64,000 bases of DNA, taken from an uncultured Candidatus Saccharibacteria bacterium (GTDB lineage Bacteria; Patescibacteriota; Minisyncoccia; Phycocordibacterales; Zambryskibacteraceae). The notes beneath the pieces are model-generated. The model did no database searches. It saw only the letters and a list, made by a program, of their open reading frames with translations, and was not told where the DNA came from. Positions 1 to 64,000 of this stretch are shown here, in pieces. The stretch spans positions 21,873 through 85,872 of the forward strand of contig CAYGCY010000001.1 in the NCBI GenBank assembly GCA_964348525.1. The letters are read 5' to 3'. Each line of letters begins with the position of its first letter. Position 1 is the first letter of the stretch. The position numbers were made by a program, and so were the translations under genes.

Positions 1-833
1 AAGACAAAAATCTGGCGCAAAAGACCTTACGCGAATACGAACAGTTAAAAGTGCAGAAAGAAGGTGGTGGGGAATATGACAAAGGCTCTGCAGTTCTAAC
101 CATTTTTGCAGGGGCGGGCGGTGATGATGCAGAAGATTTTGCAAGAATGCTTCTTGAAATGTATATGAAATATTTTGATAAAAAAAACTGGGCTTACACA
201 TTTCTCCATGAGAACCAAAACGATCATGGTGGGTATAGAAACATCACGTTGGAGGTTGATGGCAAGGGCCCGCCTAGACTCGGCGAGGCTGGAGTATATG
301 GAATTTTAAAAAATGAATCAGGTGTTCATCGTTTGGTAAGAGTGTCTCCGTTTAGCGCAAAGAGTTTACGCCACACATCTTTTTGTTTGGTGGAATTTAT
401 TCCCAAATTTGAAAAAACCACAGAATATGCAATTCCAGAAGACGAAGTGCGAGTTGAGTTTGCGCGTTCTGGTGGTCCGGGTGGGCAAAATGTAAATAAA
501 AGAGAAACAGCTGTTCGTGTGATTCATGAGCCGACTAATATTTCTGTGCATGTTTCGACCGAGCGTAGTCAGGCCCAAAATAGGGAAAAAGCCATGCAAA
601 TTCTTTCCGCAAAACTTTATAAAATACGAGAAGATGAAAGGATAGCAAAAGAAAAAGGAATGTATATATCAAAAACTACAGAGATAACTTGGGGCAATCA
701 GATTCGCTCATATGTATTACACCCATACCAACTTGTAAAAGATCACCGAACAGAGGCGGAAACCAGAGACATTAAAGCGGTTCTCGATGGAGACATCGAT
801 TTATTTTTAGAAGCAGAAAAAAGCTTGAGCTAA
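1..833 (+). CDS. prfB: Peptide chain release factor 2, 5'-truncated by window edge (frame open from nt 3; the RF2 frameshift site would lie upstream)
   Basis: SPF tripeptide motif (VRVSPFSAK), GGQ motif (GGQNVNK) and RF2-type N-terminal EYD...AGAGG...MLLEMY region; reading frame has no stop back to nt 3. Confidence 0.85.
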   Translation, partial: DKNLAQKTLREYEQLKVQKEGGGEYDKGSAVLTIFAGAGGDDAEDFARMLLEMYMKYFDKKNWAYTFLHENQNDHGGYRNITLEVDGKGPPRLGEAGVYGILKNESGVHRLVRVSPFSAKSLRHTSFCLVEFIPKFEKTTEYAIPEDEVRVEFARSGGPGGQNVNKRETAVRVIHEPTNISVHVSTERSQAQNREKAMQILSAKLYKIREDERIAKEKGMYISKTTEITWGNQIRSYVLHPYQLVKDHRTEAETRDIKAVLDGDIDLFLEAEKSLS

Positions 834-850
834 TATGTTAAAATATTTGC

Positions 851-1531
851 GTGATCTATTTCGATAAAGTATCAAAAATCTATCCAGACAATTCTGTAGC
901 CCTAGAGGATGTGAGTTTTACTGTAGAGCCCAGAGAATTTGTCTCTGTAGTGGGGCATTCTGGGGCAGGAAAGACCACTCTCCTTAAGATGCTTTTAGTT
1001 GAGGATAAACCCACAGAAGGTCAGATATTTTTTGGCTCTCAAGACGTTCACGCTCTCTCGAAAAAAGAGCTCAATGACTATCGTCGAAAAGTAGGAGTGG
1101 TTTTTCAGGACTACCGCTTGCTTCCATACAAAAATGTTTTTGAAAATATAGCTTTTTCTATGGAGGCGGCAGGCAGGTCAGACGAAGAAATAGAGGCTGA
1201 CGTGCCCCATGTGCTTGATTTAGTGAACTTGGGACACAAAATATGGAATTTCCCAAATGAACTTTCGGGAGGTGAAAAGCAGAGAGTTGCTATAGCAAGG
1301 GCTATTATCAATCAGCCGGAAATAGTCATAGCCGATGAGCCTACAGGAAATTTGGATCCTGTAAACACCTTTGAAATTATTCAAATACTCAAGAAAATCA
1401 ATGATTTGGGCACCACGGTAATACTTACTACACACAACAAAGGAATAATAGATTCACTAAAGAAGAGGGTGATTACTATGGAAGATGGTAAAATTGTGCG
1501 AGACGATAAAAGTGGGCGGTATGTTCTATAG
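851..1531 (+). CDS. ftsE: Cell-division ABC ATPase FtsE
   Basis: Walker A GHSGAGKTT, ABC signature LSGGEKQRVAIARA, Walker B IVIADEPTGNLD; immediately upstream of FtsX-like permease. Confidence 0.85.
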   Translation: MIYFDKVSKIYPDNSVALEDVSFTVEPREFVSVVGHSGAGKTTLLKMLLVEDKPTEGQIFFGSQDVHALSKKELNDYRRKVGVVFQDYRLLPYKNVFENIAFSMEAAGRSDEEIEADVPHVLDLVNLGHKIWNFPNELSGGEKQRVAIARAIINQPEIVIADEPTGNLDPVNTFEIIQILKKINDLGTTVILTTHNKGIIDSLKKRVITMEDGKIVRDDKSGRYVL

Positions 1532-1545
1532 GTTTATTTAAAAAT

Positions 1546-2478
1546 ATGCCAAAACTTTCTACAAACACAAGAAGAATAATTAAAACAGGGTTCTTCAATT
1601 TTTGGAGAAATGGTTTTGTGTCTCTGTCTTCTGTTGTTGTGATGGTAGTAACACTTTCTGTGATAGGGGGGTTAATATTTCTGTCTGCTATTTTAAATTC
1701 GGCTCTTACTGAAATAAAAAATAAAGTTGATATCAATGTGTATTTTGTAACCTCTGCCTCAGAATCTGAAATTTTTGCACTTCAGAAAACTATAAATACT
1801 CTTCCAGAAGTGTCTGAGGTTTCATATACTTCGCGTGAGAAAGCCCTGGCTGACTTTAGAGACAAGCACAAAAATGACGAAATCACTTTGCAGGCGCTAG
1901 ACGAGCTGGGCGATAACCCACTTGGTGCTAGTCTAAGCATTAGAGCGAAAAACCCATCTCAATACGAAGGCATCGCTAAATTTCTTACCAAAGAAGGTGC
2001 TCTTTCATCGGGAGAGGATTCCATAATAGACAAGGTAAATTATTTTCAAAACAAAACAGCAATAGATAGGCTCTCAAAAATAATAGATTCGGCAAACAGG
2101 CTTGGCTACATAATCATTTTTATTTTGGCAGTTATTTCTGTGATAATCACCTTCAATACCATAAGGCTTGCCATTTTCTTCTCTCGTGAAGAAATCTCCG
2201 TGATGAGGCTTGTAGGGGCTACAGCGGGCTATATAAGGGGGCCATTCGTTGTGGCGGGCATTATGTATGGAGCAATGGCTGCTATTATTACCCTCATTAT
2301 ATTTTTCCCAATCACATACTGGCTAGGGGGTGCTACACAAAATTTTTTCATTGGCTTGAATATGTTTAGTTATTACTTGCGCAATTTTGGCCAATTCTTC
2401 TTAGCTCTTATTGGAGCAGGGGCTGTGATAGGTGCGGTCTCTAGCTACCTAGCTGCCAGAAAATATTTGAAACTCTAA
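1546..2478 (+). CDS. ftsX: Cell-division permease-like protein FtsX
   Basis: N-terminal TM, large extracytoplasmic loop, 3 C-terminal TM helices; FtsE-FtsX synteny. Confidence 0.8.
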   Translation: MPKLSTNTRRIIKTGFFNFWRNGFVSLSSVVVMVVTLSVIGGLIFLSAILNSALTEIKNKVDINVYFVTSASESEIFALQKTINTLPEVSEVSYTSREKALADFRDKHKNDEITLQALDELGDNPLGASLSIRAKNPSQYEGIAKFLTKEGALSSGEDSIIDKVNYFQNKTAIDRLSKIIDSANRLGYIIIFILAVISVIITFNTIRLAIFFSREEISVMRLVGATAGYIRGPFVVAGIMYGAMAAIITLIIFFPITYWLGGATQNFFIGLNMFSYYLRNFGQFFLALIGAGAVIGAVSSYLAARKYLKL

Positions 2479-2494
2479 GTAATTATCTGTTTAG

Positions 2495-2526
2495 AAAAAA
2501 CACCGGGCCGAGACCGGTGTTTTTTG
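2495..2526. terminator. Bidirectional intrinsic terminator between convergent ftsX and GNAT gene
   Basis: hairpin caccgg-gccgaga-ccggtg flanked by A-run upstream and T-run downstream. Confidence 0.7.
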
Positions 2527-3129
2527 TTATGCAAGGAACTTCTTTTTGTACTTCTCCCAGAGTGGAAGAAATTTGTCTCTGAATACTGCGAGAATAAATT
2601 CATCGCAGTATCTGCCATTGCGGAACTGTTGTTCTTTCCTTCGACCTTCCACGATGTAGCCACACTTCTCAAGGCATCTTTTACTACGCCCATTGAAGTC
2701 GTAGACAATAGAGCTAATCTTTCGTAGGTTCAGAGTGTTGAAGGCGAATTCTAGCACGAGCATTTTAGCCTCTGTGCCATAGCCCTTGCTCCACAAATCC
2801 TTTCTGCCTATGAAAGAGCCAGTTGTGGCTGTTCCATGCTGGTGATTGATTTTGTGGAGAGACATCACTCCGATAAGCTCGTTTGTGTCTACCAGTACAA
2901 TTCCAAAAGAGATGTCAGTACTTTTTCTTTCGGAATGTGACTCGACCCACCTAAGCTCGTCCTCTGGCGACATCGGGGCGTTTACCTTCAGAAACTGGTG
3001 TACTTCTGGGTCATTGATCCAGATGGTAAGAAGTGGTACGTCTTCTTTGAGTATTGGGCGAAGATAAACCCTCTTACCCATTCGGAACACAATCCTCTGT
3101 GATTCTCGCTTTTCCTTCATCCGTTTCAT
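2527..3129 (-). CDS. GNAT family N-acetyltransferase (RimJ/RimL-like)
   Basis: acetyl-CoA binding motif region ...GVMSLHKINHQHGTATTGSFIGRKDLWSKGYGTEA... typical of GNAT fold. Confidence 0.7.
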   Translation of the reverse strand: MKRMKEKRESQRIVFRMGKRVYLRPILKEDVPLLTIWINDPEVHQFLKVNAPMSPEDELRWVESHSERKSTDISFGIVLVDTNELIGVMSLHKINHQHGTATTGSFIGRKDLWSKGYGTEAKMLVLEFAFNTLNLRKISSIVYDFNGRSKRCLEKCGYIVEGRRKEQQFRNGRYCDEFILAVFRDKFLPLWEKYKKKFLA

Positions 3130-3412
3130 ACTTGCCTCGTGTTAGGGAAGTGAAAAGAACTATGCTGAATGAAAAATCTCGGCTTTTCATTCAGCCGAGA
3201 TTTTTCTAGAAAGTGTTAGGGAGATTTATACGCTAAAACTATCACGGCTGAATAAAAATGGTTTCTTTTCTTTGGCAACAGAAATAAACCAACATATTTG
3301 TGTGGCCATGTAACCTCTATTAAGCTGTGTATGCGTATTAGGCATAATTACACCTTAGGTTATTTGCTTCTCGAAAGCAAGTCCCCAGATATAGATATAG
3401 ATAGTATAATTT

Positions 3413-3448
3413 CCATATTCTCTAATTCGTGAGAATTAGAGAATATGG
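3413..3448. promoter_or_regulatory. 36-bp perfect palindrome (CCATATTCTCTAATTCGnnnnCGAATTAGAGAATATGG) directly downstream of a TATAAT box (3405-3410); candidate operator for the ArsR-family gene
   Basis: inverted repeat read directly; a TATAAT hexamer lies 3 nt upstream; tandem GATATA repeats precede it. Confidence 0.5.
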
Positions 3449-3496
3449 TTGAAGATTGAATTAATAAAAGGTCAAATTTAATTATTAGTGGTAAAA

Positions 3497-3760
3497 ATGC
3501 AAATAAGAAATTTAGAAAGAATACTTAAAGCCTTAGCAAACAGTCGCAGGCTGGAAATCTTGAAGTTTCTGCGGGGCAAGACTGCAAATGTGGGGGAGAT
3601 AGCTGAAGCCATAAAACTTTCATTCAAATCAACGTCGAGGCATCTTTCTATTCTGGCCGGTGCCGATATTTTGGAGAAAGACTATGTCAGTAACCAAGTT
3701 TATTACCACCTTTCGCCGAGCCCTCATACTTTGGTAAAAAAGACACTATCTATTCTCTAA
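3497..3760 (+). CDS. ArsR/SmtB-family winged-helix transcriptional regulator (start could be GTG 3488)
   Basis: LKALANSRRLEILKFL...VGEIAEAIKLSFKSTSRHLSILAGADIL HTH pattern of ArsR family. Confidence 0.6.
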   Translation: MQIRNLERILKALANSRRLEILKFLRGKTANVGEIAEAIKLSFKSTSRHLSILAGADILEKDYVSNQVYYHLSPSPHTLVKKTLSIL

Positions 3761-3781
3761 TTCGTACGAATTAGAGAATAG
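3750..3781. repeat. Second copy of the same palindrome (CTATTCTCTAATTCGtacCGAATTAGAGAATAG) overlapping the ArsR stop codon
   Basis: arm sequence identical to 3413-3448 palindrome; overlaps stop TAA 3758-3760. Confidence 0.5.
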
Positions 3782-3853
3782 ATAGTGGTGGGGGAGGTGG
3801 GGTTTGTTTGGGCATAGTTTGGTGTTGGTTTTTTTGTTATTGTGTAGGTTAAT

Positions 3854-3924
3854 TGCCAGTTCGTCTAATGGTAGGACGACCGCCTCTGGAGCGGTTAATT
3901 GGGGTTCGAGTCCCTGACTGGCAG
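3854..3924 (+). tRNA. tRNA-Gln (anticodon CUG)
   Basis: 7-bp acceptor TGCCAGT/ACTGGCA with U1:A72 (characteristic of tRNA-Gln), U8, D-stem GTCT/GGAC, anticodon stem ACCGC/GCGGT, loop CTCTGGA (CTG), T-loop TTCGAGT, discriminator G; no encoded CCA. Confidence 0.75.
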
Positions 3925-4105
3925 CAAATGGGCAAAGCCGATTTTCTGCTAGTCAGCAAAGCAATTTATTGCTTTGCGTAGGGTACTCGAAAGGCGCAGG
4001 TGTATTTTTGTTTTGCAAGGCAAAGGCAAAAATACCGAGCAGGGGTCGCGAAAAATTTCCGTCAGGAAATTTATTTGTGACCGAGTCCCTGACTGGCAGC
4101 AAATG
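3907..4105 (+). repeat. 24-bp direct repeat of the tRNA-Gln 3' end (CGAGTCCCTGACTGGCAGCAAATG at 3907-3930 and 4082-4105) bracketing a 151-bp hairpin-rich insert
   Basis: exact 24-nt duplication read in sequence; att-site-like arrangement. Confidence 0.6.
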
Positions 4106-4184
4106 ACTTGAGAAAACAGCTTGCTTTATCTCCACGCTCTGTTATCTTTAGCAGTTCACAGAACTTTATTCGTAATTAAATCAA

Positions 4185-4370
4185 ATGGACGAAAACAATA
4201 CAAACGCAAATCCTATTGCTGATACATCTGTGGGTACAAACCCGCAAGAGCCAGTAGTAGCGCCAGCGCAAACACCGGAAGTGGCAGAAACAATGCCAGC
4301 ACCGGAAGCAACAGTAGTGCCAGAAACACCAGTCGCAGATGCGCCAGCCGAGGAACCAGCTCAAGCGTAA
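4185..4370 (+). CDS. Small acidic Pro/Ala/Thr/Glu-rich low-complexity protein (61 aa), hypothetical
   Basis: ORF followed 8 nt later by a clean intrinsic terminator; no SD; composition-biased, so could be non-coding. Confidence 0.3.
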   Translation: MDENNTNANPIADTSVGTNPQEPVVAPAQTPEVAETMPAPEATVVPETPVADAPAEEPAQA

Positions 4371-4378
4371 AGCAAAAT

Positions 4379-4405
4379 AAAACTCCCTTTAGGGAGTTTT
4401 ATTTT
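4379..4405 (+). terminator. Intrinsic terminator
   Basis: AAAACTCCC-TTT-AGGGAGTTTT hairpin then T-run. Confidence 0.7.
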
Positions 4406-4493
4406 GTATGTAGGAATTTTAAATACTGTATAGACACATAGTGTAGTATTAAGTATACGTTTTCGATAATTTTGGAGAAAAACAGTAAATAAA

Positions 4494-5216
4494 GTGGATT
4501 CGGTAGCGACAAAAGAATACTGGAATGAGCACTGGAAAGAATCTGGCTTTGGAATTGCGCCAAAACACCACCCCGTGCGCAAATGGATTGAAAATGAAAT
4601 ACCAGACACAAAGACCGCGAGCTGTATAGAAATTGGCTGTTACCCAGGGAAGTTTTTATCGGTCTTTGGGGAAAAGGGGTATGAATTAAATGGGGTTGAC
4701 TCTTTTTCTGAAATAAACTCATTAGCGAATTGGTTTAAAGACAAAGGATATCGGCTTGGTAATTTCTATGAGGCGGATTTCTTCAAGTTTATTCCTGTTG
4801 CGAAATACGACATAGTTGCCTCATTTGGATTTATTGAACATTTTGAAAATTTGTCGGAGGTGTTGGATCGGCATTTAGCTCTTTTAAAACCAGGGGGGAA
4901 AGTAGTTATAGATGTGCCCAATCTCAATTCTCCAATTTATTATTTTCTCTACAAACTTTTTGAACCAAAAACATTACAAAATCACGTTTTGTCAGTTATG
5001 AATTTGGAGGCCATAAAATCCGTGCTTGAAGCAAAAGGTTGTCAAATAAATTACGCAGGATACTTTGGGTATTTTTATTTTCGGTTTGTTACAAAACACG
5101 ACAGCATTCATCAGAATATAGCCAAAATAATTAATTTATTTGATTTACCAATGCGCCTGTTTTCAGGCTCTTTATATAAAAGATATATTGGAGTTATTGC
5201 AACAAAACAGCAATAA
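4494..5216 (+). CDS. Class I SAM-dependent methyltransferase
   Basis: motif I IEIGCYPGKF, motif post-I, LLKPGGKVVIDVPN. Confidence 0.75.
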   Translation: MDSVATKEYWNEHWKESGFGIAPKHHPVRKWIENEIPDTKTASCIEIGCYPGKFLSVFGEKGYELNGVDSFSEINSLANWFKDKGYRLGNFYEADFFKFIPVAKYDIVASFGFIEHFENLSEVLDRHLALLKPGGKVVIDVPNLNSPIYYFLYKLFEPKTLQNHVLSVMNLEAIKSVLEAKGCQINYAGYFGYFYFRFVTKHDSIHQNIAKIINLFDLPMRLFSGSLYKRYIGVIATKQQ

Positions 5217-5245
5217 TTCAGCATGTATACTATCAATTAATAACT

Positions 5246-6466
5246 ATGAACAGAAAACGCCTATTTCTCTGGTCTCTGTACGATTTCGCTAATTCTATAG
5301 TTCTAATGGCCTCTCTGTTTTATTTTTCTCAGTGGTTGGTTATAGATCAGGGGAAGCCAGCTTGGTGGTATAACGTGTCCCTTGTTATTTCCTCAATTCT
5401 TTTTCTTTTGAGCGCACCAACTATTAGTAAAAAGATTGATGAGACAAAAGAAAAAATTGCCGGGCTTAGACTATGGACATTTCTTGCTTTCGTTGGTTTT
5501 TTGTCGCTGGCCTTTACCGTGATGCTTACAGACGGTAGAGAGGTCTTGGCAACGATTTTGTACACACTTTCTACATACGCTTATCTTGTGTGTTTCCTGT
5601 ATTTCACCCCAATGTTGAACGATATATCTAGCGATGAGAACCGTTCCTTACGGTCTGGTATTGGACAAGGCGCAAATTCAATTGGCCAAGTAGTAGGGGT
5701 CCTTATTACGCTTCCGTTTGTAAACGGAATAACACTGTTTGGTGATCCAGGAAGAGCTCAGGCGTTATTTCCGGCTACCATTATTTTTGGGATATTGGTT
5801 TTACCAATGCTTCTGTTCTATAAAGAAGAAAAATTTATTTCTTCCAGCAATACGCAGGTCAAAAACCAACTAAATATTGTCTCCTTATTTAAAGAAGTTT
5901 TCACATACAAACCATTGGCATTTCTTTTATTAGCTTATTTTTTGTTTAGTGATGCGCTAATCACATTTGCAAACAATTTCCCTCTGTATCTAGAGATAGT
6001 GCACAACGTAAGCGATACAGTAAAGTCAGTATTGACTGCATGCATCCTTTTACTTGCAGCTGTTGGAGCAATTGTTTTTGGCAAAGTAGCTGATAAAAAG
6101 GGGAGTTTTAAAGTGCTTAAAATTATTTTATTTATTTGGAGCCTTATCTTTTTGGGTATGGCCTTAATTACAAACTTTAAAGTACTTGTTCCAATGTTTT
6201 TATTGGCGGGAATATTATTCGGTCCCGTTTGGGGGATAAGCAGAGCACTTGTGGGTCAGCTTGCGCCTCCGCATTTAGTTGCCTCCTCATATAGCTATTA
6301 TGTAGTTGCGGAGCGTTTTGCCACTCTTGTTGGCCCTGCGGTATGGAGTATCGCCCTTATTACTTTTGGCGAAGGGGCTCGTGGGTATCAAGCAGGAAGT
6401 CTTTCTCTTATGGCATTGTTGCTTATAAGTATTTTTGTATTAAACAGAGTGAAGACGACAGTATGA
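5246..6466 (+). CDS. MFS transporter, UMF1/Atg22-like family
   Basis: N-terminal LYDFANS motif typical of UMF1 family; ~11-12 predicted TM helices. Confidence 0.65.
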   Translation: MNRKRLFLWSLYDFANSIVLMASLFYFSQWLVIDQGKPAWWYNVSLVISSILFLLSAPTISKKIDETKEKIAGLRLWTFLAFVGFLSLAFTVMLTDGREVLATILYTLSTYAYLVCFLYFTPMLNDISSDENRSLRSGIGQGANSIGQVVGVLITLPFVNGITLFGDPGRAQALFPATIIFGILVLPMLLFYKEEKFISSSNTQVKNQLNIVSLFKEVFTYKPLAFLLLAYFLFSDALITFANNFPLYLEIVHNVSDTVKSVLTACILLLAAVGAIVFGKVADKKGSFKVLKIILFIWSLIFLGMALITNFKVLVPMFLLAGILFGPVWGISRALVGQLAPPHLVASSYSYYVVAERFATLVGPAVWSIALITFGEGARGYQAGSLSLMALLLISIFVLNRVKTTV

Positions 6467-6532
6467 TTTAAGAAAAATGGGCAGATTAGGTTCTTGTTCT
6501 TCTTTGGCCCTTTTCTGATATATTTGAGTCAA

Positions 6533-6961
6533 ATGAAAAAGTCTATAATCATTTTAATAGTAATTTTCTTGGCCCTAGGGTTTTTTGTTTTTTCGAATAA
6601 ATTTCAAAAAGAAGGCACCATCTACAATAATGCTTCAGCGAATGACATTGTGGTTGAGTTGCCTTATCCTGATGCTGTCACGGGAAAAGAATTTAGCGTA
6701 ATAGGTAGCGCGCGGGGCTTCTGGTTTTTTGAGGGCTCGTTTCCTTTAGAAGTATTAGACGAAAATGGTAAAAGTATTGCTGTGGGCTACGCTCAGGCAG
6801 AAGGAGAATGGATGACCACAGAATTTGTGCCTTTTAAAGGCGAGATAAAGGTACCGGAGAGCTATATAGGTAAAGCTGTTTTAGTTTTGAAAAAGGATAA
6901 TCCGTCTGGGATACCCGAAAAAGATGCCAGCATTTCTTTCAAATTCAATATTGAATACTAG
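6533..6961 (+). CDS. Membrane-anchored Gmad2 immunoglobulin-like domain protein (ORF track start 6494)
   Basis: N-terminal TM; C-terminal GSARGFWFFEGSFPLEVLDENGKSIAVGYAQAEGEWMTTEFVPFKGEI resembles Gmad2/GerM-associated Ig-like domain. Confidence 0.5.
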   Translation: MKKSIIILIVIFLALGFFVFSNKFQKEGTIYNNASANDIVVELPYPDAVTGKEFSVIGSARGFWFFEGSFPLEVLDENGKSIAVGYAQAEGEWMTTEFVPFKGEIKVPESYIGKAVLVLKKDNPSGIPEKDASISFKFNIEY

Positions 6962-7013
6962 TTTTCTGTCACGGGAGTATAATTTAGGTTAATTAATCAT
7001 TTAATTTATTACC

Positions 7014-7277
7014 ATGCAAAAAGTACAAACACATAAAGTAGGTTTAGTCTTGGGTGCGTCTTTGGGAGTTTTTCATCTAATCTGGGCGCTTTTAGTGGCT
7101 TCCGGCACAGCTCAAAGTATGATGGATTTTGTTTTCAAACTGCACATGATTAATCCGCCATATACTATTGCTTCATTTAGTTTCGGTTTGGCGCTCACGC
7201 TTATAATTGTTACCGCTGTCATAGGCTATATTGCCGGCTTGATAATGGGGTATCTTTGGAACAAGTTAGTCGCATAA
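7014..7277 (+). CDS. Small membrane protein (2 TM), hypothetical
   Basis: two hydrophobic helices; no recognisable domain. Confidence 0.4.
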   Translation: MQKVQTHKVGLVLGASLGVFHLIWALLVASGTAQSMMDFVFKLHMINPPYTIASFSFGLALTLIIVTAVIGYIAGLIMGYLWNKLVA

Positions 7278-7351
7278 TATTCCCCGCACAATTTCCAACC
7301 GAACGAGCTATTTTTGGAGTTATACATGCCAAAGGTATATAATTCGGCTAT

Positions 7352-8491
7352 ATGAAAAAAGGCCTTATTTTGTCTGGACTAGCGCTAATGAGTGTCATTC
7401 TTTTTATTCCTTTTATTTCTGAAGGGGCAGTAGTTGGTTTTGGAGATAACTACATAGTTCCAAAAGACTCACGAGTAGATACCAATCTTTATGCAGGGGG
7501 GCAACAGCTTACTCTCACAGGGAATATTTTTGGTGATGTAGTTGGTGGAGGTGGAAATGTTTTCATAAGCAATAAAATAGCGGGAGATGCACTGCTTTTT
7601 GGTGGAACTATAAATACTGTTTCAAATATCTCTGGTGATTTGAGACTTGTTGGAATGTCGATAGTTGTGTCGGGTGAAATAGATGGAGACGTGGCAGTAG
7701 CCGGAAAGAATATAAGAATTGTTGACAGTGCTTTTATAACTGGAGATTTGCTTGGTGTCGGGGGCAATATTGTTGTATCTGGTCCGGTAAAAGGCTCTGT
7801 TAAAATATCTGCCGCTGAAGTTACTTTGAACGGGGTAGTTGATGGGGATGTAAAAGTAGTAGCAGATAAGCTTTTTGTAGGCAAAGGCGCGGTTATCAAA
7901 GGCTCTCTAGAATATAAATCGGTTCGTGAGGCGATAGTTGATAAAGACGCAACAATAATGGGGGAGACCAGTTTTGAAAAAGTTTCTTACTCCGGTGAAA
8001 ATTCGAACATATTTTCGTTTCTTTGGAACTCTTTTTTTTGGGTTAAGCTAATAACCCTGTTTGTCTCGGCAATGATTTTGTTTGCGATAGGGAAGAGAAG
8101 TGTTGCCGTCTTATCTGTGCGTGGGAGAGAAGATGTTTGGCATAATATTTTTGCAGGTATTTTGTTTCTAATAGGTGCACCAGTTTCTGCAGTACTTTTA
8201 GTAATGACAGTAATAGGACTCCCTCTTTCAATTGCTGTGGTTGGCTTGAGTATTATTTTTATAATTGTATCTGTGGCCTTTACCCCAATTTTGTTGGGTG
8301 CATTCATAAAGAAGCTTATAAAAAAGAACGACACAATATCATGGAAAGTTATTCTTCTAGGCTCCTTTGGAATGACTGTTTTGGGGCTCATACCATTTTT
8401 AGGTAGTATCTTGAGAACTTTCATTTTCTTGGTAGCCATAGGAGTGATGATAAGAGTTGGCTTTGAAAAACTTCAACACATAAGAAATTAA
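7352..8491 (+). CDS. Secreted bactofilin-like (polymer-forming cytoskeletal/DUF583-type) beta-helical repeat protein with C-terminal multi-TM domain
   Basis: signal peptide; repeated G-D/N-V/I-x-V-x-G-x-V hexad-like repeats (GDVVGGGGNVFISNKIAGDALLFGG..., GDLRLVGMSIVVSGEIDGDVAVAGKNIRIV...); 4 TM helices at C-terminus. Confidence 0.55.
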   Translation: MKKGLILSGLALMSVILFIPFISEGAVVGFGDNYIVPKDSRVDTNLYAGGQQLTLTGNIFGDVVGGGGNVFISNKIAGDALLFGGTINTVSNISGDLRLVGMSIVVSGEIDGDVAVAGKNIRIVDSAFITGDLLGVGGNIVVSGPVKGSVKISAAEVTLNGVVDGDVKVVADKLFVGKGAVIKGSLEYKSVREAIVDKDATIMGETSFEKVSYSGENSNIFSFLWNSFFWVKLITLFVSAMILFAIGKRSVAVLSVRGREDVWHNIFAGILFLIGAPVSAVLLVMTVIGLPLSIAVVGLSIIFIIVSVAFTPILLGAFIKKLIKKNDTISWKVILLGSFGMTVLGLIPFLGSILRTFIFLVAIGVMIRVGFEKLQHIRN

Positions 8492-8493
8492 AA

Positions 8494-9036
8494 ATGTCTC
8501 GCTATAAATCTAACCTAGTTCTAATATTGATAGTTCTCATTTTTTTTGTGGGGGCATTTTTGTCTGTAAGAAAAAATAAAGAAAACCAAAATTTTATAAT
8601 AGACTCATTTGATAAGTGTGTGACGGCTGGTTTTCCAGTGCAGGAATCTTTTCCTAGGAAATGTACCGATGGCATAGGGGCAGTATTTACAGAAGAAATA
8701 ATCGTAAAAGATTCAAAACAGAGCGAAGCGCTTAGAGTGTTTTATCCAACCCCATCAACAAGGGTTTCTACCCCAGTTTCTTTTTCTGGAGAAGCAAGGG
8801 GAATTTGGTTTAAAGAGAATACATTTAGCGTCGAAGTAAGAGATAAAGATGGCAAAACACTAGCGAAATCTAAAGTAGTCAGAGAAGAGGATGTCTATGT
8901 AGATAAATTAAATTATTTTGACGATCTTATCGCCATCCCAATGAACGTGTCTTCTCAGGAGCTTATGCTCGTATTCATAAATGGCAACATGAATGGGGAA
9001 GAGGTGGTAGTGCCCATTAATTATCTCAAGAAATAA
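8494..9036 (+). CDS. Membrane-anchored Gmad2 Ig-like domain protein (paralog of 6533-6961)
   Basis: N-terminal TM; GEARGIWFKENTFSVEVRDKDGKTLAKSKVV... parallels the first Gmad2 protein. Confidence 0.5.
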   Translation: MSRYKSNLVLILIVLIFFVGAFLSVRKNKENQNFIIDSFDKCVTAGFPVQESFPRKCTDGIGAVFTEEIIVKDSKQSEALRVFYPTPSTRVSTPVSFSGEARGIWFKENTFSVEVRDKDGKTLAKSKVVREEDVYVDKLNYFDDLIAIPMNVSSQELMLVFINGNMNGEEVVVPINYLKK

Positions 9037-9037
9037 A

Positions 9038-10204
9038 TTACAAAGTATCTTTGAGTCTGAGAGATAAAAATACTCCTATAAAAAGTATTCCCGCGAGGAC
9101 TACGAAAGAAGTGTATGGACCAAGAATATATATACTCGTTGCGCCTATCATTGGGGACACTAAATAGGAGACTGGTCTAGTAGCCCTGAATATCCCCACA
9201 GTACCAGTCTCTCTGCCTTTTATATGTTTGAAGAAATATGATTCTGTCGCTATTTCTACTGCGCTTGCCCCAGTTCTTGTCATAAATAGTGCTAATGCCC
9301 ATACCAATATAGAGCTTATGCTTATTACTGAAAGCATAGCGGTAGATATGGCTATTAGAAAAAAACCGATAGACATAATTTCTTTTTCACCAAACATTCT
9401 ATCTGCCAGCTCTCCTAAAGGTAGTTCAAAAAGGACAAATGGTAAAAGCATTACGGAGAATATGATACCTATCTCTGTCCAAGCGAACCCTATATTTTGA
9501 TGGAGATGTATGGGTACCCAGATAATCATCCACGCATAAAAAAATTGAAGTAAAAAATTTAAAAATATACCCATCCGCATGTCTTTGGTAACAGGCGCAT
9601 GATGAATGGGCAATAGGTGGTGGTCTGTCTTGTGACTAAAATGGGCTGGGATAGCAAGAAATAAAAAGAAAACAGAAAGCATATATATAAAGGCATACCC
9701 ATTTGATTCAAGTGCAAAACCCAAAAATAGTGGGGTTATCACAAAAGCCACGCTCCCTACTGTCAAAAATATTCCTCGTACTTCGCCAGTATTAGTTTCG
9801 TCTTTTATTTCTCTTTCAAGAATTATGTCTAGTACATAGAAAAGAAAAACAATAGCAGCTTGGTGCACGATGAATCCCAAGCCGACTAAGATTGGCGTCT
9901 CTGCGGACGACATTGTAGTTACTGCCAATATTTCAAGCACGGCTGTGGTTGTGAAGGCAGAGCGCAAGTTAATTTGCTTGAAAAAAGTTTCTGAAGACAA
10001 GAGTATTAATAGAGAAAGTATTGAACCCAAAGCGAAAAGTGTAGCCACTTCAAATTTGCCGAAAAAATTTTCAAGGTAGGAGGAATTTATATAAAGTATT
10101 AGGCAATAGTGAATTGCAGAAAAGAGCCCCGCCAAATATATGGGCAAAAATTTTCTGTTTCTTCCAATAAGACCTCCGTGGTGGAGTCTGCTTAAAACAC
10201 GCAT
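9038..10204 (-). CDS. MFS transporter
   Basis: ~12 TM helices, MFS-like organisation. Confidence 0.6.
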   Translation of the reverse strand: MRVLSRLHHGGLIGRNRKFLPIYLAGLFSAIHYCLILYINSSYLENFFGKFEVATLFALGSILSLLILLSSETFFKQINLRSAFTTTAVLEILAVTTMSSAETPILVGLGFIVHQAAIVFLFYVLDIILEREIKDETNTGEVRGIFLTVGSVAFVITPLFLGFALESNGYAFIYMLSVFFLFLAIPAHFSHKTDHHLLPIHHAPVTKDMRMGIFLNFLLQFFYAWMIIWVPIHLHQNIGFAWTEIGIIFSVMLLPFVLFELPLGELADRMFGEKEIMSIGFFLIAISTAMLSVISISSILVWALALFMTRTGASAVEIATESYFFKHIKGRETGTVGIFRATRPVSYLVSPMIGATSIYILGPYTSFVVLAGILFIGVFLSLRLKDTL

Positions 10205-10246
10205 ATACCAAGTGTACCAAAGGTTTTACCAATAAAGAGAGAATAT

Positions 10247-10308
10247 AAACCAGAAATGCCTCGTCACGGAGAGATAAACCTCGCTCCTAAACGAGGCATT
10301 TCTGGTTT
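10247..10308 (+). repeat. Hairpin element copy A (conserved loop CACGGAGAGATAAACCTCGCTCCTAA; 18-bp perfect stem)
   Basis: stem AAACCAGAAATGCCTCGT / ACGAGGCATTTCTGGTTT read directly; loop matches family consensus. Confidence 0.8.
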
Positions 10309-10325
10309 ATATTTATATTAAGACG

Positions 10326-10390
10326 AAAACTGAACTAGCCTGTCCGCGGAGCGCGGTATATCTCTCCAAAGGACAGGCTAGTTCAGTTTT
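10326..10390 (-). repeat. Hairpin element copy A' (opposite orientation; 20-bp perfect stem; loop GCGGAGCGCGGTATATCTCTCCAAA is the reverse complement of the core)
   Basis: stem AAAACTGAACTAGCCTGTCC / GGACAGGCTAGTTCAGTTTT; immediately downstream of rnj in transcript orientation. Confidence 0.8.
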
Positions 10391-10428
10391 CTAGAGGGGA
10401 GCTATGGGGATTTATCTGGTTGTCTTTA

Positions 10429-12339
10429 TTACACTCCAAGTGTTACAGGTATCACTATAGGAGTCTTGGCTGTTTTTTGGAATAAGAATTTTGATATATC
10501 TTCAGACACGGCATTTTTCACATAGTCGAAATTTATCGGATTCATTCCTTGAGTAGTTCCTTCTATGGAATGCCTGATAATCATGCGTGCCTGATTCAGA
10601 AGATCTTGAGACTCGCGCAGATACACAAACCCTCTGGAAATAATATCTGGTGATTTTTTTAATTTCCCTGTTTTTAGATTGATGGTGGCGACGATTACGA
10701 ATATTCCATCAGCAGCAAGGGCTTTTCTATCTCTCATTACCACTTCCTGTATGTCTCCTATGGAGAAGCCGTCTACTATCACATCTTCAGAAGGGGCCTT
10801 CTCTTTGAGTACTGTTATGCTTTTGCCCTCATCTCTTATTTCTATAATTGAACCATTGTCTGGTACCACGATATTTTCTTTAGGTGTGCCGTTTGATTCT
10901 GCGAGCTCTGCATGTTGTCTCAACATAAAGTGATTACCGTGAAGCGGAACAAAAAATCTGTGTTTTATTTGTTGCTGTATCCAGCGGAGTTCGTCTCGGT
11001 TGCCGTGCCCAGATGCATGAATGTCTGAATCTAGATAAGTGATTATTTTTGCTCCAGATCTGTACAAATTATCTTTCAATTTGGTAACTGCAAGATAATT
11101 TGTAGGAATAATAGACGAAGACAAAAGCACAGTGTCGGTTGGTTTTAGCTGGACCTGCTTGTGAGTTTTGTTTGCTATGCGCATAAGAGCAGCAAATTCT
11201 TCTCCTTGAGCGCCGGTAACGAGCATCACGATTCTATCTGGAGGGTAGTTGTCTATTTCCTCTATGCCAATAATGCTTTTTGTTTCTGTAAGCTTAAGGT
11301 GCCTGATGATTTCAAGGTTAGTTTTCATACTGCGTCCCTCCACTACTACTTTTTTGTTGTATTTTTCTGCAGCCGCAATAATGGCGATGATCCGCTCAAC
11401 TTGAGAAGCAAATGTGGCGATAATCATTCTTCCCGAAACCTCTTTGATGTATCTATCTATATTTTCTATAACCACTGATTCAGAAAGTGAAAACCCAGGT
11501 TTTTCTATAGAAGTAGAGTCCATGGTAAGAAGCAGGGCTTCCTTTCCTTTGAATTGCTTGTACTGCTCTACCTCTTCGTCTGTAGGAACTCCTTTTATGT
11601 TGTCTACACGCACATCTTCAATAAATATTATTTCTCCGTATGGAGTTTCTACAATGAGACCCATCGAATCGGGGATAGTGTGGGAAATAGGGAAGGTGCG
11701 TATTCTCAAAGATCCGCAAGAGATGGTTTCTTTTCCTTCTATTACCTTTATGTCGAGTTTTTGCAAATGAGGGAATTCTTCCTGTCTCTTTTCCACCATT
11801 ATTGCTCCGAATTGTCTTGTATATATAGGTGGGTAGCCTATGCGATCAATGATGTAGGGGATTCCGCCAATATGGTCTAAGTGCCCGTGAGTGATGAAGA
11901 GGGCTCGAATTTTTTCTTTTCTCTCTTCCAAATATCTTGTGTTAGGCAAAATGTAGTCTATGCCTGGAGTGTCCTGTTCTTTAAATTGAAATCCGGCATC
12001 CACCACAATGATGTCGTCTTTGTATTCAATGGCAGTCATATTTCTGCCTATTTCCTCCACTCCTCCAAGTGGGATGATACGTATTGCGTCTCCTATTTCA
12101 GGAATAGGTATTCTTTTTTCATCGATAGTTTGTCTTACAGAAAAACCTCCCGCGCCCGGTCCGGTTTTTCTCATTGGTCTTCTACCATTTCCTCTAAATG
12201 GGCGAGGACCGCCTCTTCCTCTTTTAGGTGCAGAGAAAGGCTTTCTGTCTCCAGATCTTTGAGGAGATGCATTTTGAGACGAGGAAAAAGATCTTCTAAA
12301 TGAAGAGTTTCTCGTTTCTCCTCCACTGTTTTGTTCCAT
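10429..12339 (-). CDS. rnj: Ribonuclease J (metallo-beta-lactamase/beta-CASP) with ~75-aa Arg/Gly/Ser-rich N-terminal extension
   Basis: HGHLDHIGG motif, beta-CASP region, RNase J C-terminal domain; disordered RG-rich N-terminus. Confidence 0.85.
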   Translation of the reverse strand: MEQNSGGETRNSSFRRSFSSSQNASPQRSGDRKPFSAPKRGRGGPRPFRGNGRRPMRKTGPGAGGFSVRQTIDEKRIPIPEIGDAIRIIPLGGVEEIGRNMTAIEYKDDIIVVDAGFQFKEQDTPGIDYILPNTRYLEERKEKIRALFITHGHLDHIGGIPYIIDRIGYPPIYTRQFGAIMVEKRQEEFPHLQKLDIKVIEGKETISCGSLRIRTFPISHTIPDSMGLIVETPYGEIIFIEDVRVDNIKGVPTDEEVEQYKQFKGKEALLLTMDSTSIEKPGFSLSESVVIENIDRYIKEVSGRMIIATFASQVERIIAIIAAAEKYNKKVVVEGRSMKTNLEIIRHLKLTETKSIIGIEEIDNYPPDRIVMLVTGAQGEEFAALMRIANKTHKQVQLKPTDTVLLSSSIIPTNYLAVTKLKDNLYRSGAKIITYLDSDIHASGHGNRDELRWIQQQIKHRFFVPLHGNHFMLRQHAELAESNGTPKENIVVPDNGSIIEIRDEGKSITVLKEKAPSEDVIVDGFSIGDIQEVVMRDRKALAADGIFVIVATINLKTGKLKKSPDIISRGFVYLRESQDLLNQARMIIRHSIEGTTQGMNPINFDYVKNAVSEDISKFLFQKTAKTPIVIPVTLGV

Positions 12340-12372
12340 ATTTAACTTTTATTACTTTTTATAAATCAGGCT

Positions 12373-14175
12373 TTATCGAACAAAGATTTTCCAAACAGAA
12401 TCGGTTTCTATAAACCAGTCTGATATATCCAAAAACCTTTCAGAGCCGTTATTTACGGTCTTTAGTTCTACTCTTTTTACTCTTTTAGAGATAGCGTAGA
12501 CATATTTCGGAGCATACAAGAACGTTGCCGGTATGTCGCTATCGAATTCTTTAATGAGCAAAGAAAGAGTTTCCTGTTGCTTCGTATTATCGGCGATTTT
12601 GCGTAGGCTGTCAAGAAGTTTGTCGGCTTTGCTGTTTGCATAAAGAGCCACATTAAGTCCGGGGTCAAAGCGCTCGGATGAATGCCAAAAAGGGAATAGG
12701 TCCATTTCTCTCCCTATTACTTCTCCAAACAAAAGTGAATCGTACTTTCTTTCTCTTATTATGTTTTGCTGTAAATCTCCGGCCTCGAATACTTCGACAG
12801 AAACCTCAACTCCAAGTTTTTCATAAGTGTTTTTTAAAATATTTGCGGCTGAAACCAAATCACTCGTGTCTGCTGTGGCTATAGAAAATTTTAGTGGTGT
12901 TGATACCGCTGTTTTTCCTTTGCCAGTAGTTTTTACTCTAAAGCCGTTCGTCGAGCTCGCTATTTTATACCCTGCCTTATCAAGAATTTCTCCAGCCTCT
13001 TTTAGCCCGTCTCCGGAAACAATGTTCTTTGAGCTAACATTTAGAATAGGCCCATAGATTGGAGCCCCAAAATTTTTCAAACTTTCAGAAACAATTTGCT
13101 CTCTGGGGGCTACCAAAGAAAGCGCCTTTCTTACATTTTTATCCGCCAAGATTTTGTTGTGGTTTTGATTAAAGAAAAGGGCAAAGATTCTTGGAAGAGT
13201 AGGAGACACGATATTAAAGCCTCTTTTTGATAAAGTCTCTGCATTTTCAGGGGCTATACCACCGAGAGAATCTATTTCTCCAGATATTAAAGATGACACC
13301 GCTTTGTTTTCATTGTTGTAAAACAAAACTTTTATGTTGGTAATGAAAGGTTCTCCTTTGACATATTCGTTAAAGGCTTTGAGACTAATTTCTGAAGGTA
13401 TTCCTCCTGAATCTCTTGAAACAGAGTTCACTATATATGGGCCCGCCCCTATAGCCTCGAGATTAAGACTGCTCCACTGAAATTCATCTGGCACAACCTT
13501 GCTCCAAATGTGTTTTGGCAAAATGCCTATCGTGAGATTTTCCAGAAAAGGTGCGTAGGGCTGTTTTAAGTGAAAATTTATTGAAAGATTGTCTATTTTT
13601 TCAATAGAAACCCCTTCCCAGTTTGCCCTTTTTGGGCTTTTTATCATTGGGTCTTTTATTTTTTCTATAGTGTAAATGACATCATCTGCAGTTAGTGGTT
13701 TGTTGTCATGAAAAATCAACCCCTCTTTCAAATGTACAAAATATGTCTTGCCGTCATCTGATACGTCTACAGATTTTGCCAAAAGATTTTCATATTCTCC
13801 TTGGGCGGTGGCTTTTACTAGCCCTGCATATACAAGAGCGGTTACATCTTTGTCAGCATCTGTAATAGCGAGCACTGGGTTTATAAATCTTGGAGTTCCA
13901 ACTATTCCTTCTGTTAGCGCGCCACCTTTTTTAGGAATTTCCACACTAAATCTGTTGTTTACTCCAAAAAGCATAAAAAACGCTGTGAGCACCATTATTC
14001 CGCTCAATATTGCAAAAATCATTTTCTCTGTGGCCGAGAAAAGTTTATAAGATCTTGCTATGTAATGGCTACCAGGCAAATGTATTTCTTTTTCAAAAAA
14101 TTTGAAATACTTTCCGTAATACCCGCTAAGGAGTTTTTCTAAAATTTTCTTTAAATGTTCAATCATAAGCCTCAA
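12373..14175 (-). CDS. ABC transporter substrate-binding protein, family 5 (Opp/Dpp-like), membrane-anchored
   Basis: N-terminal TM anchor; SBP_bac_5-like length and sequence pattern. Confidence 0.7.
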   Translation of the reverse strand: MRLMIEHLKKILEKLLSGYYGKYFKFFEKEIHLPGSHYIARSYKLFSATEKMIFAILSGIMVLTAFFMLFGVNNRFSVEIPKKGGALTEGIVGTPRFINPVLAITDADKDVTALVYAGLVKATAQGEYENLLAKSVDVSDDGKTYFVHLKEGLIFHDNKPLTADDVIYTIEKIKDPMIKSPKRANWEGVSIEKIDNLSINFHLKQPYAPFLENLTIGILPKHIWSKVVPDEFQWSSLNLEAIGAGPYIVNSVSRDSGGIPSEISLKAFNEYVKGEPFITNIKVLFYNNENKAVSSLISGEIDSLGGIAPENAETLSKRGFNIVSPTLPRIFALFFNQNHNKILADKNVRKALSLVAPREQIVSESLKNFGAPIYGPILNVSSKNIVSGDGLKEAGEILDKAGYKIASSTNGFRVKTTGKGKTAVSTPLKFSIATADTSDLVSAANILKNTYEKLGVEVSVEVFEAGDLQQNIIRERKYDSLLFGEVIGREMDLFPFWHSSERFDPGLNVALYANSKADKLLDSLRKIADNTKQQETLSLLIKEFDSDIPATFLYAPKYVYAISKRVKRVELKTVNNGSERFLDISDWFIETDSVWKIFVR

Positions 14176-14199
14176 AACGAGGTGTATTGTTATTCTAAC

Positions 14200-14424
14200 T
14201 TATTTCAAGAATAGGTCGGTCAGTATAGTCACAACAAAAAGAATGGCTACTACTATTGTGCCGACAAATATGGTTTTTTCTGCGCCACGTTTTTCATACT
14301 TTACTCCGCTGAAAGTGTCTTGACCGAATGCTGAACCAAGGCCTGCATCTGAACGCTGGAAAAGAACTCCTATTATGAGAAGTACCGCCAAACCTATTTG
14401 AATAAACGACAATATATTAGACAT
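14200..14424 (-). CDS. secG: Preprotein translocase subunit SecG
   Basis: 74 aa, two TM helices with the glycine-rich loop GLGSAFG typical of SecG. Confidence 0.75.
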   Translation of the reverse strand: MSNILSFIQIGLAVLLIIGVLFQRSDAGLGSAFGQDTFSGVKYEKRGAEKTIFVGTIVVAILFVVTILTDLFLK

Positions 14425-14454
14425 AGGGGATAGATTAGCATAAAGAAGGAAATA

Positions 14455-14520
14455 AAAAACAAAGTCCCACAGCTCGTCATGGAAAGATATACCTTGCCTC
14501 CAAATGAACTACAAGACTTT
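14455..14520 (+). repeat. Probable degenerate copy of the hairpin element (core TCATGGAAAGATATACCTTGCCTCCAAATG, ~22/29 matches; weak stem)
   Basis: similarity to family core read by eye. Confidence 0.3.
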
Positions 14521-14574
14521 AATGGCTCTGTAGAGCCATTTTAGGGTTTGATAAATTTATGAGCCAAATTATAC

Positions 14575-14603
14575 TTGACAGATATAGCATAGTATGCTAT
14601 CAT
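14575..14603 (+). promoter_or_regulatory. Sigma70-like promoter (TTGACA-17-TATCAT) with an internal palindrome ATAGCATAgtATGCTAT in the spacer, upstream of the GC-rich island gene
   Basis: hexamers and spacing read directly. Confidence 0.5.
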
Positions 14604-14679
14604 ATTAACAGCAGTACCGTGGGCATTCCGGCCCACACACATCACAGTTTTACGCCCTAGGGGGCGGAGGACAACAGCC

Positions 14680-15609
14680 ATGCCGTTCATCCAGAGTGTT
14701 GAGAATGTCGCGAAGGTGGAGAAGGCTTTCCTCGCCGTGTGCGAGGAGCTCTCCAAGGTGGTCGAGGAGTGCCGGACGATTCCGGACTTCCGCATCCACC
14801 GGCTCGTCGAGGTGCTTCTCTTGGTCGTTGGGCGCGCCTGCGCCTGGATCGAGAAGGAGCCCCTGAAGTCGAACCCCAAGCGCCTCGAGTACCTCGGTAT
14901 CGAGGTGACGCGCGCGAAGGATCGCCTCGTCGGCGCTCGCATCAACTTCCTGAGGAATCGGGATGAGACGCGGGAGCGGGTTGTGCATGAGATGAAGGCG
15001 ATGAAGCATTTCGCCTCGCTTCTCAATGCTCACCTCGCGGAAGCCGAGCAGGTCATCCTGTTCGACATTCCGGAGCTTGCGCCGTGCGCGGTGCAAGTCT
15101 CTCACGACATCGAGCTCAAGCTCGAGCGTGGGCAGAAGGTCACCGTGAACGAGGTGGTTGAAGCCTCGCAAAACGCCTCGACCCAGCTCAATGTCCTTCG
15201 GGACGCGGAGCGCTCGTTCTACGAGGACGAGGCTGTCCTCAACGACCTGCGGATGCGCATCAATGCGCTCCGTCGTGACGAGACGGTCTTCCGTCGCGTC
15301 GGGAACGGTCTCTTCCACCGCGCTGGCTTCCTTGCGAAGCTCGCAAAGCCGGGTAGCGGGGAGTCGCTCGCGCTTCTCCGCAAGACCTTCATCGTCCTTC
15401 TCAACCAGCTGGTTGAGGTGGAAGAGGAGGTTGCGGCGAAGGAAGCTTCCGCGCGTGTCGCGGAAGTGCTCACGCCCCCGCCCTCGAAGCGCCGGAAGCC
15501 CCGTCGCTACGTCGCGAAGGGCGAGAAGCGCACCGAGCCCAAGGAGAAGAAGGGCAAGAAGGAGAAGAAGGGCGAGAAGGGCAAGCGCAGGCTCGCCGTC
15601 GCCGCCTGA
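14680..15609 (+). CDS. Hypothetical alpha-helical protein (309 aa) with Lys-rich C-terminal tail, encoded in a ~60% GC island; ORFan
   Basis: GGAGGA SD 7 nt upstream of ATG, single long ORF spanning the whole GC-rich segment, intrinsic terminator 20 nt downstream; C-terminus KEKKGKKEKKGEKGKRR. Confidence 0.6.
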   Translation: MPFIQSVENVAKVEKAFLAVCEELSKVVEECRTIPDFRIHRLVEVLLLVVGRACAWIEKEPLKSNPKRLEYLGIEVTRAKDRLVGARINFLRNRDETRERVVHEMKAMKHFASLLNAHLAEAEQVILFDIPELAPCAVQVSHDIELKLERGQKVTVNEVVEASQNASTQLNVLRDAERSFYEDEAVLNDLRMRINALRRDETVFRRVGNGLFHRAGFLAKLAKPGSGESLALLRKTFIVLLNQLVEVEEEVAAKEASARVAEVLTPPPSKRRKPRRYVAKGEKRTEPKEKKGKKEKKGEKGKRRLAVAA

Positions 15610-15627
15610 AGCACAAGCTGTGAGACA

Positions 15628-15657
15628 ACGGCCATCCGAAACAGGATGGCCGTTTTC
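15628..15657 (+). terminator. Intrinsic terminator
   Basis: ACGGCCATCC-GAAACAG-GATGGCCGT hairpin followed by TTTT. Confidence 0.75.
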
Positions 15658-15724
15658 TATTGCGCATTGCGCACCTTTTTCAAATAACTATAATGTGCGC
15701 ACCTTATAAGTAGGAGATAACAAT

Positions 15725-16051
15725 ATGAAAAATAAAAAAACCAATAAAGCACCAGTTATCACCTCAAATATTTCACCACTAGGCGACAGGGTGCTTTTAA
15801 AGCCAATAGAAGAAAAAGTAATGAAAACTGAATCGGGCATTTATCTACCCGAAAATCTTAAAGATGAAAACCAAGGAAAATATGGGGAAGTGGTGGCAAT
15901 AGGCCCGGGAAGATTTGATGATGGGGAATTAATACCTATGCAAGTAAAAGTAGGACAGAAAGTTTTGTATTCGTGGGGCGACACTATAAAACACGACGAC
16001 GAAGAATTTATCCTTGTTCGAGAAGGCGAAATATTAGCAATTATTAAATAA
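15725..16051 (+). CDS. groES: Co-chaperonin GroES (with short N-terminal Lys-rich extension)
   Basis: ISPLGDRVLLKPIEEK...GEVVAIGPG...; directly upstream of groEL. Confidence 0.9.
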   Translation: MKNKKTNKAPVITSNISPLGDRVLLKPIEEKVMKTESGIYLPENLKDENQGKYGEVVAIGPGRFDDGELIPMQVKVGQKVLYSWGDTIKHDDEEFILVREGEILAIIK

Positions 16052-16084
16052 ATTTTATTCATTATTCCTAATTCACTATTCTAA

Positions 16085-17731
<1,647 letters not shown>

Positions 17732-17765
17732 AAAACAGGTCGCGACTAGTGTCGCGACCTGTTTT
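17732..17765. terminator. Bidirectional terminator between groEL and the convergent GC-rich ORF
   Basis: AAAACAGGTCGCGAC-TAGT-GTCGCGACCTGTTTT. Confidence 0.75.
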
Positions 17766-18174
17766 TCATGAGCCATTTTGGGAGCGGATCGCTTACGTTT
17801 GGAGAAAGCCCAGCCTTGAGCCACGCGCCCTTCATTCCAGAACGGCGGAAATGCTTGTATATAAGCGCACAGAGCTCTGGGTTGGTTCGCCTTACGAAAG
17901 CACAAGATGGAATTTTCCCGTGTTCAAGCGCGAGCAACTGCATTGATTCAACAATCTGCGCGAGGGCTCTTTTTTTCTTCGCCCTTCGTCTTTTCAGGAA
18001 TTTCTGTGCTCCTTTCTCCGAGAGTTTTTCCCTAGCCGCAGCCTTCTTGAAGTCTCGTTTCTTGTGCGGAGTGATGGCACTCGCTTGCCCCCACGAGGTT
18101 ATCTGTGGGTCGTTGATTGCGCGCAGTACTTCTTTGCGGTCAATCGAGTCCGCATTGCTGTCGTCTGTGCCCAT
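17746..18174 (-). CDS. Hypothetical basic protein (142 aa), GC-elevated (~55%) ORFan
   Basis: long ORF convergent on groEL sharing its terminator; Lys/Arg-rich; no recognisable domain. Confidence 0.4.
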   Translation of the reverse strand: MGTDDSNADSIDRKEVLRAINDPQITSWGQASAITPHKKRDFKKAAAREKLSEKGAQKFLKRRRAKKKRALAQIVESMQLLALEHGKIPSCAFVRRTNPELCALIYKHFRRSGMKGAWLKAGLSPNVSDPLPKWLMKNRSRH

Positions 18175-18243
18175 TGTGGCCCCATGTAAAGATCTCTCTT
18201 TTTAAATTTACTCTAATTTGTAAAAGAATCAACAAAGAGTAAA

Positions 18244-18828
18244 ATGTTGCTTATGGAAAACATAAAAGCATTTTTTAAATCAACCACAGGCATTGTGGTT
18301 ATTATTATCGTCATTCTGGGCTACGTGGGGCTTACTTACAATTCTCTAGTATCAAAGAATGAAGGGATAGACGGACAGTGGGCACAGGTAGAAACTCAAT
18401 ATCAGAGACGCCTCGACCTCATTCCTAATCTTGTCGCGTCTGTAAAAGGTGCTATGGCTCAGGAAGAAAAAGTTTTTGCAGACATTGCAGAAGCGCGTAC
18501 TAAGTACACAGGAGCAAAAACAGTGGACGACAAAATAAATGCAGCTAGCCAAGTAGAAACATCTCTAGGGAGACTCATAGTGGTTATGGAAAACTATCCA
18601 ACGCTTCTTTCTATTGGAACCGTGCAGACACTTATGAGCCAGCTTGAAGGTACTGAAAATAGAGTATCAGTAGAGAGAATAAGGTTTAATGACCAAATTC
18701 GCTCTTACAACACAAAGGTAAAAAGATTTCCTTCTTCGCTTGTCGCGGGGATATTTGGTTTTGACGCAAGGCCATACTTTGAGTCTGCCAAAGGAGCCGA
18801 AAACGCACCAGCAGTAAATTTAGAATAG
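18244..18828 (+). CDS. LemA family protein
   Basis: N-terminal TM then ...YNSLVSKNEGIDGQWAQVETQYQRRLDLIPNLVASVKG... LemA signature region. Confidence 0.8.
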   Translation: MLLMENIKAFFKSTTGIVVIIIVILGYVGLTYNSLVSKNEGIDGQWAQVETQYQRRLDLIPNLVASVKGAMAQEEKVFADIAEARTKYTGAKTVDDKINAASQVETSLGRLIVVMENYPTLLSIGTVQTLMSQLEGTENRVSVERIRFNDQIRSYNTKVKRFPSSLVAGIFGFDARPYFESAKGAENAPAVNLE

Positions 18829-18832
18829 AAAT

Positions 18833-19696
18833 ATGAAGCGACTATTTCTTGTCGCAGTACTATTTTTCCCGTTCCTTTCCTTTGCGTTACCCAGTAGTTT
18901 TTCTGAGCCCACGGGTTTTGTTACTGATACTGCCAAAATTTTGAACGTTGAGATACGCGAAAGCCTTGAAAATGAACTGCGTACATTTGCGAGAAATAAT
19001 GGTTATGAAATAGCCGTGCTTGTTGTCCCTAGTCTTGAAGGGGAGACAGTAGAGAATTATGCCGTTAAGGTTTTTGAAAAATGGAAAATTGGAAACAGTA
19101 AGCTTGATACAGGGGTTTTGTTTTTGGTTGCGATAGAAGATAGACAGATGCGAATAGAAGTGGGTTATGGCGCAGAACCAGTCCTTACAGACTCTGCTTC
19201 TTCTCAAATATTAAACAATGTTGTTAAGCCTCTATTTAAAGAAGGCAAGTATGAGGAGGGAATCACCGCTGGAGTAAAAAATATTGAAAATGTTTTGTCA
19301 GGCGAACCACAAGATGTATCCGGCACAAATTATCAAGGTGGTGGGAGACTTAATTTAGACATAATATTTTTTCTCTTTATTTTGTTCCAGTCCTTTTTCG
19401 CTTTAATGGCGCGCACGAAATCTTGGTGGCTAGGGGGTGTTGCCGGTTTCATAATTTCACTTGTACTTGTTTTGATTTTTGCTAGTGCTCTTGTATTTTT
19501 GATAAAGGCTGTAGTAATTGGAGTGGCTACTGTCCTCGGACTACTAATAGATTATTTCGTGTCCAAAAAATTTGGAGGAAAATCAAATGGTCCTGACATT
19601 TGGCTTTTTGGAGGAGGGCGAGGTGGAGGAATGGGAGGTTTCGGTGGGTTTGGTGGCGGTCGCTCTGGCGGAGGGGGCTCATCTGGCTCATGGTAA
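18833..19696 (+). CDS. TPM-domain protein (YgcG-like) with C-terminal TM and Gly-rich tail
   Basis: signal peptide, TPM domain (GYEIAVLVVPSLEGE...VLFLVAIEDRQMRIEVGYGAEP), TM, GGGRGGGMGGFGGFGGG tail; LemA-TPM operon. Confidence 0.75.
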   Translation: MKRLFLVAVLFFPFLSFALPSSFSEPTGFVTDTAKILNVEIRESLENELRTFARNNGYEIAVLVVPSLEGETVENYAVKVFEKWKIGNSKLDTGVLFLVAIEDRQMRIEVGYGAEPVLTDSASSQILNNVVKPLFKEGKYEEGITAGVKNIENVLSGEPQDVSGTNYQGGGRLNLDIIFFLFILFQSFFALMARTKSWWLGGVAGFIISLVLVLIFASALVFLIKAVVIGVATVLGLLIDYFVSKKFGGKSNGPDIWLFGGGRGGGMGGFGGFGGGRSGGGGSSGSW

Positions 19697-20277
19697 AAGC
19701 AAGAAAATTAAAAATAGATAGCAGTAAATTAAGGAAACTTAAAAAAAGCAAAAATCCATATGCTTCTTTGGTGCGCTCCATTATTTTTCAACAGTTAGCG
19801 ACGAAAGCAGCGGATTCCATTTACAAAAAATTTTTAGAACTGTTCAAACTAGACAAAAAGAAAAATTTTCCAAGCCCAAAAGAAGTTTTATTAAAAACAC
19901 CTGCACAATTAAAAAAAGCTGGTATATCGGCACAAAAGGCGTCATATCTCCACGACTTATCTAAGAAATTTTTGGATGGAAGCATTGACCATAAGAAATT
20001 TCACAAAATGAAAGACGAAGAGATTCGCGAACATTTGATAGTGGTAAAAGGTATTGGCAGATGGTCCGCAGATATGTTTCTTATTTTTGCTTTAAATAGG
20101 CCAAACATTTTGCCGGTTGGGGATTTGGGTATTCAACATGGTTTTAGAATTGCTTACAAACTCAAAAGCCTGCCAAGTGAGCGCACTATGAAGATGCTAG
20201 CAAAACCGCATGAGGGGGAATACACAAAGCTGTCTTTGTATTTGTGGGATGTTAAAGACAAGAAAAAAGAGATATAG
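19690..20277 (+). CDS. HhH-GPD base-excision DNA glycosylase (AlkA/3-methyladenine glycosylase II-like); ORF-track start 19600 is an over-extension
   Basis: helix-hairpin-helix VKGIGRWSADMFLIFALNRPNILPVGDLGI; start ATG 19690 overlaps the TPM gene stop. Confidence 0.7.
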   Translation: MVKARKLKIDSSKLRKLKKSKNPYASLVRSIIFQQLATKAADSIYKKFLELFKLDKKKNFPSPKEVLLKTPAQLKKAGISAQKASYLHDLSKKFLDGSIDHKKFHKMKDEEIREHLIVVKGIGRWSADMFLIFALNRPNILPVGDLGIQHGFRIAYKLKSLPSERTMKMLAKPHEGEYTKLSLYLWDVKDKKKEI

Positions 20278-20289
20278 TTTTATGGCAAT

Positions 20290-20377
20290 GGAGGCGTCGG
20301 ATAGTGGTTTATTCCACCACCTTGGAAAGGTGGCATACCGAAAGGTATCGTGAGTTCGAATCTCACCGCCTCCGCCC
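20290..20377 (+). tRNA. tRNA-Ser (anticodon GGA), class II with long variable arm
   Basis: acceptor GGAGGCG/CGCCTCC, 3-bp D-stem, anticodon stem CCACC/GGTGG loop TTGGAAA, variable arm CATACCGAAAGGTATCG, T-arm GTGAG-TTCGAAT-CTCAC, discriminator G. Confidence 0.8.
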
Positions 20378-20417
20378 TGTGAAGGAATAGCTATAACAAA
20401 AGCGTTATAATTTCTAT

Positions 20418-20579
20418 ATGGAAAAACGCAAAATACTGTATTCCATTCTTATGGCATTAGTCGGGGTGTCTTTGTTTGTATATGGCGGAATTGATGATAG
20501 CCCAGGGGGCCAGCTAATAGGATTGGTTTTAGTTGTTGTCGGAATTGTGGGTGTAGTAAAGAATAAAAATCATTTATAG
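20418..20579 (+). CDS. Small membrane protein, 53 aa, two TM helices (below ORF-track cutoff)
   Basis: ATG 20418 to TAG 20577-20579; two hydrophobic segments around a DDSPGG turn. Confidence 0.3.
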   Translation: MEKRKILYSILMALVGVSLFVYGGIDDSPGGQLIGLVLVVVGIVGVVKNKNHL

Positions 20580-20648
20580 ATCTTGCTTGAACTAAAAATG
20601 TGTTGTGTTAGGGTGGTCGCAGACTGTACCTACTAACCAGGAGCCACA

Positions 20649-21434
20649 ATGGCCGATGTGAAAATGCCGGATTCGAAGCCTTGCCAGTTTGACAAGGCAT
20701 GGCAAGGAAAGTGCAAAAAACCGAGTACCAATGGATGGTGTTCGGAACATGAAGGGCTGAAGTGCGTCAGTTGTGGGAAAAAGGCTGTGAAGGAATGTGA
20801 CAACGCAGGCTCATTCGTGTGTGGGGCGAACCTTTGTGCAACGTGTCAGCATTCGCCAACCAGTTCTGGTCATGTGACCAAGGCGGTTGCGGACGCATTA
20901 TGGAAGGGTATAACCGAAGAGCGGAAAGCGATTGAAGCTTCTCGCACTAGCCCAATCCAGCGGATGAATGAAGAGCTTGGTGTTCCATTAAACCGAGCAG
21001 AGCTTCTCAAGAAAATACCCGCAGGTTTCGAGATCAAGGAGTATTACTACTTACAACTTGATCATGGTCTCATGGGTTTCTTCCCAGCAGTTTTTGTTGG
21101 CTCGAAGCGTGTTGTTATCACAACCGACATCGAACTTGCAAAAGAGGCTTGGGGTACCATGACACCCCGCAAGTCAAAGTTGTCGCATAATCTTGGGCAT
21201 GTAAACGAGCAATTAGGGATTGTTTACCCGATTCTTGGGGACGATCAGTACGAAAAAGAAGAGAGTAAGCCACTCCAACTTCTCACTCGTACTGAATTCG
21301 AGGGGTTGCTTGCCGTAAGCCCGCATCCATTCCAGTGGGCACCAGGGCTTCTTAGCAACGATATGAATGCGGATGAATTCCGTGAACTAATCAGCTCGGT
21401 TGCCGAGAAGTATGACGTGCAAGTTCCTAAGTGA
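20649..21434 (+). CDS. Cysteine-rich hypothetical protein (261 aa), GC-elevated (~49%), zinc-ribbon-like N-terminus
   Basis: AGGAG SD 7 nt upstream; 11 Cys in first 80 aa (CQFDKAWQGKC...CSEHEGLKCVSCGKKAVKEC...CGANLCATC); intrinsic terminator after stop. Confidence 0.55.
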   Translation: MADVKMPDSKPCQFDKAWQGKCKKPSTNGWCSEHEGLKCVSCGKKAVKECDNAGSFVCGANLCATCQHSPTSSGHVTKAVADALWKGITEERKAIEASRTSPIQRMNEELGVPLNRAELLKKIPAGFEIKEYYYLQLDHGLMGFFPAVFVGSKRVVITTDIELAKEAWGTMTPRKSKLSHNLGHVNEQLGIVYPILGDDQYEKEESKPLQLLTRTEFEGLLAVSPHPFQWAPGLLSNDMNADEFRELISSVAEKYDVQVPK

Positions 21435-21441
21435 TGTACAG

Positions 21442-21467
21442 GGGCCGAAGTAATTCGGCCCCTTTCT
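21442..21467 (+). terminator. Intrinsic terminator
   Basis: GGGGCCGAA-GTAA-TTCGGCCCC then TTTCTGTT. Confidence 0.7.
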
Positions 21468-21480
21468 GTTATGAAATTTT

Positions 21481-22590
21481 TTGGAGTATTCTATCTGTAT
21501 GTATAAAAGAGTAGTGAAGCCGGTATTGTTTTTGATGCATCCGGATTTTACGCATCTACTAGCCGTAAAAATCGGCTCTGTTTTGGGGAACTTTTCTCTT
21601 ACCAGAAAAATTCTTCAATGGCTATTTGTGTATAAAAATCCTGTGCTTGAACAAGAATTTTTTGGAATCAAATTCCCCAATCCAGTAGGGTTAGCGGGCG
21701 GGTTTGATAAAAATTGCGAACTTTTGAAGACGATGCCCGAGATAGGGTTTGGTTTTATGGAAGTTGGTTCAATTACGAGATTCCCATATAAAGGGAACGA
21801 AAGACCTTGGAGCGTGAGGCTTCCCAAAGACCAGTCTCTCATAGTTAATTATGGTCTGAGAAATAAAGGAGCAGATGTTTTATCAGAAAAATTACAGACA
21901 CGGAAGACCAGAATTCCCTTAATTATCAATATTGCGAAAACCAATGACTCCAACATAAAGGGGCAGGGCACAATAGACGACTATATACACTCATATCAGA
22001 AACTTGAAGAATTTGGTGATTTGATAAATATAAATATTAGTTGCCCAAATACTGGAGACGGGATACTTTTATGCGAGGATACGGAATTATTGAAGGGGCT
22101 TCTCGATGGTTTGCAAACTTCGTTTGAACAGTCTGTGTACAAAAAGCCAATTTTGTTAAAAATAAAGCCCGACCTTGCTGATGAAAAACTACTTGAGATT
22201 TTGGGGCTCATAAAACAATACAACTATATAAAAGGGTTCGTTGTAGCCAATCTTTCAAAAGATAGGGGTTTATTAAAGGCTACAGATTATGCAAAATATG
22301 AAAATATTCCGGGAGGTATATCAGGGGCTCCTATAAAAAATATTTCAACTGAAATGATAAGAAAAGTAAGAAGAAATATTGGAGAAAAGTATTTGATAAT
22401 CGGCTGTGGAGGAATTTTCTCTGCAGAAGACGCATACGAAAAGATACAAGCCGGCGCTAATTTAGTGGAGCTTATTACGGGGCTGATTTATGAAGGCCCT
22501 AGCTTAATTAAAAATATAAATAAAGGCTTAGCAGAAATACTAAAGAATAAAAACCAAACAATCTCGGAACTATGTACATTAAAGCAATAG
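21481..22590 (+). CDS. pyrD: Dihydroorotate dehydrogenase (quinone), class 2
   Basis: FPNPVGLAGGFDKN, NISCPNT, IIGCGGIFSAEDAYEKIQAGANLVEL motifs. Confidence 0.85.
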   Translation: MEYSICMYKRVVKPVLFLMHPDFTHLLAVKIGSVLGNFSLTRKILQWLFVYKNPVLEQEFFGIKFPNPVGLAGGFDKNCELLKTMPEIGFGFMEVGSITRFPYKGNERPWSVRLPKDQSLIVNYGLRNKGADVLSEKLQTRKTRIPLIINIAKTNDSNIKGQGTIDDYIHSYQKLEEFGDLININISCPNTGDGILLCEDTELLKGLLDGLQTSFEQSVYKKPILLKIKPDLADEKLLEILGLIKQYNYIKGFVVANLSKDRGLLKATDYAKYENIPGGISGAPIKNISTEMIRKVRRNIGEKYLIIGCGGIFSAEDAYEKIQAGANLVELITGLIYEGPSLIKNINKGLAEILKNKNQTISELCTLKQ

Positions 22591-22796
22591 TGACGGCTGG
22601 TGCTAGAAAAGAAAAATTTGTAAAAAAGAGCGAAGACACTTTTGAAATTTCTGTAAAAGAAAAGGCAGAGAGGAATATGGCAAACAGCAGGGTAGTAGAA
22701 CTGATTTCTGAGCATTTTGCTACCCCTAAAGGCAGGGTGCGCATAATAAATGGTCACCACCATCCGCATAAATTGATTTCAGTCATGGATAAATAG
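22572..22796 (+). CDS. DUF167/YggU family protein
   Basis: 74 aa; KAIVTAGARKEKF...PKGRVRIINGHHHPHKLI pattern resembles UPF0235. Confidence 0.5.
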   Translation: MYIKAIVTAGARKEKFVKKSEDTFEISVKEKAERNMANSRVVELISEHFATPKGRVRIINGHHHPHKLISVMDK

Positions 22797-22829
22797 TGGC
22801 GTGATACAATAAAAAGGTTATTAGATAAA

Positions 22830-23516
22830 TTGAATATTGTGAAAAAAATAGCCTTTTTAGTGTTTTTGCTGGTTTCTGTAGTGACTAGTGTTCCATTGTT
22901 TGCACAGAACACACAAGCACCAGCCACAACCCCTTCTGATGTAGAGTCAGGCTTAACTCCAAGTAACTCCTTGTATTTTTTAGATAAATTCATTGAAACA
23001 ATAGAAGAAATTTTGACCTTTAATCAGGACGCAAAAATAAAATTGCAAATTAAATTTGCGAAAGAAAGAATGGCTGAGATAAAGGAGATGTTGGATGATA
23101 GTGGAGCAGATGACGAAGATATAAAAGAAGCTCAAAATAGGCTAAGCGAACATTCCAAAAAAGCTACTGATATTCTAAAAGAAGAGAAAAAAGCCGGTAA
23201 AGATGTGGAAGATTTAGAAAAGGAACTTGAAGAGAGTATGGGAGATGATGAAGAAGAATTACAGGATCTACTTGAAGAAGTTGAGTCTAATTTAGAAGAA
23301 GAGAAAGACAGCCTAGAGCGGGCCATTGATCAAGCTGAACAGGAAGGGGATGCGGCAAAAGTGGAGAGCCTAAAAGCACAAATAAAAGAGGCTGAACTTA
23401 AAGCAGAAGAGGCAAAACAAAAGGCAGAAATTACAAAAGAATTGTTGGAAAACGATGGTTTGAGTGAAATCGAAAAGGAGCTAAATAATATCAACGAAGA
23501 CGCGGACGATTTTTAG
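22830..23516 (+). CDS. Secreted acidic coiled-coil protein (DUF5667-like)
   Basis: signal peptide then extended E/K/D-rich heptad regions. Confidence 0.45.
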   Translation: MNIVKKIAFLVFLLVSVVTSVPLFAQNTQAPATTPSDVESGLTPSNSLYFLDKFIETIEEILTFNQDAKIKLQIKFAKERMAEIKEMLDDSGADDEDIKEAQNRLSEHSKKATDILKEEKKAGKDVEDLEKELEESMGDDEEELQDLLEEVESNLEEEKDSLERAIDQAEQEGDAAKVESLKAQIKEAELKAEEAKQKAEITKELLENDGLSEIEKELNNINEDADDF

Positions 23517-23632
23517 GGTATTGACAGATTAAAGTTAGGGTGTATAATGGGCTGTAATACAGATTTCGATTTTCGTTACTGGTTCGTCCGTGTGCGAAGT
23601 ATAGGTCTGTGGATGATAAGTAACATAATCAA

Positions 23633-23923
23633 ATGGCAAAGAAATTGTTTGTAGGAGGTATTCCTTACACTTCTACAGAAGATGCGCTTCGCGCATTATT
23701 TAGCAAAGTTGGCACAGTTGAGTCAGTAGCAATTATTACTGACAGAATGACTGGCCGTTCAAAGGGATTCGGTTTCGTTGAAATGTCTTCAGATGATGAA
23801 GCCATGAAGGCAATCGAAACTCTTAACGACACAGACCTTGAAGGCAGAAAGATTTCTGTCAAAGAGGCTCAGCCTAAGGCTCCTCGTGAAGGAGGCTTTG
23901 GAGGCGGTCGCGGCGGATACTAA
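23633..23923 (+). CDS. RRM-type RNA-binding protein with Gly-rich tail
   Basis: RNP-2 LFVGGI and RNP-1 KGFGFVEM motifs. Confidence 0.8.
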   Translation: MAKKLFVGGIPYTSTEDALRALFSKVGTVESVAIITDRMTGRSKGFGFVEMSSDDEAMKAIETLNDTDLEGRKISVKEAQPKAPREGGFGGGRGGY

Positions 23924-23985
23924 TCATAAGTAGCAGAGCCTAGCTCTTCTACCGAATTAGTTCCAAATTCCCTTTTGCTTTAAAA

Positions 23986-24016
23986 CAAAAAACCCGCAGA
24001 GATGCGGGTTTTTTGT
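23986..24016 (+). terminator. Intrinsic terminator
   Basis: AAAAAACCCGCA-GAGA-TGCGGGTTTTTT. Confidence 0.8.
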
Positions 24017-24089
24017 TTGTGCTTGTTTTTATTCTTTACAAAAAGTAGTGTAGCTAAAGAAGTAGCACACCAATGACCTTGGGGGATAC

Positions 24090-24533
24090 ATGACAGAGCA
24101 TGAGAGCGGGCTTTCAGCAGAAGAGCTCGCAGTATTCGAGGAGTTTGTGTCCAAGTATTTGCCACGGACTTCGCCCTTAGTTTCTGGGTATCCACAAGTC
24201 TTGTTGGTTAACCAAACGGACTTGCCGTTACCGAGAGTTGTGTGGTGGATTCATGAACACGCGCCAGCTATAGCTTCCATCCCGACAGCTGAAATTCTTT
24301 TCAACAAAGCATCGGGGCAAGCTAGGCGAATTGGGCGCGACAAGATTCTCCAGATTACACTTCGGGCGGTGGAGTACCTTTGCACAGAAAGAGACAAACA
24401 CAGCTTCAGGCTCGGGCACAACATTCTCCTTGTGCTTCGCGGAGAGTACATGAATGTAGCTCCCGAAGTTGAGAAGTTAGTGGCTGAGCTCGGTGCAGAG
24501 TTTGAAGTGTACAAGCACGATGAGTGGATTTAG
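24090..24533 (+). CDS. Hypothetical protein (147 aa), GC-elevated (~50%)
   Basis: GGGGGA SD, followed by terminator 24552-24580. Confidence 0.5.
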   Translation: MTEHESGLSAEELAVFEEFVSKYLPRTSPLVSGYPQVLLVNQTDLPLPRVVWWIHEHAPAIASIPTAEILFNKASGQARRIGRDKILQITLRAVEYLCTERDKHSFRLGHNILLVLRGEYMNVAPEVEKLVAELGAEFEVYKHDEWI

Positions 24534-24551
24534 CTTGGTGTGTGAACTGTA

Positions 24552-24580
24552 AGGCGCGTACATGTGTACGCGCCTTTTTG
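24552..24580 (+). terminator. Intrinsic terminator
   Basis: GGCGCGTAC-ATGT-GTACGCGCC then TTTTTG. Confidence 0.75.
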
Positions 24581-24583
24581 TAA

Positions 24584-24617
24584 AACAAAAGCGCCACGCA
24601 AAAGTTTTTGCGTGGCG
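24584..24617 (-). terminator. Intrinsic terminator for the convergent small minus-strand gene
   Basis: 13-bp stem GCGCCACGCAAAA/TTTTGCGTGGCGC; T-run on minus strand. Confidence 0.65.
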
Positions 24618-24642
24618 CGGGTAATCTCGTCAGGTCTTCCTG

Positions 24643-24762
24643 CTACTTCCTGCGCTTAGGGCTGATGTCGACAATCCCGCTGTCGTCTTTGCTTCTGTTA
24701 GCAATGACAGCAATCAAGCCGACGACAACCGCGATGATTAAGGCGCCAACGAAGAATTTCAT
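24643..24762 (-). CDS. Small single-TM membrane protein, 39 aa (MKFFVGALIIAVVVGLIAVIANRSKDDSGIVDISPKRRK), below ORF-track cutoff
   Basis: AGGGGG SD 5 nt before ATG; hydrophobic helix plus charged tail; own terminator. Confidence 0.35.
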   Translation of the reverse strand: MKFFVGALIIAVVVGLIAVIANRSKDDSGIVDISPKRRK

Positions 24763-24871
24763 GGGTTCCCCCTTGTTAAGTTCCCAGCCCCATTTCTACT
24801 CTTTTTATATTTTTCTGCAACCATTTTTATACTGTCACCTTTTATCCATTTTACAAGATATAATCATTGCA

Positions 24872-25342
24872 ATGAGTATAAGGAGCCTCTTTATTACTGT
24901 CTTTTTATTTCTTTTTATCGCTTTTGTTGGTTTAGTATTTAAAAATTTATCAAATTTAAAATTAGAAAAACCTGCTTCATTTAACACAGAAGTTAGGATA
25001 GGGGATATATACTTTTTGGCAAAAACAGTTAGTACAGATATAGAGAAAAAAATGGGTTTGTCCGGCACCAAGGAGCTTAAAGATAATCAGGCGATGCTAT
25101 TTGTTTTTGACAAGGCAGATAAATGGAGTATATGGATGAAAGACATGAATTACCCGCTCGACATAATATGGCTCTCGTCTGAAAAAAAGATAGTGCATAT
25201 AGAAAACAATATTTCTCCAGACACCTATCCTAAAACTTTTTACCCCGACGCTCCTGCTATGTATGTTCTTGAAATGCCCGCCAGTGCCCTAGAGAAAAGC
25301 AATGTCGAACTTGGTAATCAGGTCTTTTTTGAAGTTAAATAG
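24872..25342 (+). CDS. DUF192 domain protein (ORF-track start 24608 is an over-extension through the convergent small gene)
   Basis: N-terminal TM, then ...MLFVFDKADKWSIWMKDMNYPLDIIWL... typical of DUF192/COG1430. Confidence 0.6.
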   Translation: MSIRSLFITVFLFLFIAFVGLVFKNLSNLKLEKPASFNTEVRIGDIYFLAKTVSTDIEKKMGLSGTKELKDNQAMLFVFDKADKWSIWMKDMNYPLDIIWLSSEKKIVHIENNISPDTYPKTFYPDAPAMYVLEMPASALEKSNVELGNQVFFEVK

Positions 25343-25418
25343 ACCAAGGGTAAGTGGCTTTCCCAAACAAGCTAATATGTTGTTTGTTTTATGCTGTTCA
25401 TAAAGGTAAAATAATCTT

Positions 25419-26447
25419 ATGAGTATTAGAGTTGCCGTGAACGGCTGTGGTCGCATTGGCAGAACTTTTTTAAGATTGGCAATAAAGAATAGCGAAATAG
25501 ATCTCGTCGCTATCAATGATCTTGGAGATTTAGCAAATATCGCCTATCTCGTACAGCATGATTCTGTATACGGGAGCGCCCCTTTTTCAGTGGCCACAAA
25601 CGAAGCAACTAAAAAGCTTATTTTAGGTGGGAAAGAAATTTATTTTTTATCAGAAAAAGATCCGAAGCTATTGCCGTGGAAAGATTTGAATATAGATGTA
25701 GTAATAGAGTCGACTGGTCTGTTTACTTCTTATGAAAAATCAAAGGCCCATTTAGATGCTGGAGCGAAAAGGGTAGTGGTGACTGCTCCAATGAAAGATG
25801 AGCCCGCAGATATTGCTGGGGCAACGGTTCTTATGGGAGTGAATGAAGAGGAATTGCAAAAGTGTGTAATAACTTCGGATGCTTCTTGCACAACAAATGC
25901 TGCCTCGCCACTTATTGCCATTCTTGATGAGGGTTTGGGAATTGAAAAAGCAGTACTAAATACAGTGCACGCACATACTGCGAGCCAGCCGATAGTAGAT
26001 GCACCCAATAAAAAAGATTTTCGAGAAGGCAGAGCGGGTGCAAACAATATCGTGCCCACATCAACAGGCGCGGCGATTGCTGTCACAAAAGCATTTCCAA
26101 AATTGGAAGGCTTGTTTGACGGGATTGCCATACGCGTGCCAGTTATAGCGGGCTCTATAGTTGACGTTACTTTTGTTTCAAAGCGTTCGACAACGGTTGA
26201 GGAAGTGAACAATTTGCTTATAAGCGCGGCCAATGAAAAAAGATGGTCAAAGATTTTTTCTGTTACTGAAGAACCTCTTGTGTCTAGCGACATAGTAGGG
26301 TCTCCCTTTGGCTCAATAGCCGATTTAAAACTCACTCGTGTAGTGGGTGGCAACTTAGTGAAAGTAATGGCTTGGTATGATAATGAGATGGGGTATTGCT
26401 ACACTCTTTTAGAGCATGTGTTAAGGGCAGGAAATAATAAGTCATAA
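25419..26447 (+). CDS. gap: Glyceraldehyde-3-phosphate dehydrogenase, type I
   Basis: NGCGRIGR NAD-binding motif; catalytic ASCTTNAASP. Confidence 0.9.
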   Translation: MSIRVAVNGCGRIGRTFLRLAIKNSEIDLVAINDLGDLANIAYLVQHDSVYGSAPFSVATNEATKKLILGGKEIYFLSEKDPKLLPWKDLNIDVVIESTGLFTSYEKSKAHLDAGAKRVVVTAPMKDEPADIAGATVLMGVNEEELQKCVITSDASCTTNAASPLIAILDEGLGIEKAVLNTVHAHTASQPIVDAPNKKDFREGRAGANNIVPTSTGAAIAVTKAFPKLEGLFDGIAIRVPVIAGSIVDVTFVSKRSTTVEEVNNLLISAANEKRWSKIFSVTEEPLVSSDIVGSPFGSIADLKLTRVVGGNLVKVMAWYDNEMGYCYTLLEHVLRAGNNKS

Positions 26448-26459
26448 AATATAAATATC

Positions 26460-26930
26460 ATGCGTATTTTTATAGGTAGCGATCATGCAGGGCTTGCTCA
26501 CAAAGAAGAGATAGTGAAGTGCTTAAAAGGGGGTGGACATGAGGTGGTGGATTGTGGAGCATATGAATACGACGAAAGCGATGACTATCCAGATTTTGTT
26601 TCAAAAGTTGCTCGTGAAGTGTCTCAGAATCCCGCAAATTCCAAAGGAATAGTTTTAGGAGGTTCGGGGCAAGGGGAAGCGATGGTTGCCAACCGTTTTA
26701 AAAAAGTGCGCGCTGTCGTCTTTTACGGAAGCAAAGATACCATCCCTGAAGATCACAATGTTATCGAGCTTGCTCGCACGCATAATGACGCAAATGTTTT
26801 ATCTATAGGCGCAAGGTTTGTGACAACGGAAGAGGCAATAGACGCGGTTCAGAGATTTTTGGACACTCCGTTCAAGGGTGAGGAAAGACACGCAAGAAGG
26901 ATTGCTAAGATAGACCATCTACATGAGTGA
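26460..26930 (+). CDS. rpiB: Ribose-5-phosphate isomerase B
   Basis: RpiB/LacA family pattern MRIFIGSDHAG...GGSGQGEAMVANR. Confidence 0.85.
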   Translation: MRIFIGSDHAGLAHKEEIVKCLKGGGHEVVDCGAYEYDESDDYPDFVSKVAREVSQNPANSKGIVLGGSGQGEAMVANRFKKVRAVVFYGSKDTIPEDHNVIELARTHNDANVLSIGARFVTTEEAIDAVQRFLDTPFKGEERHARRIAKIDHLHE

Positions 26931-27627
26931 AATAATTCCAGCTATTTTAGAAAGAAGTTTTGAAGAAATAGAAAAAAAGGTCAGGATGATTTCTGAGGTG
27001 AGTCCTTTTGTACAGGTGGATATAGTTGATGGTGTGTATGGGAAAGAGAAAACATGGCCTTTTATTAAAGGTGAGGATGAAAATTTAAAAAAATTGGTTC
27101 AAGAAGACCAGTCACTTCCAGAATGGGAGTCGGTGTCATACGAATTTGATTTGATGGTAGATAACCCAAGGGCTTTAGCAGATACATTTGTTATGGCGGG
27201 CGCATCTAGAATTATTGTTCACTATTCGTCATTTAAAGATGAACAAGAGCGAGAAGTATTTCTCCGTGATTTTAAGAAAAAATATAATTTGCCAGAACCG
27301 CTTTCAGTCGAGCTTGGTTTAGCAATTGGCGCAGATATAAATATAGAAGAAATTTTAAAATACAAAGACACAATTGATTTGGTGCAGTTAATGGGGATTG
27401 ATCATGTAGGGCAACAGGGGGAAATATTTAATGAAAAAACAATAGCGCGGGTAGCAGAACTAAAAAAACTTTTGCCAGAAATGACTATCCAAATTGATGG
27501 GGGGATAAAAGAAGAAACTATAAAACCATTAGTAGAAGCTGGGGCGGGTAGGCTAATAATTGGCTCTACAATCTGGAACGATGAAGACCCTGTCGATGAG
27601 TATGAAAAGCTCTCAGAAATGGTCTAA
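26923..27627 (+). CDS. rpe: Ribulose-phosphate 3-epimerase family protein
   Basis: VDIVDG and C-terminal IDGGIK...AGAGRLIIGSTI resemble the Rpe barrel; start overlaps rpiB stop. Confidence 0.6.
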   Translation: MSEIIPAILERSFEEIEKKVRMISEVSPFVQVDIVDGVYGKEKTWPFIKGEDENLKKLVQEDQSLPEWESVSYEFDLMVDNPRALADTFVMAGASRIIVHYSSFKDEQEREVFLRDFKKKYNLPEPLSVELGLAIGADINIEEILKYKDTIDLVQLMGIDHVGQQGEIFNEKTIARVAELKKLLPEMTIQIDGGIKEETIKPLVEAGAGRLIIGSTIWNDEDPVDEYEKLSEMV

Positions 27628-27635
27628 AAATATCT

Positions 27636-27697
27636 AAAACAAAAGTACCTTATCACGGAGAGATATACCGCGCTCCTAAATGAGGTATTTTTGTTTT
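27636..27697 (+). repeat. Hairpin element copy B (loop TCACGGAGAGATATACCGCGCTCCTAA)
   Basis: stem AAAACAAAAGTACCTTAT / ATGAGGTATTTTTGTTTT (16/18 paired). Confidence 0.8.
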
Positions 27698-27806
27698 AGA
27701 TAGCATAAAAATGTCCCACTACAGGCAGTAAAACTTGTTTCTAAACGAGATGTTTTGGCCTTGTGTTAAATACAGCTCTAAAGAAGCTAATGATATAATT
27801 ATCCTA

Positions 27807-28697
27807 ATGGAGGCATCTTTTTTAGATGATAATAAAAAGTCAGAGCTCATGGTAAAAGCGAATGAAATTCGCGAATCTATTATTGAAATGCTTGTAGAGG
27901 CAAAATCTGGACACACCGCGGGGCCACTCGGTATGGCAGATATTTTTACCCTTCTTTATTTCCATGTTTTAAATCATGATCCCAAAGACCCGCATAATAA
28001 AAACCGCGACAGACTAGTGCTTTCAAATGGGCATATTTGTCCTGTGTACTATGCGACGCTCGCTCACGCTGGGTATTTTCCTGTGAAAGAGTTAAAAACA
28101 CTTCGTAAATTTGGCTCGCGCTTGCAGGGGCACCCACATCGCGACTTCTTGAATATTTTAGAAACATCTAGTGGTCCACTTGGTTCTGGATTAGCGCAAG
28201 CCGTTGGAATGGCGCTTGGTCTCCGAATGGACCCGCCTAAAGGTGAGACAAGTAAAAATCCCGCGAGAGTTTTTGCACTTATGTCAGATGGAGAGCAGGA
28301 GTGTGGTGCAACTTGGGAGGCAGGAATGCTTGCTGGGAAAGAAAAATTAAATAATTTGGTCGGGATTATTGATAGAAATTATATTCAAATAGACGGATTC
28401 ACGGAGGATGTAATGCCACTTGAATCACTTTCGGACAAATGGAAAGCATGGAACTGGCATGTTATTGAAGTAGATGGCCACAATTTTGAAGATGTAAATG
28501 ATGCAGTTGAGGAAGCCAAAACCATTTTTGCTAAACCCGTGATGATAATTGCGCATACAATTCCAGGAAAGGGAGTGAAGGAATTTGAAAAAGACTATCG
28601 TTGGCACGGGAAGCCCCCAACAATTGATGAGGGCAAAATGGCAATGAGAGAATTAAGGAGTTTAGGGGGGAAGATAACTGGGTATCACAATGACTAA
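27807..28697 (+). CDS. Transketolase, N-terminal (TPP-binding) subunit; start uncertain (ORF-track 27735)
   Basis: GHTAGPLGMAD and SNGH TPP-binding motifs; ends overlapping next gene. Confidence 0.8.
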   Translation: MEASFLDDNKKSELMVKANEIRESIIEMLVEAKSGHTAGPLGMADIFTLLYFHVLNHDPKDPHNKNRDRLVLSNGHICPVYYATLAHAGYFPVKELKTLRKFGSRLQGHPHRDFLNILETSSGPLGSGLAQAVGMALGLRMDPPKGETSKNPARVFALMSDGEQECGATWEAGMLAGKEKLNNLVGIIDRNYIQIDGFTEDVMPLESLSDKWKAWNWHVIEVDGHNFEDVNDAVEEAKTIFAKPVMIIAHTIPGKGVKEFEKDYRWHGKPPTIDEGKMAMRELRSLGGKITGYHND

Positions 28698-29289
28698 CGA
28701 AGACAATAAAAAAATAATAAATTTTCTTTTTGAAATGGGAACGATGCGCAAATTGCCTAGAATGCATAGGCAAAATCTTCTTACTGATGATATGTCAGAC
28801 AATATAGCTACACATTCTTATAGAGTTACTTTGATTGGTTGGTTTCTAGCTAAAATGGAAAAGGTTGAACCATACAAAGTTGTGATGATGTGTCTAGCGC
28901 ACGATATGAGTGAAGTAAGATCAGGGGATCACAATTGGGTTCACAAGCGGTATACAAAAATCTTTGAAGATGAGATAAAGAAGGAACAATTGGGGCAACT
29001 CCCATTTGAAGACCTATTTGAATTATCTAGTGAGTACGAAAAGAGAGAGAGCAAAGAGGCGATTGTAGCAAAGGATGCAGATTTATTAGACCAAATTTTT
29101 TTGTTAAGGGAATATGTTTGGCAGGGAAATAAGGAGGCACAAATTTGGTTAGACGGGAAAGGTGAAGATAAAATAAACAGACAATTTAAATCATTAAAAA
29201 CTGATAGTGCCAAAAAATTAGCTAAAATGGCAATGGAAACACCTCCATCAGATTGGTGGAATGACATTTTTACACACCAAAATAGATGA
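28690..29289 (+). CDS. HD-domain phosphohydrolase (YfbR-like), inserted between the two transketolase halves
   Basis: H...HD...D metal-binding pattern (HSYRV..., AHDMSEV..., D at 3' end); overlaps both neighbours by 4-8 nt. Confidence 0.7.
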   Translation: MTNEDNKKIINFLFEMGTMRKLPRMHRQNLLTDDMSDNIATHSYRVTLIGWFLAKMEKVEPYKVVMMCLAHDMSEVRSGDHNWVHKRYTKIFEDEIKKEQLGQLPFEDLFELSSEYEKRESKEAIVAKDADLLDQIFLLREYVWQGNKEAQIWLDGKGEDKINRQFKSLKTDSAKKLAKMAMETPPSDWWNDIFTHQNR

Positions 29290-30263
29290 TAAATAAAACC
29301 TTAAACAAAAAAATATTTGATAAGGATTGCGAACAGGTGCCAATAAGGCATGGTTTTGGTGAAGGGCTGGTTATTGCGGGGGAGAAAGATAAAAATGTAG
29401 TGGTTTTATGTGCAGACCTGACAGAATCAGCACAGGCCATCTTTTTTAAAGAAAAATTTCCTGAAAGGTTTATTGAAATTGGAGTGGCAGAACAAAATTT
29501 GGCGGGGGTCGCATCAGGAATTTCTGCAACAGGTAAAATCCCTTTTATTACTTCCTATGCAATGTTTTCTCCAGGGAGAAACTGGGAACAAATTCGCACC
29601 ACAATTGCATATAACAATAGACCAGTAAAAATTGCAGGCTCTCATACCGGAGTGTCAGTAGGCCCCGATGGGGGGACACATCAAGCGCTAGAGGACATTG
29701 CCATAATGCGCACGATGCCAAGAATGGTCGTTATCTCACCATGTGATGCGATTGAAGCAAAAAAAGCCACTGTGGCAATAGCCAAAACAAACACTCCTGT
29801 TTATATTCGCCTTGCTCGTGAAAAAACTCCTGTGATGACTACAGAAGAAACTCCTTTTGAAATAGGCAAAGCACAAATTTTTTATGAAAGCGCAAAGCCG
29901 GAGGTCGCGCTAGTGGCAACTGGTGCATTGGTTCACAAGGCGTTACAAGTTGCTAAAAAACTTGAAAATGAAATTGGAGTAATTGTTGTAAATCTTGCAA
30001 CAATAAAACCGCTAGACGGTAAAACTATTTTAGATGTTGCCAAAAGAGCAGGAAGAGTGGTCACGGTGGAAGAACATCAAATAATGGGTGGAATGGGTTC
30101 GGCTGTATCTGAGTTTTTGTCGGCTAATTATCCAGTACCAATAGAGTTTGTGGGCATAAAAGACCAATTTGGCCAATCTGGTACTCCAGACGAGCTGATT
30201 GAACACTATGGGCTTGGAGTAGCTGGTATAGAAAAAGCAGTTAGAAATATTTTGAAAAAATAA
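29286..30263 (+). CDS. Transketolase, C-terminal (pyrimidine-binding plus C-terminal) subunit
   Basis: GVAEQNLAGVASG..., GSHTGVSVGPDGGTHQ motifs. Confidence 0.85.
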   Translation: MINKTLNKKIFDKDCEQVPIRHGFGEGLVIAGEKDKNVVVLCADLTESAQAIFFKEKFPERFIEIGVAEQNLAGVASGISATGKIPFITSYAMFSPGRNWEQIRTTIAYNNRPVKIAGSHTGVSVGPDGGTHQALEDIAIMRTMPRMVVISPCDAIEAKKATVAIAKTNTPVYIRLAREKTPVMTTEETPFEIGKAQIFYESAKPEVALVATGALVHKALQVAKKLENEIGVIVVNLATIKPLDGKTILDVAKRAGRVVTVEEHQIMGGMGSAVSEFLSANYPVPIEFVGIKDQFGQSGTPDELIEHYGLGVAGIEKAVRNILKK

Positions 30264-30667
30264 TGAAATTTAATCTTGACAAGATGTTTGGTTTTGTAGA
30301 CCCAGTAGATGAAGTGTCTATGAACCCTGTCGAGGAAATGAAAAAGGCCCAGAGTGTGGCCAAAACTGAAAGGGAAGCCATATCCAATTTGCAGCGCGCG
30401 ATAAATGAAATTAATTCAGCAATTAATTCACTCAAAGACAGATTGGAAAAAGAACATACAAGTTTGGGTAAAGAACAGCAAGAAGAGATAGAGGAGAGAA
30501 TAGAATTTTTGTTTGGCGAAAGGGAGAGGCTATCTTCCTTACTTCTTGATAAAACTTTTGAAGCGGAAGAAGCCGAGGAATATGTGGCAAAGGTGAATAC
30601 GGAAGTAGATAAAATAAGGAATAAGATTTTTACTGATAAACTTGAGCGTGATTTGCCTTTGCAATAA
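30263..30667 (+). CDS. Hypothetical coiled-coil protein
   Basis: E/K-rich heptad-like sequence, no recognisable domain. Confidence 0.4.
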   Translation: MKFNLDKMFGFVDPVDEVSMNPVEEMKKAQSVAKTEREAISNLQRAINEINSAINSLKDRLEKEHTSLGKEQQEEIEERIEFLFGERERLSSLLLDKTFEAEEAEEYVAKVNTEVDKIRNKIFTDKLERDLPLQ

Positions 30668-30668
30668 G

Positions 30669-30884
30669 ATGAAGTTAGGAATTTATAGGCACACAAAAAG
30701 TGGCAGAGAATACCGAGTGCTGTTTGTTGCTAAACATTCAGAAACACTTGAGGATTTTGTCATTTATGAAGCTCAATATGAAAACGACATGTCAAAATAT
30801 TGGGCTAGACCTGTAGCGATGTTTTTGGAGCAAATAGAGATAGACGGTACCCTGAAACCAAGATTTGAATTTTTGAGAGATTAA
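30669..30884 (+). CDS. DUF1653 family protein (ORF-track start 30642)
   Basis: YRHTKSGREYRVLFVAKHSETLEDFVIYEA...WARPVAMFLE resembles the DUF1653 pattern. Confidence 0.55.
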   Translation: MKLGIYRHTKSGREYRVLFVAKHSETLEDFVIYEAQYENDMSKYWARPVAMFLEQIEIDGTLKPRFEFLRD

Positions 30885-31885
30885 GCAATCTTACTTACAG
30901 AATAATCAGGTCTTTTTTTAAGTTCTTCTTGAATTTGGCTTTGTGAGAGGAGCCCTTCTCTTGCGCCTATGTATCTGCAGACACTCATTCCGTTCACGGC
31001 GCCCCAAGATAGTGCTTCGGGTAAATTCTTCTCCAAAACTAGTGCGGAGGTACAGGCGGAAGCAAAAGCGTCCCCCGCGCCAGTTCTTTCAAAGGCTTCC
31101 TCCTCGGGATTAAATTCGGGAGCAAAATATATGCCGGTCTTATCAGCGCCATATGCTCCTTTTGGCCCAAGGGTAATTACGACTGATTGAGGCCCTAGCA
31201 TGTGAAGACCCAGAAGTAATTCTTTTATGTCTGTACCAGATGGTTTATCCAAAATTTTTTCTGCCTCCTCGTTATTGCAAAAGAAAATTTCTGTACGAGT
31301 GTAAATATCTTTCAATTTCTCTACCCCCAAACTCATTTGAAATGTTCCGGGCTGAAATGCTAACTTTACATTTGGGTGCGAGCTTAAATATTGTGCAATC
31401 TCTTCGTGATATTTTTCTGTATTAGGTCCGAGAGAAGATAAATATATCCACTTCGGCTCGTTTATATTTGGCAATGAGTAAATAAATGGCTCATGTTTTA
31501 CCAAAATAGTGCGGTCTTTGTCATACCAAAGTACATAGTGATAGTTTGTTTTTTTGTCGCGCTCTATTTTTATAAGTTTTATATCTACCCTTTCTTTTTC
31601 CAAGGCTTTTAAACATTCTCTACCATTTTCATCTCCTCCAATATTTGCGATAAGGGAAGATTTTAGGCTAAGGCGGGACATGGCAACACTAGCATTAGAA
31701 GAATTACCAACGGCTGGTACTATTTTTGCTGACTCGTAAGGAATTTTATCTCCAAAGCGCATTGAAATAGTGCAGTTTTCATCGTTTAAATCACAGGTCA
31801 CTCTCGCGTCTTTCAGGCGAATAAATGCGTCCATTGTGATATCTCCTATACAGATTACATCTAAAGATTTCTTAAAAAATGACAT
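30881..31885 (-). CDS. PfkB-family carbohydrate kinase (ribokinase-like); the ORF-track 502-aa call is over-extended antisense through fba
   Basis: N-terminal ICIGDITMD and C-terminal TGAGDAFASA motifs; ATG at 31885. Confidence 0.75.
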   Translation of the reverse strand: MSFFKKSLDVICIGDITMDAFIRLKDARVTCDLNDENCTISMRFGDKIPYESAKIVPAVGNSSNASVAMSRLSLKSSLIANIGGDENGRECLKALEKERVDIKLIKIERDKKTNYHYVLWYDKDRTILVKHEPFIYSLPNINEPKWIYLSSLGPNTEKYHEEIAQYLSSHPNVKLAFQPGTFQMSLGVEKLKDIYTRTEIFFCNNEEAEKILDKPSGTDIKELLLGLHMLGPQSVVITLGPKGAYGADKTGIYFAPEFNPEEEAFERTGAGDAFASACTSALVLEKNLPEALSWGAVNGMSVCRYIGAREGLLSQSQIQEELKKRPDYSVSKIA

Positions 31886-31919
31886 ATAGAGAATTATAGC
31901 AGAGTGATACAATGGGCAT

Positions 31920-32774
31920 ATGACATTAAAAGAAGCAATACTAGAGGCAGAAAAAAAGGGTGTGGCGATAGGGCACTTCAATGTATCAGATTCTGAAGGT
32001 TTCAATGCAGTTATAGATGGTGCGAAGGAGCTCGGGGTGCCTGTAATAGTGGGAGTTTCAGAAAATGAGAGGAGTTTTTTAGGTGTCGCTGAAATAAGGG
32101 CGTTAGTTGCGGTAGAAAAAGAAAAAGGACTGCCTATTTTTCTGAACGCAGACCATACATATTCTGTGGAGGCGAGCAAAGAAGCGGTGGATGCCCATTT
32201 TGACTCTGTAATCATAGATGGCGCTGAAAAACCGTTTTCCGAAAATATTGCTATGACAAAAGAGGTAGTTAAATATACAAAAGACATTTTTCCGGATATT
32301 TTGGTGGAAGGAGAGCTTGGTTTTATAGGCACAGGTTCAAAAATACTTGATGAAATACCAGATGGGGTATCCGAAACCACACAAACCACTCCTGAAGACG
32401 CGAAGATATTTGTAGAAGAAACCTTTATAGATCTTTTCGCTCCGTCAGTTGGAAATATTCACGGGCTTGTTTCAACAGGTGAGCCAAAACTTAATATAAA
32501 AAGGATAAAGGAGATAGCGAACGCTGTAAAAGTGCCATTGGTTCTTCATGGGGCTTCTGGGAATACTGATGAAGATATAAGAGATGCAATTGAAGCAGGG
32601 ATAAGAATAGTTCACATAAACACAGAGCTCCGTTTGGCGTATAAAAAGGGTATTAAAAAATCTGTAATGAGCTCCGACGAGCTTGCACCATACAAATTTA
32701 TGGCTGAAGGGGTGGAAGAAATGAAAAAAGTGGTTATAGACAAACTAAAGCTTTTCAATGGACTTAAAAAATGA
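31920..32774 (+). CDS. fba: Class II fructose/tagatose-bisphosphate aldolase
   Basis: HFNVSD..., LHGASG, zinc-binding His pattern. Confidence 0.85.
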   Translation: MTLKEAILEAEKKGVAIGHFNVSDSEGFNAVIDGAKELGVPVIVGVSENERSFLGVAEIRALVAVEKEKGLPIFLNADHTYSVEASKEAVDAHFDSVIIDGAEKPFSENIAMTKEVVKYTKDIFPDILVEGELGFIGTGSKILDEIPDGVSETTQTTPEDAKIFVEETFIDLFAPSVGNIHGLVSTGEPKLNIKRIKEIANAVKVPLVLHGASGNTDEDIRDAIEAGIRIVHINTELRLAYKKGIKKSVMSSDELAPYKFMAEGVEEMKKVVIDKLKLFNGLKK

Positions 32775-34395
32775 GTTAAAAAATATTTTTAGTGGCGAAG
32801 TTTTGGCAGACAACGCTACCCTAGAAAAATATTCGAGAGACGCCTCCATATTTAAGGTAGTGCCCAAGTGTGTGGTTTTTCCAAAAAACTCAAAAGACGT
32901 AGAAAGTCTTGTGAGATTTGTGTCTGAAAATAAAAAAAATGACCCGAGTCTCTCAATTACAACAAGAGCTGGTGGCTCATGCATGGCGGGAGGGCCACTA
33001 AACGATTCGATAATTTTAGATACCACAAAATATCTCACAGGCATTTTGTCATGGGGGAGTGACAGCGCAGTGACTCTTTCCGGCACTATGTACAGAGATT
33101 TTGAAAAAGAATCACTTTCTAGAAATTTGCTCTTGCCATGCTTTACAGCGTCTAAAAATATGAATGCTATTGGAGGAATGATAGGGAATAACAGCGCTGG
33201 AGAAAAAACTCTTAAGTATGGAAAGATGGAAAAGTATATAAAGAAACTCAGCATGGTTTTTTCAGATGGCGTGGAAAGAGAAATAAAACCGCTTACTTTT
33301 GAGGAGCTTGAAAATAAAAAAAGGCAGAATGACTATGAAGGAGAAGTGTATAGGAAACTCGATCAATTATTGGAAGGCAATAAAGAAATAATAGAAAACG
33401 CGAGACCAAAAGTTTCTAAAAATTCAGCCGGATATTATTTGTGGAATATAAAACAAGAAGGCGTGTTTGACCTCAACAGGCTAATAGTAGGCTCTCAAGG
33501 CACCCTTGGTATTGTTACTAAATCAGAAATAAATCTTGTAAGACCGGCTTCAAAATCAAAAATGCTGGTCATTTTTATACGCAATCTCAATCATCTTGGC
33601 GATATTGTGAATGAGATTTTAAAGAAAAATCCGGAAACATTGGAATCATACGACGAGTCAACCTTAAAGTTTGCCATGCGGTACATACCAGAAATCATAG
33701 GACTTATGAAAGTTAGGAACTTTTTTAAGCTAGCCCTCTCTTTTATCCCAGAAGTTTTAATGACTCTTCGTGGAGGACTGCCAAAGCTTGTGATACTTGC
33801 GGAATTTACAGGAGAGAGTGATGAAGAATTGGAAACCACAGCCATGCAAGTAAAAGATTCGCTGAAAAAGTTTCATCCAGTCTTGAGAATCACGCATTCA
33901 TCGCTTGAAGAAGAAAAATATATGACCATAAGGCGTGAAAGTTTTAATTTATTAAGAAAACACGTAAGAGGGTTAAAGACCGCACCTTTTATAGACGATG
34001 TGTGTGTAAAGCCTGAATATTTGCCAGAATTTTTACCCAAACTAAGAGCGATTTTAGATAAATACAAATTGTTTTATACCATTGCCGGTCATGCGGGTGA
34101 CGGTAATTTCCATGTCATCCCACTAATGGATTTAAAACAAAAGAAAGATAGAGACTTAGTATTACCCGTTTCAAAAGAAGTTTATTCACTTGTAGCGGAA
34201 TACCACGGCTCTATAACTGCCGAACACAATGACGGCATAATTCGTACACCATTTTTAGAACAAATGTATGGGAAGGAAATAGTGAAGCTGTTTCAAGAAG
34301 TAAAAGAGATATTTGACCCTCAGAACATCTTTAATCCTGGTAAAAAGGTAGGGGGTACAACAGAGTATTTAGAGGAGCACATCATTACAGGCTAA
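32758..34395 (+). CDS. FAD-linked oxidase (GlcD/D-lactate dehydrogenase-like)
   Basis: FAD_binding_4 N-terminal region plus FAD-oxidase C-terminal domain (HAGDGNFH). Confidence 0.7.
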   Translation: MDLKNELKNIFSGEVLADNATLEKYSRDASIFKVVPKCVVFPKNSKDVESLVRFVSENKKNDPSLSITTRAGGSCMAGGPLNDSIILDTTKYLTGILSWGSDSAVTLSGTMYRDFEKESLSRNLLLPCFTASKNMNAIGGMIGNNSAGEKTLKYGKMEKYIKKLSMVFSDGVEREIKPLTFEELENKKRQNDYEGEVYRKLDQLLEGNKEIIENARPKVSKNSAGYYLWNIKQEGVFDLNRLIVGSQGTLGIVTKSEINLVRPASKSKMLVIFIRNLNHLGDIVNEILKKNPETLESYDESTLKFAMRYIPEIIGLMKVRNFFKLALSFIPEVLMTLRGGLPKLVILAEFTGESDEELETTAMQVKDSLKKFHPVLRITHSSLEEEKYMTIRRESFNLLRKHVRGLKTAPFIDDVCVKPEYLPEFLPKLRAILDKYKLFYTIAGHAGDGNFHVIPLMDLKQKKDRDLVLPVSKEVYSLVAEYHGSITAEHNDGIIRTPFLEQMYGKEIVKLFQEVKEIFDPQNIFNPGKKVGGTTEYLEEHIITG

Positions 34396-34435
34396 CGCTT
34401 GCCAATAGCACTATTTGAGATATAATCTCTAGCCT

Positions 34436-35092
34436 ATGTTGAGTCTTTCGGTTAAAACTAGAAAAACAGAGGAAAATGTTGATGCCTTGAGAAAAAGCGG
34501 TTTCATCCCTGCAGTTTTTTATGGCAAAAAGACGGAATCAACTCCAATCTCTATCTCTCTTGTGGATTTCAAAAAAGCTTATAAACAAGCAGGGGAATCA
34601 GGTGTAGTGACCCTAAAAGGTGATATCGAGGAAGTAGACACTCTTATCAACGATATAGATTTTGACCCAGTTACTGGAGTACCTCGCCACGCAGATTTTT
34701 ATGTATTCGACAAAATGAAAAAAATGGAAGTGGATGTCCCTGTGGAATTTGTAGGTGAAGCGCCAGCTATAAAAGCGGGTCTTCTCGTTGTGAAAGTTAT
34801 GCACGATATAAAAGTGGAAGCCCTTCCTACAGCTATACCACACTCTATAGAGGTTGATATTTCAAAACTAGAAAAAGATGGGGATGTAGTTTCTGTAAAA
34901 GATTTGTCTGTTCCAGCAGGAGTTTCCATAGTAGACAATCCGGAAGACACAGTAGCGTCGGTGCAGACACCTAAAGAAGAAAAAGAAGAAGTGCCTGTAG
35001 ACCTATCCGCCATAGAGGTAGAAAAGAAAGGCAAGGAGGCTAAAGAAGGAGAAGAAACGATGCCTCCAGAAGGAGAGCCTAAAGCAGAATAA
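34436..35092 (+). CDS. rplY: 50S ribosomal protein L25/general stress protein Ctc
   Basis: L25 N-terminal beta-barrel pattern plus acidic C-terminal extension. Confidence 0.75.
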   Translation: MLSLSVKTRKTEENVDALRKSGFIPAVFYGKKTESTPISISLVDFKKAYKQAGESGVVTLKGDIEEVDTLINDIDFDPVTGVPRHADFYVFDKMKKMEVDVPVEFVGEAPAIKAGLLVVKVMHDIKVEALPTAIPHSIEVDISKLEKDGDVVSVKDLSVPAGVSIVDNPEDTVASVQTPKEEKEEVPVDLSAIEVEKKGKEAKEGEETMPPEGEPKAE

Positions 35093-35133
35093 AACAGCCA
35101 CTCGGCTGTTTTTGCTATAATTAAGTCTCAAGA

Positions 35134-36507
35134 ATGAAACGAAGAATAGTTTTTTTATTATTTGTGTTTGTACTGGCCGGAATCACTCCGGTTGTATCTA
35201 GTGCGCAGACACTTTCTCCTCAAGAGAGAGCCGTTCTTCAGGCGGAATATGACCAAACTCTTAGGGATATAGATGCCCTCCAGAAGACGATAGATGACCT
35301 AAAGAATCAGCAAAAAACAATAAAGGGAGACATCTCGCTTCTAACAGCCCAGATTACTCAAGCAGAAAAAGTTTTGAAGCAGAAAAATCTGACCATAAAA
35401 CAGCTTACAACTGACATAAACACCAAGACACAGAAAATAAATACCCTTACAGCTCGAATAGAGAGAGGCAAGGTGTCTTTGGCAGAGCTTTTAAGGAAAA
35501 CAAATGAAATAGACACATACAGCTTGCCTGAAGCGGTGCTCTCCAACCAAGATGTTTCTGAATTTTTTGGTGACTTAGATACTTTTAGTTCTATCCAAAG
35601 AGATTTGTATGATCTTTTCAATGAAATAAGAGGTGTAAAACAAGAAACAGAAAAAGAAAAACAGGCTCTGGCCCAGAAGAAAGATCAAGAACTGGATGCG
35701 AAGTATGTGATAGAAACTAAAAAAAATGAAGTGGCTGCAAATAAAAAAGAGAAGGACCAGCTTTTAGCTGTAGTAGATAAAAATAAAGCCAGCCAAGACG
35801 CACTTTTGGCAAAAAAACAGGCGAGGGCTGATGCAATAAGGGCAGCCTTGTTTAATTTGCGTGACGCCCAAGGTATTACTTTTGAGAAAGCGCTTCAGTA
35901 TGCGGAAATAGCCTCACAAAAAACTGGAGTGAGAACTGCGATGATACTTGCCATTCTTTCTCAAGAATCTGATTTAGGAAAAAATGTGGGGTCGTGCTAT
36001 GTGAAAGATTTACAAACAGGCAATGGTATAGGGAAAAACACAGGCACTTTCTTTGAACAAGTAATGAAATCTCCAAGAGATACCTCTGTATTTTCTGAAA
36101 TTACAAACATTTTAGGATTGCCGTGGGAGACCACTCCGGTGTCGTGCCCAATAGGCGGGACAGCTTATTACGTTGGAAGAGGATTTGGGGGTGCAATGGG
36201 GCCATCGCAGTTTATTCCCTCCACTTGGGAACTTTTCAAATCACGTATAGCAAAAGCAGTAGGGGTGAGCATAGCAAATCCATGGGAGCCCGAACACGCA
36301 ATAATGGCAACTGCAATTTATTTAGCTGATTTAGGCGCTAACGGAGGAACATATACAAATGAGAGAACCGCGGCTTGCAGGTATTATTCCGGCAAAAATT
36401 GTTATGCAAGCAATGGCAAGGCGAATGTTGGATTAACTTATGGTAATCAGGTAATAAAAAAGGCGGAGACTTTCCAGAGCAATATCGATTTCTTGAAATC
36501 TGTTTAG
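35134..36507 (+). CDS. Secreted coiled-coil protein with C-terminal lysozyme-like/lytic-transglycosylase-like domain (PcsB-like architecture)
   Basis: signal peptide, ~230 aa coiled coil, then ILSQES...GAMGPSQF...AIYLADLG resembling the SLT catalytic E-S / G-L-M-Q / AYNAG pattern. Confidence 0.5.
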   Translation: MKRRIVFLLFVFVLAGITPVVSSAQTLSPQERAVLQAEYDQTLRDIDALQKTIDDLKNQQKTIKGDISLLTAQITQAEKVLKQKNLTIKQLTTDINTKTQKINTLTARIERGKVSLAELLRKTNEIDTYSLPEAVLSNQDVSEFFGDLDTFSSIQRDLYDLFNEIRGVKQETEKEKQALAQKKDQELDAKYVIETKKNEVAANKKEKDQLLAVVDKNKASQDALLAKKQARADAIRAALFNLRDAQGITFEKALQYAEIASQKTGVRTAMILAILSQESDLGKNVGSCYVKDLQTGNGIGKNTGTFFEQVMKSPRDTSVFSEITNILGLPWETTPVSCPIGGTAYYVGRGFGGAMGPSQFIPSTWELFKSRIAKAVGVSIANPWEPEHAIMATAIYLADLGANGGTYTNERTAACRYYSGKNCYASNGKANVGLTYGNQVIKKAETFQSNIDFLKSV

Positions 36508-36534
36508 CAAAAATTGAAGAACTAAACAATATAT

Positions 36535-36600
36535 AAAGCAAAGTGCCTCACCACGGAGAGATATACCGCGCTCCTAAACGAAACGCCTTCACTTTTTGCT
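36535..36600 (+). repeat. Hairpin element copy C (loop CACGGAGAGATATACCGCGCTCCTAAAC)
   Basis: imperfect stem AAAGCAAAGTGCCTC / GCCTTCACTTTTTGCT. Confidence 0.7.
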
Positions 36601-36611
36601 AAAAAAGAGTC

Positions 36612-36657
36612 CATCTACAAAGGTCGAACCTTCGCGAAGGTTCGACCTTTGTAGATG
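36612..36657. repeat. 46-bp perfect palindrome (CATCTACAAAGGTCGAACCTTCG | CGAAGGTTCGACCTTTGTAGATG)
   Basis: read directly; 23-bp arms, no loop. Confidence 0.8.
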
Positions 36658-36806
36658 ATTGAACTATATAGGGAGCGAGAGGGGCTAATGGCAAAAATGT
36701 CCTACGAGCATAATTTAAAAAAATAAGCTCGTTTATTTTTTTAAATTATCAAGTAGACAAAATACGAAGTATTTTAGCCATTAATTTCCGAGCGTACGAA
36801 GATAGC

Positions 36807-36843
36807 AATACCCCCCAATTTGGAGCTAAATTGGGGGGTATTG
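36807..36843. promoter_or_regulatory. 15-bp-arm perfect palindrome (AATACCCCCCAATTT-ggagct-AAATTGGGGGGTATT) abutting the -35 box of the ncRNA promoter
   Basis: read directly; 3' arm ends at the TTGACA hexamer. Confidence 0.6.
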
Positions 36844-36868
36844 ACAAAAATACAAATAGGTGTATACT
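36841..36868 (+). promoter_or_regulatory. Near-consensus sigma70 promoter TTGACA-16-TATACT
   Basis: hexamers read directly. Confidence 0.65.
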
Positions 36869-36874
36869 AGGGAT

Positions 36875-37145
36875 ACCTTACGCTGGTACGAGCCCGAGCG
36901 CGTAGGAGGCCACCGGCCATGTTCCGGAGAGGCATTCAGGGCGACTGCGGGGTGAAGGCGCTGAGTAGTATGAGGGTCGCCTCCGCTCACGCGTTGGATG
37001 GTGCCGTGCGCTCGAAGTTAGCGCATTGGCAGGCGCAGGTCTCTCGGTGGCCAGAGTAATGGTACACGGGCACGAAGAAGTGCCGACAGGGACCCCTTCG
37101 GGGAACCTTAAAGGGCCCGGACGATTCTGTCCGGGCCCTTACTGC
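36875..37145 (+). ncRNA. GC-rich (~60%) structured non-coding RNA of unknown class, ~270 nt, upstream of rpmE
   Basis: no ORF of 60 aa or more in any frame; long-range complementarity (GGCCACCG 36908-36915 with CGGTGGCC 37046-37053), local hairpins including a CCCC-UUCG-GGGG tetraloop hairpin and terminal stem AGGGCCCGG/CCGGGCCCT. Confidence 0.55.
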
Positions 37146-37193
37146 TATATGTTTGATAATTTTTTAAATACGGGTATATTAAGTGGACAATAA

Positions 37194-37463
37194 ATGAAAA
37201 AAGGAATACATCCAGATAACTATAGACAGGTAATTTTCCACGACAATTCGTCGGAGGCTGAATTCCTAGTGGGTTCTACTATAAAGAGCGAGGAGGCAAA
37301 GAAGTGGAAAGATGGCAAAGAGTACCCATTGGTCCACGTAGAAATATCTTCAGCTTCCCATCCTTTTTATACTGGCAATGACAAAGTGATAGACACAGCA
37401 GGCCGAGTGGAGAAATTCAAGGCTCGTCAGAGCAAGGCGACAAAGAAAGCAAAAAAGGCGTAG
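37194..37463 (+). CDS. rpmE: 50S ribosomal protein L31
   Basis: [10 protein letters not shown]...HPFYTG pattern. Confidence 0.85.
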
Positions 37464-37481
37464 ATAGCCGGCTTTCCTAAA

Positions 37482-38465
37482 ATGAACAAAGAAGATCTTT
37501 CGCGCTATAAAGAAAATCCTAAAACCGCTTATATGGCGGGCCAGCTTGAAGACTTACTAGAAAAACAAAAAGAAGCAGAGGATTTAAAGAATTCAGACCC
37601 ATCTTTCAAGGAACTAGCTGAAGAAGATTTAAAAAACATAGAGATGCAAATAAATGAGCTGAAAAACCACCTTGACGATATCTTGAAAGTCGAGGAGGCG
37701 GAAGAAGAATTCCCAAACGAAATAATTTTAGAAGTGCGAGCGGGGGCGGGCGGTGAAGAAGCGGCTCTTTTTGCAGAAACTTTGTCGAATATGTATAGGA
37801 AGTATGGAGAAATAAAGGGATGGAATAGCACAGAGCTAGATATAGCTACTTCGCCATTAGGAGGATTTAAGGATGCTTCTTTTGAAATGCGTGGGAAAGA
37901 TATTTATAAAACCCTTCGTTTTGAAACAGGAGTGCACAGGGTTCAAAGAGTACCTGCTACTGAAAAATCTGGAAGGGTTCACACGTCTACTGCTTCAGTT
38001 GCCATCTTGCCCGTTAGAAAAGTACACAAACTTACAATAAACCCAGCAGACTTAGAGATTGAATTTTCAAGGGCTGGTGGCAAGGGCGGTCAAAATGTGA
38101 ACAAAGTAGAAACCGCAGTGAGAATAGTGCACAAACCATCCGGCATTATGGTACGTTCTACCGCCCAGCGTAGTCAGAACGCTAATAAAGAAAAGGCGCT
38201 AGAAATTTTGATGGCCAAACTGGAAGAGATAGAAAGAGAAAAAGCAGAGAGTGAGTTATCTAAAGACAGAAAAGGACAAATAGGCACAGGCGACAGGTCT
38301 GAAAAAATACGTACCTACAACTATCTTCAGGACAGAATTACAGATCATCGTATAAAAGAGTCTTGGCACAATATTGGGAAAATACTAGATGGTGAACTCG
38401 ATGATATAGTGAGTGAACTTGCCAAAAGATATGAGGAGGGAACGATGGGTGAGGGAGAGGAATAA
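37482..38465 (+). CDS. prfA: Peptide chain release factor 1
   Basis: PAT tripeptide ([10 protein letters not shown]), GGQ motif ([10 protein letters not shown]). Confidence 0.9.
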
Positions 38466-38481
38466 TTAAGACAGAAAATAG

Positions 38482-38551
38482 AAAATGAGTCGGATATTTT
38501 TCTTTTGGAGAGATATACCGCACTCCGCAGAAAAACACCCCACTCATTTTA
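38482..38551 (+). repeat. Hairpin element copy D, variant loop (TTGGAGAGATATACCGCACTCCGCAGAAAAA)
   Basis: stem AAAATGAGT / ACTCATTTT; core GGAGAGATATACCGC-CTCC conserved. Confidence 0.7.
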
Positions 38552-38623
38552 GGCAGAAGGTCAGCTATTGCGATGGGATACTTGGTTTGCTACTATATTC
38601 GGGCCAACGAGGCATTTTTATTT

Positions 38624-39334
38624 ATGACAACAAAATCTTCACATAATGTTGAAATAGAGGCTCTTTCTAGAGCCGGTGTTCACTTTGGGAGACAAAAGGG
38701 TCGCAGGCACCCAAGTGCTGACAAGTTTATTTTTGGTACTAAGGGCAATGTGGAGATTTTTGATCTTGACGCTACGAAAGCAAAGCTTGAAGAAGCACTA
38801 GAAGTGGTAAAAGAGATAGGAGAAAAAGGAGGACAGATTTTGATGATTGGAGGGAAAAATGAAGCCAAAGGGGCCGTAAAAGATGATGCCTCTTCTGCTG
38901 GGTTGCCATTTGTTGCGGGGAGATTTATAGGTGGCACCCTTACTAATTTTGTAGAAATCAAAAAAAGAGTGGCACGCTTGGAAAGTCTCGTAGAGCAGAA
39001 GGAGAAAGGAGAGCTTTCAAAATACACAAAAAAAGAAAGACTTCTCATAGATAGAGAAATAGATAAGCTAAAAAAAATGTTTTCAGGTATTACTTCTATG
39101 AAATCTCTTCCAGCACTTGTGTTTGTTGTGGACCCGAGAAAAGAGAATATCGCGGTTAGGGAAGCTAATGGTCTGGGCATTCCTGTTATGGCTCTAGCGG
39201 GGTCTGACTGCAACATGAAGGAGCTAGCTTATCCAATACCGGGCAATGATGCCTCTGAAGCAAGCATAAGATTTATTACTGACAAAATAGCTAGTGCATA
39301 CAAGGAAGCTAAAAAAGCAAGCAAGATAGAGTAG
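38624..39334 (+). CDS. rpsB: 30S ribosomal protein S2
   Basis: HFGRQKGRRHP, LVFVVDPRKENIAVREANGLGIPVMALAGSDCN. Confidence 0.9.
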   Translation: MTTKSSHNVEIEALSRAGVHFGRQKGRRHPSADKFIFGTKGNVEIFDLDATKAKLEEALEVVKEIGEKGGQILMIGGKNEAKGAVKDDASSAGLPFVAGRFIGGTLTNFVEIKKRVARLESLVEQKEKGELSKYTKKERLLIDREIDKLKKMFSGITSMKSLPALVFVVDPRKENIAVREANGLGIPVMALAGSDCNMKELAYPIPGNDASEASIRFITDKIASAYKEAKKASKIE

Positions 39335-39376
39335 TTTAGTTTGTGGTTAGGGTTATAATTAAGTCCACTAAAATTT

Positions 39377-39961
39377 ATGATAAGTACTGAACAAGTAAAA
39401 GAATTACGAGACAAAACTGGAGTATCTATAATGCAATGCAGAAAAGCCCTTGAAGAAGCCGGAGGCGACATAGATAAAGCCCTTATTCTTTTGAAAAAGA
39501 AGGGTGCTGACGTGGCATCAAAGAAAAGTGATCGTACTTTGGGAGCCGGAACCATACAGTCATATATTCATGCGAATGGCATTGTGGGTGCCATAGTAGA
39601 AGTGTCTTCAGAAACAGATTTTGTCGCTAAGAACGAGGATTTTAAAAAGTTGGTCTATGACATAGCAATGCAGGTGGCGGCAACCAATCCTGAATTTTTG
39701 TCCATGGAAGATATTACAGAAGAAGCGCGTTTGAAAGCCGAAGACGCCTTTAGACACGAAGTCGACGGGAAACCAGAAGAAATGAAAAGAAAAATTCTTG
39801 ACGGCAAACTCGCTAGTTTTTTTAGTGAGAGAGTTTTGCTTGAACAGCCTTTCATAAAGAATCCTGAAATGACCATAAGAGATTTAGTTAATTCTGCTAT
39901 TCAAAAATTTGGAGAAAAAGCAGAAATAAGAAGATTCGTAAGATTTTCTACTGGAGACTAA
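39377..39961 (+). CDS. tsf: Elongation factor Ts
   Basis: N-terminal UBA-like VKELRDKTGVSIMQCRKALEEAGGD... and EF-Ts core. Confidence 0.9.
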   Translation: MISTEQVKELRDKTGVSIMQCRKALEEAGGDIDKALILLKKKGADVASKKSDRTLGAGTIQSYIHANGIVGAIVEVSSETDFVAKNEDFKKLVYDIAMQVAATNPEFLSMEDITEEARLKAEDAFRHEVDGKPEEMKRKILDGKLASFFSERVLLEQPFIKNPEMTIRDLVNSAIQKFGEKAEIRRFVRFSTGD

Positions 39962-39962
39962 T

Positions 39963-40391
39963 ATGATAGCGGTCTACATTTTCTATGGTTCACTTATTGG
40001 TATGCTCGGCATGCTAACTGTGAAAATGTATGAAGCAAAAAGAAGACGAAGAAGTTTGGTGTACAGAATATTCGTTAATTTTGACGAGATAACTCATGGA
40101 ATGCTTGCAAAAATTATGGGTAATTTGCGAGCAAAAAAAGATAGGTTCGAGGATTTTATGAAAGTAGATTTCAAAAAACTTCTCTATCTTTTGGCTGTGA
40201 AAGCTATTGCTCATATAAGGGAGTCTTATGATAAGATTCGTGAATCCTCAAGAGGGGTGCAGAAATTGAAAGAAAATCCCAAGGTGTCAGCCTTTTTGAG
40301 AGACATAGAGGAAGCAAAAAAAGAAATTAGCAAGAAAAACGAAGAAGAAAAAGCAGAGGAGTCGTTTTTGAGAGACAAATTGCCGGAGTAG
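39963..40391 (+). CDS. Hypothetical protein, N-terminal TM, K/E-rich; stop overlaps tRNA-Thr 5' end
   Basis: ORF only. Confidence 0.35.
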   Translation: MIAVYIFYGSLIGMLGMLTVKMYEAKRRRRSLVYRIFVNFDEITHGMLAKIMGNLRAKKDRFEDFMKVDFKKLLYLLAVKAIAHIRESYDKIRESSRGVQKLKENPKVSAFLRDIEEAKKEISKKNEEEKAEESFLRDKLPE

Positions 40392-40454
40392 CTCAGTTGG
40401 TAGAGCAATACTTTTGTAAAGTATGGGTCGCAGGTTCAAATCCTGTCTCCGGCT
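40382..40454 (+). tRNA. tRNA-Thr (anticodon UGU)
   Basis: acceptor GCCGGAG/CTCCGGC, D-arm GCTC-AGTTGGTA-GAGC, anticodon stem ATACT/AGTAT loop TTTGTAA, T-arm GCAGG-TTCAAAT-CCTGT, discriminator T. Confidence 0.85.
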
Positions 40455-40592
40455 CAAATAAAGTGTTTTATTTGAGTCTGGATTTGAAGGTCGGAGCGAT
40501 GTTTTGCTAGCAAGCAAAACCGCGAGACGGGGTCGCGACCGAGCCGAGTGACGACGAGCCGAGAGTTGTGGCCTAATCCTGTCTCCGGCTCA
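40439..40592 (+). repeat. 18-bp direct repeat of the tRNA-Thr 3' end (AATCCTGTCTCCGGCTCA at 40439-40456 and 40575-40592) bracketing a 118-bp insert homologous to the one downstream of tRNA-Gln
   Basis: exact duplication; both inserts share TTTTGCTAG(C/T)(A)AGCAAA and GGGGTCGCGA blocks. Confidence 0.6.
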
Positions 40593-40638
40593 CTTATTGG
40601 TTTTAGCCCGCGTTCTTTGGTAGTCTGTACTCCTCTTT

Positions 40639-42177
40639 ATGAATTACACGAAGACCCAGTATTTTAAGGTCGGAAGATCAAGCGAACTGTCTCACAAAGA
40701 CAGGGTTTTATACAAAGCATTTGAAATGGTCCCAGGGCTACTTACTTGGGGGACTATTCTTCTCATAGTGTCTCTGTCAATTTTCAAGCCAATACTCGCT
40801 GCTTATGTGGTTATCCTTTTTGATCTGTACTGGCTTTTAAAGACCGTGTACCTTTCTTCTCACAATATGCATAACTGGCGTCGCATAAGACAAAATTTGA
40901 AAACTGATTGGACGGGTATGGTGTCCCATTTAAAACACGAACATATCTTTCATTTAGTAATATTTCCTTTTTATGACGAGTCTTTCAGGGTGGTTGCAGA
41001 TAGCGTTGAAAGTATTAAAAAAGCAAATTACAATCACAAAAATATTTTTATAGTCTTGGCTTCAGAAGAGCGAGCAGGTGATGATGCAAAAGCAATCTGT
41101 AAAAAAGTCATAGCAAAATACAAAAATGATTTTGCAGGAATTATCTATACCTCTCACCCTGCAAATGTTCCGGGAGAATTAGCGGGGAAGGGCTCTAACA
41201 TTTCTCACGCCGCTGAAGAGGCCAGAAAAGAAATTCTTGATATTAAAAAAATTCCTTATGAAAATGTCCTAGTATCTGCCTTTGATATAGATACTGTTGT
41301 TTACCCAGACTATTTTCTTTGCCTCACATGGCATTTCCTAACTGTAGAGGATCCTCTCCATGCTTCTTTTCAGCCGGTTCCTATCTACAACAATAATATT
41401 TGGCAAACCAATCCTATTTCAAGAGTTACAGCATTTTCAAATACTTTTTGGCAAATGATTCAGCAAGAAAGACCTGAAAAGCTCGTTACTTTTTCTTCCC
41501 ATGCTGTGAATTTTAAATCTCTTTTTGATGTAGGTTATTGGCAAAAAAATATGGTTTCTGAGGATTCTCGTATTTTCTGGAATCTCTTTTTTGCCAACGA
41601 CGGAAATTATCGAGTGGTACCTATGGCTTATCCAGTATCTATGGACGCTAATTCTGCTGGCAGTTTTTGGGGAACTCTAAAAAATATTTACAAACAACAC
41701 AGACGATGGATGTGGGGAGCTGAGAATGTTCCGTACCTGCTTATTGGGTGTTTAAAAAATAGCAAAATTTCATTGAAGAAAAAAATTAGAATGATAGCCG
41801 TACAATTAGAGGGCTATTGGTCGGCAGCTACTAACCCTCTTATTATTTTTCTTTTAGGATGGTTACCACTTATTTTGGGAGGGAAATTTTTTAGAGAAAC
41901 AGTGCTTTCCTACAACCTACCGGTGGTTACTAGAAATCTAATGATAGGTGCCATGCTCGGGTTGGTAACACTCGCTATTATGTCCTTCTCGCTTTTGCCA
42001 AAACTAAACAATGGAAAAGCTATTACAAAAAAACAGAAATTTATGGCAGTAGCACAGTGGGCACTCATTCCATTTACTATAATAATGTTTGGTTCTGTCC
42101 CAGCCATAGATGCTCAAACACGACTTTTATTTGGTAGATATATGGGCTTCTGGGTAACACCGAAATTCAGAAAATAA
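40639..42177 (+). CDS. Membrane-integrated processive family-2 glycosyltransferase (cellulose/chitin-synthase-like)
   Basis: multiple TM helices flanking a GT2 domain; Q-x-x-R-W motif (QHRRW). Confidence 0.7.
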   Translation: MNYTKTQYFKVGRSSELSHKDRVLYKAFEMVPGLLTWGTILLIVSLSIFKPILAAYVVILFDLYWLLKTVYLSSHNMHNWRRIRQNLKTDWTGMVSHLKHEHIFHLVIFPFYDESFRVVADSVESIKKANYNHKNIFIVLASEERAGDDAKAICKKVIAKYKNDFAGIIYTSHPANVPGELAGKGSNISHAAEEARKEILDIKKIPYENVLVSAFDIDTVVYPDYFLCLTWHFLTVEDPLHASFQPVPIYNNNIWQTNPISRVTAFSNTFWQMIQQERPEKLVTFSSHAVNFKSLFDVGYWQKNMVSEDSRIFWNLFFANDGNYRVVPMAYPVSMDANSAGSFWGTLKNIYKQHRRWMWGAENVPYLLIGCLKNSKISLKKKIRMIAVQLEGYWSAATNPLIIFLLGWLPLILGGKFFRETVLSYNLPVVTRNLMIGAMLGLVTLAIMSFSLLPKLNNGKAITKKQKFMAVAQWALIPFTIIMFGSVPAIDAQTRLLFGRYMGFWVTPKFRK

Positions 42178-42178
42178 A

Positions 42179-43054
42179 ATGATTAGACCAATGTCTCAAA
42201 AAAGAAGAGCAATAATGTTTGTACTGTCAGTAATCATTTTTATCGTGGCCGGACCTACCCTGATTCTTATAGCCTCCGGATACTCCGTGAAAGAAGTGGT
42301 CTCATTGACCAAAATAAATTTTCAGAGAACCGGAGGCGTATATATAGGGGACATTGGTACAGACGGAAAAGTTTTTGTAGATGGGAAAATAGCAGGAGGC
42401 GGGTCTTTTTTTGACAGGTCGCTTCTTGTTCAGAGCTTGAGCCCAAAAGTGCATACAGTTTCTATAGAAAGAGATGGTTTCAGAAAATGGGAGAAAAAAG
42501 TAACTGTGGTACCTAATAAAGTTACTGAGATACATCCTGTATTGATTCCTACCAAAGTGGTTTTTGAAAAGATAAACGACAAAATTTTGTCTACTACTTT
42601 GTCAAAGGAGCTTGCGGTTAAAAATAAATCTTTGGTAGCCTCCACCAGCGGTACGGTTGTACTTAAATCAGGAAATATGTTTGTAGGACTTTTAGACGGT
42701 GCAATTTTCTTTAAATGGAAGAGTATTGAGGATACTCCCCAATATATGTGCTCAAAGACTAACTGTGAAATGGGGGGAGTAGTATCTGTAGAAAACCCGA
42801 TCAAAGACATAGAGTGGCACCCAGAAAGTAAATATGGGTTAGTGGCTATTTCTTCGGAGGGCTTTTATGTCATTGAGTTTGACTCTAGAAATTCGAGGAA
42901 TATAACCAAAGTACTTTCGCCCGAAGATTTTAAATTGACACATTTTATAAAACCGTCTTTAATCACTCTCGACGAGTACATATATTTATCTAGTGGGGAT
43001 GTGTTTTATAAAATAAATCTCAAAAAGGCTCCAGCTGTTTCCGAGAAAATTTAA
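42179..43054 (+). CDS. Membrane-anchored PEGA-domain protein
   Basis: N-terminal TM; VHTVSIERDGFRKWEKKVTVVPNKVTEI PEGA-like beta-sandwich motif. Confidence 0.5.
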   Translation: MIRPMSQKRRAIMFVLSVIIFIVAGPTLILIASGYSVKEVVSLTKINFQRTGGVYIGDIGTDGKVFVDGKIAGGGSFFDRSLLVQSLSPKVHTVSIERDGFRKWEKKVTVVPNKVTEIHPVLIPTKVVFEKINDKILSTTLSKELAVKNKSLVASTSGTVVLKSGNMFVGLLDGAIFFKWKSIEDTPQYMCSKTNCEMGGVVSVENPIKDIEWHPESKYGLVAISSEGFYVIEFDSRNSRNITKVLSPEDFKLTHFIKPSLITLDEYIYLSSGDVFYKINLKKAPAVSEKI

Positions 43055-43080
43055 TATCGCCCTGTTATAATTTATTCCAC

Positions 43081-44226
43081 ATGAATTCGTATAAAATATC
43101 GAGACAAGAAGAAGACGTACTCAAGAAAAATCTTGAAGAGAGACACGATGCGGAGGCTCTAAGAATAAGGCGCTATTTGGCAATGAAGGATCTTTCAAGA
43201 ACAGATGGAAGCCCTATAAACACTATAGTTAAGAGAGTTTTAGACCGTGAGGAATTTAGCGAATTTGACCTTATAGAAACGCCTGAAATAGTTCCTGCGG
43301 ATATAAGCTTCGATCTTTTTGATTTTCCAGACAACCACCCTGCACGAAGCAAGTCTGATACTTATTACGTAGATGATAAAAATATTTTGCGTACCCACAC
43401 TACTGTGATGTGGTATTACTATCTAAAGCAGGACTCTGTAAAGGAAAGAATGGCGAGAGGAGAGCCGGTGGGATGTTTTTCTCATGGAAAAGTGTATCGC
43501 AAGGACGAAATAGATAGACACCACATGAATGTCTTTCATCAGCTTGATGGATGGTATTTAGCGCCGAAGGATAAAGAAATAATAGGGCAAGAAGAGTTAC
43601 AGGCAGTCTTGATGTCTATTGCAAAGGCGGTATTCGGAGAAACAGTAGAGGGGAAATTTAATCCCGACACATTTCCTTATACCGATCCGTCCCTCGAGAT
43701 GGAAATTAAAAAAAATGACAAATGGATAGAAGTGCTCGGTAGCGGAGTGGTGAAAGGAAGTGTGCTTGAAAAGTTTGGGGTAGATTCTTCGAAATGGAAT
43801 GGTTGGGCTTTCGGTTTTGGTCTTGAGAGGTTGGCGATAGTTAGTATGGAGCTCCCAGACATACGACTTTTATGGTCAGAAGATGAGCGTGTTAAGAAAC
43901 AATTAATTTTGGGAAATAAATATAAAGAAGTTAGTAAATTTCCACCAGTTATTAGAGATATTTCATTTATTGTGGAGAAAAACTTTGTGTTAAATAATTA
44001 TTTTGACGCTATAAGAGATATAGGAGGTGATGAGGTAGAGGAGGTCCATTTGCTTGATAAATACGAAAACGAAGAAAAATTCGGAGCTGACAAAATTAGC
44101 TATACCTTCAGAATCACATACAGAGACATGGACAAGACTCTTACCAACGAAGAGGTAAATGCCATTCATTCTAAAATCGAAGCTATGACTGAACAGGATT
44201 ATGGGGCTAAGTTAAGACTTGTATGA
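43081..44226 (+). CDS. pheS: Single-chain (mitochondrial-type) phenylalanine--tRNA ligase: PheS-like class II catalytic core fused to a C-terminal FDX-ACB anticodon-binding domain
   Basis: class II motifs (FSHGKVYRKDEIDRHHMNVFHQLDG; GWAFGFGLERLAIV) followed by FPPVIRDISFIVEK...LDKYENEEKFGADKISYTFRITYRDMDKTLTNEEVNAIHSKIEAM typical of the FDX-ACB domain normally at the PheT C-terminus. Confidence 0.7.
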   Translation: MNSYKISRQEEDVLKKNLEERHDAEALRIRRYLAMKDLSRTDGSPINTIVKRVLDREEFSEFDLIETPEIVPADISFDLFDFPDNHPARSKSDTYYVDDKNILRTHTTVMWYYYLKQDSVKERMARGEPVGCFSHGKVYRKDEIDRHHMNVFHQLDGWYLAPKDKEIIGQEELQAVLMSIAKAVFGETVEGKFNPDTFPYTDPSLEMEIKKNDKWIEVLGSGVVKGSVLEKFGVDSSKWNGWAFGFGLERLAIVSMELPDIRLLWSEDERVKKQLILGNKYKEVSKFPPVIRDISFIVEKNFVLNNYFDAIRDIGGDEVEEVHLLDKYENEEKFGADKISYTFRITYRDMDKTLTNEEVNAIHSKIEAMTEQDYGAKLRLV

Positions 44227-44807
44227 GTTGGATTTGGAGGGTTGGGTTATCCCAAAATGAAACATCAGAAGAGTTGTTAAACAAATCTGGGCTTAAATAT
44301 GAGCAGGTTGAAGTAGAGGATGCGTTAAAAAAACATATTCCCGAAACGATTGGTAAGCCATATAAATTGCAAACCTCAATGAGGCTTGACGCCCCCAATT
44401 TTTTTAGTTGCTCATCTCTCGCCAGCTACTTGTATGTTTTTGCTGGGGTTTATATGCCAAGTTTGGTAATAGAGAAATTTAATTTTACTAAACCAATCAC
44501 TAAAGAAGAATTAAGATTCGGAGACTTTGTGTATTCATTCAATGATGCCGATGAAGATAGAAAATCACCAAACCATATGGGTATATACATGGGCGATGGA
44601 AATATTCTTCAAGCCTCAGGATATTGGTATAAAGGGCAGGTCTTAATTGAAAATATGAGCGAAAGCCCGTCCTTCAAAAATCTGATTGGATTCGGGAGAG
44701 TGGTTGACGACTTAAAAGAGAAAAGATACGTGGTCGAGATTCCAGATGACCGCGAGGATTTACGAGAGAAGGAAAATTTAATAAAGTATTTAAATTCTAA
44801 AATATGA
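44223..44807 (+). CDS. NlpC/P60 (C40) family cysteine peptidase
   Basis: Cys in FFSCSSLASYLY and His in SPNHMGIYMGDGNILQASG. Confidence 0.65.
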   Translation: MSWIWRVGLSQNETSEELLNKSGLKYEQVEVEDALKKHIPETIGKPYKLQTSMRLDAPNFFSCSSLASYLYVFAGVYMPSLVIEKFNFTKPITKEELRFGDFVYSFNDADEDRKSPNHMGIYMGDGNILQASGYWYKGQVLIENMSESPSFKNLIGFGRVVDDLKEKRYVVEIPDDREDLREKENLIKYLNSKI

Positions 44808-45370
44808 AATTAGACATTCCGTATTATTCACAATTTGACGGGATAACCATGCTTGAATGGAAAGAAAAAGGCTGTGCCCCCACCTGCCTTAAAATGTGTA
44901 TGGATTTTTATTTGGAGAAAAATAAAAAAACTGCTCCAACTATTGATGATTTAATAAAAGAAGGAGAAACAATAGGAGCGTACTTGGAAAATGTTGGGTG
45001 GAAACATGATGGATTAGTAAGAGTCGCACATAACCACGGTGTGCCAGCTTATGCCGAAGAGTTTCGTTCCGTTGAAGTAGATGTTTTAAATAAAACATTT
45101 TCTGATAATCCGCTACAAGGAGACTTGATAGATATTGGCATTCAGAGAATAAGAAATTCGCTAGACAAGGGGACTCCGGTTATTGTATCCATTCAAAACC
45201 ATGTAGGCTCTCACCAAGTAGTGGTTACTGGGTATGAAGATAATTTAGGGTCTACTACAGGGTTTTATATAAGCGACCCAGATAATAGAAATAGTGAAAA
45301 AAAGGGTGTTTTTATGCCAATGACTGACTTTTTGGCAATTTGGCGTAAATTTGCCATTTTTGTGGGTTAG
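44804..45370 (+). CDS. Peptidase C39-like (papain-fold) domain protein, translationally coupled to the NlpC/P60 gene
   Basis: YYSQ...GCAPTCLKM Cys region and downstream SHQVVVTGY His region as in Peptidase_C39_2. Confidence 0.5.
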   Translation: MKLDIPYYSQFDGITMLEWKEKGCAPTCLKMCMDFYLEKNKKTAPTIDDLIKEGETIGAYLENVGWKHDGLVRVAHNHGVPAYAEEFRSVEVDVLNKTFSDNPLQGDLIDIGIQRIRNSLDKGTPVIVSIQNHVGSHQVVVTGYEDNLGSTTGFYISDPDNRNSEKKGVFMPMTDFLAIWRKFAIFVG

Positions 45371-45437
45371 TAGAGCCGTATTTTGTACACAAAAAAGCTT
45401 TATTTTACCCTCCTTATTTGATAGAATACTATAGTAA

Positions 45438-47510
45438 ATGGTATCCAAGAAAGAAGACAAAAAAGAGCCTAAAAATGGCTCTTATAGCGCCGCCGATATT
45501 ACCGTTCTAGAGGGCCTAGAGCCCGTTAGAAAGCGTCCAGGTATGTATATTGGTACAACAGGCCCTGACGGCCTCCACCACCTTATTTGGGAGATTTTTG
45601 ACAATGGAAGAGACGAGGCGATGGGAGGGTTTGCTGATGAAATCGAGGTCGCTCTTTTGCCAGGAAATTTGGTGAGAATAACAGACAATGGGAGAGGTAT
45701 TCCGGTAGACATGCACAAGCAAACAAAAGTTTCTGCACTAGAAACTATCATGACCACTCTTCATGCCGGAGGAAAATTTGGGGGAGAAGGGTACAAAGTA
45801 TCAGGTGGTCTGCATGGAGTAGGGGCTTCTGTTGTAAACGCACTCTCTGATTATATGTCCGTTGTGGTACACAGAGATGGCGGTAAATATTTTCAAGAGT
45901 ATTCAAAGGGTAAGAAAAAAGCAGCTGTAAAAAAATTGGGAGCATCAAAACTCCACGGTACTGTAGTTACTTTTTCTGCTGATCCGGAAATATTTCAGGA
46001 AATCAATTTTGAGTTCAATAGAATAGTTCAACACCTGCGTCAGCAAGCCTACTTAGTGAAAAGTTTGAGAATAACCGCAATAGATGCGAGAGGGTGGGAT
46101 GGAAAAATCAGAGCAGAAGAAGTATTTAATATTCGAGAGCTTGATCTCGATGTTCCTTCTATGAGTTTTTATTTTGAAGGCGGGCTACACTCTCTTGTAA
46201 GATTTCAAAACTCATTTCAAAAACCTATTCACAAAAATATTTTTTACATAGAAAAAAAGATGAATGAGTATGAGTCTGTAGAGGTGGCGCTTCAATATGT
46301 AGACGATATATCTTCACGTATTCTTCCTTTCGCAAACAATATCTATAACGGTGAAGGAGGCACTCATGTGACCGGCTTCAAAACTGCGCTCACTAGGACG
46401 CTTAATTCATATTCAAAAAAAGGGAATGGGGAAAAGGCAGATGATTCGTTTACAGGAGACGATGTTTTAGAGGGTCTCACGGCGGTTATTTCTGTGAAGC
46501 TTCGTGAAGTGCAATTTGAGGGCCAAACTAAAGCCAAACTGGGCACTGTGGAAGCGAGAGCCATGGTGGAAAGCGCCTTTGGAGACGCGTTCGGCATGTT
46601 TTTAGAAGAACACCCAGACGATGCAAGAGCTATCATAAATAAAGTGCTTCTGGCAATGCGTGCTAGAAAAGCCGCTAAAGCAGCCAAAGACTCTGTACTC
46701 CGCAAAGGCGCATTTGAAGGCATGACTCTCCCTGGGAAATTAGCAGACTGCCAAACTTCATCTGCAGAGGACTCCGAATTATTTATTGTGGAAGGAGATT
46801 CTGCAGGCGGTACAGCAAAAATGGGGCGAAACAGAGAGTATCAAGCGATACTTCCTCTTCGTGGAAAAATTTTAAACATTGAAAGAGCGAGACTCGACAG
46901 AATGCTTGGGTCAGAACAAATCAGAAATTTGGTAGTGGCACTTGGCACTGCAATAGGTGACACATTTGATATAGGGAAACTCCGCTACCACAAAATAATA
47001 ATCGCAACAGATGCGGATGTGGACGGTGCACACATTCGAACTCTCTTGCTCACGCTTCTTTATAGATTCTTTAGACCGCTTATAGATAGTGGCTATATTT
47101 ACATAGCACAACCACCTCTATATAAAATAAAGATAGGCAAAGATATTCATTATGTTTACACAGAGCCAGAGATGGAGATTTTTAAAAAGAAAAATGGTTT
47201 AGATAACGTGAGGATTGAAGAGAGTTTGGAAACTGAAGATACTTCTAGTGAAGAATCAGCAGAAGAAGCAAATGAAAAAACAAAAAAAACGCCAAAGGCT
47301 TCCGTCCAGCGATATAAAGGTTTAGGTGAAATGAATGCTGATGAGCTATGGGAGACAACAATGGATCCGCAAAGGAGAATTCTAAAAATGGTTACCATCC
47401 AAGACGCCCAAGAGGCAGACAAAGTATTTGATATTTTGATGGGTACAGATGTTCCAGCCAGAAAATCTTTCATTCAATCCAATGCAAAACTAGCTAGACT
47501 GGATATCTAA
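45438..47510 (+). CDS. gyrB: DNA gyrase subunit B (type IIA topoisomerase B subunit)
   Basis: GHKL ATPase, EGDSAGG, Toprim ATDADVDGAHIRTLLLT motifs. Confidence 0.9.
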   Translation: MVSKKEDKKEPKNGSYSAADITVLEGLEPVRKRPGMYIGTTGPDGLHHLIWEIFDNGRDEAMGGFADEIEVALLPGNLVRITDNGRGIPVDMHKQTKVSALETIMTTLHAGGKFGGEGYKVSGGLHGVGASVVNALSDYMSVVVHRDGGKYFQEYSKGKKKAAVKKLGASKLHGTVVTFSADPEIFQEINFEFNRIVQHLRQQAYLVKSLRITAIDARGWDGKIRAEEVFNIRELDLDVPSMSFYFEGGLHSLVRFQNSFQKPIHKNIFYIEKKMNEYESVEVALQYVDDISSRILPFANNIYNGEGGTHVTGFKTALTRTLNSYSKKGNGEKADDSFTGDDVLEGLTAVISVKLREVQFEGQTKAKLGTVEARAMVESAFGDAFGMFLEEHPDDARAIINKVLLAMRARKAAKAAKDSVLRKGAFEGMTLPGKLADCQTSSAEDSELFIVEGDSAGGTAKMGRNREYQAILPLRGKILNIERARLDRMLGSEQIRNLVVALGTAIGDTFDIGKLRYHKIIIATDADVDGAHIRTLLLTLLYRFFRPLIDSGYIYIAQPPLYKIKIGKDIHYVYTEPEMEIFKKKNGLDNVRIEESLETEDTSSEESAEEANEKTKKTPKASVQRYKGLGEMNADELWETTMDPQRRILKMVTIQDAQEADKVFDILMGTDVPARKSFIQSNAKLARLDI

Positions 47511-47573
47511 TTTGATTGGCAAATAAAAGGGAAATCAATTATTCTACCCATAGACCCCTTACAGGAGGTGGAT

Positions 47574-47750
47574 TGTGACGGCACGACCGGTGCATGACGC
47601 CCCCGCACAAGAGGAGAAGCCCCCTGCGGTACAGGAAGTTGTTCTTTGCCCAGAAGGCGAAGACTGTCTGAGGCCTGAGTGTCTCGTGGCAGGTCGATTC
47701 CAATGGTGCAGGCACCCGATACGCACCGGAGCTACGATTCCGGTGTCGTG
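47574..47750 (+). CDS. Cys-rich microprotein, 59 aa (MTARPVHDAPAQEEKPPAVQEVVLCPEGEDCLRPECLVAGRFQWCRHPIRTGATIPVS), ~62% GC; below ORF-track cutoff
   Basis: AGGAGG SD 6 nt before GTG, four Cys, intrinsic terminator immediately after TGA. Confidence 0.4.
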
Positions 47751-47755
47751 ACAAA

Positions 47756-47785
47756 AAGCCGCCACAGATGTGGCGGCTTTTCCAT
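47756..47785 (+). terminator. Intrinsic terminator
   Basis: GCCGCCAC-AGAT-GTGGCGGC then TTTTCCATTTTT. Confidence 0.75.
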
Positions 47786-47811
47786 TTTTGTAAAAAAGCA
47801 ACGTAGCCTAT

Positions 47812-47873
47812 CTAAAGCAAAAGCCTCATTACGGAGAGATAAACCTCGTTCCTAAACGAGGCATTTCTGCTTT
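47812..47873 (+). repeat. Hairpin element copy E (loop TACGGAGAGATAAACCTCGTTCCTAAAC)
   Basis: stem AAGCAAAAGCCTC / GAGGCATTTCTGCTT, imperfect. Confidence 0.7.
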
Positions 47874-47904
47874 GTGTAAATAATAAAAATATATTTTGTT
47901 ACAA

Positions 47905-47941
47905 GGAATAAAAACAAATGGGGAACCCCTAGGGGTTCCCC
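47905..47941 (-). terminator. Intrinsic terminator for minus-strand small gene
   Basis: GGGGAACCCC-TA-GGGGTTCCCC palindrome with T-run on minus strand. Confidence 0.7.
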
Positions 47942-47947
47942 ATACTT

Positions 47948-48178
47948 CTACTGCTGTTCCACAGCTTCGAACATCGAGGCCGGATTGTAGCCAGCAGTTT
48001 CCACCTGCACGTACCAGCCGATTTCCCCGTCTATCCTGAGGGGCTTCACATCTCGCACCATGTGCTGGGAGAGCGAGGTACGACCTTTCCAGCGTACCAA
48101 CTGGCCCTTCGCAAACGGTGCGGTCCCGAGACTGCCGGGAGTGTTGTCGCTTTCCAAAGACGGTTCTCCGACTTGCAT
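47948..48178 (-). CDS. Hypothetical small protein (76 aa), GC-elevated (~55%), possibly an SH3/Tudor-like beta domain
   Basis: AGGAG SD 6 nt before ATG; own terminator; convergent with the Cys-rich microprotein. Confidence 0.5.
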   Translation of the reverse strand: MQVGEPSLESDNTPGSLGTAPFAKGQLVRWKGRTSLSQHMVRDVKPLRIDGEIGWYVQVETAGYNPASMFEAVEQQ

Positions 48179-48241
48179 TCGAATCTCCTGTGCAAAGACG
48201 TGGAGAATTAAGATACCTTAAATAATTGTTTTTGTAAACCG

Positions 48242-49519
48242 CTACTGTTTTGAGGAAATATTTGCTTTTATGAAAGAGATTAAGTTTTCAATATTCATTT
48301 TTTCAGATTTCTCACCATTGCGTGCTTCAAAAGCTAGTTCTTTCGATTCAACCTCTTTGTCCCCGATAACAATATTGTAAAAAGTTTTTTCAGATTTGGC
48401 GTTACGAACCTTCTTGCCCAAGGTTTCATTTGAGCTATCTAATTCAGCTCGTATACCTGCGTCAATAAATTTTTTATAAATTTCCTCTGCAAACTCGTTG
48501 TGTGTTTCGGCAACAGTTAGTATTTTTACTTGGACTGGCGAGAGCCAAAGAGGGAAAGCCCCAGCGTATTTTTCGATGAGGAGCGCCATCGTGCGCTCTA
48601 TTGCTCCAATTGACGAGCGGTGCACCACAAAAGCTCTGTGTTCTTTGCCATCTTCGCCAATGTATTTCAAATCAAATCTTTCTGGCATACAAAAATCGTA
48701 TTGCACGGTAAACGCTGTGTCCTCCTTGCCGTTTGCGTTTTTCATTTGGATATCAATTTTGGGCCCATAGAAAGCGGCTTCATTTTTTGCTTCTTCAAAT
48801 TCTGCACCACGAGACTTCATCAACTTGCGTAGTAAATCTTCCGCTTTCTCCCACGCCTCATCATTTTTATAATATTTTTCTGTGTTTGTTCTGTCGCCGA
48901 GTGACAATCTAAATCTGTAATCCTCGTTTAGTTTCAAGCCGAACACAGATGTGATGTATTCCACTAAATCTAATGCTTTTCCAACCTCCTCCACTGCCTG
49001 TTCCTCGTCTCTACAAATGATATGTGCGTCCGCAAGACAAAATGCGCGCACTCTTTGAAGACCCATTAGTTCTCCTGACTGTTCGTAGCGATAAAGCTTT
49101 GCTAGCTCTGCAATTCTCATTGGCAAGTCTCTGTATGAACGAGGCTCTGATAGATAAAGCTCAAAATGGTGGGGGCATGTCATGGGGCGAAGCATAAACT
49201 CGTCTTCGTCTATCACGATGGGTGCGTACATTGAATCTTTGTAATGCGGATAGTGGCCGGACTTTTTATATAAATCTAGTTTTGCGATGTCTGGAGTAAT
49301 AACGTGGCTGTAACCACGTTTTATTTCTTCATCCACTATAAATCTTTCAAGTTCGCGCCTAATAGTTGCACCCTTTGCTGTAAACAAGGGGAGTCCTTTT
49401 CCTACCGTTTCGGAAAAGGTAAAAAGCCCTAATTCCTTGCCTATTTTTTTGTGGTCCCTTTCATCCATGATTGCAATTCTAACAGAAAATCTTTTGTACC
49501 AAAGTGCCTGCCGCACCAA
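48242..49519 (-). CDS. thrS: Threonine--tRNA ligase, catalytic core plus anticodon-binding domain only (no TGS or N2 editing domains); true start may be ATG at 49468
   Basis: begins at conserved RDHKKIGKELGLF; class II motifs; C-terminal anticodon-binding domain; only 425 aa versus ~640 for canonical ThrRS. Confidence 0.85.
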   Translation of the reverse strand: MVRQALWYKRFSVRIAIMDERDHKKIGKELGLFTFSETVGKGLPLFTAKGATIRRELERFIVDEEIKRGYSHVITPDIAKLDLYKKSGHYPHYKDSMYAPIVIDEDEFMLRPMTCPHHFELYLSEPRSYRDLPMRIAELAKLYRYEQSGELMGLQRVRAFCLADAHIICRDEEQAVEEVGKALDLVEYITSVFGLKLNEDYRFRLSLGDRTNTEKYYKNDEAWEKAEDLLRKLMKSRGAEFEEAKNEAAFYGPKIDIQMKNANGKEDTAFTVQYDFCMPERFDLKYIGEDGKEHRAFVVHRSSIGAIERTMALLIEKYAGAFPLWLSPVQVKILTVAETHNEFAEEIYKKFIDAGIRAELDSSNETLGKKVRNAKSEKTFYNIVIGDKEVESKELAFEARNGEKSEKMNIENLISFIKANISSKQ

Positions 49520-49561
49520 GATTCCACCTTGGCAGATGCATGACCAAGGTGGAATCTTGGT
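49513..49561. promoter_or_regulatory. 19-bp-arm perfect inverted repeat (CACCAAGATTCCACCTTGG-cagatgcatgac-CCAAGGTGGAATCTTGGTG) in the thrS 5' region between divergent genes
   Basis: read directly. Confidence 0.55.
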
Positions 49562-49629
49562 GTCACAGTGCCTTGACGAAATCTCTACTAGTACATATTG
49601 TTGTTGTTAGATACAGCCAAGGAGTCGTA

Positions 49630-49800
49630 ATGAAGCGGAATCGTGAACCAAAACTTGAACGGAGGCTGGCTCACCTCGTTTTCTTCATCGGATTTGTGGT
49701 TGGACTCGTTTGTACTGCTCTCGGAGTTTTGATTGGGGCCCCTGTCGCACTACTGTTCAACAAAAAGATTAAAATGGGAGATGCAGACCTCACAGTGTGA
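49630..49800 (+). CDS. Small membrane protein, 56 aa
   Basis: AAGGAG SD 7 nt before ATG; one TM helix; terminator overlaps stop. Confidence 0.4.
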   Translation: MKRNREPKLERRLAHLVFFIGFVVGLVCTALGVLIGAPVALLFNKKIKMGDADLTV

Positions 49801-49812
49801 GGTCTGTTTTGT
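49784..49812. terminator. Bidirectional terminator shared with dnaE 3' end
   Basis: CAGACCTCACA-GTG-TGAGGTCTG then TTTT. Confidence 0.7.
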
Positions 49813-52800
49813 TATAGCGTTTTTATTTTTTCTGCTATTAAACTTTTTTCGCCGTTTCTTTCCGTAATTTTGCCGAGAACTACCACACAGCTGTCTTCTG
49901 CCAAGAAACTTTTATACTCGCTAAAAACTTTTGGAAAAATTACCATTTCTATTGAGCCAGAAAAGTCTGATATTGTCGCAAAAGCCATCATTTCATTTCT
50001 TTTTGTAGAAATTTCGCGCGTCTTTTCTATTATTCCTGCAATCGTTATTTGAGTTCCGAGTCTTGTGCTTATAGCTTTTTCAATATTCATATCACGCTTC
50101 TCTAGTTTTTCTCTGTATTTATCTAGAGGATGTCCTGAAATATAAAGACCGAGCAGTTCTTTTTCCCATGCCAGTTTTTCATCCATAGTTGCTTCCGTGC
50201 TATCTACCATTTTTACTTCATCGTCGTCCGCAATTGCTCCGAACAGCGAATCGTGAGCATCGCCTTGGTGCATTTTTTCTTTGTGAAATTCCAAGAGAGA
50301 ATCCAAATTAGCAAGCATCTGTCCGCGTTCTCCAAATTCGTCGAGTGCTCCAGTTTTTATAAGCGCTTCAAGAGATTTTTTATTTAAATTTTTATCTGTT
50401 ATGCGAGACAAGAAATCTGAAAGAGAGGCAAAGTGCCCACCACGTTTTCTTTCGTGCACGATAGTTTGCGCGATGCCGGCACCAAAGTTTTTTATAGTAG
50501 TGAGCCCGAAGCGGATTTTATCTATCTCTACACCGTTAGGGTCTCTAACGACCGTAAATCCAGCGAAGGATTCATTTACAGACGGGGGCAGTACGGGAAT
50601 GCCCATTCTTTTGCATTCCTCTATGTAGAGCGCAATAGTGTCTGTGTTGCCTGACTCGGCCGTGAGACAAGAAGACATATAAATAGCAGGGAAGTTGGCT
50701 TTGAAATAAGCCGTTTGATACGCGAGACGACCGTATGAAGCAGAGTGTGCCTTGTTGAAGCCGTACGCCGCGAATGGCTCTATCCATGTCCAAAGTTCTT
50801 GCGCTTTTTTTATTGGCCACTTCGAGTGTGAGACGCACCCTTCTATAAATTTTTCCTTTTGAGCTGCCATTTCTGCAGGAATTTTTTTACCGACCGCTTT
50901 TCTGAATTTGTCCACCTCGCCCCATGAGTACCCAGCAATGTCTTTTGCAATCATCAAAAGATCGTCTTGATAAACCAATATTCCGTATGTTCTTTCCAAA
51001 ATATGTTTTAAAGATTCATCCAAATATTTAACTAGGCTTCGATTGTGTTTTCTTTTTATAAAATCAGGAATGAATTGGATAGGCCCTGGTCTGTAAAGAG
51101 CCACCATAGCGTTAATGTCGTGGATGGTAGTGGGCTTCAGGTCTATGAGAAACTTCGTCATACCGTCGCCGTTCAGCTGAAACGTGCCTTCCGTTTCTCC
51201 GCGTGCAAGCATTTGGAAGGTTTTTTTATCGTTGAGCGGTACTGACTCAGGGTCTATGGTATTTCCCTCAATAGCCCTAATCCTATCCACGGTGTCTGCA
51301 AGTATTGAGAGGTTGCGAAGACCCAAGAAGTCAAATTTCAAAAGGCCAGCTTCTTCAATCGAATACATATCGTATTGAGTAATAAGTTTTTCATCACCTT
51401 TCGTATCGTATTGAAGAGGTGTGTAATCGGTAATGGCAGTTGGGGAAATAACCACTCCGGCAGCGTGCACTGAAATGTGGCGTGCACACCCCTCTATTTT
51501 CTTTGACATATCTATAATGCGCTTTGTGTCTCGATCCTCGTCGTACTTCTTCTGTAATTCCGGCACCATCTCAAAAGCGCGTTCTATTGTCATAGGAAAA
51601 CCTTGCGAACCCATAGGAATTAGTTTTGCGATTTCGTCTCCTTTTCCATACGGATATCCAAGGGCTCGTGCCACATCTCTCACCGCGCCTCTCGCCATCA
51701 TTGTGCCGAATGTTCCTATTTGAGCTACTTTGTCCTCGCCGTATTTTGTTCTTGCGTATTCTATTATTTCGTCACGCCTATTATCTGCGTAGTCCATATC
51801 AATATCGGGCGGAGACGGGCGATCTGGATTCAGAAACCTTTCAAACGGCAGGGCATATTCTATGGGGTCTATATTGGTGATGCCTGAGAGGTAGGTACAC
51901 ATAGAGCCCGCAACAGAGCCTCTAATGTTGGTCAGAATTCCATTTTCGTGAGCGTGACGAAGCAGATCTCCTACGACCAAAAAATAAGGCGAGAAACCCT
52001 TGGTTTTTATGATTGAAAGTTCGTACTCAATGCGTTCTTTTATTTCTGGAGTAATTTCAATGTCCCTCTTTTGAGCGCCTTCATAAACCATTTTTTTGAA
52101 TTCTTCATCAAAGTTTGAATTTTCAGGAATGTCTATTTTGGGGAATACCCACTTGCCGAGTTCTAATTCGAGGGAGCATCTGCTCGCAATACGAGAATTG
52201 TTTTCAAGTGCTTCGGGTAAATCAGAAAAATTTTTCTCTATTTCTTCGGGCGACAAAAAGGAAAAATTCTCCTCCTCGTCTGTAACGCTTTCATCAAATC
52301 TGTCATTAGACTGCTGGACACTAAGCATAGTGTCTCTTGCCGGTTTATCTTCCTCGTCCATATAATAAATGTCGTGAGAAGCGACCGCCTCTACATTATT
52401 TTTCTTTGCGAATTCAATCAGTAGATCCATGTGGGCGTTGTGTCCTGAGAGCTCGTCGTGCTTGGTGATTTCAATAAAAACATTTTGTTTCCCGAAAGTT
52501 TTTAAGTAAAAATCTAGAATGTTTTGAGCTTTTTCGGTATCTTTTCTCCTTAGGGCCTTTCCAATTTCTCCACCAAGAGCCGGAATTATTGCTATAAGTC
52601 CATCGTGAAATTGCTCTAGCAATTCATTGTCTATTCTTGGCTTGTAATAAAAGCCCTCAATGTGGCTTTTAGTTACAAGCATAATGAGATTTTTATAGCC
52701 CGTTTCGTTTTCTACTAGCAAAACCAACCTGTCTCTTGTGTGGTCAACTCCCGCCTGTTTGTCTTTCCGAGTGCGGACCGCTTTATAAAAATCAACGCCA

Positions 52801-52991
52801 ATTATGGGTTTTATTCCAGCTTGTTTACACTCCTTATAAAATTCAATTGCACCATACAAATTGCCAGCGTCAGTCAGGGCAAGTGCTGGCATCTCATATT
52901 TTTTAGCTCTTTCTACAAGGTCCGGAATTTTTGGTAGGGCCTGAAGAAGAGAGTAATGAGAATGTGTGTGTAAATGCGAATAGCGCGACAT
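49812..52991 (-). CDS. dnaE: DNA polymerase III alpha subunit
   Basis: PHP domain HLHTHSHYSLL, polymerase core and fingers regions; 1059 aa. Confidence 0.95.
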   Translation of the reverse strand: MSRYSHLHTHSHYSLLQALPKIPDLVERAKKYEMPALALTDAGNLYGAIEFYKECKQAGIKPIIGVDFYKAVRTRKDKQAGVDHTRDRLVLLVENETGYKNLIMLVTKSHIEGFYYKPRIDNELLEQFHDGLIAIIPALGGEIGKALRRKDTEKAQNILDFYLKTFGKQNVFIEITKHDELSGHNAHMDLLIEFAKKNNVEAVASHDIYYMDEEDKPARDTMLSVQQSNDRFDESVTDEEENFSFLSPEEIEKNFSDLPEALENNSRIASRCSLELELGKWVFPKIDIPENSNFDEEFKKMVYEGAQKRDIEITPEIKERIEYELSIIKTKGFSPYFLVVGDLLRHAHENGILTNIRGSVAGSMCTYLSGITNIDPIEYALPFERFLNPDRPSPPDIDMDYADNRRDEIIEYARTKYGEDKVAQIGTFGTMMARGAVRDVARALGYPYGKGDEIAKLIPMGSQGFPMTIERAFEMVPELQKKYDEDRDTKRIIDMSKKIEGCARHISVHAAGVVISPTAITDYTPLQYDTKGDEKLITQYDMYSIEEAGLLKFDFLGLRNLSILADTVDRIRAIEGNTIDPESVPLNDKKTFQMLARGETEGTFQLNGDGMTKFLIDLKPTTIHDINAMVALYRPGPIQFIPDFIKRKHNRSLVKYLDESLKHILERTYGILVYQDDLLMIAKDIAGYSWGEVDKFRKAVGKKIPAEMAAQKEKFIEGCVSHSKWPIKKAQELWTWIEPFAAYGFNKAHSASYGRLAYQTAYFKANFPAIYMSSCLTAESGNTDTIALYIEECKRMGIPVLPPSVNESFAGFTVVRDPNGVEIDKIRFGLTTIKNFGAGIAQTIVHERKRGGHFASLSDFLSRITDKNLNKKSLEALIKTGALDEFGERGQMLANLDSLLEFHKEKMHQGDAHDSLFGAIADDDEVKMVDSTEATMDEKLAWEKELLGLYISGHPLDKYREKLEKRDMNIEKAISTRLGTQITIAGIIEKTREISTKRNEMMAFATISDFSGSIEMVIFPKVFSEYKSFLAEDSCVVVLGKITERNGEKSLIAEKIKTL

Positions 52992-53027
52992 GCTTTAATT
53001 ATACTCGCGAAGCTCTAATCCACAGGT

Positions 53028-53056
53028 TTGACTAGTGAATTTTTTATAGTTATATT
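53028..53056 (+). promoter_or_regulatory. Sigma70-like promoter TTGACT-17-TATATT upstream of the Phd-like gene
   Basis: read directly. Confidence 0.5.
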
Positions 53057-53081
53057 GCCCAGAGACCAAAGAGGAGAAAGT

Positions 53082-53285
53082 ATGAGCCACGAAGAAATGC
53101 CCAAGATTTCGGTAGCGGAACTCAGAAAACAACTCCCCGCTCTACTCGACCAAGTCAATTTTCTGGGTAAGAAGTTCATGGTTACGAAGCATGGCAGGCC
53201 ATACGCCATTCTTCAGGCGATTGGTGGGCGTGAGGGTCCAGCATCGTTCACCCCCAGATGCCCCGTTCGTAAAAGCGCCGTCTGA
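53082..53285 (+). CDS. Phd/YefM-family type II antitoxin-like protein (67 aa), GC-elevated, no adjacent toxin gene
   Basis: AGAGGAG SD; ISVAELRKQLPALLDQVNFLGKKFMVTKHGRPYAILQ matches the Phd/YefM N-terminal fold pattern; intrinsic terminator after stop. Confidence 0.55.
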   Translation: MSHEEMPKISVAELRKQLPALLDQVNFLGKKFMVTKHGRPYAILQAIGGREGPASFTPRCPVRKSAV

Positions 53286-53300
53286 TGACGGCGCTTTAGT
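53273..53300 (+). terminator. Intrinsic terminator
   Basis: AGCGCCGTC-TGATG-ACGGCGCT then TTAGTT. Confidence 0.6.
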
Positions 53301-53333
53301 TATTTATATAAAACGTAATAGAATTAGCCACAT

Positions 53334-53588
53334 ATGATTTTATGGATAATGACAGCCTCACAGTTGATAGCCAGTGCGTGGTTTTCTTTGAGAGGCGGCA
53401 AACTAAACGATAAAGAATTTTATGTATTTACAGTTGCGATGATGGTTGGGCAAATTGGCCTTGGATACGAAACGTACACACAGGGAGCAACAAGAGCACT
53501 AGTCATACAAATATACTCGCTAGTCCTAACTGCAATTGGTGGTATACAAAGGTACAGGATTGTGAAAAAAGAATTGAAAATAAAATAG
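53334..53588 (+). CDS. Small membrane protein (84 aa, 2 TM), hypothetical
   Basis: ORF with two hydrophobic helices; ends 3 nt before rnhB. Confidence 0.35.
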   Translation: MILWIMTASQLIASAWFSLRGGKLNDKEFYVFTVAMMVGQIGLGYETYTQGATRALVIQIYSLVLTAIGGIQRYRIVKKELKIK

Positions 53589-53591
53589 CAT

Positions 53592-54215
53592 ATGCAAAAA
53601 CATCCTCGTATTATTTCTAAAATTCCCCCTGAATGTGTGGTAGGAATAGACGAAGCGGGCAGAGGTCCACTTGCGGGACCAGTTGCTGTGGGCACGGTAA
53701 AAATAGGTAGAGATTTTAATAAAAAATTCTTCAAAGGGATTAAGGACTCTAAAAAGCTCACAGAAGAGGGGAGGGAGATGTGGTTTGAGCTAGCGAAAGA
53801 AGCGCACAAAAAAGGCGAATTAGATTTTGCTGTCTCCCTTGTTTCTCATACCGTTATTGATAGACACGGCATGACAAAAGCTGTGCGGATTGGTATTAAG
53901 AAAAATTTAAAAAACCTTTCTGTACCACCCGCAGAATCTCGTATTTTTTTAGATGGTTTACTCAAAGCGCCGGAAGAATATAGACATCAACTCACAATAA
54001 TAAAGGGGGATGAAAAGGTTCCTGTTATTTCCTTGGCATCGATTGTAGCGAAAGTAACGCGCGATAGATATATGAAAAAAATAGCCAAAAAATATCCCAA
54101 ATATGGCTTTGAGCGACACAAAGGATATGCTACTGAGTCTCACAGAAAGGCAATAACAACTTTTGGCATTACGCCAATACATAGAGTGTCCTTTTTGAGG
54201 AATATACTCGGATAG
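53592..54215 (+). CDS. rnhB: Ribonuclease HII
   Basis: GIDEAGRGPLAGPVAVG active-site region. Confidence 0.85.
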   Translation: MQKHPRIISKIPPECVVGIDEAGRGPLAGPVAVGTVKIGRDFNKKFFKGIKDSKKLTEEGREMWFELAKEAHKKGELDFAVSLVSHTVIDRHGMTKAVRIGIKKNLKNLSVPPAESRIFLDGLLKAPEEYRHQLTIIKGDEKVPVISLASIVAKVTRDRYMKKIAKKYPKYGFERHKGYATESHRKAITTFGITPIHRVSFLRNILG

Positions 54216-54254
54216 CTTGATTAAAAGAGTGTATTTGATATATTAACTCGCACT

Positions 54255-54479
54255 ATGGTAGTAAGGATGAGACATAATCGAGGGCAAACAGGAAGCCGTC
54301 GATCACATCACAAACTAAAGAATCCGGCTTTGGCAAAGGACCAAGACGGAGCTGTAACTTTGCGCCACAGAATGAATCCAGCCACAGGCAAATATAAAGG
54401 CAAGGTGGTTGTGGATATGGCTGCAAAAAAGGCAGCAAAGCAAGCTAGAAAGAAAGCTTCCTCTGAAGCACAGAAATAA
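54255..54479 (+). CDS. rpmF: 50S ribosomal protein L32 with Lys-rich C-terminal extension
   Basis: RRSHHKL and ...LRHRMNPATGKYKGKVV resemble bL32. Confidence 0.65.
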   Translation: MVVRMRHNRGQTGSRRSHHKLKNPALAKDQDGAVTLRHRMNPATGKYKGKVVVDMAAKKAAKQARKKASSEAQK

Positions 54480-54544
54480 ACACAGCGGGATATTTTACTC
54501 AGGAGTGCGATTTGTCTCTCCGTGACAAGATATCCCGCTGTGTT
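54478..54544 (-). repeat. Diverged hairpin element copy H, minus orientation (reverse complement of loop is CTTGTCACGGAGAGACAAATCGCACTCCTGAGTAAA)
   Basis: 16-bp perfect stem AAACACAGCGGGATAT / ATATCCCGCTGTGTTT. Confidence 0.6.
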
Positions 54545-54585
54545 TATGTTTTATGTTAATATAGGGATGTAATAGTTCTTTCACG

Positions 54586-55503
54586 ATGGCAAACAGACAC
54601 CTTTCGAGATCAATAGTCCTCCAATCTCTCTTTGAATGGGACTTCTTCGACTTGAAGCCCTCTCAAGTAAAAGCCGTTGTAGAAAGAAACGCACAGGAAT
54701 TTGCACCAGGGATGAAAGATGTTTCTTTTGCTGAAAATTTAGCAAAGGAGGTAATCAAGAAAAAGAAAGATTTAGATTTAATAATAGAAAAAGCTGCACC
54801 TGACTGGCCAATTGATAAAATAAATGGAGTAGATAGAAATGTTTTGAGACTTGGGCTTTGTGAACTGCTGTTTTCAAATAGGGAAGAGGTCCCGCCTAAG
54901 GTTGCCATAAATGAAGCCATTGAACTTGCGAAAACGTTTGGAGGGGAGACTAGTGGAAAGTTTGTAAATGGGGTCTTAGGTGCGGTCTACAAAGAGATGG
55001 GGGAGCCGGGGAAAGAACAGCAATCTAGCAAAGGCGCAAAAGGCAAGAAAAACAGCCTAGACGATCAGAACATTCCTCTAGAACAGTTGGGAGGGGCGGT
55101 AGTTTATGCAAGAGATAATGACAAAATATACATAGCACTTGTCCATGATGTTTTTGGGCACTGGACTCTTTCTAAGGGCAAGCTTGAAGGTGAAGAAAAA
55201 GTGAAAGATGGTACTGAAAGAGAGATAAAAGAAGAAATAGGTTTGGATATAAAAATAAAAGAAGATTTAGGTGCCAACGAATATATTGCTTATCATCCAG
55301 AAAAAGGAAAATTAAGAAAAAGGGTCCATTATTTTTTAGCAGAAGCCGATTTTGAACCTTTGAAACTTGAATCTAGCGGGGGTTTGGATGATGCGAGATG
55401 GTTTACCGTAGCAGACATTGTGGACCTCAATTTTTATGATGACGTTTTGCCCATTGTTACGAAAGCCGTAACCCTCCTTGCCGAAAAGTATTCCAGACAA
55501 TAA
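54586..55503 (+). CDS. nusB: NusB antitermination factor fused to a C-terminal NUDIX hydrolase domain
   Basis: N-terminal ~140 aa NusB (LRLGLCELLFSNREEVPPKVAINEAIELAKTFGGETSGKFVNGVLG), Gly/Lys linker, then a Nudix box GKLEGEEKVKDGTEREIKEEIGLD within a ~140-aa Nudix fold; single uninterrupted ORF. Confidence 0.75.
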   Translation: MANRHLSRSIVLQSLFEWDFFDLKPSQVKAVVERNAQEFAPGMKDVSFAENLAKEVIKKKKDLDLIIEKAAPDWPIDKINGVDRNVLRLGLCELLFSNREEVPPKVAINEAIELAKTFGGETSGKFVNGVLGAVYKEMGEPGKEQQSSKGAKGKKNSLDDQNIPLEQLGGAVVYARDNDKIYIALVHDVFGHWTLSKGKLEGEEKVKDGTEREIKEEIGLDIKIKEDLGANEYIAYHPEKGKLRKRVHYFLAEADFEPLKLESSGGLDDARWFTVADIVDLNFYDDVLPIVTKAVTLLAEKYSRQ

Positions 55504-55514
55504 TATAAGCCACT

Positions 55515-56219
55515 ATGGCAGAAGCCAAAGACAATTACGGGCCCTTTGAAGAGCGCATCGGCGTGGTTTTTAGAGATAAAGATATTTTGAGGCAGGCCTT
55601 TACCCACAGGTCTTATTTAAATGAAAATAAGAATGTCTTATGGGGACATAATGAAAGACTAGAATTTCTAGGAGACGCTGTCTTGGAGCTAATCATTACT
55701 GATTATTTATACAAAACTTATCCAGATAAAAATGAAGGAGAAATGACAACACTTCGATCTGCTTTAGTGAAAGCGGACACCCTCTCATCTGTTGGAGTAG
55801 ATATGACAATAGGCGAATATATGCTTCTCTCTCGTGGCGAAGCAAAAGATTTGGGCAGGGCTAGACAATATATTTTGGCCAATGCTGTTGAGGCGGTCAT
55901 AGGGGCTATTTATTTGGATGGTGGATATGGAGAAGCGAGAAAAGTGATAGAGAGATTCTTGGTGCCAAAAGTAGAAATGATAATAAAAGAGGGCTTGGCC
56001 GTAGATTCCAAGTCAAAATTTCAAGCACACGCGCAAGAACATTTTGGTATTACTCCTGTATATAAAACTACTAAAGAAACAGGGCCTGATCACGACAAAC
56101 ATTTTACTGTTGGGGTTTTCCTAAAAGATGAACTTATAGCTACAGGAGAAGGGGATTCAAAACAAGTGGCTGAACAGAATGCCGCGAAGTTAGCACTTGT
56201 AGAAAAGGGGTGGGAGTAA
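55515..56219 (+). CDS. rnc: Ribonuclease III
   Basis: ERLEFLGDAVLELIITDYLY signature and C-terminal dsRBD. Confidence 0.9.
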   Translation: MAEAKDNYGPFEERIGVVFRDKDILRQAFTHRSYLNENKNVLWGHNERLEFLGDAVLELIITDYLYKTYPDKNEGEMTTLRSALVKADTLSSVGVDMTIGEYMLLSRGEAKDLGRARQYILANAVEAVIGAIYLDGGYGEARKVIERFLVPKVEMIIKEGLAVDSKSKFQAHAQEHFGITPVYKTTKETGPDHDKHFTVGVFLKDELIATGEGDSKQVAEQNAAKLALVEKGWE

Positions 56220-56226
56220 TCATAAA

Positions 56227-56352
56227 TACACCCTCTGCCAATCACGCATAGATTTTTCCAGCGAAAAATCTTGCTGTCTCTCAGTTTTTTAATCCCGCTA
56301 ACAAGCGGGATGCCATGCTAAAAAACTTCCGAGACGATTGGCAGAGGGTGTA
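56227..56352 (+). ncRNA. Candidate structured RNA element: 17-bp closing helix enclosing two internal hairpins, immediately downstream of rnc
   Basis: TACACCCTCTGCCAATC (56227-56243) pairs with GATTGGCAGAGGGTGTA (56336-56352); inner hairpins GATTTTTC-cagc-GAAAAATC and TCCCGCT-aaca-AGCGGGA. Confidence 0.4.
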
Positions 56353-56396
56353 TTTATATAAAGCATACAGTCCTCATTTAAAGTTGTTAAAAAGAG

Positions 56397-56428
56397 AGAT
56401 AAGACAAACCCCCTCAGGGCGGACCATA
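56397..56428. terminator. Bidirectional terminator
   Basis: AACCCCCT-(14 nt)-AGGGGGTT with T-runs on both strands. Confidence 0.55.
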
Positions 56429-56441
56429 AGGGGGTTTTGGG

Positions 56442-56738
56442 TTAGGCAGGGTTACTTTTTTGGCTACTACGTTCGAGGTCCGCTAGCTCTTCTTTGTAAA
56501 AGGTTTCGTTGGCCTCCGTTTTTGCCTCTTTGTACCAAACATACATATTCCAGGTGTACCAGAGGCAGGCCAAGGTCGGGATGAGAAGTACACCGGCCCA
56601 GAGTCGGCTGTCTTTTGCCATAAATGCCCAGACGCTGGTAACACCGAACAGCAAGGTGCCGATGATTCCTATAATCATCAAAAAACAAGACAGAAGGACC
56701 ATCATGTGCCTTTCTCCTGGTTGTGGTTCTTTATGCAT
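56442..56738 (-). CDS. Small membrane protein (98 aa, 2 TM), GC-elevated, hypothetical
   Basis: ORF with two TM helices and Trp/Tyr-rich segment; terminator downstream. Confidence 0.45.
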   Translation of the reverse strand: MHKEPQPGERHMMVLLSCFLMIIGIIGTLLFGVTSVWAFMAKDSRLWAGVLLIPTLACLWYTWNMYVWYKEAKTEANETFYKEELADLERSSQKSNPA

Positions 56739-56794
56739 TTCTACCTTTTAAATAAAGAAAGTCAAACTATGTCGACATGCTATAATTTTTTGGC

Positions 56795-58996
56795 ATGCTC
56801 AAATCTATAGAATTAAACGGTTTTAAATCTTTCGCCAAAAGGTCCGATTTTGTTTTCAATTCGCCTATTTCGGCAATCGTAGGGCCAAACGGTTCTGGCA
56901 AATCAAATATTGCTGAGGCTTTTCGCTTTGTTTTAGGTGAGCAGTCTATGAAGTCTATGAGAGGGAAAAGAGGGGAAGACCTAATTTTTAACGGCTCTCC
57001 AGATACCCCAAAAGCTAATCGTGCTTCTGTAAAACTTGTTTTTAATAACAATCCCAAAGTTTTTTCTTCGGTAGATTTTAATGAGGTAGTTTTAGAGCGG
57101 GTTGTGTACAGAGATGGCACTAATGAATATTTGATAAACGGTAGCAAAGTGCGTTTGAAAGACATCGTAGAGCTTTTATCAGAAGCCCATATTGGTATGA
57201 CAGGGCACCACATAATTTCTCAAGGGGAAGCAGACAGAATTCTCTCGGCAAATTCAAAGGAAAGGAGAGACATGATAGAGGATGCGCTGGGTTTAAAGGC
57301 TTATCAATACAAAAAAGAAGAATCTGAAAGAAAGCTTGAGAGGACTAGGGAAAATATGAAGCAGGTGGAAAGTTTGCGAAAAGAAATAGCCCCCCATCTT
57401 CGTTTTTTGAAAAAGCAGATGGAAAAAGTTGCTCGTACGGAAGAATTACGCAAAGAACTAACTTTGAAGGCAGGAGAATTTTTTGGCGCAGAATCATTTT
57501 TTATAAAAACAGAAAAGGAAAAAATTCTTGCAGAGTTGGCACCAGATAAAAAAGAACTGGCACGAGTTGCAGAAGGAATAAGGACAGCGAAAGAGAAGCT
57601 CGAAGCAGGTTCAAAAGTGCATGATTTATCTAAAAATCTTCAGGAGGCAGAGAGAAATAGAGAGAAATTAAGGCAAGAGGTGAACGAGACCGTGCGTGAG
57701 CTAGGGCGACTCGAAGGAGAATTGTCCGCATTGAAAAGGATGTCCGAAAAGGTTCACAGCGCCGTACCATTTGAAACAGCGAGAGATTTTTTAGAAAGGC
57801 TTTCCTTTTTAGTAGATGAGTTGAAAAATTTTTCTGAAAAAGGCGATATAGAACAAGTAAAAGTTCAAGCTGAAGCGATAGAAAGAGAAATAAAAAATTT
57901 TCGAACAGCAAATACGGCCGAGAATGGGCAAACAGATTTTTCTGAAATCTTGGTTCAAAAAGAAAAATTAGCAGGGAAACTCATTGAGCTTAAAAAGGAC
58001 GAAGAACAAGCTGTTAAGCATTACACCTTGATTGCAAAACAAGTAGAAGAAGAAAAAGAGGGGAGTCGCACAGCAGAAAAAGCCGTTTATGAATTATTGA
58101 GTAAAGAAAAAGAATTTCAGACCCGTATAGCTATTTTAACTGCTAAAGAGCGGGAACTCATAGTGAGGGAAGACGATTTAAAGCAAAATATGGCCGAAAT
58201 AGGGGCCATGATAGGCAGGGCATTTTTAGATGAAATATTAAGAAACCAAAAATCTTTTGAAATTTCTCCAGATCATGACACCAAGAGAAAAGAGGTCGAA
58301 AGGTTAAAAATAAGGCTTGAAGAGTCTGGTATAGGGGGCACGGCTGATATAGAAAAAGAATTCAATGAAGTAAGCGAAAGGGATGTTTTCTTAGAAAAAG
58401 AATTGGCCGATTTAGATACCTCCGCAGGCTCTCTAGAACAGCTGATAGTAGATTTGTCTGAAAAACTAGAAGTAGATTTCGCCGAAGGTTTGGAAAAAAT
58501 AAATTCTGCTTTTGAAGAGTTTTTCTCTATCCTTTTTGGTGGCGGTAAGGCTTCGCTTACAATAAAGAGTGTAAAGAAGAGAATTAAAAAAACAGATAAT
58601 GAAAGTGGTTTGCTAGAGGAGGTTCAAGAAGAACAGGAAGAATCCGGAATTGATATAGCGGTAAGTTTGCCACGCAAAAAAATTTCGGGACTCATGATGC
58701 TTTCTGGAGGAGAACGTGCCCTCACATCGATCGCGCTTATTTTTGCGATGTCTCAAGTCAACCCGCCACCATTTATTATTCTTGATGAAACAGATGCGGC
58801 GCTCGACGAAGCCAATTCTAAACGATATGGAGATATGGTAGAAAATTTAGCTGCCAAATCTCAACTAATTGTGATTACACACAACAGAGAAACTATGTCT
58901 CGTGCAGGAGTTATTTATGGGGTAACCATGGCACAAGGTGGGGTGTCCAAAGTACTCTCCATTGCTTTTGCTGAAGCAGAGGAAATAGCAAAATAA
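56795..58996 (+). CDS. smc: SMC-family chromosome-segregation ATPase, unusually short (733 aa)
   Basis: N-terminal Walker A GPNGSGKSN in an SMC_N pattern, long coiled coil, C-terminal LSGGERALTSIALIFAM signature and Walker B ILDETDAALD. Confidence 0.7.
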   Translation: MLKSIELNGFKSFAKRSDFVFNSPISAIVGPNGSGKSNIAEAFRFVLGEQSMKSMRGKRGEDLIFNGSPDTPKANRASVKLVFNNNPKVFSSVDFNEVVLERVVYRDGTNEYLINGSKVRLKDIVELLSEAHIGMTGHHIISQGEADRILSANSKERRDMIEDALGLKAYQYKKEESERKLERTRENMKQVESLRKEIAPHLRFLKKQMEKVARTEELRKELTLKAGEFFGAESFFIKTEKEKILAELAPDKKELARVAEGIRTAKEKLEAGSKVHDLSKNLQEAERNREKLRQEVNETVRELGRLEGELSALKRMSEKVHSAVPFETARDFLERLSFLVDELKNFSEKGDIEQVKVQAEAIEREIKNFRTANTAENGQTDFSEILVQKEKLAGKLIELKKDEEQAVKHYTLIAKQVEEEKEGSRTAEKAVYELLSKEKEFQTRIAILTAKERELIVREDDLKQNMAEIGAMIGRAFLDEILRNQKSFEISPDHDTKRKEVERLKIRLEESGIGGTADIEKEFNEVSERDVFLEKELADLDTSAGSLEQLIVDLSEKLEVDFAEGLEKINSAFEEFFSILFGGGKASLTIKSVKKRIKKTDNESGLLEEVQEEQEESGIDIAVSLPRKKISGLMMLSGGERALTSIALIFAMSQVNPPPFIILDETDAALDEANSKRYGDMVENLAAKSQLIVITHNRETMSRAGVIYGVTMAQGGVSKVLSIAFAEAEEIAK

Positions 58997-59005
58997 TAAA
59001 CAAAC

Positions 59006-59034
59006 TAGGCCCGAGGAGAATCTCCTCGGGCCTA
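59006..59034. terminator. Bidirectional terminator between convergent smc and the M15 peptidase gene
   Basis: TAGGCCCGAGGAGA-A-TCTCCTCGGGCCTA. Confidence 0.75.
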
Positions 59035-59043
59035 GACTTAACT

Positions 59044-59643
59044 TTATTTACTGTATTTATATCGCCTGAACACCATCACGTGCCACACAGCCTGACGCTT
59101 CTCTTCCGTCGCCTCGATTCGTCCCGCTCCCTCATGAAAGAGTAGTCGAGAGCGGATGAATTTTTGTTCGGTGAGTGTTAGGCCGAGCCTTGCGATGTCG
59201 ACGGTTGAGCCCATGAGGTGTGAAGACGCACGGGCTCCGTACGTTTTCGCCGCATTGCGATTTCGTTTCCGCAACTCAGCCTGCGTTTCAATGTCTCTGA
59301 CGCAGGAATTCACCTGAATGGGTTTACCGAACTTCTTCTCAAACCTCGTGCCGAGGTCTTTGATGAAGTCGACAGTCTGTGGACGACAGAAACGTCTGTT
59401 GAGAGGAAGCTCGGAGTCTACTACGACTCCGTACTTACCATCCGGAATGCGAACCAAAAGTCCGGCTTTGACAAATCTCTTGATCATCTCTTCGTTCTTG
59501 ATTTTCGAGAGATTTTCACGCTTCCCTTGCTTGTTCTGTCTTTCAACAGAAGAAGGGGAGCCTCGAAGAGATGGTCTTGTCGTAACTTGCGCCTCTGCAA
59601 TAAGCGCACAGAAAGACAGGTATACTGCAAACAACTTCCGCAT
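59044..59643 (-). CDS. Secreted peptidase M15 family (VanY/D-Ala-D-Ala carboxypeptidase-like) protein, GC-elevated (~53%)
   Basis: signal peptide; zinc-ligand pattern SSHLMGSTVD (H-x6-D) and C-terminal AVWH. Confidence 0.55.
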   Translation of the reverse strand: MRKLFAVYLSFCALIAEAQVTTRPSLRGSPSSVERQNKQGKRENLSKIKNEEMIKRFVKAGLLVRIPDGKYGVVVDSELPLNRRFCRPQTVDFIKDLGTRFEKKFGKPIQVNSCVRDIETQAELRKRNRNAAKTYGARASSHLMGSTVDIARLGLTLTEQKFIRSRLLFHEGAGRIEATEEKRQAVWHVMVFRRYKYSK

Positions 59644-59725
59644 CAGACCTCCTTTGTGACTGGTGTGTAGAGCGTTCTACTCGTATTATATACCTTTTTA
59701 CTTATCTTGTCAAGAAAAACCTAAC

Positions 59726-61678
59726 CTATTGAGCTAACACAAAATCCAGTTGTCTTCTGTCTGGATCTGCGGAGATTAACTTTACCTTTACTGAATCACC
59801 CAGAGAATATTTTTTCTTTGTTGTTTGACCTACAGCTGAGTAATTTTTTTGATCTAATTCATAATGATCGTCTGTCATATCTTTAAATTTCACCATCCCA
59901 TCACTTTTTGTTTCCACTTCCTCAACATAGACACCCCATTCGGAAACTCCAGAAATAATTGCATCGAATACTTCTCCAATCTTGTTCCCCATAAACTCTA
60001 CTTGCTTTAATTTTATTGAATTTCTTTCTGCTTCAGCCGCATTTACTTCGCGTTCGCTACAATCCTCGCAAAGTTTTTGAAATTTCATAAATTCATCGCT
60101 CGAGATTTTTCCACCAGTTAATTCTCTTTGAAGTAGTCTGTGCACTACGAGATCAGGGTATCTTCTGATAGGGGACGTAAAATGTGTGTAGTATTCAAAC
60201 GCTAGCCCAAAGTGCCCTATATTTTTAGTGGAATAAATAGCTTTAGACATTGAACGAATAGCGACAGTTTTAATGAGCGCTTCGCTCGGAGAGCCCTCTA
60301 TTTCTTTCAAAACTCTATTTATATCTTTAGCGGTTGATGTGCCGTTTTTATGATGCAATTCATATCCGAGCGCTTTTAAAAATGTTGCTAAATTTTCTAT
60401 TTTTTCTGGATCTGGCAAATCGTGTATGCGATAAACCATAGTAGCCCCCCGCTTACCCTCTATTTTATCTGACATGAATTTTGCTACTTCGCGATTGGCG
60501 AGGAGCATGAAATCTTCTACCAGTTTATGAGTATCCTTGCGAATCTTTTTTAGAACCCTTATGGGGTGTCCCTCGCTATCTAGCTCAAATTTTATTTCTT
60601 CAGTTTCAAATTCTATGGCTCCGTTTTTAAATTTCTCAATTCTTAATTTTTCTGCCAGTTTCTTGAGAATGTTTAACTCTTCTAGGTATATGCCTGATTG
60701 TTTGTCTAAAGTTTCCTGTGCCTCTTCATAGGTTAGTCTTTTATCGGACTCAATGATTGTTTTCCCAAACCATCTGTTCTTAACCTCGCCATCTTTGTCC
60801 ATATTAAAAATGGCCGAAAAAGCGAATTTAGGCTCATTTGGATTTAATGAGCACAGGTCGTTTGAAAGTATTTCGGGAAGCATTGGTATAGTTCTATCTA
60901 CCAAATAAATAGACGTTCCTCTTTTTACTGCTTCTTTATCTAGTTTTGTTCCCTCTACCACGAAATGCGAAACGTCTGCTATGTGAATACCTATTTCAAA
61001 AGTGCCGTCTCCGTTTTTTGTTACTGACAGTGCATCGTCGAAGTCTTTAGCGTCCGCTGGGTCTATAGTGAAAGTGGCTGCGTCTCTATAATCTCTTCTG
61101 CCGGCATTCTCAGGATTTTCCAGCGCCTCTCCAAGCTCGCTTTCTTTATATTTTTTATTTATTTCACTCGCCTCTATCTCCACATCTTCGGGAAATTCAG
61201 GTTCAAAACCAGACTCGAGGACTATAGAAAGCATTTCGGTGTTGTGGTCACCCTTGCGCCCTATCACTCTCAACACCTCGCCCTCTGGAGATTTTAAAGG
61301 ATCTTTCCAAGCGGTTATTTTTACTAAAACTTTATCTCCGTTTTTTCCACTATTAGATTTTGATTTATGTACAAAAATGTCTTTGTACATTCTTTTGTCA
61401 TCGGCCTTTAGAAAGTAAAAATCACCGTCGTCTTTGCCGAGGAGGGTGCCAACAAACTGATCTTTTCTTCTTTCTAAAACTCTTTCCACTTGTCCTTGTG
61501 GTTTGCCCCAAGGAGACTTTGTTCCTAAATCTTTTATTTCAACTTCATCTCCGTGGAGAGCAAAATTCATTTTTTCCGGTGCAATCTCCAAATCTCCCTC
61601 GGGGTTGTCTTCGCGCCTCAAATAGCCCACTCCGCGAGAGGTGGCTATTATTTTTCCTATAAGATTTTCTTTAGACAT
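59726..61678 (-). CDS. rnr: Ribonuclease R (ORF-track start 61741 is a TTG over-extension; in-frame ATGs at 61708 and 61678)
   Basis: cold-shock N-terminal domains, RNB catalytic domain (HFGLAFEYYTHFTSPIRRYPDLVVHR), S1 domain. Confidence 0.85.
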   Translation of the reverse strand: MSKENLIGKIIATSRGVGYLRREDNPEGDLEIAPEKMNFALHGDEVEIKDLGTKSPWGKPQGQVERVLERRKDQFVGTLLGKDDGDFYFLKADDKRMYKDIFVHKSKSNSGKNGDKVLVKITAWKDPLKSPEGEVLRVIGRKGDHNTEMLSIVLESGFEPEFPEDVEIEASEINKKYKESELGEALENPENAGRRDYRDAATFTIDPADAKDFDDALSVTKNGDGTFEIGIHIADVSHFVVEGTKLDKEAVKRGTSIYLVDRTIPMLPEILSNDLCSLNPNEPKFAFSAIFNMDKDGEVKNRWFGKTIIESDKRLTYEEAQETLDKQSGIYLEELNILKKLAEKLRIEKFKNGAIEFETEEIKFELDSEGHPIRVLKKIRKDTHKLVEDFMLLANREVAKFMSDKIEGKRGATMVYRIHDLPDPEKIENLATFLKALGYELHHKNGTSTAKDINRVLKEIEGSPSEALIKTVAIRSMSKAIYSTKNIGHFGLAFEYYTHFTSPIRRYPDLVVHRLLQRELTGGKISSDEFMKFQKLCEDCSEREVNAAEAERNSIKLKQVEFMGNKIGEVFDAIISGVSEWGVYVEEVETKSDGMVKFKDMTDDHYELDQKNYSAVGQTTKKKYSLGDSVKVKLISADPDRRQLDFVLAQ

Positions 61679-61695
61679 GTATCTCTTGTAGAAGG

Positions 61696-61757
61696 ATTGG
61701 GAAGGCATTGTCACGGAGAGATATGCCGCGCTCCTAAACAATTCCCTCCCAGTCCTT
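61696..61757 (+). repeat. Hairpin element copy F (loop TCACGGAGAGATATGCCGCGCTCCTAAAC), overlapping the rnr 5' end on the opposite strand
   Basis: stem GGATTGGGAAGGCATTG / CAATTCCCTCCCAGTCC (14/17). Confidence 0.7.
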
Positions 61758-61817
61758 TCCGGTTAAAACTTTAACATATCTTGCAGTAGTTCTTAAATTT
61801 GGTACTATAGCGCGACA

Positions 61818-62111
61818 ATGTTAATGATAAGACTACAGAGGGTGGGCAGAAAACACGAGACGGCTTTTCGTCTTGTTTTGACTGACAAACAAAACAGCAC
61901 AAAGTCTGGACGCTATCTCAAGGCTTTGGGTTCTTATGACCCACGCAAAGAGACGCAGCATTTTGATGCAGAAAATATTAAGAAAGCGATTTCTCATGGA
62001 GCAAAACTTTCTGTCACTGCCAACAACCTTCTTATCTCGAATGGCATTATAGAGGGCAATAAAATAAACGCCCAGCCAAGAAGATCTCCTAAACCAGAGA
62101 AGAAGAAATAG
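61818..62111 (+). CDS. rpsP: 30S ribosomal protein S16
   Basis: MLMIRLQRVGRKHETAFRLVLTD bS16 N-terminus. Confidence 0.9.
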   Translation: MLMIRLQRVGRKHETAFRLVLTDKQNSTKSGRYLKALGSYDPRKETQHFDAENIKKAISHGAKLSVTANNLLISNGIIEGNKINAQPRRSPKPEKKK

Positions 62112-62116
62112 ACATA

Positions 62117-62180
62117 GCAAAATAAGGAGCCTTGTCACGGAGAGATATACCTCGCTCCTAAACAAGGCCCCTTATTTTGC
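62117..62180 (+). repeat. Hairpin element copy G (loop TCACGGAGAGATATACCTCGCTCCTAAA)
   Basis: stem GCAAAATAAGGAGCCTTG / CAAGGCCCCTTATTTTGC (17/18). Confidence 0.8.
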
Positions 62181-62260
62181 TTTTACTGATATAAGGGAGG
62201 GGTATTTCATTGTGCTAAAATGTTCTTGGTAGTTATTTAGTATTTAATTAAACGAAAGAA

Positions 62261-62584
62261 ATGGAAAGAGATCACGAGTTTTTGGATTATGTAGTGAAGG
62301 CACTAGTTGATCACCCAGAGTCAGTTAAGACGGAAAGAACAGTAGACGAAATGGGGGTGCTTTTGAGATTGTCTGTGCACCCTGATGATATGAGAAAGAT
62401 AATAGGCAGGGAAGGAAAGACAGCTAATGCTATAAGAATACTTTTGAGGGTTGTGGGGATGAAAAATAATGCTCGTGTGAATTTGAAAATAAATGAACCG
62501 GAAGGTTCGACCAGAATGACCCCGCCAGACAGAAATGGAGGAATGAAAGATTTTGATCAGGCGATTGATGATTTGAGGTTGTAG
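62261..62584 (+). CDS. KH-domain RNA-binding protein (YlqC/UPF0109-like)
   Basis: KH GxxG region IIGREGKTANAIRILL; follows rpsP as in many bacteria. Confidence 0.7.
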   Translation: MERDHEFLDYVVKALVDHPESVKTERTVDEMGVLLRLSVHPDDMRKIIGREGKTANAIRILLRVVGMKNNARVNLKINEPEGSTRMTPPDRNGGMKDFDQAIDDLRL

Positions 62585-62600
62585 GACAGATTATAGACAG

Positions 62601-62623
62601 AAGCCACGCTATTCGCGTGGCTT
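62601..62623. terminator. Hairpin AAGCCACGC-TATTC-GCGTGGCTT, probable bidirectional terminator
   Basis: read directly. Confidence 0.55.
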
Positions 62624-62833
62624 GGTTAATCTATGCATTGATTCAGTAAAGTGTGTGAAAATGTAGAGGGCCACTGATCCGCCAATAATCTGGCTCAGGA
62701 TCACGGTGTTCTCACCGAGAAGTGTATGAGCCAAAACAAACGCAATAAACCCACCACACACCGACCCTAGGACATCAATGAAAAGTCTCACAGGCTGGGT
62801 TCTCCTAGTAAGTAGTAGACAACTCCTACACAT
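62609..62833 (-). CDS. Small membrane protein (74 aa), possibly GlsB/YeaQ/YmgE-like; low confidence
   Basis: two hydrophobic helices with GG motif; 3' end overlaps the terminator hairpin; GC-elevated. Confidence 0.3.
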   Translation of the reverse strand: MCRSCLLLTRRTQPVRLFIDVLGSVCGGFIAFVLAHTLLGENTVILSQIIGGSVALYIFTHFTESMHRLTKPRE

Positions 62834-62865
62834 GATAGTATCATTAATACCTAACTTGTCAATAG

Positions 62866-63513
62866 ATGAATTTTCATTTTATAACTCTTTTCCCGAACGC
62901 ATTTGAATCGTATCTAGGCGAATCTATTATTTCTCGTGCTTTGAAAGACAAAAAAATATCTGCGAAATTTTATAATCCTCGCGACTATACAAAAGATAAA
63001 AATAGAAGAGTTGATAGAAAACCTTATGGAGGGGGCCCGGGGATGGTTTTGGAAGCAGAGTCGGTGGGGAAGGCAATTGAGAAGGCACTCAAAAGCTGTA
63101 AGTCAAAAACCAAAATTATATTTTTTTCTCCAAGCGGTAAGCAATTTACTAATGAATATGCAGAAAAATTTTCAAAGAATTATAAAAATATAGTTTTTGT
63201 ATGTGGTAGGTATGAAGGGATAGACGCTAGAATAAAAAAAATGTTCAAAATGGAAGAAATTTCTGTAGGGCCATATGTGCTTACAGGAGGAGAGCTCCCA
63301 GCAATGATTGTAATGGATTCTGTGGCGAGACGCGTAAAGGGGGTATTGGGGAAAATAGAATCATTAGAGGAAAATAGGATAGCGGGTAAAGATGTTTATA
63401 CAAGGCCTGAAATTTTGGTATGGAAAGGGAGGAAACTACGTGTGCCAAAAATCCTTCTTTCAGGACACCACCATAAAATAGAAAGCTGGAAAAAAACACA
63501 AAATGGGGGATAA
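62866..63513 (+). CDS. trmD: tRNA (guanine37-N1)-methyltransferase
   Basis: SPOUT/TrmD pattern FITLFPN..., GGGPGMV, LTGGELPAMIVMDS. Confidence 0.9.
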   Translation: MNFHFITLFPNAFESYLGESIISRALKDKKISAKFYNPRDYTKDKNRRVDRKPYGGGPGMVLEAESVGKAIEKALKSCKSKTKIIFFSPSGKQFTNEYAEKFSKNYKNIVFVCGRYEGIDARIKKMFKMEEISVGPYVLTGGELPAMIVMDSVARRVKGVLGKIESLEENRIAGKDVYTRPEILVWKGRKLRVPKILLSGHHHKIESWKKTQNGG

Positions 63514-63705
63514 ACCCCTTGACGGATTAGTAGTCCTGATATAGGATTTCGATACCTCGAAAAAGAATGAGTTTTGGTACCCGGGGACAAGGAAGAAGGT
63601 GCGAATAGAGGTCTCTGCCTCTTAAATTTACAGAAAGATTAATTAATAGCCACGTCCGAATCCGGAAAACGGAGTCGGAGGTTCGTTTTTGTATTTTTAT
63701 TTTAA

Positions 63706-64000
63706 ATGTCTAAAAAAACATCTGAAAGGCTAGCCGTAGGGGCAAGCCCAAAGAAGGTCTTCGGGAAATATAAGAAGCCTCTAATAGAGGTTCCTAATCT
63801 TGTAGAACTTCAGCTAAAAAGTTTCGACTGGTTTCTAAAGCACGGGTTAAAAGAAGTATTTGAAGAATTCAAGACAATTAAAGATTTCACTGGGAAAAAG
63901 TTTGAGCTTCAATTTGTCTCTTTTGAACTTACTGAACCTAAAAATGACGAGTACCAAGCTAAAGATCAAAAAGTTTCTCACGAAGCTACTCTAAAGGCCA
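63706..64000 (+). CDS. rpoB: DNA-directed RNA polymerase beta subunit, N-terminal fragment (runs off window)
   Basis: LIEVPNLVELQLKSFDWFLKHGLKEVFEEF matches the rpoB N-terminal region. Confidence 0.8.
   Translation, partial: MSKKTSERLAVGASPKKVFGKYKKPLIEVPNLVELQLKSFDWFLKHGLKEVFEEFKTIKDFTGKKFELQFVSFELTEPKNDEYQAKDQKVSHEATLKA

Follow-up and report, generated by a model that had tools for sequence, protein, structure and literature searches.

In the 64-kb stretch of DNA analysed here (the window), thrS, the gene for threonyl-tRNA synthetase (ThrRS), and a small gene for a hydrophobic protein stand back to back, with dnaE (DNA polymerase III alpha) as upstream neighbour and a perfect palindrome in the space between the two divergent genes (Table 1). 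The order dnaE, small gene, thrS is common to the window and to four relatives whose ThrRS is 82-85% identical to its own (L001, L075, L090 and L091/L092), and gyrB also lies downstream of thrS where the contig extends that far (L001 and L091/L092). The divergent small membrane gene that the first-pass annotation placed beside the palindrome is real: its ORF is preceded by a Shine-Dalgarno sequence, its 56-aa product is 74-78% identical to counterparts in L075 and L090, and gene calls of 56 aa occupy the corresponding position in L091/L092 and in L100. The protein has no Pfam or NCBIfam match. The hairpin between its stop codon and that of dnaE is likely a bidirectional terminator. On the other side, the GC-rich spacer between thrS and gyrB (47511-48241) has no Rfam match and its DNA is not conserved in relatives; it holds a 76-aa ORF, the counterpart of which in L091 is 42% identical.

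Table 1. Features of the thrS locus, in window coordinates.
Feature	Coordinates	Strand	Basis
thrS with its likely start; 408-aa ThrRS (catalytic core and anticodon-binding domain only)	48242-49468	-	Pfam, TIGR00418, alignments, homologue starts
Spurious extension of the maximal ORF by 17 N-terminal codons	49469-49519	-	ORF list; not conserved in any relative
Predicted thrS -10 box TAGAAT, ending 7 nt before the ATG	49476-49481	-	Identical in L001, L075, L090, L091
Direct repeat AGGCACT (thrS-sense), thrS-side copy, target-site-duplication-like	49503-49509		Sequence read
Strain-specific 57-bp insert: GTGA, 49-bp palindrome, CGGC (thrS-sense)	49510-49566		Comparison of assemblies and relatives
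Perfect palindrome: two 19-bp arms (49514-49532, 49544-49562) around an 11-nt spacer (49533-49543)	49514-49562		
Direct repeat AGGCACT (thrS-sense), small-gene-side copy; last base overlaps the small gene's -35 box	49567-49573		Sequence read, promoter scan
Predicted divergent small-gene promoter (TTGACG, 17-nt spacer, TATTGT)	49573-49601	+	Promoter scan
Gene for 56-aa small hydrophobic protein; Shine-Dalgarno AAGGAG at 49619-49624	49630-49800	+	ORF, relatives
Hairpin with 11-bp stem, between the dnaE stop and the small-gene stop	49784-49806		Conserved in L001, L075
dnaE (DNA polymerase III alpha), upstream neighbour, syntenic in relatives	49812-52991	-	ORF; Pfam domains of the L090 orthologue

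The thrS product has the class II core and the HGTP anticodon-binding domain that mark a bacterial-type threonine--tRNA ligase, and Pfam finds in it tRNA-synt_2b (PF00587) and HGTP_anticodon (PF03129) and nothing else, with no match to the canonical N1 TGS or N2 (tRNA_SAD) domains. The NCBIfam model thrS (TIGR00418) scores it at 493 bits, above the curated equivalog cut-off of 383.65, through profile positions 170-564 of 565, leaving positions 1-169 unmatched. Likewise, the alignment with the closest PDB match, the ThrRS of S. aureus (E = 4e-124), begins at S. aureus residue 240. The stretches MTCPHH, DAHI and VVHRS, which on the basis of the E. coli structure would hold the zinc ligands, align to MNCPHH, DSHI and VIHRG of that enzyme, and motifs 2 and 3 likewise fall opposite conserved counterparts in S. 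aureus. The claim of the first-pass annotation that this ThrRS lacks TGS and N2 is thus borne out by Pfam, by TIGR00418 and by alignment to S. aureus ThrRS and to the truncated E. coli chain 1evk, and, as judged from the sequence, the two domains are truly absent.

The length given for the enzyme did not fare as well. The 425-aa ORF begins at a TTG (49519-49517) that is located within the palindrome. Given that the close homologues all begin M-D/E-E-R-D-H-K-K (for instance MDERDHKK) and are 408 aa long, the ATG at 49468 is the likely start and 408 aa the likely length of the product. The TTG is ruled out as a start, for it sits in strain-specific inserted DNA and the extension that it would add shows no conservation. 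Nor is there the longer upstream coding region that had been allowed for as a possible objection to a core-only enzyme: the in-frame stretch above the ATG comprises 17 unconserved codons, partly in the inserted DNA, and a frameshifted or longer thrS is excluded. What stands of the earlier description is therefore the core-only enzyme and not its start. For annotators of Patescibacteria it is useful to know that where thrS has been called at about 424 aa in this strain, the call is artefactual, the ORF having run on into inserted DNA.

Since both N-terminal domains are absent, post-transfer editing of Ser-tRNA(Thr) in cis would be impossible, and the earlier claim that such proofreading is missing from the enzyme itself holds. 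A supply in trans was sought in the window and among relatives. A tblastn search of the 64-kb window with 27 N2 domains turned up nothing N2-like in any reading frame (best E = 0.2), the 40 window ORFs of 90-340 aa contain no tRNA_SAD, YbaK, DTD or tRNA-Thr_ED domain, and neither an editing-domain homologue nor a known trans-editing family was found within the window. Among relatives, a query with the N2 domain taken from the nearest relative that has the long form returned at least 120 proteins no longer than 316 aa, and many of these are annotated as partial ThrRS or derive from very short contigs. Three apparently free-standing matches on long contigs were followed up, and each lies directly 5' of a catalytic fragment, and in L093, one of the fragmented loci, dnaE and gyrB are broken up as well. 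Free-standing N2 proteins were consequently rejected as evidence of trans-editing in Patescibacteria, the three examined being split or frameshifted long thrS genes. The enzyme would then aminoacylate tRNA-Thr, with its zinc site rejecting valine, and would hydrolyse no Ser-tRNA(Thr) in cis; the cell most likely tolerates some serine-for-threonine error, as reduced-genome organisms do, or may use pre-transfer or kinetic discrimination. Decay of editing sites is documented in small-genome, host-restricted bacteria (Melnikov et al. 2018, via PMC7373986), and the form of the present enzyme fits the known trend for reduced-genome organisms to shed aminoacyl-tRNA proofreading.

The short enzyme is not exceptional: across much of the Paceibacteria/Minisyncoccia (Patescibacteria) it is the usual, lineage-typical form. 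A ThrRS of about 408 aa occupies 53 of 80 sampled loci from this group; the other 27 encode long forms, which possess an N2 domain with HxxxH and CxxxH motifs and are themselves without TGS. Short forms likewise dominate the best 120 homologues (118 at about 404-440 aa). In neighbour-joining (NJ) trees of ThrRS at least three independent all-short clades are recovered in 100 of 100 bootstrap trees, and on these trees N2 seems to have disappeared on at least three independent occasions. The literature searched yielded no description of an editing-less ThrRS in CPR/Patescibacteria. With N2-containing and N2-less enzymes interleaved within the Paceibacteria, the group offers a natural series on how cells cope without Ser-tRNA(Thr) editing.

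The start region of thrS determines where the palindrome stands with respect to the message. No Shine-Dalgarno sequence precedes the ATG, and because the conserved TAGAAT ends only 7 nt before it, the thrS mRNA is predicted to be leaderless, starting at or beside the ATG. The same arrangement recurs among the 53 short-form loci: TANNNT ends 5-9 nt before the ATG in 42 of them, against a shuffle mean of 8.0, and an SD-like 4-mer occurs in 3. Among the long ORFs of the window, 18 of 46 have this -10 geometry and 7 of 46 an SD-like motif. The combination of a strong -10 box some 7 nt ahead of the start codon with scarce Shine-Dalgarno motifs suggests that translation from leaderless mRNAs is widespread in this lineage; no description of leaderless mRNAs in CPR/Patescibacteria was found in the literature searched. 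At the small-gene promoter, the CGTCAA block is invariant in the relatives, and the CAACAATATGTA block is largely conserved, varying in L091/L092. With a leaderless thrS the hairpin would lie upstream of the thrS promoter and outside the predicted thrS mRNA, and since the small-gene promoter starts past the palindrome, at 49573, the palindrome is predicted to be in neither transcript.

The arms of the palindrome, CACCAAGATTCCACCTTGG and CCAAGGTGGAATCTTGGTG, form a 19/19 perfect inverted repeat, which when extended to the ends of the insert matches at 21 of 23 positions, around a loop with the sequence UCAUGCAUCUG when read along the thrS strand and CAGAUGCAUGA along the opposite strand. The 19-bp perfect arms of the first-pass annotation are thereby confirmed, with coordinates that prove off by one (given there as 49513-49561) and a loop of 11 rather than 12 nt. 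Folded as RNA, the 135-nt region that includes the palindrome reaches -53.4 kcal/mol (z = -6.0). The insert is identical in three assemblies of the strain, namely the window, L089 (ENA) and L100 (Logan ERR3094302), which rules out an assembly artefact as its source. No second copy of an arm occurs in the 64-kb window at up to 3 mismatches (chance expectation 0.01), no second palindrome was found in JGI metagenome contigs, and no copy was found in viral contigs. Eight JGI matches that were considered as further copies are put down to chance, being single arms in unrelated, non-palindromic contexts, and when the ORF reading across the palindrome was searched against a protein database, it retrieved only the identical small protein from another contig of the same strain.

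Comparison with the four syntenic relatives shows what the locus looks like without the palindrome. In all of them the aligned site is empty, leaving in the alignment to the window a clean 64-bp gap between CGTCAAGGCACT and TTAGTAC, and the empty site has one copy only of the flanking repeat (CGTCAAGGC[A/T]CT followed by TTAGTAC) where the window has AGGCACT at both ends. The palindrome was not found in L001, L075, L090, L091/L092, L096-L099, L002 or L080. The hairpin had been called conserved, and its absence from related genomes had been named beforehand as the observation that would tell against the idea built on it; that absence is what was found, in every related genome examined, including the four in which the empty site can be aligned. 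More distant relatives cannot polarise the indel, their intergenic DNA being non-homologous. Neither arm is present at the empty site of the relatives, and an origin of the palindrome by template switching is accordingly rejected.

Whether the difference reflects a gain in the strain or a loss in the relatives depends in part on the gene consulted. In the NJ tree of ThrRS the window branches as sister to the four empty-site relatives together; taken by itself, this tree makes an insertion no more parsimonious than a deletion between the 7-bp repeats in the common ancestor of the four. The palindrome could thus be ancestral, an old element in the course of disappearing that was lost in the relatives by slippage between the repeats, since direct repeats serve also as substrates for deletion. 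The DNA of the small gene argues otherwise: here, as in the intergenic DNA, the window groups with L075 and L090, with L001 and L091 outside, and the site being empty in all four, two identical deletions would be needed. The perfection of the arms further argues for youth, and even an ancestral element would be a dispensable one that still bears the marks of an earlier insertion. A loss in the relatives is therefore quite unlikely. A gain would mean that a 57-bp insertion bounded by the 7-bp AGGCACT repeat landed in the lineage of this strain, precisely in the interval that separates the -35 boxes of the two divergent promoters. Of the features expected of a miniature inverted-repeat transposable element (MITE), terminal inverted repeats are seen, as are the AGGCACT duplication and the empty site in four relatives. 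The combination of inverted repeats, a target-site-like duplication and a tiny size would fit a miniature transposon remnant, MITE-like or a solo terminal inverted repeat (TIR). A single copy is known across the 64-kb window, the JGI metagenome and viral contigs, and no related transposase was seen; mobility of the element is thus putative.

The position of so stable a hairpin upstream of thrS invites a regulatory explanation, and the first-pass annotation proposed a conserved operator analogous to that of E. coli. The hairpin would on this account be an RNA operator in a longer thrS leader, bound by ThrRS, with translational autoregulation of the E. coli kind or some other leader control. Its great predicted stability and its location, in the thrS-sense orientation and 46 nt ahead of the ATG, are in keeping with such a role. 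Against it are the lack of conservation in relatives and the conserved -10 box 7 nt before the ATG which, in company with a missing Shine-Dalgarno sequence, implies a leaderless mRNA. The proposed comparison of the loop with the tRNA-Thr anticodon arm reveals no likeness: the tRNA-Thr of this window has the arm AUACU-UUUGUAA-AGUAU, with UUUGUAA as its loop, and UCAUGCAUCUG contains no GU dinucleotide, nor does the opposite strand, so that there is no NGU triplet (G35, U36) to mimic the anticodon. Furthermore, E. coli-type thrS repression needs the N-terminal region of ThrRS (Caillet et al. 2003, as summarised in PMC7373986), precisely the region that the window enzyme is without. No T-box or other Rfam family matches at the gathering threshold, and no T-box appears at E up to 5 in 47450-49900; over the whole window the gathering thresholds return three tRNAs only, and an E-value scan of 47450-49900 gives nothing but sub-threshold noise. 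One apparent match, of the palindrome to a model for a plant miRNA precursor, reached 26.6 bits where the threshold is 117 bits and was dismissed as that of a generic hairpin. The E. coli-like operator is thus not borne out, and an RNA operator of any kind at this site is extremely improbable. Hairpins do exist upstream of thrS in L003/L020, L019/L023 and L040, with sequences unrelated to the palindrome; that of L003/L020, at least, has a T-run after it, as a terminator of the preceding gene would.

A role may instead be sought at the level of DNA. The palindrome might be a recently acquired operator for a dimeric transcription factor that controls both divergent promoters at once. Its dyad symmetry is perfect and its position is exactly between the two back-to-back promoters. 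Its centre, at about 49538, is about 70 bp from the thrS ATG and predicted transcription start site at 49468, and likewise about 70 bp from the small-gene start site predicted some 7 nt past the end of the -10 box at 49601, a distance typical of class I activators. Half-sites of 19 bp set 11 bp apart are, however, far longer than those of typical operators, the site is absent in all relatives although these retain the same genes and promoters, the window has no second copy, and the flanking 7-bp duplication favours transposition over the evolution of an operator. Such an operator is distinctly improbable. Less plausible again is a transcriptional or RNA-processing barrier, that is, an insulator or RNase III site protecting against dnaE read-through or antisense transcription ahead of thrS. 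The dnaE-side hairpin (49784-49806) has just a weak T-tract on the minus strand, which would leave room for such a device; a perfect duplex of 19 bp comes close in length to the substrates of RNase III, and the window itself carries a gene for this enzyme (55515-56219). Yet the stem is followed by no U-tract on either strand, the terminator scan does not call the palindrome as an intrinsic terminator (its flanks, CGGCAGGC and TCACAGTG, have no T-run), and the relatives do without the hairpin, leaving a barrier very unlikely.

In light of these comparisons, the reading that we favour with reasonable confidence is that two unrelated things adjoin here: a naturally minimal, lineage-typical ThrRS and a MITE-like 57-bp insertion outside both predicted transcripts. 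The duplication of AGGCACT would restore the sequence beside both -35 boxes and so allow both promoters to survive, and the palindrome most likely has no dedicated regulatory role beyond shifting the two promoters 64 bp apart. The insertion is thus probably near-neutral, a strain-specific event and not a regulatory invention, although the 19/19 complementarity of the arms could instead reflect selection for a hairpin or for a dimer-binding site. A bolder synthesis would join the two. A large branch of the Patescibacteria would have lost ThrRS editing repeatedly, at least three times, without replacement in trans, and would live with a 'statistical proteome' in which Ser/Thr errors go uncorrected; in this strain alone, the palindrome would be a newly arisen regulatory element acting in both directions, its centre about 70 bp from each of two leaderless promoters, those of thrS and of the divergent membrane-protein gene. 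As a whole we regard this synthesis as unlikely.

Known systems place both halves of the locus in context. The E. coli thrS translational operator, with its mimics of the tRNA-Thr anticodon arm in the leader, is also a stem-loop upstream of thrS; the present palindrome differs in being unconserved, not adjacent to a ribosome-binding site, devoid of an anticodon mimic and outside the predicted mRNA. Its resemblance is rather to bacterial MITEs and small palindromic repeats such as the Correia, RUP and REP/BIME elements, with which it shares inverted repeats, a flanking direct repeat, an intergenic position and the potential to form a hairpin; at 57 bp it is smaller than most MITEs, and the sequences searched gave one copy and no partner insertion sequence.

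For the enzyme, the nearest structural parallel is E. coli ΔN-ThrRS (residues 242-642; PDB 1evk/1evl), which has the same two domains within the same boundaries, residues 4-406 of the window protein aligning end to end with residues 1-393 of the 401-aa 1evk chain. That truncated protein, which reportedly mischarges serine, is engineered and editing-deficient, whereas the window ThrRS is a natural and conserved gene product. A natural minimalist is known in MST1, the yeast mitochondrial ThrRS (PDB 3ugq; E = 2.6e-60 to the window protein), which according to PMC4267643 similarly consists of a core and a tRNA-binding domain with no editing domain; it is organellar, 460 aa long and distant, while the window enzyme is of bacterial type. 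The split ThrRS-cat and ThrRS-ed system of Crenarchaeota, as outlined in PMC7373986, also has a shortened thrS product missing its N-terminal editing domain, and Aeropyrum ThrRS-1 (3a31) is among the PDB matches to the window protein. The crenarchaeal system has a separate, DTD-like editing protein, and in the 64-kb window neither such a protein nor an N2 homologue was found. A parallel in biology is offered by Mycoplasma and other host-restricted organisms, which combine a small genome and dependence on a host with the loss of ThrRS proofreading (PMC7373986). In Mycoplasma the same source describes an editing domain that is degenerate and inactive, whereas in the lineage of the window it has been cleanly deleted, apparently several times.

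Comparison of the thrS locus (Table) with its relatives gives good support to the view that the palindrome upstream of the gene would be a strain-specific insertion and no conserved regulatory element of thrS. As the first-pass annotation reported, its 19-bp arms are perfect, although they lie one base from where they had been placed (49514-49532 and 49544-49562) and enclose 11 nt, not 12. Four syntenic relatives (L001, L075, L090 and L091/L092), their ThrRS 82-85% identical to the window enzyme, have dnaE, the small gene and thrS in the same arrangement, and gyrB downstream of thrS where the contig reaches (L001, L091/L092). Their intergenic DNA can be aligned well to that of the window, and the site is empty, reading in thrS sense ...CGTCAAGGC[A/T]CT-TTAGTACAAA...TAGAATTGC..ATG. 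The filled site in the window reads, in the same sense, ...CGTCAAGGCACT-GTGA-[49-bp palindrome]-CGGC-AGGCACT-TTGGTACAAAAG...TAGAATTGCAATCATG. The insert spans 57 bp (49510-49566) between the two copies of a 7-bp direct repeat, AGGCACT (49567-49573 and 49503-49509); taken out to the insert ends, the arms form a terminal inverted repeat that pairs at 21/23 positions. Because the insert is identical base for base in two other assemblies of the same strain (L089 from ENA and L100, a Logan single-run assembly of ERR3094302), an assembly artefact can be ruled out as its origin. The palindrome is also missing from the more distant relatives L096-L099, L002 and L080, in which thrS has different upstream neighbours or directly follows dnaE, and the description of it as conserved must be withdrawn.

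Features of the thrS locus and other elements, in window positions
Feature	Coordinates	Strand	Remark
dnaE	52991-49812	minus	
11-bp-stem hairpin	49806-49784		between dnaE and 56-aa ORF
56-aa ORF (small gene)	49630-49800	plus	opposite to thrS
Palindrome	49514-49562		between small gene and thrS
thrS	49468-48242	minus	
GC-richer spacer, ~730 nt	47511-48241		between thrS and gyrB
gyrB	45438-47510	plus	
tRNA-Thr(UGU)	40382-40455		anticodon arm AUACU-UUUGUAA-AGUAU
Hairpin family, plus-strand copies	10242-10313, 27631-27702, 36552-36575, 47830-47853, 61712-61735, 62116-62181	plus	
Hairpin family, minus-strand copies	10325-10391, 54476-54547	minus	

A single insertion in the window lineage appears the simplest history, since the window clusters with L075 and L090 by its small-gene DNA, with L001 and L091 outside. 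The ThrRS tree places the window outside all four empty-site relatives and would instead be compatible with one deletion between the 7-bp repeats in the relatives, a course of events that the small-gene grouping argues against. Whichever the direction, the element bears the marks of insertion and is dispensable. In its terminal inverted repeats, its short flanking duplication, the empty site of the relatives and its tiny size, the insert has the build of a miniature transposon remnant. Given that no second copy was found in the window, JGI metagenome contigs or viral contigs, and that no partner IS was seen, the chance that the insert is such a remnant is about even. Within the window, no further copy of a palindrome arm occurs at up to 3 mismatches (0.01 expected by chance). 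A residual possibility is that the palindrome serves as a DNA-binding site gained recently; its centre lies about 70 bp from each of the two predicted start sites.

On the plus strand, just past the palindrome, the small gene has a promoter-like site in which TTGACG (49573-49578) and TATTGT (last base 49601) stand 17 nt apart, ahead of AAGGAG and the small-gene ATG; the -35 box of this site is invariant and its -10 region largely conserved in the relatives. Given that TAGAAT (49481-49476) ends 7 nt before the thrS ATG and that no Shine-Dalgarno sequence precedes it, the thrS mRNA would be leaderless; the hexamer is invariant in the four relatives. Among 53 thrS loci encoding the short form of the enzyme (about 408 aa, catalytic core and anticodon-binding domain), 42 have a TANNNT whose end lies 5-9 nt before the ATG (shuffled-sequence mean 8.0), with distances peaking at 7 nt, and Shine-Dalgarno-like 4-mers occur in 3. 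Similarly, 18/46 long ORFs of the window have TANNNT ending 5-9 nt before the first ATG and only 7/46 a Shine-Dalgarno-like motif; gyrB and dnaE show the same -10 geometry as thrS. Starts exemplifying this pattern are gyrB 45438, dnaE 52991 and thrS 49468, and also 56795, 43081, 34436 and 7352. The counts suggest that this lineage of Paceibacteria often uses leaderless mRNAs, a feature that no paper in the literature searched describes. In the relatives only some 5 bp separate the two back-to-back -35 boxes; the insert would have landed exactly between them, and the AGGCACT duplication would restore the neighbouring bases on both sides, so that the palindrome is predicted to lie in neither transcript.

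The proposal that the palindrome is a thrS operator comparable to that of E. coli is not supported: relatives do without it, the very outcome that the first-pass annotation had named as a refutation, and it lies in no predicted leader and adjoins no ribosome-binding site. Mimicry of the tRNA-Thr anticodon arm fails, as the loop, UCAUGCAUCUG (CAGAUGCAUGA on the other strand), has GU on neither strand. The palindrome region matches no T-box or other Rfam family, and an intrinsic terminator is ruled out by the lack of a T-run after the stem on either strand. Further, an account in PMC7373986 has E. coli thrS repression depend on a collision of the N-terminal region of ThrRS with the ribosome; the window ThrRS lacks this region. 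The underlying observation was nevertheless largely right, the exceptions being coordinates, loop length, start codon and the word "conserved".

Long perfect hairpins whose sequences bear no relation to this palindrome lie just upstream of thrS in other Paceibacteria lineages: in L003 (4920-4965) and, at the same position, L020 (15-bp arms TCGCCCCGACAAAAA, then a T-run directly before the ATG), and in L019 and L023 (20-bp arms starting CGTCCGAGCAAAAAT). Long-arm perfect palindromes (15-23 bp) are unusually frequent in the window: two in intergenic DNA have no spacer (36612-36657, 46 bp; 3744-3787, 44 bp), and the core of the latter, TATTCTCTAATTCG, recurs in a third palindrome (3413-3448) some 300 bp off, close to tRNA-Gln. 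Possibly more interesting than either the palindrome or the ThrRS is a family of eight intergenic hairpins (Table). Their stems, about 12-24 bp in most copies and often rich in A along the 5' arm and in T along the 3' arm, differ from copy to copy, and all 8 share an apical module of about 27 nt, CACGGAGAGATA(T/A)ACC(G/T)CGCTCCTAAA, that folds into a small GGAG/CUCC stem-loop. The module occurs 8 times in the window against a chance expectation of 0; it is absent from viral contigs and, the same-strain contig apart, from 880 kb of related Patescibacteria loci, and Rfam returned nothing beyond generic hairpin noise. A conserved loop on variable stems reverses the pattern of a normal MITE; the family could be an element targeting terminator loops or a protein-binding RNA motif. 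One core copy lies in the thrS-gyrB spacer, which also holds a terminator-like minus-strand hairpin (near 47745-47775) and a 76-aa ORF (47948-48178, minus) with a 74-aa, 42% identical counterpart in L091/L092. This spacer reads as GC-richer than its surroundings, a difference that a 1-kb composition profile does not resolve; it shows no DNA-level conservation in the closest relatives and zero Rfam, Pfam or NCBIfam matches.

The claim that the ThrRS lacks its TGS and N2 (editing) domains is borne out. Pfam finds the class II core (tRNA-synt_2b) and the HGTP anticodon-binding domain and nothing else, and the NCBIfam thrS equivalog (493 bits, cut-off 383.65) is covered only at positions 170-564 of 565. 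Among solved structures, S. aureus ThrRS aligns from its residue 240 (E = 4e-124), with motifs 2 and 3 conserved together with what we take, from the E. coli structure, to be the zinc-ligand stretches, and the truncated E. coli chain 1evk (401 aa) aligns end to end. The protein is thus a naturally occurring counterpart of E. coli ΔN-ThrRS. The ORF of 425 aa first described begins at a TTG (49519-49517) within the palindrome; because every close homologue begins M-D/E-E-R-D-H-K-K and is about 408 aa long, ATG 49468 is the likely start. A frameshift as the cause of truncation is ruled out by an in-frame stop 17 codons upstream of this ATG and by an opposite-strand gene occupying the DNA beyond. 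With that stop, and with no N2 coding sequence in the window by tblastn with 27 N2 domains (best E = 0.2), no longer upstream in-frame coding region is found.

A short ThrRS is not unusual in this lineage. Among the best 120 database matches, 118 are 404-440 aa with the two domains only, the named organisms being Minisyncoccia, Paceibacterota, Parcubacteria or Nomurabacteria; the other 2, at about 587 aa and 75-76% identity, carry tRNA_SAD. Sampling of 80 loci from species-representative genomes gave 53 short forms and 27 long ones. The long forms (for example L007, L039, L041; about 585-620 aa) begin directly with N2 (RHxLxHLLA ... CGGGH ... AGAYWRGDE) and keep the HxxxH and CxxxH editing motifs intact; unlike the E. 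coli and S. aureus enzymes, they too lack TGS (N1). A neighbour-joining tree built on the shared core has long forms at its base and also scattered among short ones, with at least 3 independent all-short clades in 100/100 bootstrap replicates (median 9), a rough distance-tree estimate that assumes no domain regain.

As to editing in trans, the 64-kb window holds no N2 homologue, and tRNA_SAD, YbaK/ProX, DTD and archaeal tRNA-Thr_ED domains occur in 0/40 of its ORFs of 90-340 aa. A database search with N2 of the closest long form gave many proteins of 150-300 aa among the matches listed, many annotated as partial ThrRS or from very short contigs. Three traced on long contigs proved to be the 5' parts of long thrS genes that are split or frameshifted, so neither the window nor the matches followed provide positive evidence for a free-standing editor. 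N2 and catalytic part are separate adjacent ORFs in some relatives: in L093 (ENA contig_1862) the split clearly reflects assembly frameshifts, as dnaE and gyrB are fragmented there too, and those in L094 (216 aa + 308 aa, 160-nt gap) and L095 (224 aa + 355 aa, 9-nt gap) may be either sequencing errors or genuinely split genes. The domain-loss reading is right, but ordinary for the lineage. A trend among small-genome, host-restricted organisms to lose aminoacyl-tRNA synthetase editing has been described (Melnikov et al. 2018; Li et al. 2011; both as cited in PMC7373986), and natural editing-less ThrRS is already known, by the accounts in PMC4267643 and PMC7373986, from yeast mitochondria and from crenarchaea respectively, the latter drawing their editing from a separate ThrRS-ed protein.
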